Shown: positions 1 through 41,189 of the stretch, one piece after another
How the letters are laid out: every line of letters starts with the position of its first letter
Numbering within the stretch: the stretch's first letter is position 1
DNA from: an uncultured Gammaproteobacteria bacterium
Lineage (GTDB): Bacteria > Patescibacteriota > Patescibacteriia > UBA1558 > GWA2-36-10
Reading direction: 5' to 3'
Length of the DNA: 41,189 nucleotides
Assembly (NCBI GenBank): GCA_964394835.1
Contig: CAYMZA010000003.1
Span: 1-41,189 of the forward strand
Notes under the pieces: model-generated
Seen by the model: the letters and a program-made list of their open reading frames with translations, nothing else
Told to the model about the DNA's origin: nothing
Databases searched by the model: none
Position numbers and translations under genes: made by a program

Positions 1-13
1 GAGTTCTTGACAT
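1..13 (-). CDS. fusA: Elongation factor G, 5' end only (runs off the window)
   Basis: ATG TCA AGA ACT (MSRT) starts at 13, directly downstream of rpsL-rpsG. The call rests on str-operon synteny because only 4 codons are visible. Confidence 0.6.
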
Positions 14-31
14 ATTATTATTTTATTTAAC

Positions 32-55
32 AAAAGCAGAATGATAACATTCTGC
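32..55 (-). terminator. Hairpin between rpsG and fusA, possible intrinsic terminator
   Basis: GCAGAATG-4nt-CATTCTGC perfect 8-bp stem followed by TTTTG on the minus strand. Confidence 0.5.
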
Positions 56-71
56 GTTTAACTTATATATT

Positions 72-536
72 TTAAGCAAAGTGAGCAAATGCTTTATTAG
101 CCTCTGCCATTCTTTGTACGTCTTCACGTTTTTTCATAGCCTCACCTTCACCTTTTGAAGCTAAAATTAATTCATCACCTAAACAAATATCCATAGCAGC
201 TCCTTTACGAGAACGGGCAGCTTCTAAAAGCCAACGATGAGCTAATCCTAATCTCCTATCACCCATTACTACTATTGGTACTTGATAGTTAGCCCCACCT
301 ATTCTTCTACCTTTAACTTCTAAATTAGGAGCTACATTTCTAATAGCTGAATCATATACTTCTAAAGGATCTTGTTTTGTTTTATTAGAAATATACTCAA
401 AAGCTTTATAAACAATATTCTGAGCTGTTGTTTTTTTACCTTTTTTAACTATTAAATTAATTAATCTAGCTAAATCAACCCTATCAAATTTAGGATCAGG
501 TGTAATTTTTCTTTTTGGTGCTTGTTTTCCTCTCAT
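72..536 (-). CDS. rpsG: 30S ribosomal protein S7
   Basis: Motifs RRIGGANYQVP and MAEANKAFAHF. Confidence 0.98.
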   Translation of the reverse strand: MRGKQAPKRKITPDPKFDRVDLARLINLIVKKGKKTTAQNIVYKAFEYISNKTKQDPLEVYDSAIRNVAPNLEVKGRRIGGANYQVPIVVMGDRRLGLAHRWLLEAARSRKGAAMDICLGDELILASKGEGEAMKKREDVQRMAEANKAFAHFA

Positions 537-538
537 AT

Positions 539-958
539 TTATTTCTTTTCTTTTTTAGTTCCGTATTTTGATCTACCTTGTTTACGTCCTTCAACTCCTT
601 GAGTATCATACACTCCTCTTACTACATGATAACGTACACCAGCTAAATCTTTAACTCTTCCACCACGAATCAATACAATACTATGTTCTTGTAAATTATG
701 TCCTTCTCCTGGAATGTAAGCTGTAACTTCCATACCATTAGAAAGTCTCACCCTAGCAATTTTACGTAAAGCAGAGTTAGGTTTTTTAGGAGTAACTGTA
801 GTCACCTTTAAACATACTCCTCTTTTAAATGGAGCGCCTTTAGGTAATTCTTTTTTTACTCTTTTCTTACTATTCAAAACAGTATGCAAAGCTCTAGATG
901 CACTCTTTACCTTTGCAGTTTTTCTTGGTTTTTTTAACAATTGATTGATTGTTGGCAT
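539..958 (-). CDS. rpsL: 30S ribosomal protein S12
   Basis: [18 protein letters not shown] and GGRVKDL motifs. Confidence 0.99.
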
Positions 959-1011
959 ATTTGATTTAATTAATAAATAAATTAAAGCTTTATTACTTTA
1001 AAGTCTTCAAT

Positions 1012-1040
1012 AAAATAGCATAAAAAAGTATAGAAGTCAA
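1012..1040 (-). promoter_or_regulatory. sigma70-type promoter for rpsL
   Basis: TTGACT-N17-TATTTT with an extended -10 TG. Confidence 0.55.
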
Positions 1041-1673
1041 CTATTGTATAAAGTAAAATATCTTATTTATGAAAAAAGTAAAAATACTACTAAATATATT
1101 TAAATTAGAGAAACGATCTAATATAAGTAAACCTATCAATATATACGGTCCATACATAGTTAAATTATTCTTTAAATTATCCATAGTAGAAGGTAATATA
1201 GAGAATAATACCTCAGAACCATCTAATGGTGGTATAGGGATTAAATTAAATACTCCTAATATAAGGTTAATAAGTATTAAATAAAAGAAGAAAAGATTTA
1301 ATAAATTCTCTTCCCCTAAATACGGAGATACCATCTTCCATATAAATATAAATAAAGCTACACTTAAAAAATTAGATAAAGGGCCTGCAAGAGAAACTAG
1401 AGTAGAACCAAAACGTTTTACTTTTAAATTATACGGATTAACAGGAACAGGTTTACCCCAACCAAATCCAGCCATTAATAACATTAAAGTACCAAATACA
1501 TCTAAATGAGCTAAGGGATTTAAAGTTAATCTACCACTTAACTTAGATGTATTATCGCCTAATATAGTAGCCATTAAAGAATGAGAAAACTCATGAATTG
1601 TTAAAGCAAATACTATAGCTAAAACAATTATTATAAACTGTTGTTGGTTTTCAAATAATAAACTTAAAAGCAT
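1041..1673 (-). CDS. Site-2 protease family (M50) intramembrane metalloprotease
   Basis: HEFSH zinc motif, FGWGKPVPVNP, AGPLSN and FNLIPIPPLDG; several TM helices. Confidence 0.93.
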   Translation of the reverse strand: MLLSLLFENQQQFIIIVLAIVFALTIHEFSHSLMATILGDNTSKLSGRLTLNPLAHLDVFGTLMLLMAGFGWGKPVPVNPYNLKVKRFGSTLVSLAGPLSNFLSVALFIFIWKMVSPYLGEENLLNLFFFYLILINLILGVFNLIPIPPLDGSEVLFSILPSTMDNLKNNLTMYGPYILIGLLILDRFSNLNIFSSIFTFFINKIFYFIQ

Positions 1674-1679
1674 ATACTC

Positions 1680-1708
1680 TTTACAAAATTAATTAATTAT
1701 GTTAACAT
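1680..1708 (+). promoter_or_regulatory. sigma70-type promoter for rpmB
   Basis: TTTACA-N17-TAACAT with an extended -10 TG. Confidence 0.45.
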
Positions 1709-1760
1709 AATGCAATGTTACGTTAATTATTATAGCTTAATTAAGTAAAAAAGCAACTAT

Positions 1761-1949
1761 ATGTCTAAAGTATGTGAAATATGTGATCGTAGAGCAATGA
1801 CCGGAAACAGTCGTAGTCACTCTAAGATTTCTAGCAAAAGAAAGATGAGTATTAATTTGCAAAGTAAAAAAATAGATGGCAAGAAAACTACAATTTGTAC
1901 TTCTTGTATTAAAACATTTAACAAGACTCAAAAACAAACAACTATATAA
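1761..1949 (+). CDS. rpmB: 50S ribosomal protein L28 (zinc-ribbon form)
   Basis: MSKVCEIC...GNSRSHS...NLQ...ICTSCIK. Confidence 0.93.
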   Translation: MSKVCEICDRRAMTGNSRSHSKISSKRKMSINLQSKKIDGKKTTICTSCIKTFNKTQKQTTI

Positions 1950-1952
1950 ACT

Positions 1953-1982
1953 AAAAACACTGTTTAACAACAGTGTTTTTTT
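1953..1982. terminator. Bidirectional intrinsic terminator between convergent rpmB and purA
   Basis: AAAAACACTGTT-TAAC-AACAGTGTTTTT(TT). Confidence 0.8.
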
Positions 1983-1986
1983 ATTA

Positions 1987-3492
1987 CTAAATCTTAAATA
2001 TCGTTTGCTCCCTATCAGGACCTACAGAAACTATATCAACATTACCGTTGGTATATTTTTCTATATAATCAATAATATCTTTTACTTCTTTGGGCAAATC
2101 TTCATACATTGTAATATTAGATATATTTACTTCCCAACCCTTAAATTCTTTAAATACAGGTTCACATAAATACAGTATTTCAGAAAAACGAGGAAAGAAA
2201 TCTATAGTGTCACCTTTTTTAATTGTCTTACCCCCATAGAATATATCCTCTCCTATATATTTATATTCCACAACTAATTTAACTTTCTTTAACTTATCTA
2301 AAACATCTACTTTAGTTAAAGTAATGTTCTTACCATTGAATTGCATGGCATACTTTAATGCTACTAAATCTAACCAACCAGTTCTCCTAGTTCTACCTGT
2401 AGTAGCTCCATATTCCCCTCCTAATAGCCTAATACCTACACCCTGTTCAAAACTATCACCTTCTATTAATTCTTCTATCTTATCACTATACTTATCTTTT
2501 TCTTCTTCTTTAGTAACACCCTTACTACAATATTCTTCACTATTATCTCCTAGCTCAGAAGGAAAAGGACCGTTACCAACTCTTGTCATATAAAAAGCTT
2601 TAGTAATACCAAATACATGATCTACATTACTCATTAATATCCCAGAACCTTTAGCTAATCCAGATATAGTTGGGTCAGAAGAAGTCTGATATTTAGTAGT
2701 TCCATAGTCTATACTCAGTAAAGCACCTTGAGCACCTTCTAAAAGTATCTTTTTTTTATTAAACAAAGCTTTATTAACAAACTGTTCTAAGTCTATAACT
2801 GAAGGTTTTAATCTATCAGCATAATCTACTGTATATTTTTCTATAATACTATCTATATTTAATATATTCTTTTCATCAAAGAATATTCCATTTTCTAAAT
2901 GTTTATGACTTAAAACTTCTTTAGCTACATCTTTATCTAAAGAAGATAATATTCTTTTCTTATTATCTAAAAACTTTTCTAACTTTCCTTTAAATATATC
3001 TTTATTAAACATATCATTAACAAATAATGAATGCCTAGCATAGAAATCTGTATACAAAGGACCAATACCTCTTCCTGTAGTACCTATCTTAGCCTTTTTA
3101 TCACTTATCCTATCAATTAGAAGATGGTAAGGAAGCATTAAAGGAGCTTGATGACTAATCTTAAAATTATTAACTTCAATATTATTATCTTTTAAAACAT
3201 CTAATTCTTGTATTATAACCCTAGGATCAAAAGCTACTCCTCTACCAATTACATTAATCTTATTATCCTTATCATGTAATATACCAGAAGGAATTAAATG
3301 AAATATATACTCATTACCACTTACTACTATAGTATGTCCTGCATTAGCACCTCCCGTACCTCTTATAATAATATCTGCCCAAGAAGATAATAGGTCTACT
3401 AACTTACCTTTACCTGTATCACCCCACTGATTACAAACAACAGCTACACACTGTTTATCATCCATTAACTTTTTAAATAATTCTTTATTCAT
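1987..3492 (-). CDS. purA: Adenylosuccinate synthetase (long variant)
   Basis: QWGDTGKGK, GGANAGHT, IGTTGRGIGP, EGAQG, TRVGNGPFP and EYGATTGRTRRTGWLD motifs. Confidence 0.95.
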   Translation of the reverse strand: MNKELFKKLMDDKQCVAVVCNQWGDTGKGKLVDLLSSWADIIIRGTGGANAGHTIVVSGNEYIFHLIPSGILHDKDNKINVIGRGVAFDPRVIIQELDVLKDNNIEVNNFKISHQAPLMLPYHLLIDRISDKKAKIGTTGRGIGPLYTDFYARHSLFVNDMFNKDIFKGKLEKFLDNKKRILSSLDKDVAKEVLSHKHLENGIFFDEKNILNIDSIIEKYTVDYADRLKPSVIDLEQFVNKALFNKKKILLEGAQGALLSIDYGTTKYQTSSDPTISGLAKGSGILMSNVDHVFGITKAFYMTRVGNGPFPSELGDNSEEYCSKGVTKEEEKDKYSDKIEELIEGDSFEQGVGIRLLGGEYGATTGRTRRTGWLDLVALKYAMQFNGKNITLTKVDVLDKLKKVKLVVEYKYIGEDIFYGGKTIKKGDTIDFFPRFSEILYLCEPVFKEFKGWEVNISNITMYEDLPKEVKDIIDYIEKYTNGNVDIVSVGPDREQTIFKI

Positions 3493-3513
3493 ATTATTAT
3501 ATATTATACATAT

Positions 3514-3542
3514 ATTTTATATAAAAGTGGTAAAAAAAGCAA
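3514..3542 (-). promoter_or_regulatory. sigma70-type promoter for purA
   Basis: TTGCTT-N17-TAAAAT. Confidence 0.5.
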
Positions 3543-3545
3543 AAC

Positions 3546-3588
3546 AAAAAGACGTTTCTATCGCTATTATACAAATAAAACGCCTTTT
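3546..3588 (-). terminator. Intrinsic terminator downstream of the 6S-like RNA
   Basis: GGCGTTTTAT...ATAGAAACGTC stem followed by TTTTTGTTTT. Confidence 0.6.
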
Positions 3589-3635
3589 CGTAAGTCATCG
3601 ATTTGATGCATATTTTTTTCTGTTAGACGACTTAA

Positions 3636-3775
3636 AGAGTTCTAAACTTTAAATAATTCTTAATTCCTGCTAAACAGGTGGGTGTCCTCACATTAAAACC
3701 ACGATTCTAATAAATATTGAACTCCCTTTACATTAAGGTTGTAGAATTATATTTTTATCTAAAGTACTGAACTCT
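3636..3775 (-). ncRNA. ssrS: 6S RNA (compact, about 140 nt)
   Basis: Rod-like fold: AGAGUUC/GAACUCU, ACUUUAGAUAA/UUAUUUAAAGU, UAAUUCU/GGAAUUA, central bubble, GGGAGUUC/GGACACCC, terminal AUUAGAAU/GUUUUAAU. The 3' bubble motif CACCCACCUG..GCAGG resembles Firmicutes-type 6S. It has its own promoter and terminator. Confidence 0.72.
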
Positions 3776-3781
3776 ACTATT

Positions 3782-3810
3782 AGTTTATCATTTATATATA
3801 ATTCAAGCAA
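3782..3810 (-). promoter_or_regulatory. Promoter of the 6S-like RNA
   Basis: TTGCTT-N17-TAAACT with extended TG. The predicted start (about 3775) coincides with the first base of the closing stem. Confidence 0.65.
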
Positions 3811-3825
3811 ATGTGTATAACTATA

Positions 3826-4404
3826 TTAGTCTATAAATCTTTTGTAATCAAATACTACTTTCCTATTACCAAACCAATGCTTAATTTCATGTTCTGCTTC
3901 TTCTACTGTTTCAGATGCATGAATTAAATTCATAACAGCTCTTTTTTCTGTATTAGCTACTGCTGGAGAATCAGCAGAAAAATCTCCTCTAATTGTACCC
4001 ATATCTGCTAAGTATGGTAATGTAGCACCACAAATCTTACGAACCATATCTACAGCATGAATACCTTCTACTACCATACGAACTAATGGAGCTGAAGTCA
4101 TATATTCTACTAACCAAGCTCTTACTAACTTACCTATTTCTAAATCATCTTCTACTCCCAATTCATCTTTAGCTTTTAAGCCATATTTTTCATATGTAGA
4201 TAATGTTTTTTGACCCAATCTTCTAATCCATTTTTCATCTTTAGGATAATGATTATCAATATCATCATGTGTTGCTTGAAACATTTCTAAGGCAACAACT
4301 TTTAAATCTCTTTGCTCAAAACGCTTAATAATATCCCCTATTAAACCCTTTTTAACACCATCAGGTTTAATCATTGCAAATGTTCTTTCATTCTTAAAAC
4401 TCAT
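3826..4404 (-). CDS. ndk: Nucleoside-diphosphate kinase
   Basis: ERTFAMIKPDGV, GTIRGDF and NLIHAS (catalytic His); carries an internal insertion. Confidence 0.95.
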   Translation of the reverse strand: MSFKNERTFAMIKPDGVKKGLIGDIIKRFEQRDLKVVALEMFQATHDDIDNHYPKDEKWIRRLGQKTLSTYEKYGLKAKDELGVEDDLEIGKLVRAWLVEYMTSAPLVRMVVEGIHAVDMVRKICGATLPYLADMGTIRGDFSADSPAVANTEKRAVMNLIHASETVEEAEHEIKHWFGNRKVVFDYKRFID

Positions 4405-4409
4405 AATAT

Positions 4410-4787
4410 TTATATTAATTCTTTTTTAACTCTTTCTACTACTTCTGCTGGAGTAGTATTTGCTTTAACTAAATAACCTATAGCTCCATCTTGTTTACCT
4501 TTTTCAATGTCTTCTTCTTGACCCAAATTAGTTAATAGTATTACAGGTATACCCTTTGTCTTATCATTAGCTTTTAAAGCTTTCAAAACAGCAAAACCAT
4601 CCATCTTAGGCATTATGATATCAAGAAGTATAAAATCAGGATTTACTTCTTCACTTAATTTTAACCCTTCTGCACCATCTAGAGCCTTAACAATATCAAA
4701 ACCTTCATTTTGAAACTTAGTCTCATACATATTAGCTAACATTTCTTCATCTTCAATTAGAAGAATTTTCTTTTTTTTATTTGCCAT
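4410..4787 (-). CDS. Stand-alone response regulator receiver protein
   Basis: ILLIEDE, LLDIIMPKMDG, LTNL and YLVK; no output domain. Confidence 0.93.
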   Translation of the reverse strand: MANKKKKILLIEDEEMLANMYETKFQNEGFDIVKALDGAEGLKLSEEVNPDFILLDIIMPKMDGFAVLKALKANDKTKGIPVILLTNLGQEEDIEKGKQDGAIGYLVKANTTPAEVVERVKKELI

Positions 4788-4828
4788 AATATTATATTAA
4801 TAATATATACATTATACTTTACTTTTAG

Positions 4829-5638
4829 TTAAAAATCAACCCAATACTCATTACCATCACTAGTTAAGGTTATGGTATTATTGAATTGAGTATTATATAT
4901 TTCACAACCTATACCTTCTAATCTTTCTACAGCTTCTTTATGAGGATGACCAAAACTATTATCTCTGCCAGACTGTATAATACAAACTTTAGGTTGTATA
5001 GCTTCAAGAAACTCCTTAGAAGAAGACCATCGACTACCATGATGCCCTACTTTAAGTATTTCTGATCCTAAATCTTTGTTTAGAATAGTTTTTTCTTGCA
5101 CAGAAGTTAAATCACCAGTAAACAGTATCTTTGTGTTATAGTATTTAAACTTTAATACTATAGAATTATCATTATAGTCTTCATGAATACAATCAGCTAA
5201 AATAATATCAAAGTATACACCCTCAGATATTTGAAACCTATCACCTTGATTAACTACAGTTACTGTATAGTTATATTCTTTTAACTTATTCATAAATACA
5301 TGGTAAAGAAAATCATCTGGCCGATGATCAGTAACCAATACTTCCCCTATTTCATACTTATTAATTAATTCAATAAATCCTACAAAATGATCTGCATGAT
5401 AATGAGATATAACTAAATAATCTATTTTTCTTTCATGCCAAGGTAATCCTTCACCTAATTCATGTAATAGTAGATTATTAGGACCTCCATCTATTAATAT
5501 ATTCAAATCATTAACAGATACCAATATACTATCTCCTTGACCTATGTCTAAGAAACTAACTTTAAGATTATTTTCCTCTTTTAAAGAAAAAAGAAGGAAT
5601 GATAATGTTAATAATATAATTATTATATATTTATTCAT
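4829..5638 (-). CDS. ComEC-type metallo-beta-lactamase-fold nuclease (split C-terminal half)
   Basis: FLDIGQGDS, LIDGGP, SHYHADH, FTGD, KVGHHGS and FGHPH motifs; overlaps the comEC stop. Confidence 0.92.
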   Translation of the reverse strand: MNKYIIIILLTLSFLLFSLKEENNLKVSFLDIGQGDSILVSVNDLNILIDGGPNNLLLHELGEGLPWHERKIDYLVISHYHADHFVGFIELINKYEIGEVLVTDHRPDDFLYHVFMNKLKEYNYTVTVVNQGDRFQISEGVYFDIILADCIHEDYNDNSIVLKFKYYNTKILFTGDLTSVQEKTILNKDLGSEILKVGHHGSRWSSSKEFLEAIQPKVCIIQSGRDNSFGHPHKEAVERLEGIGCEIYNTQFNNTITLTSDGNEYWVDF

Positions 5639-7076
5639 AGTTATATGGTTTAAGAATAATTGTTAAAAGAATCATTATTACAAAACTAGAAAAAAGATAA
5701 AAAGAATTAAAATTATTTAACTCAAGAAAAGAAAAAGGAATAGATATGAAAAACTTAGATATTACAACCATAGCTTTTAATAGTATAAACAAAGGCCATG
5801 ATATAATACTCAAAGAAGAAAAAGATAAAAGAAAACTTAAAACTATAACTAAAGGTAGTATGGGTAGTATAATTATATTACTAAGAGGAGAAACTAAAGA
5901 TAAAATATTAAAATGATAAACTATTAAAGGCCAAGTAAAAACTTGAGCAGATAAAGTTACAGATACTACTTCTCGTATATGAAATATTTTTGGTACAAAT
6001 ATTAAGATGGTATTAAAAAACTTAATGTATAATAGCAATCCCAAAACAGCCAAGAATGATAATTGAAAACCAATATCATATAGTAGTAGATATGGATTAA
6101 AAAAAATAAAAAGATCTGCTAAAAAAATTAAAGTAAATAAAGAAACTGCTTTTCTTTTTAAAAATGATCCTAAAAGAAATAATACAACCATAGAACTAGC
6201 TCTTAAAGCAGAACTAGGAAAATTTAATAATACAAGGTAAGCAAAAAGTAAAAAAAGAAGAAGGTAAAATATAAACTTTCTACTTAAACCTAAGAAAATA
6301 AAAATAGCTTGTAAAAGAAAAACTATAATAGCTATATGCATTCCAGATATCGCTATAACGTGGCTTAAACCTACTCTAGCGAATATATCGCGTAAGTTAG
6401 TACTAATCTCTCTTCTACTAGCAAAAACTATGGCCTTAGATAGACTAGAAGCAGGCTCTACTAAATTATTATTGAGATTAGATAATAGTTTTTGTTTACT
6501 TTGAAGAAAATAGTTTTTAATACTATTATCTTGAGATATAATTTTAATCCTAGGTCTAAAACAAGATCCAAATATTCTATCTTTAGCTAAATATTTATCA
6601 TAATGAAATATCTTACCTTTTTCATCTACTATAATCTCTGGTTTATACACCTTACAACTAATTTCTAACACATTAGTATAGCTATACTCTGGATATAACG
6701 ATGTGTATACAAGAAGTTTACCAGAAAAACTATTCAAATCTTTTGGTTTGACTTTAATCTGCCAACCATTATTTTTCTTATCCAAAAATTCAATACTAGC
6801 TGTAAAAGTATAGTAACCATCATAAACAAAAGTATTATTAACTTCTATACTAGTAAAATAATAAAAACGAAGACAAGATAATATAATTATTGTAAGGAAT
6901 ATAAAGTAACGAGAATAACTTAAACTTATAACACTTAAAAAAAGAAAGATAAAAAGATAAAATAAATACTCTTTAACAAGAGTATGAAAATAATCTAAAG
7001 ATAGAAAAGAAAGTAAATAAAAATTACTTAATAAAAATATAATACTTAAAATAATGAAAAATCTACTTTTCTTCAT
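5631..7076 (-). CDS. comEC: ComEC/Rec2 competence channel (membrane half)
   Basis: GLSHVIAISGMHI, SALRA and DIGFQLSFLAVLGL motifs; many TM helices. Confidence 0.92.
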   Translation of the reverse strand: MKKSRFFIILSIIFLLSNFYLLSFLSLDYFHTLVKEYLFYLFIFLFLSVISLSYSRYFIFLTIIILSCLRFYYFTSIEVNNTFVYDGYYTFTASIEFLDKKNNGWQIKVKPKDLNSFSGKLLVYTSLYPEYSYTNVLEISCKVYKPEIIVDEKGKIFHYDKYLAKDRIFGSCFRPRIKIISQDNSIKNYFLQSKQKLLSNLNNNLVEPASSLSKAIVFASRREISTNLRDIFARVGLSHVIAISGMHIAIIVFLLQAIFIFLGLSRKFIFYLLLFLLFAYLVLLNFPSSALRASSMVVLFLLGSFLKRKAVSLFTLIFLADLFIFFNPYLLLYDIGFQLSFLAVLGLLLYIKFFNTILIFVPKIFHIREVVSVTLSAQVFTWPLIVYHFNILSLVSPLSNIIILPILPLVIVLSFLLSFSSLSIISWPLFILLKAMVVISKFFISIPFSFLELNNFNSFYLFSSFVIMILLTIILKPYNYE

Positions 7077-7133
7077 CGCTTTTCTTTAAACTAAGTATAT
7101 CTAAACTAAAATATGTATTTTAGTCAAACAAAG

Positions 7134-7153
7134 TACTACCATAAAAGGTAGTA
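7134..7153 (-). terminator. Hairpin after the antiporter gene
   Basis: TACTACC-6nt-GGTAGTA followed by CTTTGTTT on the minus strand. Confidence 0.4.
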
Positions 7154-7172
7154 TCTAAATTATTGCTTTTAT

Positions 7173-8183
7173 TTAAAATATATTAAATAATTTTCCAACG
7201 AATACAAAATAAATTAAAATAAACATACATGCTTCCATTTTTGTTACTTTCTTGTCTATAAACACAAGCCACATCAAGAAGAAAGATCCTACTAAGAAAG
7301 AAGATAAAATAATAAATAAATCATGACTAATTGTCAAAGGTGTAAATAAACTAACAGCTCCAAAAATTACAAAAATATCAAATATATTGGAACCAATAAT
7401 ATCACCAATAACCATATCAAAATTACCCCGTCTAGCAGCTGAGGTTGCTACAAATATTTCTGGTAATGATGTACCTAAAGCTACTAATGTAGCTGCTATT
7501 ACAGAAGTACCAAAACCTAACATATTAGCAATATTAATAACAGCATCTACTACAAAATTTGATGACACAGCTACCATTATTAAACTTAAAAATAGGAAAA
7601 AAATAATTTTAACAATTGGTTTCTTCAATTTTCCTTTAATACCTTCTTTTTTCTCTATTTCTTCAACATCACTTTTAATTTCTTTTTTTAATTGTTTTTC
7701 ATAGTCTTCTTTTGTCGATTTCTTATTTATCTTTTTAATGCGATAAGCATAAATCACATAAATAATATATCCTAATAAGAATAAAACACCTTCTATAGCA
7801 TTAAACTTACCATCAGATAAGGAAAAAACAACTAATAATATAGCTGCTGCAAAAAACGGCATATCATTAGAAACTATATCCCAATCAAAAATAGCCTTTT
7901 TCTTAGAAAGAATAACCGCTATACCTAAACCAAGCAAAATATTAACTATTACTGTACCAAGTACATTACCGCTTAAAAACTCTGCTTCTCCGCTACTAAC
8001 ACCAACTACAGAAGTAGCAAGCTCTGGTAATGATGTACCTATAGCTACTATTAAAACGCCTACAACAAAATTAGGTAATTTTAATATTTTACCTAATGCT
8101 TCTGCATAATCTGTAAAATAATCAGCAGATTTTATAAGAGCCCACAAAGAGGCTGTAAAAACAATAAACCAGATAACAAGCAT
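7173..8183 (-). CDS. Calcium/sodium antiporter (CaCA, YrbG-like)
   Basis: Two GTSLPE alpha-repeats and GNVLGT/GDIIGSNI. Confidence 0.93.
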   Translation of the reverse strand: MLVIWFIVFTASLWALIKSADYFTDYAEALGKILKLPNFVVGVLIVAIGTSLPELATSVVGVSSGEAEFLSGNVLGTVIVNILLGLGIAVILSKKKAIFDWDIVSNDMPFFAAAILLVVFSLSDGKFNAIEGVLFLLGYIIYVIYAYRIKKINKKSTKEDYEKQLKKEIKSDVEEIEKKEGIKGKLKKPIVKIIFFLFLSLIMVAVSSNFVVDAVINIANMLGFGTSVIAATLVALGTSLPEIFVATSAARRGNFDMVIGDIIGSNIFDIFVIFGAVSLFTPLTISHDLFIILSSFLVGSFFLMWLVFIDKKVTKMEACMFILIYFVFVGKLFNIF

Positions 8184-8210
8184 AAAAAAATATTTAATTA
8201 TTTATATATT

Positions 8211-9635
8211 TTAAAATGAAGATAAAATTACTGGATCTAAAGGTAAGTATGGTAACATATCTTCATTGTATTCATTATCATCAAAAAACCATAATATATT
8301 ATCAAATAATAATTTTACAATAGAACCATTTTCTACTTCAGAAACATTAATTAATATTTCAATAACCACACCCTCTTTATCAATATCTAAAGAATTATTA
8401 ATAGTTAATATATTATTATTAAAAGTAAAATTATTTATTTTATTATTATTGATATATATTTCTATGTCTTCAAGATTAGTAGCAACACTTTCTAAAAACC
8501 AAGAAAGTTTTTTCAACTCAATGCTATCATTAACACTTTTAATACTAATCTCTTTTATGGTATTCCAACCCTCAGATAAACTAGTATACTTATTATTATC
8601 TTCTATTATTAAAAAATTATCTTTAACATATATATCACCTAAAAATAACTTATCATCTATATTAATATCTGAACCAGAAGAAAAACCAATACCATTAATG
8701 CTATTTAATACAAAACTATATTTACCTTTCAATAGTTTAGAAGTATGCAATTGTAAACTAATATCTTCTTTATTATTCAAAACTAAAATATCATCTAAAA
8801 TAAAATCTATAATTCCATCTTTTTGATTATAATAACCCTGAGAGATAGCTAAACCATTATTTAATAAAACAAACAATGAAGCATCAAGATATTCTTCTGT
8901 TTCACAAGTAATACTTAAATTATAAATATCTACAGCTTCAGTTAAACTTCCCAGAGAAAAAGAAACTAATTTATGAGAAATATTACTAGGCAAGAAAAAA
9001 GGATAAAAATTATCAAGATAAGTATATATACTACCTTTATCAACAAAAGAAATTAAACCACTCTTTAAGGGAAAGGTAGCATCTGGTGTAAATAAAGATT
9101 TATCCATACCATGACTTAAAACAATACTAAATGGATCTTCAAAACTAAATTGTATAATATCTCCTATATTTACATCAGAAGATGGTATTATAAAACTAAA
9201 AGTATTGTTACCATTGGATAAAGAATAATTATCTAAATCAAAATATAAGTATCCATAATTATCAAATACAGCATCATAACCTAATTGAACACCATTATGA
9301 TATATTTTTAAATCATTAAAAATTGTAGACTTATATAATCCTTGAACATATATTTTTAATTTTTGAAGAAAAGTATTATTATCTTTAGCTAAAATATTAA
9401 ATTCAAAAATGGAAGTATTTCCTACACTAGGAACCATACTATTATCTTTAGAGTTTACTTGAACTTCTGCTTTATTAAAAGTATAGCTATAAGCTGATGT
9501 AAGTGGTCCTTTATCTATCCCTAATGATGATATAAAAATACCTACTGCTATTAATAATGCAATAATATAAAAAGTAAGGCTAGTCTTTCTACTAGATTCT
9601 TTTTGAACTATATTTGGTATTAAATGCTCAAACAT
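8211..9635 (-). CDS. Hypothetical membrane-anchored protein, beta-rich extracellular region
   Basis: 474-aa ORF with one N-terminal TM helix followed by roughly three Ig/S-layer-like beta segments; no family recognised. Confidence 0.6.
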   Translation of the reverse strand: MFEHLIPNIVQKESSRKTSLTFYIIALLIAVGIFISSLGIDKGPLTSAYSYTFNKAEVQVNSKDNSMVPSVGNTSIFEFNILAKDNNTFLQKLKIYVQGLYKSTIFNDLKIYHNGVQLGYDAVFDNYGYLYFDLDNYSLSNGNNTFSFIIPSSDVNIGDIIQFSFEDPFSIVLSHGMDKSLFTPDATFPLKSGLISFVDKGSIYTYLDNFYPFFLPSNISHKLVSFSLGSLTEAVDIYNLSITCETEEYLDASLFVLLNNGLAISQGYYNQKDGIIDFILDDILVLNNKEDISLQLHTSKLLKGKYSFVLNSINGIGFSSGSDINIDDKLFLGDIYVKDNFLIIEDNNKYTSLSEGWNTIKEISIKSVNDSIELKKLSWFLESVATNLEDIEIYINNNKINNFTFNNNILTINNSLDIDKEGVVIEILINVSEVENGSIVKLLFDNILWFFDDNEYNEDMLPYLPLDPVILSSF

Positions 9636-9672
9636 ATGTATATTATACTATATATACAAAATAAAGTAAAAA

Positions 9673-10746
9673 CTATTTTTCTAAATTTGCTTGAATAAAC
9701 TCCATTATATCACCATCTAAAACATTATCAGGATTATTAGATTCATGCTTTGTTCTATGATCTTTTACCATTTTATATGGGTGCAAAACATAGGATCTAA
9801 TTTGATTACCCCAAGCTGCTTCTGTATATTCACCTTTTAAAATCTTTTTTTCTTCTTCTTTTTCTAACTCTAAATATTGTTGTAATTTACTTTTTAAATA
9901 AACTAAAGCTTGTCTTTTATTCTGTAATTGAGATCTTTCATTTTGACATACAGCAGTTAAACCTGTAGGTATATGAGTAATTCTAACAGCAGAATCCGTA
10001 GTGTTAACTGACTGCCCTCCTCTTCCAGAAGCTCTAAATGTATCTATTTTTAATTCTTCACCTTTGATATTAAGATCTGTTTCTTCTAACTCTGGTAATA
10101 CTCTAATCATAGCAAAAGAAGTATGTCTAGCATGATCAGCATCAAAAGGAGATAATCTTACTAAACGATGTACTCCTGCTTCATTTTTTAAATAACCAAA
10201 AGCATAATTACCTTTAATTTTAAATGTAGCACTTTTAATACCTGCTTCTGCTCCAGAAGAAGAAGATAAATATGAAACTTTCCAATTATTTCTTTCTGCA
10301 AAACGTAAATACATTCTTTCTAGCATTGCAGACCAATCTTGAGCGTCATCTCCACCTGCGCCAGCCTGAATACTTAAAATGGCTGTATATTTATCATACT
10401 TACCTTGTAAATATATTTGTTTCTCTAAATCTAAATATTTGTTTTTAATCTCTTCAAAATTATTATTTAATTCTTCTATTAATTCCTCTGCTTGTTTATC
10501 TTTAATCAAAGAATTTAAATTAGATATATTGTTCTTTAATTCCTCCCAATTATTTATTTCATCTTCTAGAAAAGAAGCTTCAGAATTTATACTTCTAGCT
10601 TTATCTTGATTATTCCAAAAATCAGGAACAGACATTTGTTCTTTTAATTCTTTAAGTTTATTCTTTTTATCTTCTAATTTTAAATATTCTATTCCTTTAT
10701 TAATTTTAGAAGATAATTCATTTATTTTATCTTTTAATTCTTCCAT
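9673..10746 (-). CDS. prfB: Peptide chain release factor 2 (single reading frame)
   Basis: GAGG-DAQDW, SPF tripeptide, GGQ and WGNQIRSYV motifs. Confidence 0.97.
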   Translation of the reverse strand: MEELKDKINELSSKINKGIEYLKLEDKKNKLKELKEQMSVPDFWNNQDKARSINSEASFLEDEINNWEELKNNISNLNSLIKDKQAEELIEELNNNFEEIKNKYLDLEKQIYLQGKYDKYTAILSIQAGAGGDDAQDWSAMLERMYLRFAERNNWKVSYLSSSSGAEAGIKSATFKIKGNYAFGYLKNEAGVHRLVRLSPFDADHARHTSFAMIRVLPELEETDLNIKGEELKIDTFRASGRGGQSVNTTDSAVRITHIPTGLTAVCQNERSQLQNKRQALVYLKSKLQQYLELEKEEEKKILKGEYTEAAWGNQIRSYVLHPYKMVKDHRTKHESNNPDNVLDGDIMEFIQANLEK

Positions 10747-11114
10747 TATTTACAAATACTTTGTATTACAGCATCTCTTTGTACTGGATCACATAAAAAC
10801 TCTAGTGTTTCATTATTTATAGCTCCGTTATTTACATTAGCTTGAGGATTAAAATTAGCAAATACATCTTGTAATACTAACGGCCCTAATTGCAACATTT
10901 CAAATATTGGTTGTAATCCTGATAAATATTCTTTAACTATTGGAGATAAGTATATAAAACCTATAATTATTGGACCAACAATTAAAATAGTTTTAATAAG
11001 GTTACCAATAACATACCATAGTAATTTTTTCTGTATACCCTTTACTCTTTTTTCTAAATCTTCTAATGTTTCTTGATTTTTTTGTATTAACCTCTTTAAT
11101 TCTTCATCTATCAT
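10746..11114 (-). CDS. Hypothetical small membrane protein
   Basis: Coiled N-terminus followed by a TM segment; its stop overlaps the prfB start (TAATG). Confidence 0.7.
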   Translation of the reverse strand: MIDEELKRLIQKNQETLEDLEKRVKGIQKKLLWYVIGNLIKTILIVGPIIIGFIYLSPIVKEYLSGLQPIFEMLQLGPLVLQDVFANFNPQANVNNGAINNETLEFLCDPVQRDAVIQSICK

Positions 11115-11169
11115 AATATATATTTAATTATTATATCTTTATTATATCAAAAAAACGATAATTAGTTAA

Positions 11170-11730
11170 TTACCGTTTAAATATATGATACCATTTTCTT
11201 TTTTTATGAAGATGTATAAAATTAAGAGAACATACTTTTTTCTTTCTTTTCTTAAGTAATGCATATAATAATAGGTAATATATACCTATAAAAATAAACA
11301 ATCCTAGAAAAGTTACCACAAATACAGCTTGCCCAGACCATTGCCAATAATCTTTAGATACATATATTGTAATAGGAACTTTGATACCTGTAGCAGCATT
11401 AAAACTTTTTTTATCTAAAGCTTTACTAATTACAGAAATATTAGTTTTTTTAATACCCTCTTCAAAATTACTAAAATCAGTTTTAATTTTAATCTGAGTA
11501 ACTTGTTCTGGTAATAATTGAATTTCACTATTATTTAAAATTATATTATCTGAATATTCATCTACTTGAATATGTGAAATAATTGGTTCTTTAGAAATAT
11601 TCTTAATACTTAAACTATATTCTTTAATATCTGGAGAAATAAGATCTAAAGAAGAAGGAGATATAGATAAACCTATAGCTTTAGCAGAAAAAGGTAATAA
11701 TAGTAATATAAATATAATTAATTTATACAT
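11170..11730 (-). CDS. Hypothetical exported protein: signal peptide, Ig-like domain, C-terminal TM anchor with basic tail
   Basis: Signal ending SAKA, GLSISPSSLDL strand, TM followed by KKRKKK; 5 nt downstream of the upstream gene. Confidence 0.7.
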   Translation of the reverse strand: MYKLIIFILLLLPFSAKAIGLSISPSSLDLISPDIKEYSLSIKNISKEPIISHIQVDEYSDNIILNNSEIQLLPEQVTQIKIKTDFSNFEEGIKKTNISVISKALDKKSFNAATGIKVPITIYVSKDYWQWSGQAVFVVTFLGLFIFIGIYYLLLYALLKKRKKKVCSLNFIHLHKKRKWYHIFKR

Positions 11731-11735
11731 AATTA

Positions 11736-13487
11736 TTAATTAATAGTAGCCCAAAATATTAATTGACCATTTTGTTGTCCAGATTCTATAGTATCATTTG
11801 GAATTGACAACTCTACATTTACTGCTTCAGAATTAGAAGGATTAATAGTTGAATTAAAGTTATCCCACTCTGATTGATTTAAGTTAGTTAAATCAAATAT
11901 ATTATCACCAATAATACTTGCTTCTATATAAATATCAACTGTACCTGTATTAGTTAAACTTAATATATTTTCTGCTGATTGCCCTGCTTCTAAATCACCA
12001 AAGTCAATCATAGACTGATTAATAGTAAAAGATACACTATCTTCATTCTCTGGATTATCATTTAAGATATTAACAGATAAATCTACTATTTCTGAAATAC
12101 CATTACCAATAGTTATATACTCTTTATTACTCCTAATATATGATTCAGTTTGTTCTGAATAAACAGTATATATACCATCTTCATTAATTGTTAAATTAAC
12201 TTGTCCATTTTCATCTGTAATATATATATCATTATTTACATATACTTCAATATTTTCTAATACTAACCAATCACTACCATCAAAATATGTTGTAGTTATA
12301 GTAATATCTTCTCCTGTTAAAAATATATTTTGATTTGTTTCTACTCTAGTAGGTTGAATACCATACTCTCCATATGCCCACAATACTTCATCTCCAGCTT
12401 CTAGAATATATTCATCAGCTGCTACCATACCCGAAGCTGAATTAACCCAATACTGCCATCCTGACATACCCTCAGCATCAATATTATCCACACTTGATAC
12501 ATAAGGTCCATATTCTGTGTCTTGTACTATATAGTCAAAGTTACAAACTTCTGAACCTGAAATTAATAATTCCAAAACATTACTAGCTTCTAAACTAGCT
12601 AAACAAATTGTATTATCTGGCCCTTCAATTCTTAAATCTACATTCACCGTATCATTTGTATTTAAATTAATATAATTTAAAGGATAAGTACCGTTTGATA
12701 ATGATAATAGTGCATAAGAAGTTACCATAGAAGAACCCTCTTCGTCTCCTGTTAACCAAGCAAAAGATCCATCTTCTAATTGTAGACTTTGTAAAAATAG
12801 TATTGGATTATTATCACCTACATACCAATCATTAATATCTATATTCGCTTTATTAAACATTGAAATAATCCAAGCAGTAGAAGCACCATCAGATTCACTA
12901 TTTACATCATAACCAAAACCACCATCTTCATTTTGAATAGTATGTAAATAATCTAAAGCTAAAACAATCTCCGAAGAAGATATAGTTAAATCTGTTTCTA
13001 GTAATGATAAAATAGCTGCGGCTGTATCATTACTGTCTGATTCACCTGTTGTAGACCAAGACCAACAGCCGTCTTCATTTTGATTAGATAATATAAATTC
13101 TTTAATACTTGATATATTATCTTCTGAATGCAATGAAGATAAAGCTAATAATCCCCAAAAATCATCATTTAATAATTCAGAAGATCCTAATTGATTATCT
13201 ACAAAATTATTATTAATAACAGTTAATAAACTATTTAATGTTTCATAATCATCACTTTGCATAGCTGTTAAAGCTAGTATATTTTTACTAGCCGTCATTA
13301 AATCATCTGTATTATTATCTAAATAGCTAATATCAATATTTTCAGCTTGTACTGAAGATAAAGCTTGTGTAATTCAAGTATTTTGTGTTTGATTCTGTAA
13401 ATAGCTAATTGTATTATCATATTCAGCAAAAATTAAAAAAGGAGTTGCTATTAAAGTGATAAGTAAAATAAAAAAGAATTTTTTCAT
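11736..13487 (-). pseudogene. Transcobalamin-like putative B12-binding surface protein (alpha/alpha-barrel repeats, DUF4430-like and Ig domains) with one in-frame TGA at 13374-13376
   Basis: ATG at 13487 gives signal peptide MKKFFFILLITLIATPFLIFA in frame with ORF 11736..13298. Codon 38 is TGA (QNT*ITQAL). QNEDGxF/W repeats; YGPYVSSVDNI..GWQYWVN..AADEY.L..GDEVLWAY is a DUF4430-like motif. Could be a nonsense allele or a base-call error. Confidence 0.75.
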
Positions 13488-13545
13488 ATATTTTATTTAA
13501 TTAATTGTAGTTAGTGCATATATATAATATACCTGCACTTTTATT

Positions 13546-13953
13546 TTAAGCCTCTAGAAGATTGTATCTTTTACGTTTTGGACGATGACTAAAAATAGTC
13601 ACACTATTACAAGTAATTCTTAAACTATGATAAGTAGAATCAAATAATACAGTATTTATTGGTTCTAAAATACACCGTCCATTGATATAGTAATTATAAT
13701 CTCCTAAGCCATGTTCTTGTAAATCAATTAATAATAAACAATTATCACCATTAGGAAAATCCCAATCTATTTGTTCATGATAAACAGGATTATATCTTTG
13801 CAAGAAAGATAATAATGTATCCTCTCTATTGTTAACTAATAATGATTTTTCAAGATTTTCTTCTAAATCAGTTATACTTTTACAACTAGGTACAAGAAAA
13901 CCAAGAAAAGAAATAGAACAGAACTTAATAAACATTCTTCTATCTAGACTCAT
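13546..13953 (-). CDS. Hypothetical lipoprotein with twin-arginine-like signal
   Basis: MSLDRRMFIKF... then a lipobox-like LVPSC; SD AAGGAG 6 nt upstream. Confidence 0.65.
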   Translation of the reverse strand: MSLDRRMFIKFCSISFLGFLVPSCKSITDLEENLEKSLLVNNREDTLLSFLQRYNPVYHEQIDWDFPNGDNCLLLIDLQEHGLGDYNYYINGRCILEPINTVLFDSTYHSLRITCNSVTIFSHRPKRKRYNLLEA

Positions 13954-13991
13954 TTTACTCTCCTTTGTTTTGAATGAACTTTCATACTTTT

Positions 13992-14015
13992 AAAAAAACC
14001 TCCATACAAGGAGGT
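13992..14015 (-). terminator. Intrinsic terminator in the riboswitch expression platform
   Basis: ACCTCC-TTGTAT-GGAGGT followed by TTTTTT. Confidence 0.75.
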
Positions 14016-14046
14016 CAAAAATAAATTTACTAAATGTTTAATAAAC

Positions 14047-14140
14047 TTATTCTTCCTCTCCTTAGGAAAAAGAATATAATTCAGGTGTCGGACTTTACCG
14101 TAGCTAGGACTGTGAAGGATTTTCACCTTACTTCCCTGAA
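14047..14140 (-). promoter_or_regulatory. Cobalamin riboswitch (compact, class II-like)
   Basis: UUCAGG-GAA-GUAAGG-UGAAAAU-CCUUC-ACAG-UCCUAG-CU-ACGGUAAAGUCCG-ACA-CCUGAA contains the GGGAA, T-loop and B12-box features. The downstream hairpin loop CUAAGGA is complementary to loop UCCUAG (kissing loop). Confidence 0.85.
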
Positions 14141-14162
14141 CAATTTTAAAGAATGAATCAAT

Positions 14163-14191
14163 ACCTTAACATAATAAAATATAAATTGCAA
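14163..14191 (-). promoter_or_regulatory. Promoter for the riboswitch-led transcript
   Basis: TTGCAA-N17-TAAGGT with extended TG. Confidence 0.55.
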
Positions 14192-14192
14192 A

Positions 14193-14648
14193 TTATTTCT
14201 TTTTAACCAATCTCTTTAATTCTTTCTGAAAAGTTTTTACATCTTTAAATGATCTATACACAGAAGCATAACGAATATATGCTACTTGATCAAAAGACTT
14301 TAATCTTTTCATTACAATTTCACCTAATTGTTTAAAAGTTATTTCTATATTAGCCTTTTTTTGAATATCTCTTTCTATTTCTCTAATTAATTTTTGAAAA
14401 TCTTCTTCTAGATATGCTCTTTTTTCCAAAGATGTTCTTAATCCTTTTATTAATTTATTACTGCTATACGCTTCTCTTCTACCATCTCTTTTTATAACAA
14501 TTAAATCTAATATTTTTACTTCTTCAATTGTAGAAAAACGAAAACTACAAGAAGAACACAATCTTCTTCTTTTAATACTAAAACCCTCGCCAACAAGACG
14601 AGAGTCTATAACTCTTGTATTTTTAGAATTACAAGCTACGCAATTCAT
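14193..14648 (-). CDS. nrdR: Transcriptional repressor NrdR
   Basis: CxxC..RVIDSR..RRRxCxxCxxRFST, ATP cone, and VAYIRYASVYRSF. Confidence 0.96.
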   Translation of the reverse strand: MNCVACNSKNTRVIDSRLVGEGFSIKRRRLCSSCSFRFSTIEEVKILDLIVIKRDGRREAYSSNKLIKGLRTSLEKRAYLEEDFQKLIREIERDIQKKANIEITFKQLGEIVMKRLKSFDQVAYIRYASVYRSFKDVKTFQKELKRLVKKK

Positions 14649-15811
14649 CTATTTTTCAATTTATTTCTTAAAAATGGAGGTATGTCTAATTCTTCTTCCT
14701 CTTTACTTTTGGGTACCTCAACTACATCATCTTCTTCTTTTTTATTAAAAGCTTTTTTAACTGTTCTTTCTTCTGCTTTTTTAGCATATGTTTCTGTATG
14801 AGGTATATTTGGTTGAATAGCATTTGGTTCTTGATTATCATCACTACCTTTAAAGCCTGTAGCTATAACTGTAACTTTAACTTCTTCTCCTAAACTTTCA
14901 TCAATAGCTGCTCCAAATATAATCTTAGCTTCTGAATCACAATTAGCTGTTATAACTTCAGCAGCCTCACTTACTTCTAGCATAGAAAGGTCTGTACCAC
15001 CTGATATAGTGAATAATACACCAGTAGCTCCATTTATTGATAATTCTAGCAATGGACTGTCTATAGCGGCCTTAGCAGCATCCTGAGCTCTACTTTCACC
15101 ACTAGCAGTGCCAATACCCATTAAAGCTGAACCTGCCTGACTCATAATAGCCTTAACATCAGCAAAATCTACATTAACTAACCCAGGTACTGTTATAACT
15201 TCTGAAATACCTTGAACACCTTGTTTCAAAACTTCATCTACAATACCAAATGCTTCCAAAAGAGAAGTCTTCTTATCAATAATCTGTAATAATCTATCAT
15301 TAGGTATAGTAATAGTAGTATCTACTTTATCTAATAAATTATCTAATCCTCTATCAGCTATATCTTTACGTTGTACTCCTTCAAATGTAAATGGTTTAGT
15401 AACAACAGCTACTGTTAAAGCTCCTGCTTCTCTAGCAATATCAGCTATAACTGGAGCTGCACCAGTACCTGTACCACCACCTAAACCACAAGTTATAAAT
15501 ACCATATCAGAACCTTCTAAAAACTTCATTATCTCTTGCTCATTTTCTTCAGCACTTTTTAATCCTAATTCAGGATCCATACCAGCACCTAATCCTTTGG
15601 TAGTACCTCTACCAATATGTATCTTTGTAGGAGCTATAGAATGATGTAAGGCTTGAGCATCAGTATTAACTGCTATAAAATCAACACCTCTAATTTTAGA
15701 TGCTACCATCCTATTAATAGCTGAATTACCACTACCACCAACACCAACTACTTTAATTTTAGCAAATGTTTCAATTGGAGGTATTACTTCTTTTATATTT
15801 TTCTTAACCAT
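14645..15811 (-). CDS. ftsZ: Cell division protein FtsZ
   Basis: GLGAG, GGGTGTG, NVDFAD and C-terminal LDIPPFLR. Confidence 0.99.
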   Translation of the reverse strand: MVKKNIKEVIPPIETFAKIKVVGVGGSGNSAINRMVASKIRGVDFIAVNTDAQALHHSIAPTKIHIGRGTTKGLGAGMDPELGLKSAEENEQEIMKFLEGSDMVFITCGLGGGTGTGAAPVIADIAREAGALTVAVVTKPFTFEGVQRKDIADRGLDNLLDKVDTTITIPNDRLLQIIDKKTSLLEAFGIVDEVLKQGVQGISEVITVPGLVNVDFADVKAIMSQAGSALMGIGTASGESRAQDAAKAAIDSPLLELSINGATGVLFTISGGTDLSMLEVSEAAEVITANCDSEAKIIFGAAIDESLGEEVKVTVIATGFKGSDDNQEPNAIQPNIPHTETYAKKAEERTVKKAFNKKEEDDVVEVPKSKEEEELDIPPFLRNKLKNR

Positions 15812-15827
15812 TTTATTTATCTTTAAT

Positions 15828-17078
15828 TTATGATCCTGGTAATATAGATTTAACCTTATTTTTTACTTTATTAAATATATTATCTAAGAAAGAAAAGTTA
15901 GATAAAAAACCTGAATTATCTTCTAGATTTTTATCAGCCCATAATACTAAACCTAAGGCTGTAGTATATTCTAAATCATTTAATTTATCTATGGGGAAAT
16001 CTTTTTTAACAGGATATCCTAGAAAAACAGGTAGTTTTAATACTTTCTTGCCTAAATCAACTATTTTATCTACTTTGGCACCTCCTCCTGTTAAAACTAC
16101 TCCCGCTGGTAACTTACCACTCTTATCAATTTTTTTCAACTCTTCATTTACCATTTTAAATATTTCTTCCAATCTTGCTTCTGTAATCTCAGCTATGTCT
16201 TTTTTACGAACATAACTACCTTTTGGTTCATCTTCTGAATACTTATTTAAATCAACCTCATCTCTTTTAGATATACCATCAGATATTGCTTTAGCATGAT
16301 CTTTTTTAACAGACTCAGCAGTATCAACAGCTGTTTTTAAACAAATAGCTAAATCATTAGTAATATGACTAGCACCTATTGGTAAAACAGCAGTGTGTAA
16401 TACAGAACCCTCTTCAAAAACAACTAAAGAGGTAGTTGAAGCACCAATATTAACTACAGCAGAACCTATTTCTTTATGTTTACTAGTTAAAACAGCTTCA
16501 GCATTAGCTAAAATTGATAATACAATTTTTTCAATATCAAAACCAGCTCTATGTATGCATCTACCCAAAGTTTTAATTTGAGAAGATAAAGCAAGTATAA
16601 CTTGAGTTTCAACTTCTAAACGTACTCCAGACATTCCTACTGGATCTGCAATATTCATTTGATCATCTAAATTGTATGCTATTTGTAAAGTATCTAAAAC
16701 TTCATAATTAGGTATATTAACAGAACTTTCTGCTGTTTCTGTAGCTCTTTCTATATCAGACTCTTCTACAGTACCATCAGCTTTAGAAACCGCTACTACA
16801 CCCTGACTATTAATAGTTTTAATATGTGAACCAGATATACCTACTATAATTTGATTAACATTAACACCACTCATTCTTTCACATTTTTCTATAGTTTCAG
16901 AAACAGAAGAAATAACATCTTCTACAGAAGATATACTTCCTCTAGTTACTCCTTGAGAAGGAGTATCAGCAGCTCCAATAATCTGTAAATCACCCTCAGG
17001 TAACCGTTTAGCCATTACCATTCTTACAGTACTGGTACCGATATCAAGACCAGTAATTATATCTTTATTACTCACCAT
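15828..17078 (-). CDS. ftsA: Cell division protein FtsA
   Basis: GLDIGT, PVGMSGVRLE and GVVLTGGGA; directly upstream of ftsZ. Confidence 0.97.
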   Translation of the reverse strand: MVSNKDIITGLDIGTSTVRMVMAKRLPEGDLQIIGAADTPSQGVTRGSISSVEDVISSVSETIEKCERMSGVNVNQIIVGISGSHIKTINSQGVVAVSKADGTVEESDIERATETAESSVNIPNYEVLDTLQIAYNLDDQMNIADPVGMSGVRLEVETQVILALSSQIKTLGRCIHRAGFDIEKIVLSILANAEAVLTSKHKEIGSAVVNIGASTTSLVVFEEGSVLHTAVLPIGASHITNDLAICLKTAVDTAESVKKDHAKAISDGISKRDEVDLNKYSEDEPKGSYVRKKDIAEITEARLEEIFKMVNEELKKIDKSGKLPAGVVLTGGGAKVDKIVDLGKKVLKLPVFLGYPVKKDFPIDKLNDLEYTTALGLVLWADKNLEDNSGFLSNFSFLDNIFNKVKNKVKSILPGS

Positions 17079-17104
17079 GTAGTTATTTTATAATTATATT
17101 ATAT

Positions 17105-17133
17105 ATTATACCTAAATAATACATTTTTGCCAA
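17105..17133 (-). promoter_or_regulatory. Promoter for ftsA-ftsZ-nrdR
   Basis: TTGGCA-N17-TATAAT. Confidence 0.65.
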
Positions 17134-17145
17134 ATATTATATTAA

Positions 17146-17487
17146 TTAAAGAAAAAATATTATTAAACCAATAGCTATAGCAAAGAAAACTACTAATAAA
17201 ACCATAGCTGCTAATAGATCTTTAATCTCCTTAGCAAAATTATGTGTCTTAGGTGCTAGAATATCTACTAACCTTTCAATAGCTGTGTTAAATATTTCTA
17301 AAGCTAATATTAAAGCAATAATCAAAAGTAATCCTACCCATAATACTTTATCTAAATCTTTGTAGTATGCAAATGCAATTACTAAAAATGCTATAATTAA
17401 ATGTATTCTAAAACTTTTTTCATTTTTTAAAACTGTTTTTAATCCTCTAAGGGCATTTCTAAAACTGTAACAAACTAAACATTTCAT
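17146..17487 (-). CDS. dgkA: Diacylglycerol/undecaprenol kinase family protein
   Basis: SFRNALRG, LEIFNTAIERLVD and KDLLAA; adjacent to ybeY. Confidence 0.88.
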   Translation of the reverse strand: MKCLVCYSFRNALRGLKTVLKNEKSFRIHLIIAFLVIAFAYYKDLDKVLWVGLLLIIALILALEIFNTAIERLVDILAPKTHNFAKEIKDLLAAMVLLVVFFAIAIGLIIFFL

Positions 17488-17888
17488 TGTATTAAATTTA
17501 ATATTTCTTTTTCTTTTTTTTCTTGTTCCTTAGCATATTTTACACCCTTTTCATGATTATATCCTAAAAGATGTAAAATACCATGCACTACTAATAATTG
17601 TAATTCTGATTTTAATGTTTTCTTTTTTTCTTTAGCTTGTTTCCTAGCTTGTTCCAAACAAATTATGATCTCTCCTAAAATATATTTATCATCTAAGGTA
17701 AAAGATAATACATCTGTAATATTATCTTTCTTTCTATACACCTTGTTAAACTTTTTAATTTCTTTTTTATCTACCAAAGCTAAAGAAATTTGTTTTTTTA
17801 AACTTAATTCTTTTTTAATTACTTTTTCTAAATCCACCAACCAAGAAAAGTCTACTTTAAAACCTCTTTTATTAAGATTTAAAATCAT
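17484..17888 (-). CDS. ybeY: rRNA maturation endoribonuclease YbeY
   Basis: YRKKDNITDVLSF, LGEIII and HGILHLLGYNH. Confidence 0.95.
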   Translation of the reverse strand: MILNLNKRGFKVDFSWLVDLEKVIKKELSLKKQISLALVDKKEIKKFNKVYRKKDNITDVLSFTLDDKYILGEIIICLEQARKQAKEKKKTLKSELQLLVVHGILHLLGYNHEKGVKYAKEQEKKEKEILNLIQ

Positions 17889-17890
17889 AA

Positions 17891-19081
17891 TTATTCTGGA
17901 TTAACACAACTTCCAGCACCCTCACAATCATCAGAGTGGTCACAAACAAAATCTCCATCAACCTCATGGCACTCTTGGGAAGAAGGAATACAATTTTTAA
18001 TACAATCATCCGGACAATTGCTATATCTATATTTTGTACAATTAATAGTAACATCACCATCGTTATTATTAACATCTGTTAAAGTAAAGCTCTGTAACAT
18101 CATTTCAAAAGTAGTGCTAAAATTTTTCACTGGCATTAAAATCTCCGGTATCTCATATGTTAAAGTATAAATATAATTACCATGTTTAACAAAAACATTT
18201 AAACCAGATAAAGAACGCAAAGCAGAACTATCGCTTAAAGAAAAATTCTCAAATTCCATAGTTGGATAATTAATATCTCTCCATTCTATTAAGCTTAAAT
18301 TATCAGCTGGATCTACGGATAATGTTATATACTCTCCTGTTTCTGAGTCTGGTGTAAATAGTACATTATCTAATACACCTTCAACTGACGACACCCAAGA
18401 TTTTGGTCTGAATATACTATATTTAAAAGTAGGATTTTGATATATAGTAATTAAACCAGAATTAACTAATAACTCATCACTAGCTAATGGATTATATAAA
18501 TTTTGTATTTCAATACCATCTTCATAGCCATCTCTATCTGTATCTGCTCTATTTGTGTTGGTTTTGTATATAATTTCTTCTTCGTCGGTTAAATTATCAT
18601 TATCCGTATCTATTTCCTCTGCTGTTGGTGGAACTACTGGCACATTTGTATTCTCATTATCTTTATTTGTATTCTCATTATCTTCATTAGTATTCTCATT
18701 ATCTTCATTGGTATTCTCATTATCTTCATTGGTATTTTCATTATCTTCATTGGTATTTTCATTATCTTCATTGGTATTTTCATTAATAACTACATCTTGA
18801 TTACTATTATCTTTATCAATATTCTTACTAACAAAATAAACAATACCACCTATAACTCCGACTAATAATACTACTAAAATAATAGCTGTTAAAATTACTT
18901 TTTGTTTACCGCCAATTTTAGGTTTAGATTTTTGTGGCAAAAAACGTTCTGGCATAGAATGAACATTTACATTATGCATCACCTCATCAGTACCACTGGT
19001 ACTGCCCTTTTCTGGGATATCAGCGATATTATTATCACCGATAACTGCATTAACCTTATCTTCTTCTTTTTTTTCAAACAT
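17891..19081 (-). CDS. Bitopic surface protein: TM, NENTNED stalk, TSP3-like Ca-binding repeats, PsbP-like domain, Cys-rich C-terminus
   Basis: DTDNDNLTDEEE/DTDRDGYEDG repeats, YQNPTFKYSIFRPKSW and a C-terminal segment of about 50 aa with 8 Cys. Confidence 0.75.
   Translation of the reverse strand: MFEKKEEDKVNAVIGDNNIADIPEKGSTSGTDEVMHNVNVHSMPERFLPQKSKPKIGGKQKVILTAIILVVLLVGVIGGIVYFVSKNIDKDNSNQDVVINENTNEDNENTNEDNENTNEDNENTNEDNENTNEDNENTNKDNENTNVPVVPPTAEEIDTDNDNLTDEEEIIYKTNTNRADTDRDGYEDGIEIQNLYNPLASDELLVNSGLITIYQNPTFKYSIFRPKSWVSSVEGVLDNVLFTPDSETGEYITLSVDPADNLSLIEWRDINYPTMEFENFSLSDSSALRSLSGLNVFVKHGNYIYTLTYEIPEILMPVKNFSTTFEMMLQSFTLTDVNNNDGDVTINCTKYRYSNCPDDCIKNCIPSSQECHEVDGDFVCDHSDDCEGAGSCVNPE
18644..18784 (-). 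repeat. In-frame 21-bp tandem repeat, about 6.7 copies, encoding (NENTNED)n
   Basis: Plus-strand unit approximately TTGGTATTYTCATTATCTTCA. Confidence 0.95.
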
Positions 19082-19124
19082 AATTATTTATATATTTAAT
19101 AATAAATCAAAAATATTATTCATT

Positions 19125-20030
19125 TTAATTTAATTTACCAGCTCCTAATGGATTATATCCATTTAACACTTCTTCACTATCTGAATACCCGTCTCCATCT
19201 GTATCTTCATTTAAAGGATCTGTTTTCCAAATAGTAACTTCATTATAGTCCGAAAGACTATCATTATCTGAGTCTGAAGACAGTGGATTGGTTCCGTATC
19301 TTTTAACTTCTTCTCTATCAAATAACTCATCATTATCTGAATCAACATCTAATGGATCAGTACCCAACTCTTCTTCTTCACCATTACTTAAACCATCTGA
19401 ATCATCATCAATATCATATTTATCAATTTCTGGAATAACTGGCTTTTCATTAGTATTAACATTAATATTAATGTTACTATTAACATCATCTTCTGTTTCA
19501 CTTGAAGTTAATGCATATATTACAGTTGAAAGAATAAGTAGTATTATAACTACAGCAATAACTATAATAATCTTTTTTCCACCGCCAGAATTATCGCTAG
19601 CACTAATAATAATACCCTCTTTTGTAGTTAAAGGTTGTGGACTTTGAGGAGGTGCTTGTCCTTGAGTAGGAATATTTGTTTTTAATATTGGTGTTATTTT
19701 ACCTGATTGTATAGCGCTGTTTTGTTGAGAATCAGACTCTGAAATTGGATCTAAGCTAGCAAACATATCATCTACTTCTTTTTTTTGATTAATACTTTCC
19801 GTTTTTTGAATAGGATTGGACATCTCTTTATCATCTGGAGGTGAAGTAGGTTGTGGTATAACAGGAGCGGACTTAGTTTGCACTGGCTCTTGTTTTACTG
19901 GCTCCGGTGTATTATTAACTACTGGAGGTGCAGTAGGTTGCGATGTAGACGGTATAGTATTATTACTATCACCTACCGAAGTATTAGTCACTCCTGTTGA
20001 TTGTTGATTTTGTTTTAAGTCGTTAAACAT
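19125..20030 (-). CDS. Bitopic protein with P/T/Q-rich disordered N-terminus and bacterial TSP3-like repeats
   Basis: Four DxDxDxLxDxxE...TxP repeats after a single TM helix. Confidence 0.8.
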   Translation of the reverse strand: MFNDLKQNQQSTGVTNTSVGDSNNTIPSTSQPTAPPVVNNTPEPVKQEPVQTKSAPVIPQPTSPPDDKEMSNPIQKTESINQKKEVDDMFASLDPISESDSQQNSAIQSGKITPILKTNIPTQGQAPPQSPQPLTTKEGIIISASDNSGGGKKIIIVIAVVIILLILSTVIYALTSSETEDDVNSNININVNTNEKPVIPEIDKYDIDDDSDGLSNGEEEELGTDPLDVDSDNDELFDREEVKRYGTNPLSSDSDNDSLSDYNEVTIWKTDPLNEDTDGDGYSDSEEVLNGYNPLGAGKLN

Positions 20031-20054
20031 AATATATTTTAATTTATTTTATAA

Positions 20055-23000
20055 TTAAGGAAGTGTACAATCCATATACCCATCTCTATCTCCATCACAA
20101 AATGCAGCATCTAAAACTTCTTCTATATTATCTGCCCATAGCCCTGCAATAACACTTGTGTTATCCTGAACTTCTGCTTGAGTATTCTCTATATATAGAC
20201 CACCAGTATCTATAGCAATATTTCTAGCAGCATTAGCACCAAGTGTTTTAGATGGACTTAACCAAATAGGATTAATATGTACTGGCGGATTAGCAGCATT
20301 ACACGCTTCTACTGCTTCTACTAAACCCTCAACGTGAGCACCAGCTACACCATCTGCAGCATCGTACGTGTTTGTACCTATAATATAATCATCATAATCA
20401 TTTATCGCATCACCACACCACATACCCTCATCAGTAATAGGTATTAAAACTCTTTGATAACCTGCCAACCAATTATAGTCTTCAGCTAATACTTTCATAG
20501 CATAAGCAGTATGCTCTGTTCTGTCTATGCTTTCACCATAACAATACCCAGGATCTGATTCATCTGCCCATTCTAGATTAATATTAATATTATTAGTAGT
20601 ATTATCCCAAAAATTAAAATAATCTACATCTTCTGTTTCGTATAAAGCAGAGCAATTACTAATTAAATTGCTATAAACATTACCAGTAGCCCAAACATCA
20701 TCACCAGAATCTAATGGCATAATATGTAATTTATAAGTAATATCTGAATCAATGCTTAATCTATTATTAACAGTTATTAAAGCATTACATATTGCAAGAG
20801 CAGCAGCATTCATACTACCAGACATATCAAAAGGAATAATAATTTCTACCTTTTTTTCTAATTTAAGAGTTGTTGGAACTCCAGTATCACAGGCCTCATA
20901 ACCATTAAAAGTTTCAAGAGTACCATCTTGTATAATACCATCACCACAATACCCTCCTGTATTTATACACATATCACACTGATATTGGTTATGCTCATTT
21001 GAATACTTAGGAGGAGAAGGAATAGACCAACCTAATATTTCACATGTTTCTCCATATGTAGTTTCTGCTGGCCCACCATCACCACAATACCCCCCAGCTG
21101 AAATCTCACATTTTTGTGTTCCCGTGGTTTGACATTCGTATCTACGACTTGGACTAGATTCTTGTGGTGTTGGACGACTTGGATAGTTTACTCCATCGCA
21201 TAATTCCTCATCAGCGCCATACGAATCAATATCACCATTACCACAATATCCTCCTGTGGTAATTTCACAATTTTGAGCACACTGATATTGATTATTTATA
21301 TCGGAGATACCTGGATTTGGAAAACTATAATCAGAGCCATCACATCTCTCGTCTGCATCTATTGTTGGATTACCATAAGGATCATTTGTGCCATCTTGAG
21401 ATATATTATCACCGCAATATCCACCAGCTGTTTTACTACACCTAAGTTCTATAGGATCAGAGCCAGTATTAGTACGACATTGATATTGACTCTCTGGATT
21501 ACCAATTGTTTCATGAGGTGCTGGCATAGGCCATCCTATATTATAATCACTTGTAGCTAAATCATAATCACATAATTCTTGAAAAGAATATTGATAAGTA
21601 GCATCACCACAATATTCATTAGTAAATGTACAATCATTATTACAACCATATGCATTATCTATAGAAGAATCATCCGGTAAAGGAATTGAGTAGTTATAGT
21701 AATCACATTCCTCTAACCCTGGGGGAGAATAACTTGCATCTTGTGTTATACCATCACCACATACTCCTTCGTATGCTGTACCAATAGTACATTCTCTAAA
21801 ACAAGAATTAGTGCAACTAATATCGCCATTTTCTGTACAATCCCAACCTTCTAAACCATTAGGAGTGCCAGTAGGATCACATTCTTCTGCTAATGGTGTA
21901 TATACATTATCTAAACAAGCAGAAGCTGGTAACCCATTAGTACAAATTGGTTGACAACTATCATCGATATTATTTGGGTCACTATCACAAGAATAAGGAC
22001 CAAGATTTTCACAATGATATGTTACTCCGTTATAAAATTCAATAGGACCAGGAAGGATCTCACATAATTCATAACCACCTTGAAATGTTTCATCGCCACA
22101 ATATCCTCCACACTCTACAGCTGTTGGTTCATACCAAGTACACTCTATTAAATTACCGCCAGCGTCAACAGTGCCAGCTGGATTGCAACCAACCCTTTGC
22201 TGATTCCACCATCCCAAATCCCCAGTACAACCATTGTCTAAATAATCTCCTGGCTCACACTCTTCATCATCAGTACCATCATCATCATAATCATCTATAG
22301 TTCCATTACCACAATATTCAGCAACTGTACCACCACCAGAAAAAATAGGTGTACCATTACAATATGCTACTAAATTTGATGATAAGTATGGTATATTATT
22401 AACACCACCCTCTGGACTTAAATTATTAGAAAAAGTAATACCGCCTTCATTATATTCAAAATCAGAAACTAAAGTGTAATCAAAAGGATTATTATTAGTA
22501 TTATCATATAAATATATCAATGAATTAACAGGACAAATAAATTCACCAGATACTTCATTCCAACATGTATTTGGATCTGCTCCTTCTGTATAACCATTAA
22601 ATAAATTAATTGGATCAACGGGCAAACTAATCCCTAGTACTGTACCTAATTCATCTGACCAAGAAGGCCATTTACTACTAGAAAGACCCCTAATAAAACT
22701 ACCAGCAGGTAACAAAGGATAATTATCTTTACAAGTTTCTCCAGCCAAACAGTCACTATTAGTAATACAAGGATTAGTAGGATGCATACTACAATATCTA
22801 TGATCTAATCCATATGAGTACAAAGAATTTTGTATTGAAATTAAATCACCTAAACGTTCTAGATCTCTACGTAACTCTAAACTATTTGATTCACAAACAT
22901 CTTCACCGGGACAATCAAAATCACTTGCACAATAAAGATGATCATTATCAACACATATATTATCATCCCTAGCTATATTAGTATTGAATTCTAATTCTTC

Positions 23001-26000
23001 TAATAATTGATTAAAAATATTAATAGTTGCAGCATTTGCACCTATATTATATGCAAGTAAATAAATATTTGTATGTAAATTAGAATTAGGATCACTTGCA
23101 TCTTCAATATTAACAGATGAAATATATACTGTATTACCAGCTCTATATGCTGGATAACCATCTATTAATATTTCTGCACCTGCCTCACCAGGATTAGGAG
23201 CATAAGTATTATACCAATCATATGCTGATAAATGTTCTTCGTTACTATATACTCTAATGCCTACAAAATTATCTGTATCTAAATTAACAATTGGGAACAT
23301 AAAATCTTGTAAAAGATTAGGATCTGTTAATGGATCTATTGGAATCTGAAGAGGTTCATCTGGTAAAGCAGGTAATGTTTCTCCACTAATCGTAAAATCA
23401 TCTACATAAAAGTTTGAACCATCTGCATCTGTAGGTGTATAACCCAAAGAATAACCTAATTCAAAATGTAAATTACCAGAACTATCTAATAATCTAGCTA
23501 CTTCATCATCAAAAATAAAATATCCCTCATATAATGTCCAATCATTATAAGTACCAGCCGGTATATCATAACCTAAGATTTGTTCTGTATAACAACGAGT
23601 TTGATATGGTTCATGTAAACAACAATAACCTGATTGATCTGCACACTCCTCATAAGGGCCACCATAAGCAGAACAATAAGTAGAAGCGCTACTAGAATCA
23701 TAAGATACGCATTGACTACCCCAACCTAAAGCATATGATAAACGAGGACGTATATAAGTATCGATGTCACCTTTGTAATAAAAATGTATAACATATTCTT
23801 CACCATATTTCCAATTTAAATTACCAACCTGATACGTTGCTCTAGTCCACATAGTCGTGTTATTGTACGGCCACGTAAAAGAATTACCTTCATTATATAC
23901 ATTACCACCTATGGTGCATTGATTACTTGACCATGTACAATTACTAGCGTGTCTATAACTACTAGGCCAAGAACCAGTACCATCACCCTCACACGCATCT
24001 TGAATACAAGTACCTGGATAAGCCTCATTAGGATCTTGATGCATTAATAAACTATGCGCTCCTGTCATTGCATCTAAACTACTAATTCCAACACTAGCAT
24101 GAGATTGACTATGGCTCTCCCAATTAATAGGCAAAGCTCCCACACTATCATCTTCAAATCCAGCTGTAACAACATTTTCAAAAACTCCTTCAGCATAATC
24201 CTTACAATACCTTGTTTTAAAATGCATATCATAACTAAATTCAAATGTATCAAAATCACTATAAAAATCAAAATAACCATCCGCATCATTAGGCCAAGGA
24301 TTTTCACAGAAAAATAAATCTATATTAGCACTAGCACTAGCAGACCCTAAACTTCCACCATCTATATTTACAGTAAGTACAGTTTGACCATTATCATTTT
24401 GGGATGTACCAGTAACTGTTTGTGCGTTATTATTAGTTAAAACAACTAAATTAGTATCATGTATATCCCATGAAAAAACAGGAGGAGGTATAGGTATAGG
24501 AGTTAAATTTAATAATGTACCAGCAACATCATATACTTCAGCTACAAAATCATTATCAAAATATGATTCATAATATGTATATGGACTAGGATCTATTAAA
24601 GCATAATTTATTTCACATAAATCAACTGCTGTATCAAAATCTTCAATAACACCTCTATTACCATTAATATTACCCACAATACTACCCGTAATATCCAATG
24701 TTAAACCATGTATACTTTCTACATTTTCATCTATAAATATAGTATAATTAGAAGAAATATTTAAATATGAAGAAGGATTAAATATTAACTGTGTTTCTAA
24801 ATCTCCATCTAAATCTCCATCTAAATCTTGAAATATATACGAACCACTAACTTCTTCCATTACACCAGCATTATCATAGTATATCTTAACATAATTACGA
24901 AGACTATTTCTATCCATTGTTTCTGTAAAATCCATAGATATAGCTGCATTAGGACATTCATTACTTCCATTAGGCTGTATATTTTCTACCCTTGGATTAT
25001 CATATGTAATACCAGGATCAATAACAGGTGTTAAAACATTTAATTCTCCAAATCCTGATTGCGTTACACCGCTCTGAACTGCTTCTGCTGTAATATGAAT
25101 ATTATTACCAACAAGTATACCAGTAGCTGTAGTATTTGAAAGATTATGATCAACCACACTAGCTACGGAAGAATCACTTGAATTCCAAGACCATATACAA
25201 GAAGTAGTTAAATCACATTGTATTGCTTGTCCACCAGGATAACAAGTACTAGTATTTGAATATGCTTGTGCTAAATAATCTATAGTATCATCAATATAAA
25301 TACTTTCATATATTGGACTTACAGCCACACTATCAACAATACAATTATCAGAACCAACTCCAAAAGTCCAAGAAAATTCACCACCATCTAGAGTATAACC
25401 ATAAATATTAGTTACATCACTTGATATAACTACATGATAATATTTATCAATAGGGAGAAGATTATGACTTAAAGACACGTGATATGCAGAAGGTATGGTC
25501 ACTTGTGAAGTGAAACTCGTTAGATTATCTGAATCATGAATAGCACAAGAAATATCAGTACAAGAATATATAGCGAAATTATTATTATTTAAAGTAGATG
25601 GGCTTATTTCAGTATTAAACTCAATCCAAACTTCTCCACTATCACAAGAATCTTCACAATCAGGACCATATCCTAATATTTCTAATCTTGGTGCCATTAT
25701 AATAGATTGCGAACTATCTGTAACACTATAATTTGTATTTTCAACCGTAATACCAACATAATTATCAGGAGTTAAATTCTCAGTAGAATTAGGACCAGCA
25801 GTTAAGGTTGTGTAACCTATATTAACACTGGAATTAGTAGCTGGAGCAATTGAGGCATAGGTATTGTTAGTCCCTAACCACCAACTATAATCATAGCTAC
25901 CACCACACATATTACAATTACTAGCATATGGTGAAGCATTAAAATCTCTGGTTTCATTAATATAGAGATTAGCATCATAACCCTGTGGGCTAACAATAAC

Positions 26001-28835
26001 ACTATCAACAACGCACATTATATCAGATGTTTTAAAATGCCATTCAAAATTAGGAGTTTCATCAGCTGGGCTCCACATTTCAGGTCCACTAGCTGCATGA
26101 AATGTACCCATCTCTACCATATACCAAGTGTTTGCACTAAGATCACTTATAGGGTTAAATACTAAACCCTCTGAATCACTACTATGATTAATAATTGTAA
26201 TATCACCGGAAACAGAAGAATCACTACATTCATTACTATTAAAAGGATCGCTAGCTCCAGTATTACATGTAAAAACTTGAAAATTATTAGCATCAAATAA
26301 ATCAGAATCATCTACATCACGAGTAAATAAAGCAACTAAATTTACATCCAATGAAGCATCTTCTGATTTATAACTATCTAAACCATCTGGCCAAGGAGAG
26401 GGTGTCTGTATATCATTGGAACAAGTATAATTAAATTTTAAACCAAATGGTATTTCAGGATCTACTGGTCCTACTCCAGTAGTAATATCCCAAGAATATT
26501 GACAAGAATTAGAGCCAAGAGAACAATCATTAGAACAATAATCCCCAGTATTACCAGGGCAACAATATAATCCTAAACCAGAGGAGTTACAATATGCATC
26601 ATTTGGACAAGAACCAACATTAAACATCATATTATTACTATCAACACTATCATTACGTATAATTTCAGCTTCTCCACTCATAGCATCAGTAGGAACTTTA
26701 GAATTTAAAACTTGATTATCATTCCAAATAACGCTAGATAAATCTGCACTTTCATTTTGACGAAACAGAATATCACTACTACCTAATGTATAACTACCAA
26801 AATATTCTCCATAAAAATTAACCTCCATGCCTTCAGGGCCATTATTTGGTTGCATTGAACAAATACCAGGACTAGGAATACCAGAGGTAATATTAAAAGA
26901 ATCATCATATGTATCGCTCTCTTCTCCATCATTACCTCTTATAATATATATATCATAATTAGTGCTAATACTAACTGCAGACGGAACCTTTGCTACAATA
27001 CTACTTTCTTGCCAAAAATTATTACCACATACTGCAGGAAAATCAAAACTAGCACTATATTCATTAGTACCATCTGTAAATATAACATCACTAACTGATG
27101 GAACATAATATCCAAAATTAAATCCCATTATAGTCACATATTCATCTATTGGTCCAGATAAAGGAGATATATTAGATATAATTGGTAATCCCCCTGCTAA
27201 ATCTGTAGCTAAAAAAAGATAAGGATTACTAATATCATTGGTAGTAGTATCGTCTCCGTCTGTATCTACAGTTAAACTAATAAGCCCTTGAATTAATGGG
27301 ACATTAGAACTTATATTAAAAGAATTAGTATAAGTCATATTAGCATCAGCATCTCCAAAATCTACAGTACTAGCTGCTCCAAAATTAATACCATGAATAT
27401 CTATCAAATCATCATAAATACCCTGATCAGGATCAGCTAAACAAATACCAGCGCGATTTATACTGTTTGCATCAAACCACTCTGTATTACTAGTATCTCC
27501 ACCATCTGTCACTACATCAACCTCTCCATCAATAACACCTGCTGGTACACCTATAATAATATGATCATCAAACCAATAATCATTAGTACAATCTGCATTT
27601 AAAGTATCAGGACTAAGACCATTAAGAAGAGCAGAGGGACCAGTAAAACGTACATAACCAGGATCATCACCAAAGCCAGAGCCAAAAACAGTTATTAGAT
27701 TATTAGCAGCTCCATTATCAGGAGATAAAGAAGTAATATGTGGACCGGATCCAGTACTCTCAATACAAGCATCAGGCATACTACAAACATCATCTGAGCA
27801 ACAACCTGAAACACAATCACTATCAGTACTACAATCTACTAAGAAATACATTTCATCTGAACTACCACTTGCATTTGTAACAATAATGTCACTAGATATA
27901 GCTTGACTATGAATAGTGGTGTCTATAATATCTCCATCAGGATCTTCTGTCCAACTATCAATAGTTAAAAATTGCTGAAACTCCGCACTTCCATTATGCG
28001 CTGTCATAGCAACGCTACTAGAACCAACTACAAAACCCTCAAAATTAATTCCACATATTTCTACACTCTGATCTACTGCTCCTCGTTCAGGAGTAATAGA
28101 TGCTATATTTAAACCAGGTGCTCCATCATGCACAACAAAAGATCCAGTATCTACATTAGACGGAGTATTATTATCAGTAACTTCTACAACCGAAGATCCA
28201 ATACCTACAGTTGGAACTTTAACTATAATCTTTCTATCATCCCAAAGTGGGTCAGAACCACCACATGAAACCACTTCTGCTACAACACCATCAAAAGTAA
28301 CAGTACCCATATCACTACCAAAGTTACAACCTCTGATATTAGCATAACTACCAACAGTACCACCACTCATAGGTCTAATTCTACAAATCTCTAATTCAGT
28401 TTGGCCACTTTCACAACAAAATGTATGTGGATCAGGATATACTATTGTAGATCCTCCACCACCAGTAGCCCCAGTAGCATCTGATAATTTATTCAAAAGA
28501 AAACGAGAAATAACATATGCTGATGATATTATAGATAGACCAATAACTGCATTTATTATAAGCATTTTAGCTTTTTTAACCTGTTCTTCATTACCCTTAG
28601 AAGTCATCCAAAGAAAACCACCGTATATAATTAAAACTACTGCTATTATACCTAATAATCCTAAAAATATATTAATAATACTAGCTGCAATCTCAGTAAC
28701 ACTTTTAGTACCTAAAGCTATACCTTCATTACCTAAAACATTACTACCAAAAACGTCTTCTTGGGCCAAAGCCTTAGGTACAAGCACTAACCAAGAAAAA
28801 AAACTAATAGCTAAGGTGTATAAAACTTTTTTCAT
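20055..28835 (-). CDS. Giant (2926 aa) pilin-anchored multidomain adhesin
   Basis: Signal peptide; TrbC/VirB2-like pilin segment (IIYGGFLWMTSKGNEEQVKKAK..NAVIGL); about 6 IPT/TIG repeats; Big_5/Big_2-like Ig domains; CBM-like domain; about 9 CG(D/N)..ExC repeats; C-terminal vWA (FDMSGSM..ITDE). Confidence 0.85.
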   Translation of the reverse strand: MKKVLYTLAISFFSWLVLVPKALAQEDVFGSNVLGNEGIALGTKSVTEIAASIINIFLGLLGIIAVVLIIYGGFLWMTSKGNEEQVKKAKMLIINAVIGLSIISSAYVISRFLLNKLSDATGATGGGGSTIVYPDPHTFCCESGQTELEICRIRPMSGGTVGSYANIRGCNFGSDMGTVTFDGVVAEVVSCGGSDPLWDDRKIIVKVPTVGIGSSVVEVTDNNTPSNVDTGSFVVHDGAPGLNIASITPERGAVDQSVEICGINFEGFVVGSSSVAMTAHNGSAEFQQFLTIDSWTEDPDGDIIDTTIHSQAISSDIIVTNASGSSDEMYFLVDCSTDSDCVSGCCSDDVCSMPDACIESTGSGPHITSLSPDNGAANNLITVFGSGFGDDPGYVRFTGPSALLNGLSPDTLNADCTNDYWFDDHIIIGVPAGVIDGEVDVVTDGGDTSNTEWFDANSINRAGICLADPDQGIYDDLIDIHGINFGAASTVDFGDADANMTYTNSFNISSNVPLIQGLISLTVDTDGDDTTTNDISNPYLFLATDLAGGLPIISNISPLSGPIDEYVTIMGFNFGYYVPSVSDVIFTDGTNEYSASFDFPAVCGNNFWQESSIVAKVPSAVSISTNYDIYIIRGNDGEESDTYDDSFNITSGIPSPGICSMQPNNGPEGMEVNFYGEYFGSYTLGSSDILFRQNESADLSSVIWNDNQVLNSKVPTDAMSGEAEIIRNDSVDSNNMMFNVGSCPNDAYCNSSGLGLYCCPGNTGDYCSNDCSLGSNSCQYSWDITTGVGPVDPEIPFGLKFNYTCSNDIQTPSPWPDGLDSYKSEDASLDVNLVALFTRDVDDSDLFDANNFQVFTCNTGASDPFNSNECSDSSVSGDITIINHSSDSEGLVFNPISDLSANTWYMVEMGTFHAASGPEMWSPADETPNFEWHFKTSDIMCVVDSVIVSPQGYDANLYINETRDFNASPYASNCNMCGGSYDYSWWLGTNNTYASIAPATNSSVNIGYTTLTAGPNSTENLTPDNYVGITVENTNYSVTDSSQSIIMAPRLEILGYGPDCEDSCDSGEVWIEFNTEISPSTLNNNNFAIYSCTDISCAIHDSDNLTSFTSQVTIPSAYHVSLSHNLLPIDKYYHVVISSDVTNIYGYTLDGGEFSWTFGVGSDNCIVDSVAVSPIYESIYIDDTIDYLAQAYSNTSTCYPGGQAIQCDLTTSCIWSWNSSDSSVASVVDHNLSNTTATGILVGNNIHITAEAVQSGVTQSGFGELNVLTPVIDPGITYDNPRVENIQPNGSNECPNAAISMDFTETMDRNSLRNYVKIYYDNAGVMEEVSGSYIFQDLDGDLDGDLETQLIFNPSSYLNISSNYTIFIDENVESIHGLTLDITGSIVGNINGNRGVIEDFDTAVDLCEINYALIDPSPYTYYESYFDNDFVAEVYDVAGTLLNLTPIPIPPPVFSWDIHDTNLVVLTNNNAQTVTGTSQNDNGQTVLTVNIDGGSLGSASASANIDLFFCENPWPNDADGYFDFYSDFDTFEFSYDMHFKTRYCKDYAEGVFENVVTAGFEDDSVGALPINWESHSQSHASVGISSLDAMTGAHSLLMHQDPNEAYPGTCIQDACEGDGTGSWPSSYRHASNCTWSSNQCTIGGNVYNEGNSFTWPYNNTTMWTRATYQVGNLNWKYGEEYVIHFYYKGDIDTYIRPRLSYALGWGSQCVSYDSSSASTYCSAYGGPYEECADQSGYCCLHEPYQTRCYTEQILGYDIPAGTYNDWTLYEGYFIFDDEVARLLDSSGNLHFELGYSLGYTPTDADGSNFYVDDFTISGETLPALPDEPLQIPIDPLTDPNLLQDFMFPIVNLDTDNFVGIRVYSNEEHLSAYDWYNTYAPNPGEAGAEILIDGYPAYRAGNTVYISSVNIEDASDPNSNLHTNIYLLAYNIGANAATINIFNQLLEELEFNTNIARDDNICVDNDHLYCASDFDCPGEDVCESNSLELRRDLERLGDLISIQNSLYSYGLDHRYCSMHPTNPCITNSDCLAGETCKDNYPLLPAGSFIRGLSSSKWPSWSDELGTVLGISLPVDPINLFNGYTEGADPNTCWNEVSGEFICPVNSLIYLYDNTNNNPFDYTLVSDFEYNEGGITFSNNLSPEGGVNNIPYLSSNLVAYCNGTPIFSGGGTVAEYCGNGTIDDYDDDGTDDEECEPGDYLDNGCTGDLGWWNQQRVGCNPAGTVDAGGNLIECTWYEPTAVECGGYCGDETFQGGYELCEILPGPIEFYNGVTYHCENLGPYSCDSDPNNIDDSCQPICTNGLPASACLDNVYTPLAEECDPTGTPNGLEGWDCTENGDISCTNSCFRECTIGTAYEGVCGDGITQDASYSPPGLEECDYYNYSIPLPDDSSIDNAYGCNNDCTFTNEYCGDATYQYSFQELCDYDLATSDYNIGWPMPAPHETIGNPESQYQCRTNTGSDPIELRCSKTAGGYCGDNISQDGTNDPYGNPTIDADERCDGSDYSFPNPGISDINNQYQCAQNCEITTGGYCGNGDIDSYGADEELCDGVNYPSRPTPQESSPSRRYECQTTGTQKCEISAGGYCGDGGPAETTYGETCEILGWSIPSPPKYSNEHNQYQCDMCINTGGYCGDGIIQDGTLETFNGYEACDTGVPTTLKLEKKVEIIIPFDMSGSMNAAALAICNALITVNNRLSIDSDITYKLHIMPLDSGDDVWATGNVYSNLISNCSALYETEDVDYFNFWDNTTNNININLEWADESDPGYCYGESIDRTEHTAYAMKVLAEDYNWLAGYQRVLIPITDEGMWCGDAINDYDDYIIGTNTYDAADGVAGAHVEGLVEAVEACNAANPPVHINPIWLSPSKTLGANAARNIAIDTGGLYIENTQAEVQDNTSVIAGLWADNIEEVLDAAFCDGDRDGYMDCTLP
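24796..24828 (-). repeat. 12-bp tandem repeat (about 2.7 copies) encoding DLDGDLDGDLE
   Basis: TCTAAATCTCCA x2 plus a partial copy. Confidence 0.7.
28501..28680 (-). repeat. Pilin-coding direct repeat, copy in the giant gene
   Basis: 28556-28625 (70 bp) and 28648-28680 (33 bp) are identical to 30122-30191 and 30214-30246. Confidence 0.9.
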
Positions 28836-28865
28836 ATTATATTATTAATATATTTTATATAATTA

Positions 28866-30410
28866 TTAACAATCAGCTCCTGTACAACAACGATTACCAC
28901 TACAAGCATCAGTGGTATTACAGTCACAAGAACCACCTGAATCTTCACACTCACAAGGATACCAACAATTCTGCATTAAATCTGTAATGTCTGAATTCAT
29001 TGTAGGTATATACGAAGACAATGGCTCAAACTCATCATGAAGAATTCTAACTGTATCACCTGCATCTACATCCACCCAATAATTACCCGTATAGCCATCT
29101 AACCAAACATTAATAGTTTTAATACTACTACATGATAAATTTTTACTAAAAGTAGCAGATATTGGGTCAATTAAAGATAAACCAACACCAGAATCCATAT
29201 TTGTCATATATGGGGGTTCTAAATCAATAATATCATTAATTTGAAAATTCCAAGTATACTCTGGATCAAGTTGATTTCCAGACATATCTGATATAGCAGT
29301 AGTAACAGTTCCATATAACCCATCTATTTCATTAGGCGGAAGACAATATACAGTGCCGCCACAAGAATTTTCACCACAAGCATCATTAGTCATGAACTCA
29401 ACTGTTCTATATTGATTAGAAATCATATACGCACCAACTATTGTAGCTCCAGACTCTTGTATAGTAATATTGGTAAAATCAGGCACTGTTCCATCATACT
29501 CACCCACAGCAAACATAGGATTAACTGCTTCAGAAAAATTAATTTGGACTATACTATTACGAGCATAAGAGCTTCCATCATCAGGAGGGAAAACAGAATC
29601 AACTGTTGGAGGAATTAAATCCAATGTATTATTAACCGTAAAATACCAATCGTAAAATCCAGATAAAGGAAATGCGCTATCTCCTGCATCTGTTCTCCAA
29701 CCATCTAAAATCATATGATATCTAATATCTCCTGTGCCATCTCCTAAATAATCACCTGGTCCAGTACCATCACCATATGGATTTATTTCAAAAACTTGCT
29801 GACTAGCATCATAACTAATCGGTAAATCAGTGTCATCTAAACAATCAACAGTACTCTCACCTTCACATAAACTAATATTTAAACTAGATACATCCATAGG
29901 AACCTTAAATGTAAGATAAATGTTAGTGTTACGAGGTATTTCAGTTGCATTACGAGCAGGGTAATGACTCTCTAGCACACCAACCCCTAAACCTATACCG
30001 CCATGATACCCTCCACCAGATCCTCCTCCATCACCAAAAAATGCTTCATAACCCTTTTTCAAAATGAAACGAGAAATAATATATGCTGATAATATTATAG
30101 CTAAGCCAATAACTGCATTGGTTATAAGCATTTTAGCTTTTTTAACCTGTTCTTCATTACCCTTAGAAGTCATCCAAAGAAAACCACCGTAAAGTATAAT
30201 ACTCGTAGCTATAATACCTAATAATCCTAAAAATATATTAATAATATTAGAAATAATCTCAGGTAAACTTTTAGTACTAAGAGCAAGCCCTGATTCGCCT
30301 AAATTATTAGTTCCATAAATATCAGGTTGAGCTAAAACAGAATTTGGCAAGAAAAAAATAACTGCTAAAAATACAATAAATATTACAGTTATCTTCTTAT
30401 TATTAAGCAT
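28866..30410 (-). CDS. TrbC/VirB2-like pilin fused to Big_5-like Ig domains with a Cys-rich tail
   Basis: Same pilin motif; HYPARNATEIPRNT and PPTVDSVFP..NSIVQINFSEAV. Confidence 0.82.
   Translation of the reverse strand: MLNNKKITVIFIVFLAVIFFLPNSVLAQPDIYGTNNLGESGLALSTKSLPEIISNIINIFLGLLGIIATSIILYGGFLWMTSKGNEEQVKKAKMLITNAVIGLAIILSAYIISRFILKKGYEAFFGDGGGSGGGYHGGIGLGVGVLESHYPARNATEIPRNTNIYLTFKVPMDVSSLNISLCEGESTVDCLDDTDLPISYDASQQVFEINPYGDGTGPGDYLGDGTGDIRYHMILDGWRTDAGDSAFPLSGFYDWYFTVNNTLDLIPPTVDSVFPPDDGSSYARNSIVQINFSEAVNPMFAVGEYDGTVPDFTNITIQESGATIVGAYMISNQYRTVEFMTNDACGENSCGGTVYCLPPNEIDGLYGTVTTAISDMSGNQLDPEYTWNFQINDIIDLEPPYMTNMDSGVGLSLIDPISATFSKNLSCSSIKTINVWLDGYTGNYWVDVDAGDTVRILHDEFEPLSSYIPTMNSDITDLMQNCWYPCECEDSGGSCDCNTTDACSGNRCCTGADC
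30067..30246 (-). repeat. Pilin-coding direct repeat, copy in the 514-aa gene
   Basis: Offset by 1566 bp from the copy at 28501-28680. Confidence 0.9.
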
Positions 30411-30431
30411 GGGATTTTATTAATTATTTAA

Positions 30432-30863
30432 TTATAGCTTTTCTTTTACTAATTTTTGTACTATTTTACCATCAGCCTGACCTTTTGTTTTAGCCATAAC
30501 TTGTTTCATAACTAAACCAAAATTACTTTCTCCAGAAGCTATTATTTCATCCACAATCTTACTAATATTTTCTTCAGACATCATAGCTGGTAAATATTCT
30601 TCCAATATCTTTAACTCTACCTCTTCTTTTTCAACTAAATCTTGTCTATCACCTTGTTTAAAGGAGGTTATAGAATCTTGTCTTTTTTTAACTTCTTTAC
30701 GTATTATATTAATAATCTCTTCATCATCTAAAGAATCTTTTTTTAATTCAATACTTTTATTCTGTAGACTACTTTTAAGCATTCTTAAAGTACCAGTTTT
30801 TACTGTATCTTTAGCTTTTAAAGCTATATTTAAGTTATTTTCTATATCCTTTTGTAAAGACAT
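30432..30863 (-). CDS. yqeY: GatB/YqeY domain protein
   Basis: LRMLKS, KEVKKRQDS, YLPAMMSEE, GLVMK and GQADGK; follows rpsU. Confidence 0.92.
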   Translation of the reverse strand: MSLQKDIENNLNIALKAKDTVKTGTLRMLKSSLQNKSIELKKDSLDDEEIINIIRKEVKKRQDSITSFKQGDRQDLVEKEEVELKILEEYLPAMMSEENISKIVDEIIASGESNFGLVMKQVMAKTKGQADGKIVQKLVKEKL

Positions 30864-30881
30864 TATATAATTATTAATAGA

Positions 30882-30909
30882 TTGTTTATCATATTACTAT
30901 GATAAACAA
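30882..30909 (-). other. Perfect 12-bp hairpin between rpsU and yqeY
   Basis: TTGTTTATCATA-GTAA-TATGATAAACAA with a GNRA loop on the minus strand and no 3' U-tract. Confidence 0.55.
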
Positions 30910-30919
30910 AAACTAATAA

Positions 30920-31165
30920 CTATCTTCTTTTCTTGTTTTTAAAGGCATATTCATCTAATTTACCAATCTTTTTAAGATAATCCATTTTAGAAGTGATTTC
31001 TTTACGACGTAAAGCTGTATCTTTCATATCTTTTTTAGTTTTTGGCTTATTAAAAAATCTGATCTTTCTAGCTTGTAATATCTTACCACTTTGAATAGTT
31101 TTCTTAGTAAATCTTCTTAGCATTGCTTCAAAAGACTCATTACCCTTTCTTTTAACTTCTAACAA
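30920..31165 (-). CDS. rpsU: 30S ribosomal protein bS21 (TTG start, extended C-terminus)
   Basis: EVKRKGNESFEAMLRRFTKK..RFFNKP; synteny with yqeY. Confidence 0.88.
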   Translation of the reverse strand: MLEVKRKGNESFEAMLRRFTKKTIQSGKILQARKIRFFNKPKTKKDMKDTALRRKEITSKMDYLKKIGKLDEYAFKNKKRR

Positions 31166-31170
31166 ATTTC

Positions 31171-31177
31171 CACCTCC
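31171..31177 (-). promoter_or_regulatory. Strong Shine-Dalgarno of rpsU
   Basis: GGAGGTG 5 nt upstream of the TTG start. Confidence 0.8.
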
Positions 31178-31235
31178 GTTTCTTTATTAATTACACTATT
31201 ATAATGACAGATTTCTAAACAAAAGTCAATAAATA

Positions 31236-32543
31236 TCATTTCTTAAGTTTAATACTCTTAACTTTAACTTTATCTAATCTTTTTCTTAACTCTTTTTTAA
31301 TCTTTTTATAGTCTACAATCTCCTGTACTCCACTTTCCATATCTCTAAGAAGAACAGTATTATCTGATATTTCTTTTTGACCCATAATCAATGTATATCT
31401 AGCATTTTTCTTATTAGCCATATCTAATTGATCTTTTAATCCTTTCTTAGACATATTTTCAGTAACAAGAAAATCATTGTCTTTTAATTCTTCAAAAAGT
31501 TGCAAAGCTTTTTTTCTAGCTTCAATACCTAATTGAGCAACATATGCATCAAAATATTTAGTTTTATCTATATCTATTTTACTTTTCTGCATTTTCATTA
31601 ATACCCTTTCTATACCTATAGCAAAACCAACAGCGGGAGTTTCTCTACCACCTAATAGTTTAGATAATTCATCATAACGACCACCACCACCCAAAGCTAA
31701 TAACTTACCCTTATCTCCCTTAGCTATTATTTCCCAAGCTGTTTTAGTATAGTAGTCTAAACCTCTAACAATATTTTGATTTAAAGTATAGTCTATCTTT
31801 AACTCATCTAAATATTCTAACACTAACATAAAGTGATCTTTACAATCATCACAAAGATGATCTACCATTTTAGGAGCATTCTCAGCTAAGCCACTACACT
31901 TCTTATTCTTACAATCTAATAACCTCATAGTATTATTAATAAACCTTTTCTTACAATCAACACATAAATCTTTTTTATAATCCTGATAATATGATTTTAA
32001 TGCTTTTAAATAATGAGGACGACACTCACTATCACCAACACTATTTATTTGAATATCTACTTCTACTCCGCATTCTTTAAGAATATTAGAGGACATAGCA
32101 ATTAACTGAGCGTCTATAATGGGGTCATTAGAACCTATAGACTCAAAACCAAATTGCCAAAACTGCCTATACCTACCTGCCTGAGGCTTATCATGACGAA
32201 ACTGAGGCCCTATATAGTATAGTTTAACAGGTTGAGGAAGATTTAACATACCATGTTCAATATAGCTACGCATAACACCTGCTGTACCTTCAGGACGTAA
32301 AGATAACTTATCACCACCTTGACTAGTAAAAGAATACATTTCTTTACTAACTATATCTGTTTCTTCACCTACTGTTCTTTTAAAAAGAGGTGTAAATTCA
32401 ACTATTGGTGTATCTATCCGATTATACCCATGACAATGGGCATACTTTTTAACTTTTGATTTCACAAAATCAAAATATACTTGCTCATCAGGAAGAATAT
32501 CTTTCATTCCTTTAACTAATTGGATCTTACTTTTTTTAGCCAT
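31236..32543 (-). CDS. hisS: Histidine--tRNA ligase
   Basis: LRPEGTA, PQAGRYRQFWQ, RGLDYY and GGGRYD. Confidence 0.98.
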   Translation of the reverse strand: MAKKSKIQLVKGMKDILPDEQVYFDFVKSKVKKYAHCHGYNRIDTPIVEFTPLFKRTVGEETDIVSKEMYSFTSQGGDKLSLRPEGTAGVMRSYIEHGMLNLPQPVKLYYIGPQFRHDKPQAGRYRQFWQFGFESIGSNDPIIDAQLIAMSSNILKECGVEVDIQINSVGDSECRPHYLKALKSYYQDYKKDLCVDCKKRFINNTMRLLDCKNKKCSGLAENAPKMVDHLCDDCKDHFMLVLEYLDELKIDYTLNQNIVRGLDYYTKTAWEIIAKGDKGKLLALGGGGRYDELSKLLGGRETPAVGFAIGIERVLMKMQKSKIDIDKTKYFDAYVAQLGIEARKKALQLFEELKDNDFLVTENMSKKGLKDQLDMANKKNARYTLIMGQKEISDNTVLLRDMESGVQEIVDYKKIKKELRKRLDKVKVKSIKLKK

Positions 32544-32553
32544 ATGTTTATTA

Positions 32554-33183
32554 TTAATATATATACTCTGGTAAATTAAATGTATTAACCCTATTTAAAG
32601 GCCATCCTCTAACCCATACCTTTCCTATGAAATAGCTATTGTTTATAGGTCCAAGAACTCTAGAATCATGACTGTTTGTCCTATTATCACCTAGAACAAA
32701 ATATTCTTCTTCACTTAAAGTAATTGGAGAATAACTTATAGTAGAAAGATTATCAATATATGTTTCTTTTAATTCTTTATCATTAATATATACAACACCT
32801 TGTTTGATCTCTATATCTTCACCCGGTAATCCTATTATCCTTTTTATGAAAAAGACTTTAGTATTCTTAGGATTTTTAAAGATTATAACCTCACCTCTTT
32901 GTGGTTCATTAAATCTATATGATATTTCATCAATTACTAAATATTCCTTATCATAGAAGTTTGGTTCCATAGAAGCACCTTCTACATAAAAAGGTTGAAC
33001 TAAGAATAACCTTATCGGCATTATAATAGCTAAAGAGATAATAACCACTTTAATAACTTCAAAAAGAAATAGACCAACTTTCTTGTACCAAGCCATAATT
33101 GGTCCTTCATCATCTTCAGAAAAATGACTTAAATCAAGATCTTCAATATTATTATCCATCTCTTCTTTTTTATCTTCTTTCAT
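32554..33183 (-). CDS. lepB: Signal peptidase I
   Basis: GASMEPN, IKRIIGLPGE and GDNRTNSHDSR. Start moved from 33282 to the ATG at 33183 because the longer extension overlaps the divergent promoter. Confidence 0.93.
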   Translation of the reverse strand: MKEDKKEEMDNNIEDLDLSHFSEDDEGPIMAWYKKVGLFLFEVIKVVIISLAIIMPIRLFLVQPFYVEGASMEPNFYDKEYLVIDEISYRFNEPQRGEVIIFKNPKNTKVFFIKRIIGLPGEDIEIKQGVVYINDKELKETYIDNLSTISYSPITLSEEEYFVLGDNRTNSHDSRVLGPINNSYFIGKVWVRGWPLNRVNTFNLPEYIY

Positions 33184-33249
33184 ATTTTTTTTAATTCTAA
33201 TACTCAATATTATACATAAACATTGAATTAAAATCAAATGAATTAAACA

Positions 33250-33278
33250 TTGACTTTTGCTTTTTTTCTTAGTATAAT
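33250..33278 (+). promoter_or_regulatory. Promoter for LCP-der-pth
   Basis: TTGACT-N17-TATAAT. Confidence 0.75.
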
Positions 33279-33313
33279 ACATCTACATTAATGGTAAAAA
33301 CTGCATTAATTAA

Positions 33314-34879
33314 ATGGCTGGAGATTTTAAAAAAAGAAAATTAAATCTTTTAGATAATCTAGAGGAAGAAGAAGTTCAAGTAAGACCAAAAACACATAAA
33401 TCCTCTGGAACTAATATAAAAAGGAAAATAAAGAAACTATCCCATAAAAAACCAAAGGGAAGTAGAAAAAAGTTTTCCTGTTTTTTTATAACCCTAATAA
33501 TAATATTTACATTTGGAAGTGCCATACTATCTTCTGGCAATAATAGTATTCTTGGCGGTGTAAAAAATAGCTATTTCATTAGACAAATAACTAATATTGT
33601 ATCACCTAGTAATAAATATTTAAAGGGTGAAAAAGACGATAGAATTAATTTTATTATCTTAGGAATGGGTGGTCCAGGACATAATGGACCATATCTTAGT
33701 GATACAATAATAGTAGCTAGTTTTAAACCCTCTACTAAATCAGCAAGCATTTTTTCTTTACCAAGAGATATGATTGTTCCTCTTCATAAAAATGATTACA
33801 GAAAAATAAACTCAATTTATGCTATTGGACAAGCTGATAATTACACTGGAGGAGAATTAACAAAAGAAGTATTAAGCAATACCCTAGATATAGATATACA
33901 TTACTTTGCTGCTGTTGATTTTAATGGTTTCACAGAAATAGTTGATGCTATAGGAGGTATAGAAGTAGAAGTAGATAGAAGTTTTACTGACACTCAATTC
34001 CCTACTGCAGACTACAAATATCAAGAAATATCATTTGAAGTAGGAGAACAAGAAATGGACGGTTTAACAGCATTAAGATTTGCTCGTTCTAGACATGGTA
34101 ATAATGGAGAAGGTTCTGATTTTGCTAGAAGTAAAAGACAACAGAAAATAATTATGAGTATAAAAGATAAAGTAACATCTTTTAATACTTTAATTAATCC
34201 TAAAAAAATAACTGATCTTTTCTCTTTATTCAATAAATATACAACTACAGACTTAGAACCATGGGAAGCGGTTAAATTAGTTCACATGTCTAAGGGTATT
34301 GATACTCAAAATATGGTTCATCAATCAATAGATGACAGACCTGGAGGATATTTAAAGGCTGGTTTTTCAGAATATGGTGCATATATACTACAACCAATTA
34401 CTGGGAGCTTTGAACAAATACAATTATTAGTAAAAAATATCTTTCAATTAGAAGAATTGAGTGAAGAAAATGCTAAAATAATAATTCAAAATGGTACTGA
34501 TATTCCAGGCATGGCATTAAAAGCAGTTAACCATTTGAATCAAATAGGGTATAATGTATTAAGGTATGGTAATGCTCCAGAACAAGATAAATTAACTACC
34601 GTTATATATAATTATACAGATAATAAGTCAAAAACAGAAAAATCTTTAGAATCTATTTTTCAAAGTAAAAGTAAAACCAAAATACCATTAGAATATTCTA
34701 ATGAAATAATTACTCAAAAATGGGATATAAGAGATAAAAATAATGAATTAGAACAACTAGATTTTCTTGTAGTTATAGGATTAGATCAAAAGATAGAAGA
34801 GGGTGTTGAAATCATTAAAACTATAGATCCATCATTATTAAGTACTTCTACACCTACATCAACAGAAATTAAACTATAA
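33314..34879 (+). CDS. LytR-CpsA-Psr (LCP) family protein with LytR_C domain
   Basis: SDTII, SLPRD, VDAIGGI, ARSRH, SDFARSKRQQ and IQNGTDIPGMA. Confidence 0.93.
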   Translation: MAGDFKKRKLNLLDNLEEEEVQVRPKTHKSSGTNIKRKIKKLSHKKPKGSRKKFSCFFITLIIIFTFGSAILSSGNNSILGGVKNSYFIRQITNIVSPSNKYLKGEKDDRINFIILGMGGPGHNGPYLSDTIIVASFKPSTKSASIFSLPRDMIVPLHKNDYRKINSIYAIGQADNYTGGELTKEVLSNTLDIDIHYFAAVDFNGFTEIVDAIGGIEVEVDRSFTDTQFPTADYKYQEISFEVGEQEMDGLTALRFARSRHGNNGEGSDFARSKRQQKIIMSIKDKVTSFNTLINPKKITDLFSLFNKYTTTDLEPWEAVKLVHMSKGIDTQNMVHQSIDDRPGGYLKAGFSEYGAYILQPITGSFEQIQLLVKNIFQLEELSEENAKIIIQNGTDIPGMALKAVNHLNQIGYNVLRYGNAPEQDKLTTVIYNYTDNKSKTEKSLESIFQSKSKTKIPLEYSNEIITQKWDIRDKNNELEQLDFLVVIGLDQKIEEGVEIIKTIDPSLLSTSTPTSTEIKL

Positions 34880-34881
34880 AT

Positions 34882-36237
34882 ATGCCTAAACTATACAAAG
34901 TAGCAATCATAGGGAGAGTTAATGTTGGTAAATCAACATTGTTTAATAGGCTAATAGAAAATAAAAAAGCTATCACATCTACAGTAGCGGGAACAACTAG
35001 AGATAGGAATTATGCTACTTGTTCTTGGAGAAATCTTGATTTTCAATTAATAGACACCGGAGGACTAGAAGGGAAAGAAAAGGGAATGGACAAGGAAATA
35101 AAGAAGCAAGCTTTACTAGCGATAGAAGAAGCTGATTTAATATTGCTTGTTGTAGACACAAAATCAGGAATAATGCCTTTTGATAATGAATTAGCATTAA
35201 TGATTAAAGAAAGTAAAAAACCAAGTTTAGTAGTAGCTAATAAAACAGATAATAATATAATAAGACAAACAGTAGAAGAATTCTATAAACTAGGATTAGA
35301 CAAACCATGGCCTATTTCAGCTACAACTGGCATAGGTACAGGAGATATGCTTGATGAAATAGTAGATAAACTTTTAAAAACAAAAAAAGTAAGAAGAAGG
35401 CATATAGCTATATCAAAAGAAAAAATTATTAAAGTAGCTATAGTAGGAAGACCTAATGTTGGTAAATCTTCTTTGATTAATGCTTTTCTAGGAGAAAAAA
35501 GATTAATAGTTTCTTCAAGGGCCCACACCACTAGAGACTCACAAGATATTGAGCTAACTTTTGAAAAACAAAAATTAGTACTAGTAGATACAGCGGGAAT
35601 GAGAAGACAAAGTAAAAAAGCAATAGATTCTTTTGAAAAACAATCTGTAATGCAAAGTTTAAAAAATATTCAAAAAGCAGACATAGTAGTATTAGTAACA
35701 GATTCTTCTAAAAAACTCACGTGGCAAGATAAACATATCTTAGATAAAACAATGGAAACAGGAGCTGGGATAATGATTCTAGCAAATAAATGGGATTTAA
35801 TTGAAGACAAAACAACAGATACTGTTCAAGAGTTTACTGAATACTATAAAAAGTTCTTTCCTTTTATCTCATGGGCACCTTTAATATTCTGTTCTGCAAA
35901 AGATAAAACAAGATTAAAAAAGATATTAAGTACTATAACTCAAATATATTCTGAGAAATCAAAAAAAATTACAGAAAATGCTTTAGATAAACTATTAAAG
36001 AAAACGGTTAAAAAACATAAGCCATCAAGAGGCAAGGGAACTAAACATCCTTACATATATAGTTTAAAACAACTCAAAACAGATCCTCAAGTTTTTGCTA
36101 TAAAAGTAAACTTTAAAGCAGACTTACATGATTCTTATTTAAGATTTATAGAAAATAATTTAAGATATAAATTTGGTTTTGAAGGTGTGCCAATAAAAAT
36201 ATTAGTACATAAAAGTCAAAACTTTAAAGATAAATAA
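34882..36237 (+). CDS. der: Ribosome biogenesis GTPase Der (EngA)
   Basis: Two GTPase domains (GRxNVGKS, TTRD, DTxG, NKxD) and C-terminal FGFEGVPI. Confidence 0.97.
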   Translation: MPKLYKVAIIGRVNVGKSTLFNRLIENKKAITSTVAGTTRDRNYATCSWRNLDFQLIDTGGLEGKEKGMDKEIKKQALLAIEEADLILLVVDTKSGIMPFDNELALMIKESKKPSLVVANKTDNNIIRQTVEEFYKLGLDKPWPISATTGIGTGDMLDEIVDKLLKTKKVRRRHIAISKEKIIKVAIVGRPNVGKSSLINAFLGEKRLIVSSRAHTTRDSQDIELTFEKQKLVLVDTAGMRRQSKKAIDSFEKQSVMQSLKNIQKADIVVLVTDSSKKLTWQDKHILDKTMETGAGIMILANKWDLIEDKTTDTVQEFTEYYKKFFPFISWAPLIFCSAKDKTRLKKILSTITQIYSEKSKKITENALDKLLKKTVKKHKPSRGKGTKHPYIYSLKQLKTDPQVFAIKVNFKADLHDSYLRFIENNLRYKFGFEGVPIKILVHKSQNFKDK

Positions 36238-36238
36238 T

Positions 36239-36793
36239 ATGAAATTAATAATTGGTTTAGGTAATCCAGATAAAGAATATGAAAATACTAGACATAATTT
36301 TGGTCAATTAATATTAAATTCTTTATTAAAAAAGAAAAACTTAAACTGGAAAAAATTAAAAAATACAAATAGTTTAATAGCTGAATTTAAGAATGGTAGA
36401 GAAAAAATTATTCTAGCAAAACCATTAATGTATATGAATGAATCTGGAATAGCTGTTAAAAAATTAAAAAAATATTACAAGTTACCAAATAATAAGATTA
36501 TTATTATTTATGATGATATAGATCTTCCTTTTGATAAAATACGATTATCTAAAAATCGTTCTTCTGGTGGTCATAGAGGTATAGAATCTATTATTCAAGA
36601 ATTAAAAACTAAAGACTTTAAAAGAATTAGATTAGGCATAGGTCCTCAAAAAGGTAAATCAGAACAATTTGTTTTAAAGATATTTAGCAAAGAAGAAAAA
36701 CAATTACTTCCTGAAATAATTGATAGTGTTCATTTAATTATAGAAAGTATACTAGAAAAAAACTTTGATAAAGCTGTTAATAAATATAATTAA
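36239..36793 (+). CDS. pth: Peptidyl-tRNA hydrolase
   Basis: IIGLGNP, TRHN, YMNESG and GGHRG. Confidence 0.96.
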   Translation: MKLIIGLGNPDKEYENTRHNFGQLILNSLLKKKNLNWKKLKNTNSLIAEFKNGREKIILAKPLMYMNESGIAVKKLKKYYKLPNNKIIIIYDDIDLPFDKIRLSKNRSSGGHRGIESIIQELKTKDFKRIRLGIGPQKGKSEQFVLKIFSKEEKQLLPEIIDSVHLIIESILEKNFDKAVNKYN

Positions 36794-38244
36794 TAACTAA
36801 TCAACCATTCTAATAATGTTCGTACACCAAAACCTACTCCACCAATAGGAGTGTAACTATTTAAAGGTTTTTCAGCATAAGCAGGAGCAGCTATATCTAA
36901 ATGAGCCCAATTTACATTTTCTTCAATAAAGAATTGTAAGAATAGTGCAGCTGTAATAGACCCACCATATCTAGTACTAGCTATATTCTTAATATCAGCA
37001 ATATTACTTTTATTTAACTCTATATACTCTTCTGGTAAAGGCATAGGCCATATCTTTTCTCCTGAAACGTCTACAGCTTTTAATATCTCTGTATTTAACT
37101 TTTTACTATTTGAGTATAAAGCAGCATAATGTGTTCCTAAGGCAATCATCTCTGCTCCAGTTAAAGTAGCTAAATCAATTATAGTATTAATACCTTGTTT
37201 TTGAGTATATGCTAAAGAATCAGCTAATGTAACTCTACCCTCAGCATCTGTATTACCTATTTCAATACTTTTACCTTGCATATTATTAATTACATCACCT
37301 GGCTTTAAAGCTTTTCCTGAAGGCATATTTTCACATGCAGCTATAATACCATGTACTTCTACCTTAGGTTGCACTTTACCTAATACTGAAAATAGTCCAA
37401 TAACTGTAGCAGCTCCTCCCATATCTATTTTCATATCAGACATAGAATCACCTATTTTAATATTTAAACCACCACTATCAAAAGTAATACCCTTACCTAC
37501 TACACCAACCTTATCTTTAGCCTTGCCTTTTGGTTTATATATTAAGTGTATAAACTTAGGAGGTTGATCTGATCCTTGATCTACTCCCAAGAAAGCATTC
37601 ATACCTAATTTCTTTATCTCAGCTTTTTCTAATATCTTTACAGAAATATTACTATTTTCCTTAGCAATTAGTTCAGCTTCTTTAGATAAAAGACTAGGTG
37701 TCATTACACTACCTGGTTCATTAACTAAATCTCTAGCTTTAATTGTACCTTCAGATAATAATATACCTTGATTAAATCCATTCTTAAACTGTGCTTTCTT
37801 TTTACTATCTAGTTCAATAATTAAAGTTTTAATATCAACTTTAATGTTATCTTCATCTTTCTTCTTGTACTTATCAAAGGTATAGTTAGCTAAAGTTAAT
37901 CCTTGAGCTAAAGCATTACCTAAATCTTTTATATCATTACCCTTTAACCATTGACTAGCTATTAAAGTAATATTGTCTACTTTATTCTTTTTCAAATAAT
38001 TAATAATATTACCAGCTAGTTGTCTATAGTCTTCTGTGCTTAACTTTTTTTCTTGCCCAGAACCTAAGACTAAAAGATTATCTTTACTAAGTAATTGATT
38101 CTTTTTACCAGTAAAATTCTTTTTCTTAGCTAAATTAACTAAATCTAAATCTTTTAACACCTTATCTAAATTACTAGATAGAACTGGTGTTATTAATAAA
38201 TCAACATCTTCTTGATTTATTTTTTTTACAATTTTTAATTCCAT
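36790..38244 (-). CDS. pepA: Leucyl aminopeptidase (M17)
   Basis: VGKGITFDSGG, MKIDMGGAA, NTDAEGR, ATLTG and WAHLDIA. Confidence 0.96.
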   Translation of the reverse strand: MELKIVKKINQEDVDLLITPVLSSNLDKVLKDLDLVNLAKKKNFTGKKNQLLSKDNLLVLGSGQEKKLSTEDYRQLAGNIINYLKKNKVDNITLIASQWLKGNDIKDLGNALAQGLTLANYTFDKYKKKDEDNIKVDIKTLIIELDSKKKAQFKNGFNQGILLSEGTIKARDLVNEPGSVMTPSLLSKEAELIAKENSNISVKILEKAEIKKLGMNAFLGVDQGSDQPPKFIHLIYKPKGKAKDKVGVVGKGITFDSGGLNIKIGDSMSDMKIDMGGAATVIGLFSVLGKVQPKVEVHGIIAACENMPSGKALKPGDVINNMQGKSIEIGNTDAEGRVTLADSLAYTQKQGINTIIDLATLTGAEMIALGTHYAALYSNSKKLNTEILKAVDVSGEKIWPMPLPEEYIELNKSNIADIKNIASTRYGGSITAALFLQFFIEENVNWAHLDIAAPAYAEKPLNSYTPIGGVGFGVRTLLEWLISY

Positions 38245-38249
38245 ATTTT

Positions 38250-39359
38250 TTATTTAATTTCTTTAATTATGAATTGTTTTAAAGCTTCATAGTATTTTTC
38301 TAAACTTTGTATAGAAACATACTCTCCTTTACCATGGTGATTATTACCATATGGTCCAAAAATAACCGAAGGAATGCCTATAGCAGAAGTATATCGTAAA
38401 TCTGAAGAACCATGTTCTTTGCCTAGTTTAACTTCCTTACCAGAGCATTCTTCTACTGACTCCTTTAACTTAGTTATAATATCAACATTATCAGGATTTA
38501 ACAACATCTGACATTCTTCTAATATCTCGATTTCAATATCTGGTATCTTTTTTATTTTTTCTAATATCTCTGGAATAGAAGTTTCTTCTGTATATCTAAT
38601 ATCTACAGTTAACTCTGCACTTTCTGCAACCTTATTAGTAATATCACCACCTTTAATAGTCCCAATATTTACAGTTGTTTTCCATCTATTATCTTCAGTG
38701 GTTTCTTCAAAAATACTTTTAATATCTTTAATCTTACTTACAAGTTTTTCTATAGCATTATCACCTAACCAAGGTCTTGATCCATGACAAGATTTACCCT
38801 TAGTTTTAATCTTTAACCACAATACTCCTTTTTCAGCTATAGTAATATTAAAACTATTTTCAGTAGCATGACCAGGTTCTGCTGCTATAGCAAAGTCTGC
38901 AGAATATCCCTTCTCTTCTACTAAATACTTAGTTCCATCAAAACCACCTATTTCTTCATCAGATACAATCATTAAAGCTATATCAGGCTGAATATCTTCT
39001 TTACCTAACTCTTTAATTAATAATAAATCAGCAGCAACTCCCCCTTTCATATCTACAGCTCCACGACCATATATTTTTTCATCTTTTATAAAAGGAGTAT
39101 ATTGCTCTTCATCACATGGTACTACATCAATATGTCCGTTTAATAATAGCTTAGGTTTTTTGTTGCCAGTGTATGAAATATATAAAGCTGTTTTACCTTT
39201 GTTAATATATTCTTTAATACTAACATCAGTATCTTTAAGGTATTCCTTAATATACTTAATGCACTTTTTAACCTCCTCTGGGTTATCACTTGTTGTTTTA
39301 AACTTAATTAAATCTTGTGTTAATTTAATTAATTCTTTTTTAATGTTTTCTTGTTTCAT
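38250..39359 (-). CDS. M20 family metallopeptidase (ArgE/DapE-like)
   Basis: NGHIDVVP, YGRGAVDMKG, SDEEIGG and HGSRPWLGDNAI. Confidence 0.92.
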   Translation of the reverse strand: MKQENIKKELIKLTQDLIKFKTTSDNPEEVKKCIKYIKEYLKDTDVSIKEYINKGKTALYISYTGNKKPKLLLNGHIDVVPCDEEQYTPFIKDEKIYGRGAVDMKGGVAADLLLIKELGKEDIQPDIALMIVSDEEIGGFDGTKYLVEEKGYSADFAIAAEPGHATENSFNITIAEKGVLWLKIKTKGKSCHGSRPWLGDNAIEKLVSKIKDIKSIFEETTEDNRWKTTVNIGTIKGGDITNKVAESAELTVDIRYTEETSIPEILEKIKKIPDIEIEILEECQMLLNPDNVDIITKLKESVEECSGKEVKLGKEHGSSDLRYTSAIGIPSVIFGPYGNNHHGKGEYVSIQSLEKYYEALKQFIIKEIK

Positions 39360-39402
39360 GTTTTTAATTTAGTTGTATATTTAATTTAATTATTGTAATA
39401 GT

Positions 39403-39437
39403 GTGGGTGGCTTAAACATTATATTTAAACCACCCAC
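39403..39437. terminator. GC-rich hairpin downstream of the two orphan genes
   Basis: GTGGGTGG-cTTAAA...TTTAAa-CCACCCAC; weak U-tract. Confidence 0.45.
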
Positions 39438-39441
39438 TATT

Positions 39442-39633
39442 TTACAAAAAGAATGCAGTATCTTCTCCACCGCTATTTTCAAATAACGGTGAAGAATCTA
39501 CATCACAATCTTCCTGATTAAAGTGAGGCGAACATTCTTCTGCTTCCACAAAATTCAATTCATCCTCTGGGTTATAACCATCGATATATTGACGACATTT
39601 ACCCCTCCTAGTGTCTGGCATTCTCTTACTCAT
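39442..39633 (-). CDS. Hypothetical 63-aa protein (basic N-terminus, acidic C-terminus)
   Basis: AAGGAG SD 6 nt upstream; follows the 95-aa gene. Confidence 0.55.
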   Translation of the reverse strand: MSKRMPDTRRGKCRQYIDGYNPEDELNFVEAEECSPHFNQEDCDVDSSPLFENSGGEDTAFFL

Positions 39634-39657
39634 GACTAACTCCTTTCTTTTTTGTTG

Positions 39658-39945
39658 TTAAAATGATGAGTTGATAGCATCAAGATTCCACTTAATACGT
39701 TGCAGTAGAATACGAGTTGCTTTCTTGCGCCATTCAGGTACGTTAACAATGATACAACGCAGACTCTGATCACTAATGTTATTGTGTGACAAAAGTTCTT
39801 CAGCAGCCCTTTCACGCCAATTAGGATTATTACGAATAACTTCTTCTAGCTTAGAACTGTTAGGGTTACTAGTAACAAAATCTAACCAAGCACGCTGTAC
39901 AGCAATAGTTTGAGGAGATTGACACTCCCAAAATTGATTTTTCAT
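39658..39945 (-). CDS. Hypothetical 95-aa protein with about 24-aa helical repeats
   Basis: AAGGAGGTGA SD; internal repeat L..II.N.P.WR..A...LL. Confidence 0.7.
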   Translation of the reverse strand: MKNQFWECQSPQTIAVQRAWLDFVTSNPNSSKLEEVIRNNPNWRERAAEELLSHNNISDQSLRCIIVNVPEWRKKATRILLQRIKWNLDAINSSF

Positions 39946-39973
39946 GATTCACCTCCTTTTGGTGTTAAAGAAC

Positions 39974-40002
39974 AAAAAATGACTATCAGTTATTGATAGT
40001 CA
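39974..40002 (-). terminator. Attenuator terminator, unit B
   Basis: TGACTATCA-ATAAC-TGATAGTCA followed by TTTTTT. Confidence 0.8.
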
Positions 40003-40031
40003 ACATATACATTTTACCTAATTATATAATA

Positions 40032-40121
40032 TTAACTATCAAAAAATACAAAGAACCATACACGAAACATTTTCATGTAATGAGCCTTAGATGTATAATG
40101 TTTTAAGTTAATACTCGTCAT
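40032..40121 (-). CDS. 29-aa putative leader peptide B: MTSINLKHYTSKAHYMKMFRVWFFVFFDS
   Basis: Not in the ORF track. 19/29 identical to peptide A, with the same length and synonymous codon differences. Confidence 0.72.
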   Translation of the reverse strand: MTSINLKHYTSKAHYMKMFRVWFFVFFDS

Positions 40122-40140
40122 ATAATAATTAATGATTAAT

Positions 40141-40169
40141 AAAAAATAGCTATCCTATGTTGATAGCTA
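40141..40169 (-). terminator. Attenuator terminator, unit A
   Basis: TAGCTATC-AACATAG-GATAGCTA followed by TTTTTT. Confidence 0.8.
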
Positions 40170-40200
40170 ATTACTTTCTAAACCTATTTTATATAAAAAA

Positions 40201-40290
40201 TTAGCTTTCAACAGATACAATAAACCAACCACGGAACATTTTCATGTGATTAGCTTTACTTGTATAATGTTTTAAACTAATATTTTCCAT
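40201..40290 (-). CDS. 29-aa putative leader peptide A: MENISLKHYTSKANHMKMFRGWFIVSVES
   Basis: Not in the ORF track; paralog of the ORF 169 bp downstream. Confidence 0.72.
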   Translation of the reverse strand: MENISLKHYTSKANHMKMFRGWFIVSVES

Positions 40291-40309
40291 ATATTTATAT
40301 GTACTTTTA

Positions 40310-40338
40310 CATATATACTAAAAAAAAATTCTTGTCAA
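40310..40338 (-). promoter_or_regulatory. Possible promoter for the leader-peptide transcript
   Basis: Perfect TTGACA; imperfect -10 (TATATG at N17, TATATA at N15) across a T homopolymer. Confidence 0.4.
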
Positions 40339-40343
40339 GTAAT

Positions 40344-40374
40344 AAAAAATCCGTTATTAAATAACGAATTTTTT
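40344..40374 (-). terminator. Intrinsic terminator after rplA (possibly bidirectional)
   Basis: AATTCGTTAT-TTA-ATAACGGATT flanked by A and T tracts. Confidence 0.7.
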
Positions 40375-40377
40375 AAT

Positions 40378-41061
40378 TTATATTTTTAATTTAATTCCAG
40401 GCCCCATAGAAGATGATAATATAATGCTTTTTATAAAAACACCCTTTATACTCTGTGGTTTTAATTTCTTTAAAGCATCTATAAACACTTCTAAATTTTC
40501 TAATAGTTTTTCTTTAGAAAAAGATACCCTGCCTACCAAAACATGAAGATTACCACCTTTATCATTCTTAAATGACATTTTACCTTTTTTTAATTCTCCA
40601 ATCATTTTAGATAAATCAGTACCAATAGTATCTGTTTTAGGATTAGGCATTAAACCTCTTTGACCTAAAATTCTAGCTATACTAGAAAGGTTCTTCATCA
40701 TATCAGGTGTAGTTACAACAATATCAAAATCAGTTTTACCAGTTTTTTTAATTTCAGCAATCATATCTTCACTACCAACTATATCAGCTCCAGCGTCTTT
40801 AGATTCTTTTACTTTATCTTCTGAAACTATAGCTGCTATTTTTACTTTTTTACCAGTACCATGTGGTAATATAATTGAAGATCTAATAATCTGATCACTT
40901 TTTTTAGGATCTATACCTAAATTAACATGTAATTCTATAGAAGCATCAAACTTAACTTTAGATGTTTCTTGAATTAATTGTATAGCTTCTTCTAAAGAGT
41001 ATTCTTTAGTTTTATCAATTTTCTCTTTAGCTTCTTTTAATCTTTTGCTTATTTTACTCAT
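40378..41061 (-). CDS. rplA: 50S ribosomal protein L1
   Basis: KFDASIE, LPHGTGK, LGQRGLMPNPK and SSMGPGIK. Confidence 0.98.
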   Translation of the reverse strand: MSKISKRLKEAKEKIDKTKEYSLEEAIQLIQETSKVKFDASIELHVNLGIDPKKSDQIIRSSIILPHGTGKKVKIAAIVSEDKVKESKDAGADIVGSEDMIAEIKKTGKTDFDIVVTTPDMMKNLSSIARILGQRGLMPNPKTDTIGTDLSKMIGELKKGKMSFKNDKGGNLHVLVGRVSFSKEKLLENLEVFIDALKKLKPQSIKGVFIKSIILSSSMGPGIKLKI

Positions 41062-41075
41062 ATTTTTAAATTTTA

Positions 41076-41114
41076 GAGGTAATAATGATTAAACCGACAG
41101 ATTCAATCTCCCTC
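41076..41114 (-). promoter_or_regulatory. Putative uL1-binding autoregulatory RNA element
   Basis: GAGG/CCUC stem, asymmetric GA / AUUAUUA internal loop, and 9-bp GAUUGAAUC/GGUUUAAUC stem, 14 nt before the rplA start. Confidence 0.6.
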
Positions 41115-41115
41115 A

Positions 41116-41189
41116 TTATTTTTCAATTCTAACTCCCATTTGTCTAGCTGTTCCAGCTATAATCTTCTTAGCTGCTTCAATATCATTAG
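41116..41189 (-). CDS. rplK: 50S ribosomal protein L11, 3' end
   Basis: NDIEAAKKIIAGTARQMGVRIEK*, directly upstream of rplA. Confidence 0.95.
   Translation of the reverse strand, partial: NDIEAAKKIIAGTARQMGVRIEK

Follow-up and report, generated by a model that had tools for sequence, protein, structure and literature searches.

Why does a single ribosomal-protein gene carry an exceptionally strong Shine-Dalgarno (SD) sequence in a genome in which the bulk of the genes do without one? The question is raised by rpsU, the gene for ribosomal protein bS21, which is present as a single copy in this 602-kb, 54-contig assembly of 27.8% GC from a tiny-genome CPR (Patescibacteria) bacterium and lies in the window (the whole stretch of DNA analysed, 41,189 nucleotides). 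The initial annotation proposed that this lineage may use the same circuit as Bacteroidia, possibly by convergence, namely anti-SD sequestration by bS21, bS18 and bS6. The features at and around rpsU are as follows.

30432..30863, minus strand: yqeY-like gene (Pfam YqeY, E = 5e-42), without an SD, 57 nt downstream of rpsU
30920..31165, minus strand: rpsU, encoding bS21 of 81 aa from a TTG start (ORF list and Pfam PF01165, E = 1.1e-7)
31170..31183, minus strand: extended SD site AGAAA-C-GGAGGUGG (sequence and RNAduplex)
31201..31229, minus strand: promoter-like TTGACT-17 nt-CATTAT with a TG extension (consensus scan)
31236..32543, minus strand: hisS, the upstream neighbour (Pfam tRNA-synt_His), whose stop lies 70 nt ahead of the rpsU start

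The encoded protein belongs to the bS21 family with a profile score of 31.9 bits against a gathering cut-off of 27 (Pfam PF01165 Ribosomal_S21). No terminator-like site was found in the intergenic stretch between rpsU and the yqeY-like gene. The position of the promoter-like site would give rpsU a 5' UTR of roughly 30 nt, a tentative estimate because promoter-like sites in the rpsU region were no more frequent than in shuffled sequences (3 versus 3.2). No intrinsic folding was evident in the rpsU leader (MFE z = -0.25), and its SD site is therefore free for pairing in trans.

On the minus strand, the sequence ahead of the rpsU start reads ...UAAUAAAGAAACGGAGGUGGAAAU-UUG, and the GGAGGTG that had been annotated 5 nt ahead of the TTG start is present at plus-strand positions 31171-31177. 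The complementarity to the 16S rRNA extends over a longer region: GGAGGUGG (31170-31177) pairs with UCACCUCC of the 16S rRNA, the final pair being G-U, C31178 is bulged, and AGAAA (31179-31183) pairs with UUUCU of the 16S rRNA, with a spacing of four nucleotides (AAAU) between the site and the TTG. Altogether, 13/13 nt of the 16S 3' tail UCACCUCCUUUCU, corresponding to nucleotides 1532-1544, are paired around the one bulged C at -17.5 kcal/mol (RNAduplex). The longest unbroken run of this helix is 8 bp, so that its conserved single-base bulge contrasts with the 9-13 consecutive base pairs in Bacteroidia, which belong to a different phylum. The tail was read from the following gene.

C8:17075-18558: complete 16S rRNA gene, the one in the assembly, with the 3' end GGATCACCTCCTTTCT

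The 16S gene ends with ...GGAUCACCUCCUUUCU, followed by AAGGAG. The canonical anti-SD, including the CCUCC named in the initial annotation, and the full 3' tail are retained, and the tail reads the same in six relatives. The spacer right after the tail (C8:18545-18575 and the same place in the six relatives) is (A/G)GGAG, a complement of the anti-SD that could fold with it into a hairpin in the pre-rRNA and so mask the 16S tail.

We then compared rpsU with other ribosomal-protein genes, 32 of which were named by Pfam among 103 submitted ORFs. These comprised the window ORFs except the 2925-aa one (the window holds one ORF of about this length at 20055-28832, minus strand), the ORFs of four small contigs and, from the other fetched contigs, small ORFs with basic products, and the resulting set covers ribosomal proteins of 60 aa or longer encoded on the fetched contigs. 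The rpsU site was the strongest of the 32 by 6.6 kcal/mol, followed by uL24 (-10.9 kcal/mol) and uS15 (-10.3 kcal/mol), and the remaining 29 genes were weaker than -7 kcal/mol. Two predictors of bS21 autoregulation have been published, that rpsU is the winner among the ribosomal-protein genes and that its pairing exceeds -13 kcal/mol in strength (McNutt 2023, PMC9976891). The rpsU gene of this genome has both properties, with energies calculated by RNAduplex instead of the authors' free_scan. The suggestion that rpsU alone has a strong SD was thus correct among the 32 ribosomal-protein genes and incorrect for the genome, in which 44/603 ORFs have an SD of 6 nt or longer at a candidate start.

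An alternative explanation of the rpsU site is an ordinary but very strong initiation region. The rpsU gene is short and separately transcribed, starts from a weak GTG or TTG, and has to keep pace with ribosomal proteins made from operons. In this view, a long SD would simply maximise initiation and start fidelity without any sensing of bS21. Against this, nothing comparable was found in the other 31 ribosomal-protein genes, so the explanation does not account for the singularity of rpsU among them, nor does it account for pairing to the very end of the tail. A helix of 12-13 bp also far exceeds the 7 bp or fewer described as typical of E. coli initiation complexes (PMC13000457), and E. coli rpsU has just a 6-bp site of -8.5 kcal/mol.

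SD use across the genome was assessed with 604 non-overlapping ORFs of at least 60 aa (coding density 89%), whose starts came from custom ORF calling. Exact SD matches of a 4-mer or longer preceded 84/596 first starts and 402/1812 internal control sites, and matches of a 6-mer or longer preceded 30/596 first starts and 27/1812 control sites. Pairing with the tail at -4 kcal/mol or stronger was observed at 129/593 real versus 157/583 mock sites and at -6 kcal/mol or stronger at 74/593 versus 86/583, and 28 real versus 12 mock sites reached -10 kcal/mol and 15 versus 2 reached -12 kcal/mol. In Flavobacteriales, mock SD sites are likewise described as outnumbering real ones at weak thresholds (McNutt 2023, PMC9976891). 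The frequency of G was flat, at 5-13%, across positions -20 to -1 of the start codons genome-wide. As a measure of SD use, the gene fraction at -8 kcal/mol or stronger was discarded, as it failed to tell E. coli (0.17-0.20) apart from CPR loci, and exact 4-mer matches with a mock control were adopted. SD use at the first start, the best nearby start and mock sites was 0.10, 0.15 and 0.07 in this genome, compared with 0.34, 0.41 and 0.07 in 50 kb of E. coli analysed with the same pipeline. The genome is SD-poor yet not SD-free. The rarity of SDs that had been surmised from a few leaders holds as a depletion in the bulk of the genes, and the housekeeping leaders named at that time were A/T-rich and without an SD on re-inspection. 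The A at -3 that had been noted in most of them did not stand as a signal, because its frequency of 55% is not enriched over a background of about 50%. The actual peaks were T at -1 (63%) and A at -6 and -11 (63% and 62%, respectively), a Kozak-like start context unlike the reported A-3. Non-ATG starts made up 14% genome-wide. When genes are called in CPR genomes, one class would be poorly served by start models that presuppose an SD, and another by models that presuppose none.

Conservation of the extended site was examined in relatives labelled as Komeilibacteria, Parcubacteria or Patescibacteria group. The rpsU gene was present in 36/39 genomes of the family, the source genome counted, and the leaders read AGAAA(G)-N-(G)GAGGTG(A) in 30/30 family loci compared, with the source genome's own among them. 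A site of -13 kcal/mol or stronger preceded rpsU in 30/30 loci of the family, 20/20 of other families of the order, 49/58 of the class and 30/39 of other classes of the phylum, where rpsU had been located in 58/60 loci of the class sample and 39/40 of the other classes. Two more class loci (L078 and L087) carry the motif, within which the start call fell. The rpsU SD is thus kept in relatives well beyond the family. Among the strong leaders, at least 3 nt of the terminal UUUCU were paired in 30/30 loci of the family, 20/20 of the order, 43/49 of the class and 22/30 of the other classes. A single mRNA bulge without a gap on the rRNA side was found in 26/30, 16/20, 22/49 and 6/30 of them, respectively, and the helix was contiguous in 2, 1, 21 and 17. 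The last pair was 4-7 nt from the start codon in 79/99 strong leaders. rpsU also had the strongest site of its 20-kb locus in 19/20 loci of the order, 50/58 of the class and 27/39 of the other classes.

The position of the bulge shifts among relatives, from after A5 in this genome to after G6 in a genome of the same genus and after G7 in other families. The leaders AGAAA-C-GGAGGTG here, AGAAAG-A-GAGGTG in the same genus and AGAAAGG-A-AGGTGA in other families of the order resemble compensatory variants, all three of which retain full pairing and exactly one extra base. We considered the bulge as a sign of an altered 16S tail and rejected this idea, as the tails were identical in 7/7 genomes of the order with a complete 3' end (no 16S was recovered from two further genomes, and 5' fragments alone from two others). 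The bulge is therefore real, and its position shifts against an invariant 16S tail. The near-universal pairing of the terminal UUUCU in relatives and a helix length held at 12-13 bp are further points against mere strength of initiation.

The same survey bears on the possibility that free bS21 binds its own leader as a mimic of its rRNA site. Many ribosomal-protein genes are under autogenous control by leader mimicry of an rRNA site. However, what the rpsU leader shows is complementarity to the 16S tail and not resemblance, stable structure is lacking (z = -0.25), and the conserved positions are exactly the ones that pair with the tail. We consider such classical control of rpsU very improbable.

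Non-ATG starts of rpsU were found in 26/30 loci of the family, 15/20 of the order, 33/58 of the class and 23/39 of the other classes, and the extended site accompanied 67/71 non-ATG rpsU genes versus 32/46 ATG rpsU genes. This association would be expected of an initiation region selected for strength, which is also consistent with the extended rpsU site in SD-rich relatives. Yet the extended site does not merely compensate for a weak start codon, because 32 of the 46 rpsU genes starting with ATG have it as well. Taking both sides together, we regard an ordinary strong initiation region as possible, if doubtful.

Our preferred reading, to which we assign a probability of about one half, is a bS21-gated extended SD-anti-SD helix that operates without sequestration of the Bacteroidia type. 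At the level of translation, the rpsU leader would sense whether the 30S subunit is occupied by bS21, by forming a helix of 12-13 bp, here with one bulged base, with the entire single-stranded 16S tail (1532-1544). A helix over the whole tail would sterically exclude the C-terminal helix of bound bS21, and rpsU mRNA would then be initiated mainly on 30S subunits lacking or releasing bS21, resulting in a homeostatic loop. The weak GTG/TTG start may assist gating by making initiation dependent on the helix. We infer formation of this helix on ribosomes, exclusion of bS21 and the resulting regulation of bS21 synthesis by comparison with Flavobacterium johnsoniae, in which a 13-bp helix of rpsU mRNA with the same segment of the 16S tail is described to exclude the C-terminal helix of bS21 (PMC13000457) and rpsU to be initiated mainly on 30S subunits lacking or releasing bS21 (PMC9976891, PMC13000453, PMC13000457). 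The rpsU gene analysed here resembles the autoregulated rpsU of F. johnsoniae and other Bacteroidia, as these reports describe it, in having the strongest SD of the ribosomal-protein genes, a short leader and conservation across a large clade (PMC7797042, PMC9976891, PMC13000453, PMC13000457). The retention of the anti-SD and the full 16S tail together with the genome-wide depletion of SDs is also shared with Bacteroidia. One point against gating is the bulge, which interrupts the rpsU helix; in F. johnsoniae, single mismatches were reported to abolish initiation by wild-type ribosomes (Naeem 2026, PMC13000453).

A dependence of initiation on a weak start codon has a precedent in infC, the gene for IF3, which is autoregulated through a non-canonical start codon. 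In both cases, a weak start codon would tie initiation to the state of the initiation machinery, although infC senses IF3 and has no extended SD. The IF3 ORF of this genome, as called from a TTG (C2:55177-55524; L116:15178-15522), enters the IF3_N profile at position 46, and its true start is probably a non-canonical codon farther upstream.

Does the lineage also possess the platform pocket by which Bacteroidia sequester the anti-SD? In the Bacteroidota-type system, the pocket involves Tyr54 of a bS21 with a weakly basic C-terminal domain, a C-terminal helix of bS6 with Trp100, Arg103 and Lys107, and the bS18 residues Tyr32, Lys/Arg37, Phe50, Asn56 and Gln58; the C-terminal domain of Bacteroidetes bS21 was described as less basic (Jha 2021, PMC7797042). 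The bS21 encoded in the window is indeed long (81 aa) with a basic tail containing Tyr and Phe, as first annotated, and its C-terminal domain has a pI of 10.2 with Tyr63, Tyr73 and Phe75. The residue at the spacing of Tyr54, counted from KPKT (the KPS/T motif) without alignment to F. johnsoniae, is Lys55, and the nearest aromatic residue is Tyr63. The AF2 model (pLDDT of 91) has helices at residues 11-25, 27-37, 43-66 and 69-79, where a conserved extension, (D/E)YL(K/R)KIGKL(D/E)E, forms the end of the long helix (43-66) and the extra helix (69-79). Unlike its counterpart in Bacteroidia, the C-terminal domain is basic and longer; it carries the (D/E)YL(K/R)KIGKL motif and an additional helix at its end. 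A PDB sequence search with bS21 did not return 7JIL (F. johnsoniae) among the 21 matches at an E of 0.01 or better, the best relatives being Firmicutes bS21, and Foldseek of the AF2 model against the PDB gave weak bS21 matches only (E of 0.8 or worse). The partner bS18 was found with 72 aa, and bS6 was located on another contig.

C36:1847-2356 (L114): bS6 of 170 aa, with an S6 domain at residues 2-93 and a tail of ~75 aa

The bS6 tail is repetitive and E/K-rich, of the KEEKxEE(V/I)KEE type. bS6 contains no Trp, and the Trp100 helix of Bacteroidia was not seen in it, as judged without aligning it to the F. johnsoniae protein. A shared circuit in which bS21, bS18 and bS6 sequester the anti-SD is accordingly not supported, given a basic bS21, no aromatic residue at the Tyr54 spacing and a bS6 without Trp. 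The good SDs of about 45 other genes also argue against it, as do SD-rich relatives with the same rpsU site and eight SD-poor relatives without detected bS21.

The latter two observations come from 10-20 kb samples of the relatives, with one E. coli locus as the sample outside Patescibacteria. Of 67 SD-poor loci, 88% had the extended rpsU site, as did 78% of 18 SD-rich ones, and the Saccharibacteria-labelled locus L161 (same contig as L215) is SD-rich and has a bulged rpsU site, GAAAGG-C-AGGUGA, ahead of a TTG start. bS21 was detected neither by a protein query nor by PF01165 in 11/111 sampled genomes of the phylum. In eight genomes without detectable bS21, a small sample in which two loci look like TGA-recoding genomes, SD use was 0.14, 0.16 and 0.11 at the first start, the best nearby start and mock sites (10-kb stretches, 74 ORFs). 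As these genomes are also SD-poor, SD scarcity in the phylum does not need bS21; together with the SD-rich relatives that have the site, this indicates that the link between bS21 and SD-blindness does not carry over. SD scarcity that does not track the presence of bS21 sets this genome apart from Bacteroidia, as does an rpsU that is not the sole SD-led gene. SD use was 0.20 in loci with the C-terminal bS21 motif and 0.32 in those without it, groups that represent different clades, and the length of the bS21 tail showed no clear correlation with SD use (Spearman -0.12, p = 0.21). The association between motif and SD use is a lead only, as the split follows clade boundaries.

Because SD scarcity in the phylum looks independent of bS21, we propose that gating would work without a platform pocket of the Bacteroidia type. 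Steric gating alone appears to be the most economical reading, provided that a tail-wide helix and the C-terminal helix of bS21 are incompatible here too. Judged from the sequences, the lineage shows the hallmark of bS21 autoregulation, conserved to great phylogenetic depth, but no evident sequestration pocket. Such a finding would separate bS21 gating from the platform pocket of Bacteroidia. A comparable case is Chlorobia, for which autoregulation was likewise predicted from the rpsU SD alone; their bS21 is described as lacking Tyr54, with a mechanism expected to be similar, not identical, and they are described as retaining 11 further residues of bS21, bS18 and bS6 that contact the tail (PMC9976891). 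Yeast ribosomes deficient in eS26 (cited in PMC9976891) offer a more distant parallel, in which the absence of a protein at the mRNA exit platform alters mRNA selection, as would be the case here; eS26 differs in being an unrelated, eukaryotic protein that acts without an rRNA-mRNA helix.

The prediction of bS21 autoregulation had been limited to Bacteroidia and Chlorobia, as presented in McNutt 2023 (PMC9976891). For CPR bacteria, bS21 was described as enlarged and often absent and the anti-SD motif as missing in some Parcubacteria (Tsurumaki 2022, PMC9297842), with no statement on rpsU leaders. No report of an extended rpsU SD in CPR was found in the full-text literature, supplements aside. 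Added here are the bulged architecture, a survey of relatives from the order up to the phylum level, and the uncoupling of the site from bS21 presence and SD use. So far, bS21-based specialised ribosomes have been demonstrated for a single organism, with predictions confined to Bacteroidota, and their genomic hallmark now extends across another phylum, one that is very deep and little understood. The prediction is testable in the few cultivable or tractable Patescibacteria; the Saccharibacteria-labelled L161 has the same bulged site.

The extended site of rpsU is not unique in the genome. By pairing energy, rpsU ranked 4th of 600 ORFs, and a whole-genome scan revealed seven sites at -17 kcal/mol or stronger with a start codon and an ORF behind, belonging to rpsU and six small non-ribosomal ORFs of 36-120 aa. 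The Flavobacteriales pattern, with rpsU as the sole gene with an exceptional SD, was therefore not observed. Two of the other genes are as follows.

C1:26456-26845 (L123:6456-6845), minus strand: T4SS_pilin gene, 120 aa (Pfam, E = 1.4e-8)
39658..39969, minus strand: second extended-SD gene of the window, an orphan ORF of 95 aa (39658-39945) with AAAAGGAGGTGA, -18.1 kcal/mol

The T4SS_pilin leader AGAAAGGGGGUGA matches the 16S tail over the full 13 bp, with one G-U pair, at -21.0 kcal/mol, and no ORF of the genome has a stronger SD. The 95-aa ORF has GTTCTTTAAC upstream of AAAAGGAGGTGA, a GC content of 0.37 versus a genome mean of 0.28, and no Pfam match. About 45 accessory genes carry AAGGAGG. 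Because of these SD-led genes and the six other extended-SD ORFs, the anti-SD is evidently usable, a point which, along with equally long sites in genes expected to be highly expressed, such as the T4SS pilin, is compatible with strong initiation as the sole function of the rpsU site.

The small set of extended-SD genes also raises the possibility of an inherited leader with another role, for example an assembly checkpoint on the 3' tail of immature 30S particles or stabilisation of the short mRNA by ribosome docking, with the device common to a specialised-translation set. Seven extended-SD ORFs in one genome and the occurrence of the feature throughout the phylum regardless of SD usage fit this view. 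Nothing specific supports it, however, and the function in the one studied system is bS21 feedback, so that we consider another role improbable.

A more far-reaching version of bS21 gating would include the other extended-SD genes. Independently of Bacteroidota, a "second channel" of translation gated by bS21 may have arisen in Patescibacteria or been inherited by them, in which a whole-tail helix of 12-13 bp, usually bulged, would form only on 30S subunits without bS21. The occluding element would be the CPR-specific long C-terminal helix together with the extra terminal helix, (D/E)YL(K/R)KIGKL, and the channel would serve rpsU for homeostasis and a handful of extended-SD genes such as that of the T4SS pilin. 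We consider this version rather unlikely; if it were true, ribosome composition, and not transcription alone, would control these genes in regulator-poor organisms.

The SD-led ORFs as a group are short (median of 135 versus 248 aa) and slightly GC-richer (0.31 versus 0.27), and they are dispersed among core genes across 20 or more contigs. Contaminant contigs as their origin were rejected on the basis of this dispersal, the core-gene neighbours and the small difference in GC. Of the 32 SD-led ORFs scanned against Pfam, 24 had no family, and the matches included Mu Gam, a PD-(D/E)XK nuclease, a KAS III-like enzyme, two receiver domains, a Por_Secre_tail protein and the T4SS pilin. In the window, the 95-aa orphan ORF neighbours a second orphan of 63 aa (39442-39945, minus strand, for both); the two have a GC content of 0.37-0.38 and strong SDs, sit between peptidase genes and rplA, and neither has a Pfam match.

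A leader motif, GTTC-N1-2-TT(TAAC), was noticed between a promoter-like site and the AAGGAGG SD of accessory genes.

39946-39990, minus strand: GTTC leader motif in the window, which also occurs on contigs C3, C4, C5, C7, C8, C9, C11, C13, C19, C21 and others

The motif was found upstream of 24/43 SD-led versus 4/519 SD-less ORFs (Fisher p about 1e-26), and it resembles a weak anti-SD (UUCUUU). A hairpin between the motif and the SD was unsupported, as it appeared in 10/24 MFE folds with energies no better than shuffles (median z = -0.31).

Two further observations concern individual SD-led genes. On contig C21, where 3/5 ORFs are SD-led and the GC content is 0.316, an SD-led protein of 949 aa (C21:3021-5870; L124) ends in a Por_Secre_tail / CHU_C domain for type IX secretion sorting, a domain characteristic of Bacteroidota and unexpected in a CPR genome. 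At C19:5700-9390 (L125), four small SD-led ORFs, including one for a Mu Gam-like protein, lie beside a gene of the phage-integrase family, and this cluster is probably a remnant of a mobile element.

Follow-up and report, generated by a model that had tools for sequence, protein, structure and literature searches.

A candidate ribosome-dependent transcription attenuator, present in tandem in one Patescibacteria genome, ahead of a two-gene module downstream of rplA

Two leader units and a gene pair downstream of rplA

The window (the whole 41,189-nucleotide stretch of DNA that was analyzed) belongs to the genome of a small marine bacterium (602 kb in 54 contigs, 84% complete), in which the element described here is present once. 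All of its parts lie on the minus strand and are given below in that direction. The locus starts with rplA (40378..41061), followed by a terminator-like hairpin (40343..40375, 16-nt arms 94% complementary, then a T run) and by a promoter-like site read from the sequence (40310..40338), which is composed of TTGACA (40338..40333), a 17-nt spacer and TATATG (40315..40310). This site was absent from our promoter scan because its second hexamer ends in G, but it lies 19 nt from the first leader ATG, and a similar site is kept in relatives. The first leader unit (unit A) consists of an open reading frame (ORF) of 29 codons plus stop (40201..40290, MENISLKHYTSKANHMKMFRGWFIVSVES), predicted to fold whole as a single long hairpin (z-score -5.1), then a 31-nt spacer and a predicted intrinsic terminator (40141..40169, 8-bp stem, 7-nt loop and T6, -9.4 kcal/mol, with the hairpin itself at 40169..40147). 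Unit B has no promoter of its own and is again built from an ORF of 29 codons plus stop (40032..40121, MTSINLKHYTSKAHYMKMFRVWFFVFFDS, z-score -3.3) and a predicted intrinsic terminator, which together with the segment we call segment 2 spans 39974..40003 (9-bp stem, 5-nt loop and T6, -10.8 kcal/mol, hairpin at 40002..39980).

Two genes follow. The first encodes a 95-aa protein (39945..39658) and is preceded by GGAGG (39956..39952), so that gene and Shine-Dalgarno sequence occupy 39658..39956; the second, with a Shine-Dalgarno sequence of its own, encodes a 63-aa acidic protein (39442..39633), and a strong hairpin seen in the sequence (39403..39437) closes the module. Just 28 nt separate the unit B terminator from the ATG of the 95-aa gene, which suggests that this gene depends on read-through.

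An earlier note on this DNA had described two units of about 169 bp, each made of an ORF, a spacer and a terminator-like hairpin, and the repeat, ORF and terminator scans recovered both of them on the minus strand. The two direct-repeat units start 169 nt apart and share a 107-nt core that is 78% identical, with a second block at a spacing of 167. Complementary arms link the end of each ORF with its terminator (40158-40172 with 40199-40213, 15 nt, 93%; 39990-40006 with 40029-40045, 17 nt, 82%). Terminator-like sites number 5 in the region vs. 0.6 ± 0.9 in shuffles, and promoter-like sites are not enriched (7 vs. 11.9 ± 3.6 expected). The plus-strand TATAAT that the same note had pointed out in both copies is likewise present, as part of TTTTCA-18-TATAAT sites inside the two ORFs (ending at 40099 and 40268). 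Finally, the junction of units A and B (40023-40279) occurs with 0 differences on a 257-nt contig in sequencing runs of two studies, one of which may be the source sample, and the tandem is thus not an artefact of this assembly. Among the public sequencing runs listed as containing the locus, none is of RNA.

The two gene products gave no credible family in Pfam, NCBIfam, PADLOC, PHROGs, Foldseek against the PDB, or the ESM Atlas, and a word-index search of proteins returned only the query itself and one 74%-identical protein. The 95-aa protein is predicted as five helices (pLDDT 85), for which a Foldseek search of the PDB gave no significant match (the top match, at E 1.5 and probability 0.60, is a helical-repeat protein of the THA8-like type). 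With an E-value limit of 1e-3, a profile of this protein retrieved 250 cluster representatives, in most of which a module of ~65 residues occurs 2-8 times. The 95-aa product is predicted to be a single copy of this all-helical repeat module; six of the retrieved proteins were checked, and none had a Pfam family above the cut-off. The protein encoded by the second gene is small and strongly acidic; its N-terminus is basic, and its C-terminus ends in a hydrophobic tail that is conserved. Both rplJ and rplL are encoded elsewhere in the genome, so that the pair is not a replacement for them.

Distribution of the module and its probable exchange between two species

The module is common to five Parcubacteria lineages, always after rplA. 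Beyond the source genome (G000), it occupies this place in its sister species (G001), in four further genomes (G011, G016, G008 and G456) and on metagenome contigs (L072-L075), either directly next to rplA or with one or two divergently oriented zinc-ribbon genes in between. It opens with TTGACA-16/17-TAxxxT, and 16-20 nt further on comes the ATG of a 25-29-codon ORF; a spacer then leads to a terminator with T6-7, behind which lie a gene of ~100 aa with its Shine-Dalgarno sequence and, last, a 64-71-aa acidic gene. At the level of the order, relatives of the 95-aa protein were found in 5 further genomes, all of the same family as the source; a seventh match in the order (G026) was set aside, being weak (E 0.006) and inside a 1146-aa ORF. 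Metagenome contigs contributed 4 related loci with one new lineage (L075), genome contigs 2 related loci (resembling G011 and G016 by percent identity and matched residues), and viral contigs 0. The five known lineages are all related to one another.

The leader accompanies the gene pair in all six genomes that have the pair; searches of the remaining 80 genomes of the order yielded no such leader. A degenerate 14-mer of segment 2 matched 21 places in the 86 genomes of the order (vs. 5 for a reversed control), of which all 17 new ones were rejected as lying within genes and lacking a terminator. A covariance model running from segment 1 through the terminator retrieved, in the same 86 genomes, the known loci and three weak matches (E 0.03-0.09), which proved to be ordinary gene-end terminators. 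Neither search thus detects the architecture in the 80 other genomes, which suggests that leader and gene pair travel as one unit. At the nucleotide level, the DNA of both units matched only its own locus and G001 when compared with its own genome and 40 relatives, and Rfam, even at permissive thresholds, gave nothing above noise for the locus, the whole window or four related loci.

The tandem form is not a trait of the family; it exists in this genome only, and the sister species G001 has a single, chimera-like unit. Over its first 45 nt, that unit resembles unit A (93.3% identity, vs. 71.1% with unit B), and over its remainder it resembles unit B (97.1%, vs. 74.1% with unit A). A contig in a further sequencing run (X7), compared with the window, is missing exactly 169 nt and corresponds to the single-unit form of G001. 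Between G000 and G001 the 95-aa gene is identical at 286/288 positions, vs. 91.8% identity for rplA and 89.0% for the M17 peptidase gene, and the module has a G+C content of 36-39% vs. 20-31% in its flanks. Its genes carry Shine-Dalgarno sequences, whereas host genes are generally without. These comparisons lead us to infer that the two species exchanged the module recently and that, in G001, a crossover fell within the leader ORF; in G000, either an incoming leader was presumably kept beside the resident one, or an ancestral tandem collapsed in G001.

Reading frame and alternative pairings of the leader

A short ORF between the promoter-like site and the structural genes is open in all eight units available from the source genome and its relatives: frame 0 has 0 stops in each unit, vs. 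2-5 stops each for frames 1 and 2. In dinucleotide shuffles, such an open frame arose with a chance of 0.08-0.29 in each lineage; multiplied across the 5 lineages this gives 7e-5, a figure somewhat overstated because these lineages are related. In G011 the frame is shifted relative to the AGCT core of the pairing segments, and the ORF still ends in the same segment, with TGA and then TAG. Among the 35 ORFs of the window, a Shine-Dalgarno sequence precedes just 3 (the two regulated genes and one gene after an AdoCbl-II riboswitch), and its lack at the leader ORF is thus no objection to translation. Between the ORF and the first structural gene, a hairpin followed by T6-7 (i.e., a predicted intrinsic terminator) is found in 8/8 units.

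The peptide itself is far less constant than its frame. Units A and B share 19/29 residues (66%), as had been counted, and differ synonymously at five codons (11 AGT/TCT, 12, 19, 23 and 29). The earlier note had taken this as a sign of selection on the peptide, but the 20 nucleotide differences are spread 6/6/8 over the codon positions without third-position bias, and 10 codons differ non-synonymously. Peptides are 66-72% identical within the genus and very different between lineages, and a profile of three peptides found only noise in 400 other genomes of the phylum (best other match E 1.6e-3, inside a 585-aa ORF), so that a conserved family of 29-aa peptides did not materialize. With conservation limited to the genus and no third-position bias, an “arrest-peptide family” is unsupported. 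What the peptides have in common is a loose pattern (M-x-N/S-I/F/L at the start, a central aromatic residue with Arg next to it, and a hydrophobic stretch whose last residues are D/E-S/G). Their composition is K/N-rich in the first half and F/V-rich in the second, and much of this follows from the AU-rich arms of the hairpin, in which AAA/AAC stands opposite UUU/GUU. No leader peptide contains a run of codons for a single amino acid, and by eye no stalling motif of the peptidyl-transferase or macrolide-antibiotic kind is conserved across lineages.

At the RNA level, the ORF region is predicted to form one long hairpin in all six units tested (z-scores -5.1, -3.3, -2.6, -7.3, -5.0 and -2.4). 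Its basal helix brings codons ~3-6 together with the final codons and stop in five of these units; the ORF-only fold of G011 begins at codons 7-10 and includes just the 5' part of the stop segment. In unit A, these strands are segment 0 (codons 4-6, 40274..40282), which would close the hairpin as an anti-antiterminator, and segment 1 (final codons and stop, 40199..40212), for which segment 2 (AATTAGCTATCAAC, 40159..40172, terminator 5' arm and flanks) is the alternative partner. Segment 1 of unit B lies at 40042..40032. The predicted pairing of segments 0 and 1 completes a trp-like 1:2 / 2:3 / 3:4 layout.

The complementarity between ORF end and terminator arm had been given as 13/14 pairs in unit A and 11/11 with one G-U in unit B, and the alignment columns yield the same counts. 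When the terminator 5' arm (extended by 5 upstream nt and 4 nt of the loop) was used as a query, the best 20-nt partner covered the stop codon in 8/8 units and 5/5 lineages. The terminator/antiterminator arrangement with a stop codon inside the antiterminator strand is kept in every lineage with the downstream gene pair. This stop window pairs with the arm at -11.8 to -19.4 kcal/mol, which equals or exceeds the stability of the terminator hairpins (-9.2 to -13.1 kcal/mol).

Pair counts were made on a shorter alignment (A7) because MAFFT, applied to whole units, misaligned segment 1 of G016 and G456. On A7, 82.9% of 123 antiterminator cells are paired vs. 19-59% with the partner slid, and 79.8% of terminator cells vs. 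12-52%; the counts for G011 and G456 are underestimates, since their 3' arms remain out of register in this alignment. Covariation is weak, with pairs changed on both sides numbering 4 in the antiterminator and 2 in the terminator. For the antiterminator, 43/500 column shuffles attained the observed share of paired cells and 98/500 the observed covariation score; for the terminator, 16/500 attained the covariation score. This weakness reflects segments that are well conserved and an AGCT core that is palindromic, which also makes several pairing registers possible.

Unit B and the G001 unit, set against unit A, offer the most informative natural test of these pairings. Both carry a changed core (AGTT, GACT and AGTC in segments 1, 2 and 3, TTAACT in segment 0), by which the 0:1, 1:2 and 2:3 pairings are kept and most cross-pairings with unit A weakened (A1:A2 -15.1 vs. 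A1:B2 -6.5; A0:A1 -8.5 vs. B0:A1 -4.2). The segments had been said to change together between copies, and this holds for segments 0-3, with cognate pairings stronger than cross pairings. The hairpin interior, on the other hand, is not conserved in sequence and cannot be aligned between lineages; no aptamer core is conserved between them, and nothing here resembles a riboswitch or cis-acting RNA in Rfam.

To follow these structures through translation, each unit was folded with a 28-nt ribosome footprint kept single-stranded, an equilibrium approximation rather than co-transcriptional kinetics. When no ribosome is placed, the terminator has a probability of 0.87-0.99 in 6/8 units; in unit B (0.33) and the G001 unit (0.01) the antiterminator is favored. 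With the P-site at codons ~5-10, the terminator probability falls to <=0.25 in 8/8 units (near zero over codons 3-14 in most), and with the ribosome on the last seven codons and stop it is 0.83-0.99, again in 8/8 units. The modeled pattern corresponds to the three states of an attenuator of the trp type. Since equilibrium folding favors the antiterminator of unit B and of the G001 unit even in the ribosome-free case, these two may be leakier, or may rely on folding order.

A putative attenuator, its alternatives and its known counterparts

Given this anatomy and the modeled states, the element is probably a ribosome-mediated transcription attenuator, in tandem only in this genome. It would form the 5' leader of a two-gene mRNA for the 95-aa helical and the 63-aa acidic protein, with transcription starting ~10-13 nt upstream of the ATG of the 25-29-codon ORF. 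The RNA of this ORF would fold into the long hairpin whose basal helix unites segment 0 (codons ~4-6) and segment 1 (last codons and stop), with segment 2, the 5' arm of the downstream intrinsic terminator, as the other possible partner of segment 1. Without a ribosome, segment 1 would be held in the hairpin and the terminator would form. A ribosome slowed in the 5' arm (P-site ~3-14) would open the hairpin and free segment 1 for the antiterminator, allowing read-through, and one that has reached the stop codon would cover segment 1 and restore the terminator. These three structural states suggest that the two genes would be on when elongation in the leader is slow, for example from a shortage of charged tRNA, a translation inhibitor or an arrest specific to the peptide; with two units in series, termination probabilities would multiply. 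Because there is neither a codon run nor a conserved stalling motif, the signal may be translation speed in general, with charged-tRNA shortage (in an amino-acid importer) or translation inhibitors as possible causes.

The frame kept open in 8/8 units with the other two frames closed, the ATG with its constant spacing to the promoter, and a stop codon that falls within segment 1 (5/5 lineages) would all be incidental if the terminator/antiterminator switch were thrown by a non-ribosomal effector, i.e., a protein (possibly the 95-aa product, in feedback) or a small molecule bound to the hairpin, and we regard this as unlikely. The long hairpin with its strong z-scores is nonetheless the most conspicuous conserved feature. 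Nucleotide conservation is also higher in the leader than in the coding gene (97.1% vs. 86.4% identity between G008 and L075), which points to constraint at the RNA level of a kind that a non-translated switch would show as well; such a switch is likewise consistent with differences between units A and B that have no codon-position bias, and with the RNA-binding nature of the THA8-like protein that is the top, non-significant fold match of the 95-aa product. It would have to accommodate a hairpin interior that, unlike an aptamer, is not conserved between lineages, the lack of any Rfam family match, and a hairpin in need of an opener, for which a translating ribosome is the simplest candidate.

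It is very unlikely that the units are ordinary small-protein genes or small RNAs, each with its terminator, from which leak-through into the downstream genes would be incidental and unregulated. Each unit does form a complete promoter-proximal ORF with a terminator, and the within-genus identity of the peptide would suit a small gene, yet between lineages it is the pairing of stop region and terminator arm that is conserved and not the peptide. Moreover, the gap ahead of the 95-aa gene is too short to hold a promoter for it (28 nt for G000 and G001, 31-65 nt for G011, G016, G008 and L075), and ORF, terminator and gene pair co-occur in 6/6 genomes, with the leader in 0/80 others of the order.

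The earlier note's own alternative, a tandem type I toxin-antitoxin locus in which the plus-strand TATAAT sites within both ORFs would yield an antisense RNA against a small hydrophobic peptide, is weakened to the point of being scarcely credible, for although the C-terminal peptide halves are hydrophobic, the stretch of ~10 residues is too short for a membrane span, the antisense site occurs in 3/8 units, all from a single genus (G011 has a different, weaker one, and G016, G008, L075 and G456 have none) in a region where promoter-like sites are not enriched, plus-strand folds are weaker (z-scores -3.1 and -2.3 vs. -4.1 and -3.1), and neither the neighbor genes (PADLOC, Pfam) nor the peptides (Pfam) have a match.

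Among known systems, the ribosome-mediated attenuator that we favor is close to those that control amino-acid operons (of the trp, his, phe, leu and thr type), in which a leader ORF goes together with four segments and their exclusive 1:2, 2:3 and 3:4 pairings. Like those of the trp/his type, the element described here has a short ORF in the 5' leader, four segments with mutually exclusive pairings, a stop codon placed so that a terminating ribosome would block the antiterminator, and a predicted intrinsic terminator right before the structural genes. Unlike them, it has no run of codons for one amino acid, its downstream genes are not biosynthetic, its whole ORF lies within one long hairpin, and it lacks a Shine-Dalgarno sequence, as do most genes of this host; amino-acid synthesis by so small a genome is also unlikely. 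The pheL leader is a leader-peptide attenuator of this amino-acid-operon type (PMC3082878).

A second group comprises the leader-ORF attenuators of Bacillus and Listeria that respond to translation inhibitors, such as yxjB (PMC6851288) and vmlR (PMC9226507). They resemble the present leader in having a short ORF without a codon run. On theirs, a stalled ribosome reportedly selects the antiterminator over the terminator, as is proposed here, and a pause of RNA polymerase may synchronize both machines. They reportedly control rRNA methyltransferase and ABCF resistance genes, whereas the products here match no family, and the present leader has no recognizable or conserved stalling motif to set beside theirs. 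Family searches of both products found no resistance determinant (rRNA methylase, ABCF protein or efflux pump). We would therefore place the element among the ribosome-dependent attenuators as a family of its own, new and belonging to neither the amino-acid nor the resistance subtype, because it has neither a codon run with biosynthetic genes nor a resistance gene.

In a limited collection of full-text literature, we found no paper that deals with leader peptides, attenuation and Patescibacteria together, nor one that brings together the Candidate Phyla Radiation, riboswitches and attenuators, and to our knowledge regulatory RNA in this radiation is almost unexplored. If control by the ribosome holds, these tiny and mostly Shine-Dalgarno-less cells would couple transcription and translation tightly enough for regulation, and the 95-aa and acidic proteins would be a pair wanted only when translation falters, which would give a handle on both. 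It is tempting to speculate further, with little confidence, that the leader is a general translation-speed sensor, not one tuned to a single amino acid, through which a slow first ribosome would turn on a horizontally exchanged pair, located at the usual place of rplJ-rplL, that acts on the ribosome or on translation factors. This would amount to a dedicated translation-stress response in an ultra-small episymbiont, and to direct evidence that members of this radiation couple transcription to translation.

Two further systems touch on single aspects of this leader. In mycobacteria, leaderless short ORFs encoding polycysteine act as attenuators (bioRxiv 10.1101/834739). As in our case, a short ORF is the first cistron at or near the 5' end of the mRNA, devoid of a Shine-Dalgarno sequence and, there, reportedly in control of an operon; unlike our case, these ORFs have runs of cysteine codons. 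Control by short ORFs of this kind is not known to be based on a terminator and antiterminator.

The mgtCBR leader of Salmonella has two short ORFs one after the other, each coupled to a choice of stem-loops by which entry of transcription into the coding region is controlled (PMC3641672). The present leader shares this layout of consecutive ORFs with alternative structures. In mgtCBR the two ORFs are unrelated and are said to sense different signals. The units described here differ in being diverged copies (78% identical over 107 nt), each with its own predicted intrinsic terminator, in one genome only. Two diverged and partly orthogonal copies in one leader would make this genome a natural case of stacked switches that tighten a response.

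A module shared with the sister species

The regulated module behind the leader (window 39442-39956, compared with L009 1680-1967 in G001, the sister species of the source genome G000) looks to have been exchanged recently between the two species. The 95-aa gene is identical at 286 of 288 positions between the two genomes; identity is 91.8% for rplA and 89.0% for the gene of the M17 peptidase. In the window, the G+C content is 36-39% in the module vs. 20-31% in its flanks, and the module carries two of only three Shine-Dalgarno sequences found among 35 ORFs.

The two proteins of the module

The 95-aa protein (39658-39945, minus strand) consists of one copy of a helical module of ~65 residues, which other members of the class (P0005, P0007, G788, G518 and others) contain two to eight times within proteins of 200-850 aa. 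When six of these multi-copy proteins were checked against Pfam, none returned a family above the cut-off.

Alignment of the acidic second protein (63 aa; window 39445-39633, minus strand) with its relatives shows the following organization: a basic N-terminus (M-S/A-K-x-M-P), a central A-I-Y-G-Q-E/D-D motif conserved in the four relatives, from which the window's copy has diverged, and a hydrophobic tail at the C-terminus (FFDG, WFDG, IFPG, IFLG or AFFL). The combination of an acidic stretch and a terminal hydrophobic tail may resemble the tails found on ribosomal stalk proteins of archaea and eukaryotes. Within this ORF, 65 nt that are present in the window (39540-39604) are deleted in G001 (L009 near 2010-2030), as well as in one contig per run in all four runs examined. 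The length of the deletion is not a multiple of three, so some strains carry a broken version of the pair's second gene.

Neighbouring elements in the window and in relatives

In G001, near-identical copies of a ~45-nt element (…GAGGGAGATTAAATCTGTCGGTTTAATC…ATTACCTC…) lie upstream of both rplK and rplA (L009 195-250 and 676-730), and the element also precedes rplA in the window (41062-41110), where it had no Rfam match at the gathering score. This element may be a mimic of the L1 binding site that serves autoregulation. Between rplA and the leader, one or two genes for small zinc-ribbon (CxxC…CxxC) proteins are located in the related genomes G011 (L050 2120-2499, plus strand) and G008 (L052 873-1223, minus strand) and in the metagenome contig L075 (upstream of 2200), and these genes point away from the leader promoter.

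In another relative, G456, the 161-nt gap between the leader terminator and the ~100-aa gene holds another long-range hairpin (L053 about 1295-1400), which GACGCAAG/CTTGCGTC close and behind which T6 follows. This second hairpin, for which Rfam gave no match, could be a second attenuator in series, unrelated to the leader.

Shine-Dalgarno usage across the window

Translation in the source organism appears to initiate mostly without a Shine-Dalgarno sequence: across the whole window, 32 of the 35 ORFs examined (34 of those of at least 80 aa, plus the 63-aa ORF) lacked any GGAG, GAGG, AGGA, AAGG or GGTG within 22 nt of the start. Outside the two genes of the module, the sole bearer among these 35 is a 135-aa ORF (13546-13953, minus strand), located downstream of an AdoCbl-II riboswitch (14076-14153, minus strand; Rfam, 44.5 bits, E = 1.2e-7). 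Elsewhere in the window, one ORF reaches 2926 aa (20055-28835, minus strand).
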